Below are positions 1 to 5,032 of a DNA stretch of 5,032 bases, in pieces. Position numbers and translations under genes: made by a program. The stretch covers positions 1 through 5,032 of the forward strand of contig SUPR01000175.1 of NCBI GenBank assembly GCA_005191425.1. The letters run 5' to 3'. The stretch is from Candidatus Helarchaeota ASGARD archaeon Hel_GB_B. Its GTDB lineage: Archaea > Asgardarchaeota > Lokiarchaeia > Helarchaeales > HEL-GB-B. Positions within the stretch are counted from its first letter, which is position 1. The number at the start of each line of letters is the position of its first letter. The notes under the pieces were generated by a model that saw nothing but the letters and a program-made list of their open reading frames with translations, was not told the origin of the DNA and did no database searches.

Positions 1-768
1 ACCAAATGCTAAACAAACCCTTCCTAAATTCTTTTTATGATCTATTTGTTTATACAAATCATAAGCTTTTTTTAGAAATTCAATAGCACCCTCATCCTTT
101 GTCGCATCTAATAAGATACTCAAATACATCGAAAGAAGTGCAGCATCCTCAATATCATTTTTATCAAGTCTTTTTCTATACATTTCTCGAAGATCTGTTA
201 TTATTTTGTTAATATCTATCTTTTCTGCCTCTTCATCAAACATAGATGTAGCACTATAAATAAAATATTGATTGATTATACATAACCATTCAACACGTGA
301 ATTGTTAGATATAGAACTTTCTTTCATTAAACTTTTAGCTTTATTAAAATATTCATCCGCCTTATCAAAATCACCCCTCTCGATATACAACTCTCCTAAT
401 CTCTCATACTGATCTCCAATTAACTTTTTGAAACTATCCTTCGCTAATTCATTGATATCTTTGTCTAACTCTTGGAGTGACTGTTTCAATTTATTATCTT
501 TAATTTTACTTGCAGTCTTTACTTTCTTTTTACGACCTTTTAAAATATACTTTTTCTGAAAATTTGTAGCTTCTTTTAACCATTTTAAAGAATTATCAAT
601 ATCACTCTTTATAAAATAAATATCCATGATATTCCTTAAAATATTCCGCACTTCTTTTATATTATTTAATTTCTTATTAATATTATAGGATTTTGTAAAA
701 TACTCTAATGCCTTGTTGTATTTAACCTTTTTTAAAAAATCTTCCGCTAATTCATAATTTTCATCCAT
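1..768 (-). CDS. Tetratricopeptide-repeat (TPR) protein, 5' part (256 codons; C-terminus runs off the left edge of the window)
   Basis: Translated by hand; not in the ORF track because it has no stop inside the window. ATG at 768, upstream in-frame TAA at 796-798, open to position 1: MDENYELAEDFLKKVKYNKALEYFTKSYNI...GDQYERLGELYIERGDFDKADEYFNKAKSL...EGAIEFLKKAYDLYKQIDHKKNLGRVCLAFG. Several segments match the TPR consensus (LG..Y...GD...A..YF.KA). Confidence 0.88.
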   Translation of the reverse strand, partial: MDENYELAEDFLKKVKYNKALEYFTKSYNINKKLNNIKEVRNILRNIMDIYFIKSDIDNSLKWLKEATNFQKKYILKGRKKKVKTASKIKDNKLKQSLQELDKDINELAKDSFKKLIGDQYERLGELYIERGDFDKADEYFNKAKSLMKESSISNNSRVEWLCIINQYFIYSATSMFDEEAEKIDINKIITDLREMYRKRLDKNDIEDAALLSMYLSILLDATKDEGAIEFLKKAYDLYKQIDHKKNLGRVCLAFG

Positions 769-830
769 GTGTATATATTGAATTTTTACATTATTTTAAT
801 TTTTTGATCTATTTTTCCGATTCTATAAGT

Positions 831-990
831 TTTTACAAGAACTTTTGCCCGACAAAAATATTTAAATGATTTTATTTAGTTCTCTTTTCATTAAAATCTG
901 AAAAAATTTTTGTATTCATAGCTACTTTTTCTTATTTAAACATAATATATGGTGATTTTAAAAATGCAGTCTGAATCAGAATATCATTAT
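831..990 (+). repeat. Copy A of a ~160-bp diverged direct repeat (partner 4874-5032); probable left end of the IS remnant, including the transposase start
   Basis: Hand alignment to 4874-5032 with one gap gives 117/160 identities. The core 831-867 is 34/37 identical and contains an 18-bp perfect match, TTTGCCCGACAAAAATAT (844-861 = 4887-4904). A second well-conserved block, 931-970, is 33/40 identical. Similarity stops left of about 828-831. Confidence 0.85.
859..866 (-). promoter_or_regulatory. Candidate archaeal TATA box (TTTAAATA) for the TPR gene
   Basis: The minus strand reads AAAATCA-TTTAAATA, matching the TTTAWATA consensus with an A-rich BRE-like upstream stretch, about 90 bp upstream of ATG 768. 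The equivalent position in repeat copy B is also a TATA match. Such 8-mers are common in DNA this AT-rich. Confidence 0.4.
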
Positions 991-1773
991 AATTTAGAAT
1001 ATGAAGTGAATGGAATTATAGCATCTTTGGAAACCCCATTTTATATCCAAACTTTCCTTATAATTGTGATTCACACAATATTAAACGAGATGAATAGGAT
1101 ACTTCTGTACGATGCCATACTCAAAAATATACCTGTAAAAATTGTCACAAAACTTTTTATGCATATACCAGTGCTTTTTTCAAAAATCTAATTCCATTGA
1201 TTGGACACACTCTTAATAAATTCTTTAATAATAGGACTATCAATTTAAAATATATTAGTAAATTTTTTAATTGTTCTAATTCATATGCATCCACTATTAT
1301 AAAAGAAATAATAAAGGATGTCAGTGATTCAATTGAAGTAAAGTTTGCATATGGTTCACCCATTTCTAGTGATATTCTTTTAGTCGATGAGCCTTTTATT
1401 AAAATTAATAGACGTATTTAGTATCTCGTGGTGGCTTTAAACGAAGATAAACGTGTCATGGCCTGGGATTTAGTTAAAAATAGAGATTCTAAGACTATAT
1501 CACGGATACTAAAAGGGGCCATTTCAAGGATGTTTGATTATCCTAAAATAATAGTTATAGATGATTTTTCTACCTATAAAAAGGCTGTTAGACTACTGAA
1601 ATATAATTTGATAGATATTACATATACACAAGCCACTAAAAGGAAGTATCATAATAGATATTCACAAATATGAGAATGATAGATTAATAGTTACCGGTGT
1701 GGCTATTCTTAATGATATTTCTAAGTTTGAAAAAACATTTATAACAAGAATATCAAAAAATAAAGTCTGTTGA
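949..1773 (+). pseudogene. DDE transposase pseudogene with N-terminal Zn-ribbon (IS6/IS240-like, DDE_Tnp_IS240-type core)
   Basis: Reconstructed path: frame +1 start (ATG 949 or 964), a shift to frame +3 near 1005-1060 (NCDSHNIKRDE*DTSVRCHTQKYTCKNCHKTF, Zn-ribbon; TAG 1095-1097), an HTH-like helix region, then LLVDEPFIKINRRI*YLVVAL (first Asp 1386-1388; TAG 1419-1421), AWDLVKNRD, and PKIIVIDDFSTYKKA (second Asp 1560-1562). A shift to frame +1 near 1615-1625 gives HIHKPLKGSIIIDIHKYENDRLIVTGV, ending at TGA 1771-1773. VDE.FIK...YL..A, RD and P..I..D....Y..A are IS6-type hallmarks; no catalytic Glu segment is seen. Confidence 0.82.
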
Positions 1774-1786
1774 TTTACTTTTTCGA

Positions 1787-2842
1787 TTAATATAATTCCT
1801 CGATATTTTTAAGTAGTAAATCAGCTAATTTTTCGAATGCGACGTTAATATTTTCTCCTGTCAGGGCTGATGTTTCTAGGTAATTAATTTTAAGTGATTT
1901 ACTTAATTTATTTATATTATTTTTAGTAATATTTCTCTCATTTTTCAAGTCGCATTTATTTGCAAGTATCAATGCGATAATATTATCCCCCAAATACTTT
2001 TTAATATCAGCGACCCACTTTTCGATATTTTTAAATGAATCAATTCTGGTCAAATCAAAAACGAAAAAAACGCCATTGGCACCGTCATAGTAATATTTTC
2101 GCATTACTTTAAATTTATTTTGCCCACCGATATCCCAAATAATAAATCTAAAGAAATTACCTTTATAGACAAATTTTTTTTCAGTAATATTAACTCCTAG
2201 AGTTGGTATATATGTCCTTCTAAATGCTTGATTTGTATATCTTAATACTATTGAAGTTTTACCCGCCCCTGGATCACCCAGAAAAATTATTTTAAATTTG
2301 TATTCACCCAGGACATTTTCAAATTTTGAGATTTCTGGAAATTCTTCAGCTCCACTTAATAAAATTTCTTCATCTCTTAATTCTTTTAATGTTTGAATGA
2401 GTTCTATTTGCAAATTTTTAATTACGGTTTTAATTTTCTCGATATTTTCTTTTTTTTCTTCCAAATCTTTTATTTTATCAGCAGAATTAGAAATTATTTT
2501 TTGAAAATTTTTAATATATTTATAAAAAATCACATCATCTTCTTCATTAAAAATAATGGAAAGAGATGCTTCGGAATATCCACCTCTTTTTGTCGGGTCA
2601 TCAATGGAGATTCTTCTCGAAATACTCAACATATTCAATTCATTTAAGGGGAAAACACCAAAACTTTTTGTTTTATCATTAGAGAATTTAGATAATGATA
2701 ATATAGTTTTTATACTATATTTTTGGATAATTTCATTTGAAAGATCCGATGGTACCCAAGCTTTAGGAATTGGGCCTAATTTTTCATCAAAAATTGAGTA
2801 AATTATTCCTTTGATTATATCTTTAATTTGTCTGTTATTCAT
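1787..2842 (-). CDS. Rab-like small GTPase with an N-terminal longin/uDENN-like domain (Asgard-type fusion, 351 aa from ATG 2842)
   Basis: C-terminal Ras-superfamily domain: G1 GDPGAGKTS, G2 YIPTLGV, G3 WDIGGQ, G4 NKCD, G5 ETSAL. Rab-family-like motifs: LGVNI, RFIIW, KFKVMR, YYDGA, FVFDLT. No C-terminal cysteine. The ~160-aa N-terminal domain has IIYSIFDEKLGPIPKAWVP and DDPTKRGG..ASLSIIF, typical of longin/uDENN folds. The ORF track begins at TTG 2854; ATG 2842 is the more likely start. Confidence 0.93.
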   Translation of the reverse strand: MNNRQIKDIIKGIIYSIFDEKLGPIPKAWVPSDLSNEIIQKYSIKTILSLSKFSNDKTKSFGVFPLNELNMLSISRRISIDDPTKRGGYSEASLSIIFNEEDDVIFYKYIKNFQKIISNSADKIKDLEEKKENIEKIKTVIKNLQIELIQTLKELRDEEILLSGAEEFPEISKFENVLGEYKFKIIFLGDPGAGKTSIVLRYTNQAFRRTYIPTLGVNITEKKFVYKGNFFRFIIWDIGGQNKFKVMRKYYYDGANGVFFVFDLTRIDSFKNIEKWVADIKKYLGDNIIALILANKCDLKNERNITKNNINKLSKSLKINYLETSALTGENINVAFEKLADLLLKNIEELY

Positions 2843-3590
2843 ATATATACACAAGAATTAATAATAATTCCAAGATTTATATTATAAATTTAAATTTTCC
2901 TTTTTCTATAAATTAATTTAATTTAGCCATTAATTAAATAAATTATTTTTAAATATAAATGATCCTTATGAACAGATGTTCTCTGCCAATTTATTATTAT
3001 TTTGTTTAATTATAATACATATAATTTTAATTTTTTTAACATAAGAAATAACATTTTTAGTAATTTTTTTAATTTTTTAGATTAAATTTCTTCAGAATTG
3101 TTAATACTTATACAATTATTCGTTATTTTAAAATTGGAATTATTTAATTGTATTATTATTAATTTTGTTATTTGTACTTTATCTTTATAATTTATTCTGT
3201 TTTAAAATTTTGGAATAAAGATTTAATAATTTTCTAAGATATTGCAAAATATAAAATAATTGAATAAATAACTGGCAGAATTTTAGAAATAATTGATAAT
3301 AATCTTATTTATAAGGAAAAAAGAGGGTTTAAGGGGCAATAAAGGCATTTCTTATTACAATATTTGTTAGATATTTTTATTTTGATTTTTTAAATAAATT
3401 AGATTTTAAAATTTAATTGACTTTCATGAATGTTTTTTAAATTATATTAAAAAGAGGAAATTGTGAATAAAAATAATATAAAGTGTTGTTATTTGGCAAT
3501 TATAAAGATTAAAATAATATGGTTTTCATAATTAAATTTTCATCTATATTTTTTTATTTAACAATATATTGTGAGTATATTCAAATTAAA

Positions 3591-4823
3591 TTAATTATAT
3601 GAATTTTCGGTTAATATATTCAAAAATAATTCAGTCAGGTCAATCATTTTTAAATTTATTCCCAGATGGTCGATAGAATCATTCAAATTTCTATGGCAGA
3701 ATGGGCATGTAGAAACTAGAACATCAATTTCCATTTCTTTTGCTTCGTATATTCTGTTATTTGCCATTTCTAATGCTAATTCTGGGAATGCTTTTTTAAC
3801 ACCTCCACCAGCGCCGCAGCACAACGCATTTTCTCTAGAGCGCTTCATTTCCTTAAAATCTGAAATTGCGTTTAAAACATTTCTAGGTGGTTCATAAAAA
3901 TTACAATGTCTTCCAAGATGACATGGGTCGTGATAAGTTGTTTTTAAATTTAATTTTTTTTGTGGAAGTTTTTTATTTTTTATATAATCGCTAATAATTT
4001 CGGAGCTGTGATATATTTTAATATCTGATAGATCTTTATGGTAATCTTTTAAAAATGTCCTATAGCACCCAGCACAACTGGTTATGATTTTTTTAATTCC
4101 TAATCTTTTAAATTGCTCGATATTTTCTTGTTTAACTTGGTTAAATACTTTTAGATCTCCTGTTCGCTTTGCAACGCTACCGCAACATATTTCATTTTCG
4201 CCAAGAATTCCGAAATCAATTTCCAATTTTTGTAGAACTTGTGCTGTTGCTTTTGCAATATTTTGAGTTTTTAAACTTAATGCCGATGTACACCCTACAT
4301 AATATAAATATTCAACAGGTTCTTTGGATGCGTCTTTAATTTTAAAATCTAAATCTTTAGTCCATTCAAGTTTGGCGTGAGGCTCTCGATTATATGGATT
4401 TTTTAATTTTTGTAAAGCTTTATTCATTTCTTTATGCTCTTCTAAAGCGAACCCAGCTTCTACCAAGTCTGCTCGAAGTGATTCATATACTTTAACATTT
4501 TCCATCCATCTATGTGTAGGAAAATCGATATTTTGGTTATATGAATTATGACAGAATTCTTCACAAGCTCCACAAGTTGTACATTGGAAAAAGATATTTG
4601 CTAGATCTTGAGATAAATTTAATTCACCCCATAATAACCCTTTTAAGATAGTATTTTTTCCTCTTGAAAAATATGGTTCAAATTTTGGGGTATATTCTGT
4701 ATTATAGACGGGACAGACTCCAATTATATTTTTAGAAGGCCAAATTGGATTTCTACATTGTCCACAAGATACGCAGCTAAGAGCTGCTCCCTGCATTTTT
4801 TTTAAATTTTTTAATGATTCCAT
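3591..4823 (-). CDS. (Fe-S)-binding oxidoreductase subunit, GlpC/GlcF/HdrD-like: 2x[4Fe-4S] ferredoxin domain plus two CCG (cysteine-rich) domains
   Basis: C17xxC20xxC23-x13-C37P and C81xxC84xxC87xxxC91; CCG1 C178-x34-C213C214-x35-C250xxC253; CCG2 YHDPC301-x33-C335C336GAGGG-x-C373xxC376. Both CCG motifs keep all five Cys. ATG start with a Shine-Dalgarno sequence. The substrate cannot be assigned from sequence. Confidence 0.93.
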   Translation of the reverse strand: MESLKNLKKMQGAALSCVSCGQCRNPIWPSKNIIGVCPVYNTEYTPKFEPYFSRGKNTILKGLLWGELNLSQDLANIFFQCTTCGACEEFCHNSYNQNIDFPTHRWMENVKVYESLRADLVEAGFALEEHKEMNKALQKLKNPYNREPHAKLEWTKDLDFKIKDASKEPVEYLYYVGCTSALSLKTQNIAKATAQVLQKLEIDFGILGENEICCGSVAKRTGDLKVFNQVKQENIEQFKRLGIKKIITSCAGCYRTFLKDYHKDLSDIKIYHSSEIISDYIKNKKLPQKKLNLKTTYHDPCHLGRHCNFYEPPRNVLNAISDFKEMKRSRENALCCGAGGGVKKAFPELALEMANNRIYEAKEMEIDVLVSTCPFCHRNLNDSIDHLGINLKMIDLTELFLNILTENSYN

Positions 4824-4829
4824 AAAATT

Positions 4830-4834
4830 ACCTC
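4830..4834 (-). promoter_or_regulatory. Shine-Dalgarno sequence (GAGGT) of the Fe-S/CCG gene
   Basis: The minus strand reads TTGAGGTAATTTTATG: GAGGT lies 6 nt upstream of ATG 4823. Confidence 0.75.
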
Positions 4835-4901
4835 AATAATAATTTGCAAAATGAAATTTATTAGGACACGAGATTTTACAAAAACCTTTGCCCGACAAAA
4901 A

Positions 4902-4909
4902 TATATAAA
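4902..4909 (-). promoter_or_regulatory. Candidate archaeal TATA box (TTTATATA) for the Fe-S/CCG gene
   Basis: Consensus match about 80 bp upstream of ATG 4823, at the position equivalent to 859-866. An alternative TTATATAT with a purine-rich BRE-like run lies at 4913-4928. Confidence 0.45.
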
Positions 4910-4993
4910 TAAATATATAATTTTTTTTCTCCGACTAAATTAGAAAAGATTTTTTTATATCAAACTATTATTTTTATTTAATCATAATATGAG

Positions 4994-5032
4994 ATGATTT
5001 TAAAAATGTATTATAAATATAAATATTATTAT
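4994..5032 (+). pseudogene. Possible 5' start of a second, more decayed transposase copy (MILKMYYKYKYYY..., truncated by the window)
   Basis: Collinear and in frame with the first 13 codons after 952 of the transposase region; most differences are G/C in copy A versus A/T in copy B. Only 39 bp are visible. Confidence 0.4.

Follow-up and report, generated by a model that had tools for sequence, protein, structure and literature searches.

A longin domain with a candidate arginine finger fused to a Rab-like GTPase in a Helarchaeota archaeon

The gene and its Rab-like GTPase domain

The window (the entire stretch of 5,032 nucleotides analysed here) carries on its minus strand a single open reading frame with no internal stops in translation, in which a longin domain, a linker and a small GTPase are joined in one chain. 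The gene is monocistronic and is preceded by an intergenic region of 748 bp (15% GC). The ATG at 2842 is the likely start codon, because the database copy of the protein (P0002) is 351 aa long and the alignment of the homologues begins at this codon. The candidate catalytic Arg had been called R90 in an earlier note on this DNA; the residue stands, but that number was counted from TTG 2854, and from ATG 2842 the Arg is R86. All motifs quoted in the same note were recovered on the minus strand at the positions given there, namely FDEKLGP (2771–2791), DPTKRG (2582–2599) with the Arg codon AGA (2585–2587), and DIGGQ (2120–2134). Conservation was determined in 59 full-length fused homologues, taken as representatives of 50%-identity clusters. 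The features of the gene are as follows:

1787..2842, minus strand: longin + linker + Rab-like GTPase coding sequence, complete, 351 aa, stop at 1787–1789 (ORF list and translation)
2351..2815, minus strand: longin domain core, residues 10–164 (AF2, VIA-align, Foldseek)
2771..2776, minus strand: GP motif, G23-P24 (ORF-track G27-P28), in the β1–β2 turn and opening β2 (E23–30) (sequence)
2582..2599, minus strand: DPTKRG loop with candidate arginine finger R86 (ORF-track R90), codon 2585–2587 (sequence and AF2)
2309..2350, minus strand: linker AEEFPEISKFENVL, residues 165–178 (14 residues), pLDDT 62–70 in the full-length model
1790..2308, minus strand: Rab/Ras-like G domain, residues 179–351 (Pfam Ras PF00071, E 1e-45)
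2255..2278, minus strand: P-loop GDPGAGKT (G1); family consensus GDPxVGKT, with G and GK invariant
2120..2134, minus strand: switch II DIGGQ with catalytic Gln241; Gln in 53/59, D237 and G240 invariant
1949..1960, minus strand: guanine-specificity motif NKCD (G4); N295, K296 and D298 invariant
1862–1870, minus strand: SAL (G5) (sequence)

The identical 351-aa protein was found on 6 contigs, and its three listed copies represent three sources. The DNA sources carrying it are hydrothermal-vent and marine-sediment metagenomes; no RNA dataset was among the listed sources, and a search of the window against Rfam returned no RNA family.

The G domain was described in the earlier note as Rab-like with a retained switch-II Gln, and both points were borne out by the Pfam match, by the structural matches and by the DIGGQ motif. 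All motifs from G1 to G5 are intact (GDPGAGKT, switch-I Thr, DIGGQ, NKCD, SAL). The best solved matches were Rab8, Rab10, Rab1 and Rab3 (30–35% identity, target TM 0.85–0.90), and the best 50 Foldseek matches were all Rab1, 3, 4, 5, 6, 8, 10, 27 or 43 (28–35% identity). A C-terminal Cys motif for geranylgeranylation is absent from the protein, which ends in ...KNIEELY, and Cys occurs within the last 6 residues in only 2/59 family members; the protein is thus termed "Rab-like" and not Rab.

The linker holds a conserved F-P pair (F168 in 47/59, P169 in 44/59), and E159, in the helix preceding it, is kept in 57/59. The full-length AF2 model gave a pTM of 0.84, against 0.86 for the N-domain alone, which would point to a confidently placed contact in cis between the two domains; the model thus suggests a defined contact of the longin domain with its own G domain. 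When a homodimer was modelled from two full-length chains together with GTP and Mg, the prediction reached a score of 0.00, the mark being 0.42, and it has no bearing either way.

The longin domain and its relatives

Residues 10–164 were modelled with confidence (pLDDT 93.1, pTM 0.86, 70-row alignment) as the longin fold that had been proposed for the N-domain. The topology is β-β-α-β-β-β-α-α with a five-stranded antiparallel sheet and a long third helix (134–164), the elements in the AF2 model being E10–19, E23–30, H36–53, E61–66, E71–81, E89–99, H100–129 and H134–164. The two strands predicted from the letters proved to be β4 (71–81, MLSISRRISI) and β5 (89–99, YSEASLSIIF), and R86 lies in the intervening loop (82–88).

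The class of the domain was assigned from structure searches with VIA-align, Foldseek and ESM Atlas, in which, after an Asgard longin, the nearest folds were those of FLCN, NPRL2, SMCR8-C9orf72 and Avl9, in agreement with the kinship suggested earlier. With VIA-align, the Asgard structure 8yqg came first (Z 19.3), followed by FLCN in the active GAP complex (8dhb_J, 14.3), Lst4 (13.4), a chain of the C9orf72-SMCR8 complex (12.3) and chains of GATOR1 and the SEA complex (11–12.3), with the generic longins Ykt6, Sec22b, VAMP7 and TRAPP lower (9–10.5). With Foldseek, 8yqg (E 5e-9) was followed by GATOR1 and SEA-complex chains (E 3e-5 to 1e-4; GATOR1 9o5a_H 3e-5). The eukaryotic structural neighbours in ESM Atlas were Avl9, NPRL2, C9orf72 and FLCN/SMCR8-type clusters. 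The DENND1 Rab-GEF longins matched as well (Z 10.2, Foldseek E 5e-3).

Identity with the eukaryotic GAP longins is only 12–17% in these searches. None of the longin-GAP models in Pfam (Folliculin PF11704, NPR2 PF06218, C9orf72-like PF15019) was reached by the window protein itself, its best such match being C9orf72-like (E 0.075, below the cut-off). Folliculin (PF11704) was matched by 12/70 homologous N-domains at E <= 0.1, and P0119 (28.7 bits) and P0090 (24.5 bits), both phmmer-significant relatives of the window protein, exceeded its curated cut-off of 23.3; since these matches belong to relatives, the link of the window protein to Folliculin is transitive only. Profile searches of the PDB with A2, A3 and P0119 gave 8yqg as the sole significant match (E 4.7e-8 with A2, 8e-20 with A3), with SMCR8 at E 0.29 over the GP region; FLCN and NPRL2 were not reached by these searches. 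The remaining profile matches were rejected as coiled-coil noise from helices 2–3. R86 would correspond to FLCN R164, NPRL2 R78 or SMCR8 R147 by its place in the loop and by the ranking of the folds, the fold searches having returned aligned ranges only.

Both motifs are conserved within the family; a longin fold and a conserved Arg, the two computational demands of the reading in the earlier note, were both found. Of the 59 fused homologues, 50 retain the Arg, 49 the Gly after it, 42 the Asp at –4 and 47 GP; among the 175 N-domain columns, whose mean identity is 26%, that of the Arg ranks about 8th. Judged by this conservation, the GP and Arg motifs are not a product of chance. They also occur together: 47 homologues have both, 3 have the Arg only, none has GP only and 9 have neither, so that every Arg-less copy is also without GP. 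The association gives a Fisher p of 1.8e-8, a value that ignores kinship among the sequences. Placed on the best G-domain tree, the joint loss requires 6 events, supported branches making only 2 of them necessary; the tree is poorly resolved (4 well-supported branches), and a sign test on the losses is unable to reach significance. The switch-II Gln is kept in 8/9 copies without the Arg and in 45/50 copies with it, and hence shows no association with Arg loss in the same chain. One 64%-identical tandem duplicate has lost GP, Arg and the switch-II Gln.

The longin-GTPase family gave strong matches in 27/27 sampled genomes (two related families, same class); one relative is named Helarchaeota by NCBI, and the ESM Atlas neighbours are Promethearchaeota. 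At least 7 such longins, distributed over five architectures, are encoded in the window genome; paralogues with a Rab-like and an Arf-like G domain lie on contigs C74 and C150. Fusions of this longin class to Arf/Rag-like GTPases occur as well, both here and elsewhere, and its recurrent joining to GTPases speaks for a functional connection. A stand-alone longin of the same subfamily with GP and Arg was found as well (P0117). P0008 (191 aa) was considered as a natural split form and rejected; it is a disrupted or truncated fusion.

Gene neighbourhoods were inspected in the sister family, in which longin-GTPase genes are frequently arranged in tandem or nearly so. Among 8 such pairs, the Arg was present in both copies of 6, and the second copy carried Lys in 2. 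The neighbourhoods of 8 Arg-less genes were also inspected: 3 are followed immediately by a longin-GTPase gene that bears the Arg, 2 have unrelated neighbours, and the remaining 3 are uninformative (no DNA, or a contig too short or ending after the gene). A rule by which an Arg-less copy always pairs with an Arg-bearing neighbour was rejected on these counts.

A proposed built-in GAP and its alternatives

The gene encodes a two-domain switch of Loki/Hel-type Asgard archaea, in which a longin of the folliculin/NPRL2/SMCR8 class ("GAP longin") and a Rab-like GTPase with intact motifs are connected by a linker of 14 residues. The best explanation of this arrangement is a built-in arginine-finger GAP that makes the protein a self-limiting switch, and this reading is regarded as plausible (probability about 0.5). 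The longin domain would serve as the platform, probably as a dimer like that of its closest solved relative, 8yqg, which was deposited as a longin dimer. A GTP-bound G domain, most likely the protein's own, would dock on this platform in cis or across the dimer, whereupon R86 of the β4–β5 loop, presumably beside the GP turn, could enter the nucleotide pocket as the arginine finger and complete catalysis together with Gln241 of the G domain. The protein would then act as a timer-type switch.

The structural placement of the two motifs is that described for GAP longins: the GP motif of these proteins stands in the loop before β2 or at its start and is absent from the longins of TRAPP, adaptins and DENND proteins (PMC12290439), and the predicted arginine fingers of DENN-type GAPs lie between β4 and β5 of the longin subdomain (bioRxiv 10.64898/2026.01.05.697756). 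SMCR8 acts on ARF1 with an Arg-only finger (PMC8213707), and an intact G domain with Gln241 is as expected for the substrate of a finger of this kind. One objection to a built-in GAP is that its permanent attachment would hold the switch in the off state most of the time, unless the GAP were under regulation of its own. Among the longin and roadblock domains that partner GTPases, the majority serve as GEFs or as passive platforms and scaffolds (PMC10933270), and a literature search returned no report of Arg-dependent stimulation of GTP hydrolysis for any Asgard longin.

The alternative that survives best, though judged rather unlikely, takes the longin domain as a dimerisation or docking platform or as a GEF-type regulator, as in TRAPP, Mon1-Ccz1, DENND1 and the Rag roadblock domains. 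GP and the Arg would then be retained for folding, for the structure of the loop (for example through an Asp82-Arg86 salt bridge) or for partner binding, and not for catalysis. The prevalence of GEF and scaffold roles in such partnerships (PMC10933270) agrees with this, as do the presence of DENND1 longins among the structural matches and the nature of 8yqg, a dimer with GP and without the Arg. The 9 homologues without GP and Arg still have intact G domains, and the fusion can therefore exist in the absence of the finger. Three independent structure searches nevertheless ranked GAP-type longins above those of the GEF and SNARE types, GP is found in GAP longins specifically (PMC12290439), and the joint loss of GP and Arg is more readily explained by a single functional site common to both than by two structural roles that have nothing to do with each other.

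The pairs of neighbouring genes bear on a second alternative, which is held to be unlikely: the longin could be an arginine-finger GAP for another small GTPase, with the fused G domain regulating or localising it in a GTPase cascade. The targets might be the many stand-alone Rab-, Arf- and Rag-like proteins of the genome or a paralogous longin-GTPase fusion. Such an arrangement resembles that of the AGAP proteins of eukaryotes, which combine a GTPase-like domain and an ArfGAP domain in one chain. The existence of P0117 makes action in trans possible, and the variety of such longins in the window genome, the frequent tandem arrangement in the sister family and the three Arg-less copies directly upstream of an Arg-bearing one are in keeping with it; eukaryotic longin GAPs likewise act as heterodimers on a separate GTPase (PMC8213707). 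Since the Arg is present in both copies of 6/8 pairs, however, asymmetric catalytic/non-catalytic pairing is not the rule; moreover, the window gene has no adjoining GTPase or longin gene, and the predicted contact in the full-length model would engage the protein's own two domains.

A longin without any role in the nucleotide cycle, serving as an effector or adaptor module on the Rab-like switch (for example to bind membranes or cargo in the manner of SNARE longins), accords with the other roles of longin domains in eukaryotes (PMC10933270, PMC4917890) and is considered very improbable, as SNARE-type longins are weaker structural matches and conservation falls precisely on the residues of the pocket in GAP longins.

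The built-in arginine-finger GAP remains the preferred reading, and a wider interpretation is put forward tentatively, with some doubt. The fusion may be a "Rosetta stone" indicating that Asgard longins with GP and Arg had already partnered Rab-like besides Arf/Rag-like GTPases; the protein would then time its own switching, with R86 contributed by one protomer's longin to a G domain seated on the longin dimer, and would represent in a single gene a precursor of the GAP systems of FLCN, GATOR1 and C9orf72 in eukaryotes, with the Arg-less paralogues as a first step towards pairs of catalytic and non-catalytic longins.

Comparison with known systems

The novelty of these findings is modest, as longin-GTPase fusions had been described in 2016 and 2024, and GP together with an arginine finger in Asgard longins in 2025. 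Five Asgard longins fused to Arf-like GTPases are credited to Klinger et al. 2016 in the summary given in PMC4917890, and longin-GTPase architectures of Prometheoarchaeum MK-D1 are placed in the Rag/Arf-like class by Tran et al. 2024 (PMC10933270). Such "L-G" fusions share with the window protein an N-terminal longin and a small GTPase in one polypeptide without a prenylation signal; the published accounts emphasise Arf- and Rag-like G domains and discuss no arginine finger, whereas the G domain described here is Rab/Ras-like. The window gene is one of many such genes, and its value is therefore that of a convenient, compact test case and not of a discovery in itself.

The earlier note had left open whether the arginine-finger reading was already in print. 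For Asgard longins of the FLCN/SMCR8 type it was (PMC12290439, Traffic 2025): GP and an arginine finger are reported in a paper that covers 15 proteins, stresses Heimdallarchaeia, and infers possible GAP activity and a common ancestry with the eukaryotic GAP longins. Both motifs stand in the same structural places as in the window protein, whose candidate partner, by contrast, is Rab-like and part of the same chain. The main text of that paper contains neither "fused" nor "Rab-like", and "fusion" is used in it for vesicle and gene fusion only. It raises ArfR and Rag/Gtr GTPases as possible partners, and asks more generally whether longin GAP activity is pre-eukaryotic and which GTPases are the targets of Asgard GP/Arg longins. 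A candidate GAP domain and a candidate substrate in one protein make such questions simple to test.

The closest solved structure, 8YQG, is the longin domain, as a dimer, of a Lokiarchaeota Roadblock-Longin protein, in which the longin is fused to a roadblock domain and not to a GTPase; it matches with an rmsd of 2.5 A over 145 residues and 22% identity. GP is present in it and the Arg is absent (loop ...NLKEPEK...). A literature search found no paper describing PDB 8yqg, 8yl2 or 9m28. Two proteins of the window genome (contigs C108 and C139) have a layout similar to that of 8YQG, with an N-terminal extension and the Arg kept.

In the bacterial MglA-MglB system, a prokaryotic small GTPase is likewise placed under a dimeric domain of the roadblock/longin superfamily. 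MglA brings its own arginine finger, so that MglB supplies none; MglB is also a roadblock domain in a protein by itself, whereas the longin described here is fused. The monomeric DENN GAPs of the Avl9 family share the predicted β4–β5 arginine finger in the longin subdomain (bioRxiv 10.64898/2026.01.05.697756); Avl9 also holds its GTPase with a cDENN subdomain, which the window protein lacks.

The nearest longin folds after 8yqg are those of the eukaryotic GAPs FLCN-FNIP2 (acting on RagC/D), GATOR1 NPRL2-NPRL3 (RagA/B) and SMCR8-C9orf72 (ARF1 and, more weakly, RAB8A). GP at the β1–β2 turn, an Arg-Gly in a later loop and a catalytic Gln retained by the substrate (in the window protein, the candidate substrate) are common to these systems and the window protein. 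The eukaryotic GAPs are heterodimers of large longin-DENN subunits, one with the finger and one without, and the GTPase is separate, whereas the window protein consists of a bare longin of ~165 aa fused to its GTPase, with neither a DENN part nor a partner gene. If R86-dependent GAP activity held true, the arginine-finger mechanism of longin GAPs would predate eukaryogenesis and would have been linked to Rab-like as well as Rag/Arf-like switches.

The longin-GTPase gene and its surroundings

The window sequence was re-read, and all features quoted in the earlier note were recovered where it had placed them. The ATG at 2842 is the likely translation start, because an identical 351-aa protein record (P0002) exists and the homologue alignments begin at that Met. 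This protein is identical on six contigs (three shown: NCBI, ENA and JGI assemblies). The candidate arginine finger had been called R90; the residue was correct, but its numbering had been counted from a TTG at 2854, and it becomes R86 from the likely start.

Features of the window (motifs from the sequence, open frame from the ORF list)
1787–2854, minus strand: open frame of 355 codons
2771–2791, minus strand: FDEKLGP, ending in the GP motif (G23-P24)
2582–2599, minus strand: DPTKRG, with the AGA codon of R86 at 2585–2587
2255–2278, minus strand: GDPGAGKT
2120–2134, minus strand: DIGGQ, with the switch-II Gln (Gln241)
1949–1960, minus strand: NKCD
3591–4823, minus strand: CCG/Fer4 gene, 410 aa, with the CCG domain twice (Pfam, E 8.5e-33) and one 4Fe-4S dicluster domain
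949–1673, plus strand: three short ORFs of 74–81 aa between the GTPase and TPR genes

Among the neighbours, no partner gene adjoins the longin-GTPase gene. Neither an Rfam family nor an ORF of at least 50 aa was found in the upstream intergenic region (2843–3590, 748 bp, 15% GC), which presumably holds the gene's own promoter. Upstream lies the CCG/Fer4 gene, preceded on longer contigs by an FAD_binding_4 gene; the two are a GlcD/GlcF- or HdrD-like oxidoreductase pair with no relation to the longin-GTPase. Downstream are a TPR gene and fragments of IS240-type transposases, and 949–1673 looks like a decayed insertion sequence because the ORF at 1428–1673 (plus strand) matches DDE_Tnp_IS240, weakly, in the public gene calls. 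About 7 kb upstream on longer public contigs that carry this gene (L014, 962–3039; L013, 1–1630), genes for Roadblock/LC7, for a 218-aa GTPase with faint Ras/Arf matches only, again for Roadblock/LC7 and for an unknown protein of 185 aa form a cluster that looks like an MglA/MglB-like unit, not adjoining the longin-GTPase gene.

Fold and class of the N-terminal domain

In the window protein, Pfam recognised ORF residues 188–346 as a Ras-family G domain (E 1e-45) and gave no significant match within the first 175 residues, the best there being C9orf72-like (E 0.075). The N-terminal domain (N-domain) alone was used as a phmmer query against 1.8 billion cluster representatives; 114 proteins were retrieved at E ≤ 1e-3, mostly of 340–355 aa with a P-loop near residue 185, that is, with the same two-domain architecture. 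An AF2 model of the N-domain from a 70-row alignment (pLDDT 93, pTM 0.86) contained the following elements:

Residues 10–19: beta1
Residues 23–30: beta2, opened by GP
Residues 36–53: alpha1
Residues 61–66: beta3
Residues 71–81: beta4
Residues 89–99: beta5
Residues 100–129: alpha2
Residues 134–164: alpha3

The predicted order is that of a longin, in agreement with the fold proposed earlier, and R86 is located in the beta4-beta5 loop. For the full-length model (pLDDT 90.9; linker 165–178 of lower confidence), a pTM of 0.84 for two equal-sized domains implies a confidently placed contact, so that the longin and G domains of one chain are predicted to be in defined cis contact. Some of the best-conserved residues in the N-terminal half lie at the end of alpha3 and in the linker (P0002 155–169, window about 2336–2380): L155 is kept in 48, E159 in 57, F168 in 47 and P169 in 44 of 59 homologues. 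This segment may serve for docking of one domain on the other or as a hinge. The best solved matches of the G domain were all Rabs (Rab8, 10, 1, 3 and others; 28–35% identity); it is termed Rab-like, not a Rab, because the C-terminal end lacks Cys.

The class of the longin was examined by Foldseek against the PDB, as the earlier note had suggested. The top match was 8yqg (E 5e-9), a longin domain from a Roadblock-Longin protein of Lokiarchaeota, followed directly by chains of GATOR1 and the yeast SEA complex (E 3e-5 to 1e-4) and, further down, by chains of FLCN and C9orf72/SMCR8 entries, then Lst4 and DENND1. On re-alignment with VIA-align, 8yqg scored Z 19.3, FLCN of the active GAP complex (8dhb_J) 14.3, Lst4 13.4, one chain of a C9orf72-SMCR8 complex 12.3 and GATOR1/SEA-complex chains 11–12.3; the longins of Ykt6, Sec22b, VAMP7 and TRAPP were lower (9–10.5). 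Neighbours in the ESM Atlas were an Asgard GTP-binding cluster (274 members) whose architecture matches that of the window protein, a Heimdall cluster belonging in part to Pfam Folliculin, and eukaryotic clusters of Avl9, NPRL2, C9orf72 and FLCN/SMCR8 type. At the sequence level, the tie to the Folliculin class is transitive, via homologues: Pfam Folliculin was matched by 12 of the 70 homologous N-domains, two of them above the curated cut-off of 23.3 bits (P0119, 28.7 bits; P0090, 24.5 bits). The proposed equivalence of R86 to FLCN R164, NPRL2 R78 and SMCR8 R147 rests on position in the fold, not on residue alignment. In GAP longins, the GP motif lies at the loop preceding beta2 or at the beta2 start, beside the arginine finger (PMC12290439), and the predicted DENN-GAP fingers lie between beta4 and beta5 (Avl9 preprint, bioRxiv 10.64898/2026.01.05.697756).

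Conservation, joint loss and distribution

Conservation was measured over 59 full-length fusion homologues, each standing for one 50%-identity cluster. The Arg whose conservation across Asgard homologues had been in question was present in 50, the following Gly in 49, Asp at -4 in 42 and GP in 47; by conservation, the Arg column ranked about eighth of the 175 N-domain columns (mean column identity 26%). GP and Arg occurred together in 47 proteins, Arg only in three, GP only in none, and neither in nine (Fisher p 1.8e-8, a value inflated by the relatedness of the sequences). The best G-domain tree has six losses, of which just two independent ones are forced, the tree being poorly resolved. In the nine Arg-less proteins, the P-loop, Thr, NKxD and SA motifs are all intact; they are therefore not decaying genes. 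The switch-II Gln, correctly read in the window as DIGGQ, was retained in 53 of the 59, and its retention was not associated with that of Arg within the same chain.

P0057, the upstream copy in locus L023 (769–1806), is 64% identical to the gene 70 bp downstream (1877–2923) and has lost GP, Arg and the switch-II Gln (switch II reads DVAGI); its loss of GP and Arg is unambiguous. At three loci (L023, L020, L017), a gene without GP and Arg lies 67–198 bp upstream of an Arg-bearing paralogue; the other two pairs are:

L020, 29–1084 and 1151–2119: first copy without GP and Arg
L017, 5001–6050 and 6248–7276: first copy without GP and Arg

Such pairing does not hold generally: the neighbours of two other Arg-less genes are unrelated, and in the sister family, where longin-GTPase genes are frequently tandem or a few kb apart, Arg is found in both copies of six of the eight pairs inspected. 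The second copy carries Lys in the other two, both tandem (L024, 2670–3728, genome G150; L026, 717–1775, genome G132), FKGG replacing RRGG with GP and all G motifs retained.

A longin profile gave strong matches (E < 1e-30, ORF of about 350 aa) in 25/25 sampled genomes of one family and 2/2 of a second, both of the class of the window's genome; other families of the phylum gave weaker matches only, to longins in different architectures. Some of these weaker matches fell inside very long open frames of 1,100–8,800 aa (G119, G102, G139, G025 and other genomes), so the longin domain is also a piece of giant proteins. The window's genome (3.5 Mb, 94% complete) encodes at least seven longins of the same type, including:

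Window gene and contig C74: longin fused to Rab-like GTPase (two genes)
Contig C150: longin fused to Arf-like GTPase
Contigs C108 and C139: longins with N-terminal extension (two)
Contig C156: longin-like protein without GP
G000:C19:8491–9237, minus strand (locus L006): tandem longin-longin protein, 343-aa ORF

In the C19 protein, GP is retained in both longins; the first has Glu at the Arg position (...DIAEGK...) and the second reads ...KWARGKK.... It looks like a one-chain counterpart of eukaryotic pairs such as C9orf72-SMCR8, in which one longin is catalytic and its partner is not.

Proposed mechanism and relation to known systems

Arginine fingers are provided by SMCR8 Arg147 on ARF1 (PMC8213707) and by FLCN Arg164 on RagC (PMC9473554). 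In the fusion, the longin domain would be a platform, probably dimeric as in 8yqg; a GTP-bound G domain would dock on it, and R86 would act as the finger in concert with Gln241, in cis or across a dimer. A probability of about 0.5 is assigned to this mechanism. One alternative, unlikely though serious, makes the longin a GEF or a platform without catalytic function, in which GP and Arg would be kept for structural or binding reasons; a GAP for another GTPase, regulated by the fused G domain, is more doubtful still. A longin outside the nucleotide cycle altogether is highly improbable. For the GTPase-GAP module envisaged in the earlier note, the computations establish architecture, longin class and intact G motifs, and show that GP and Arg are selectively conserved and disappear jointly, and the finger action is put forward conditionally; the observation is confirmed and its interpretation partly supported.

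Longin-GTPase fusions were, as had been said, known in Asgard archaea: five, to Arf-like GTPases, were reported in 2016 (PMC4917890) and others in MK-D1 in 2024 (PMC10933270). [quoted passage not shown] Among the papers searched, no further one combines Asgard, longin and arginine finger. The window gene adds one further member, the fusion and the GP/Arg reading both having been published. The family analysis adds that, as judged from the homologues, GP/Arg longins are fused to Rab-like GTPases throughout one Asgard class and that the two motifs disappear jointly. The window protein is not a new kind of system; its compact form allows a direct test of whether longins had GAP activity before eukaryotes.
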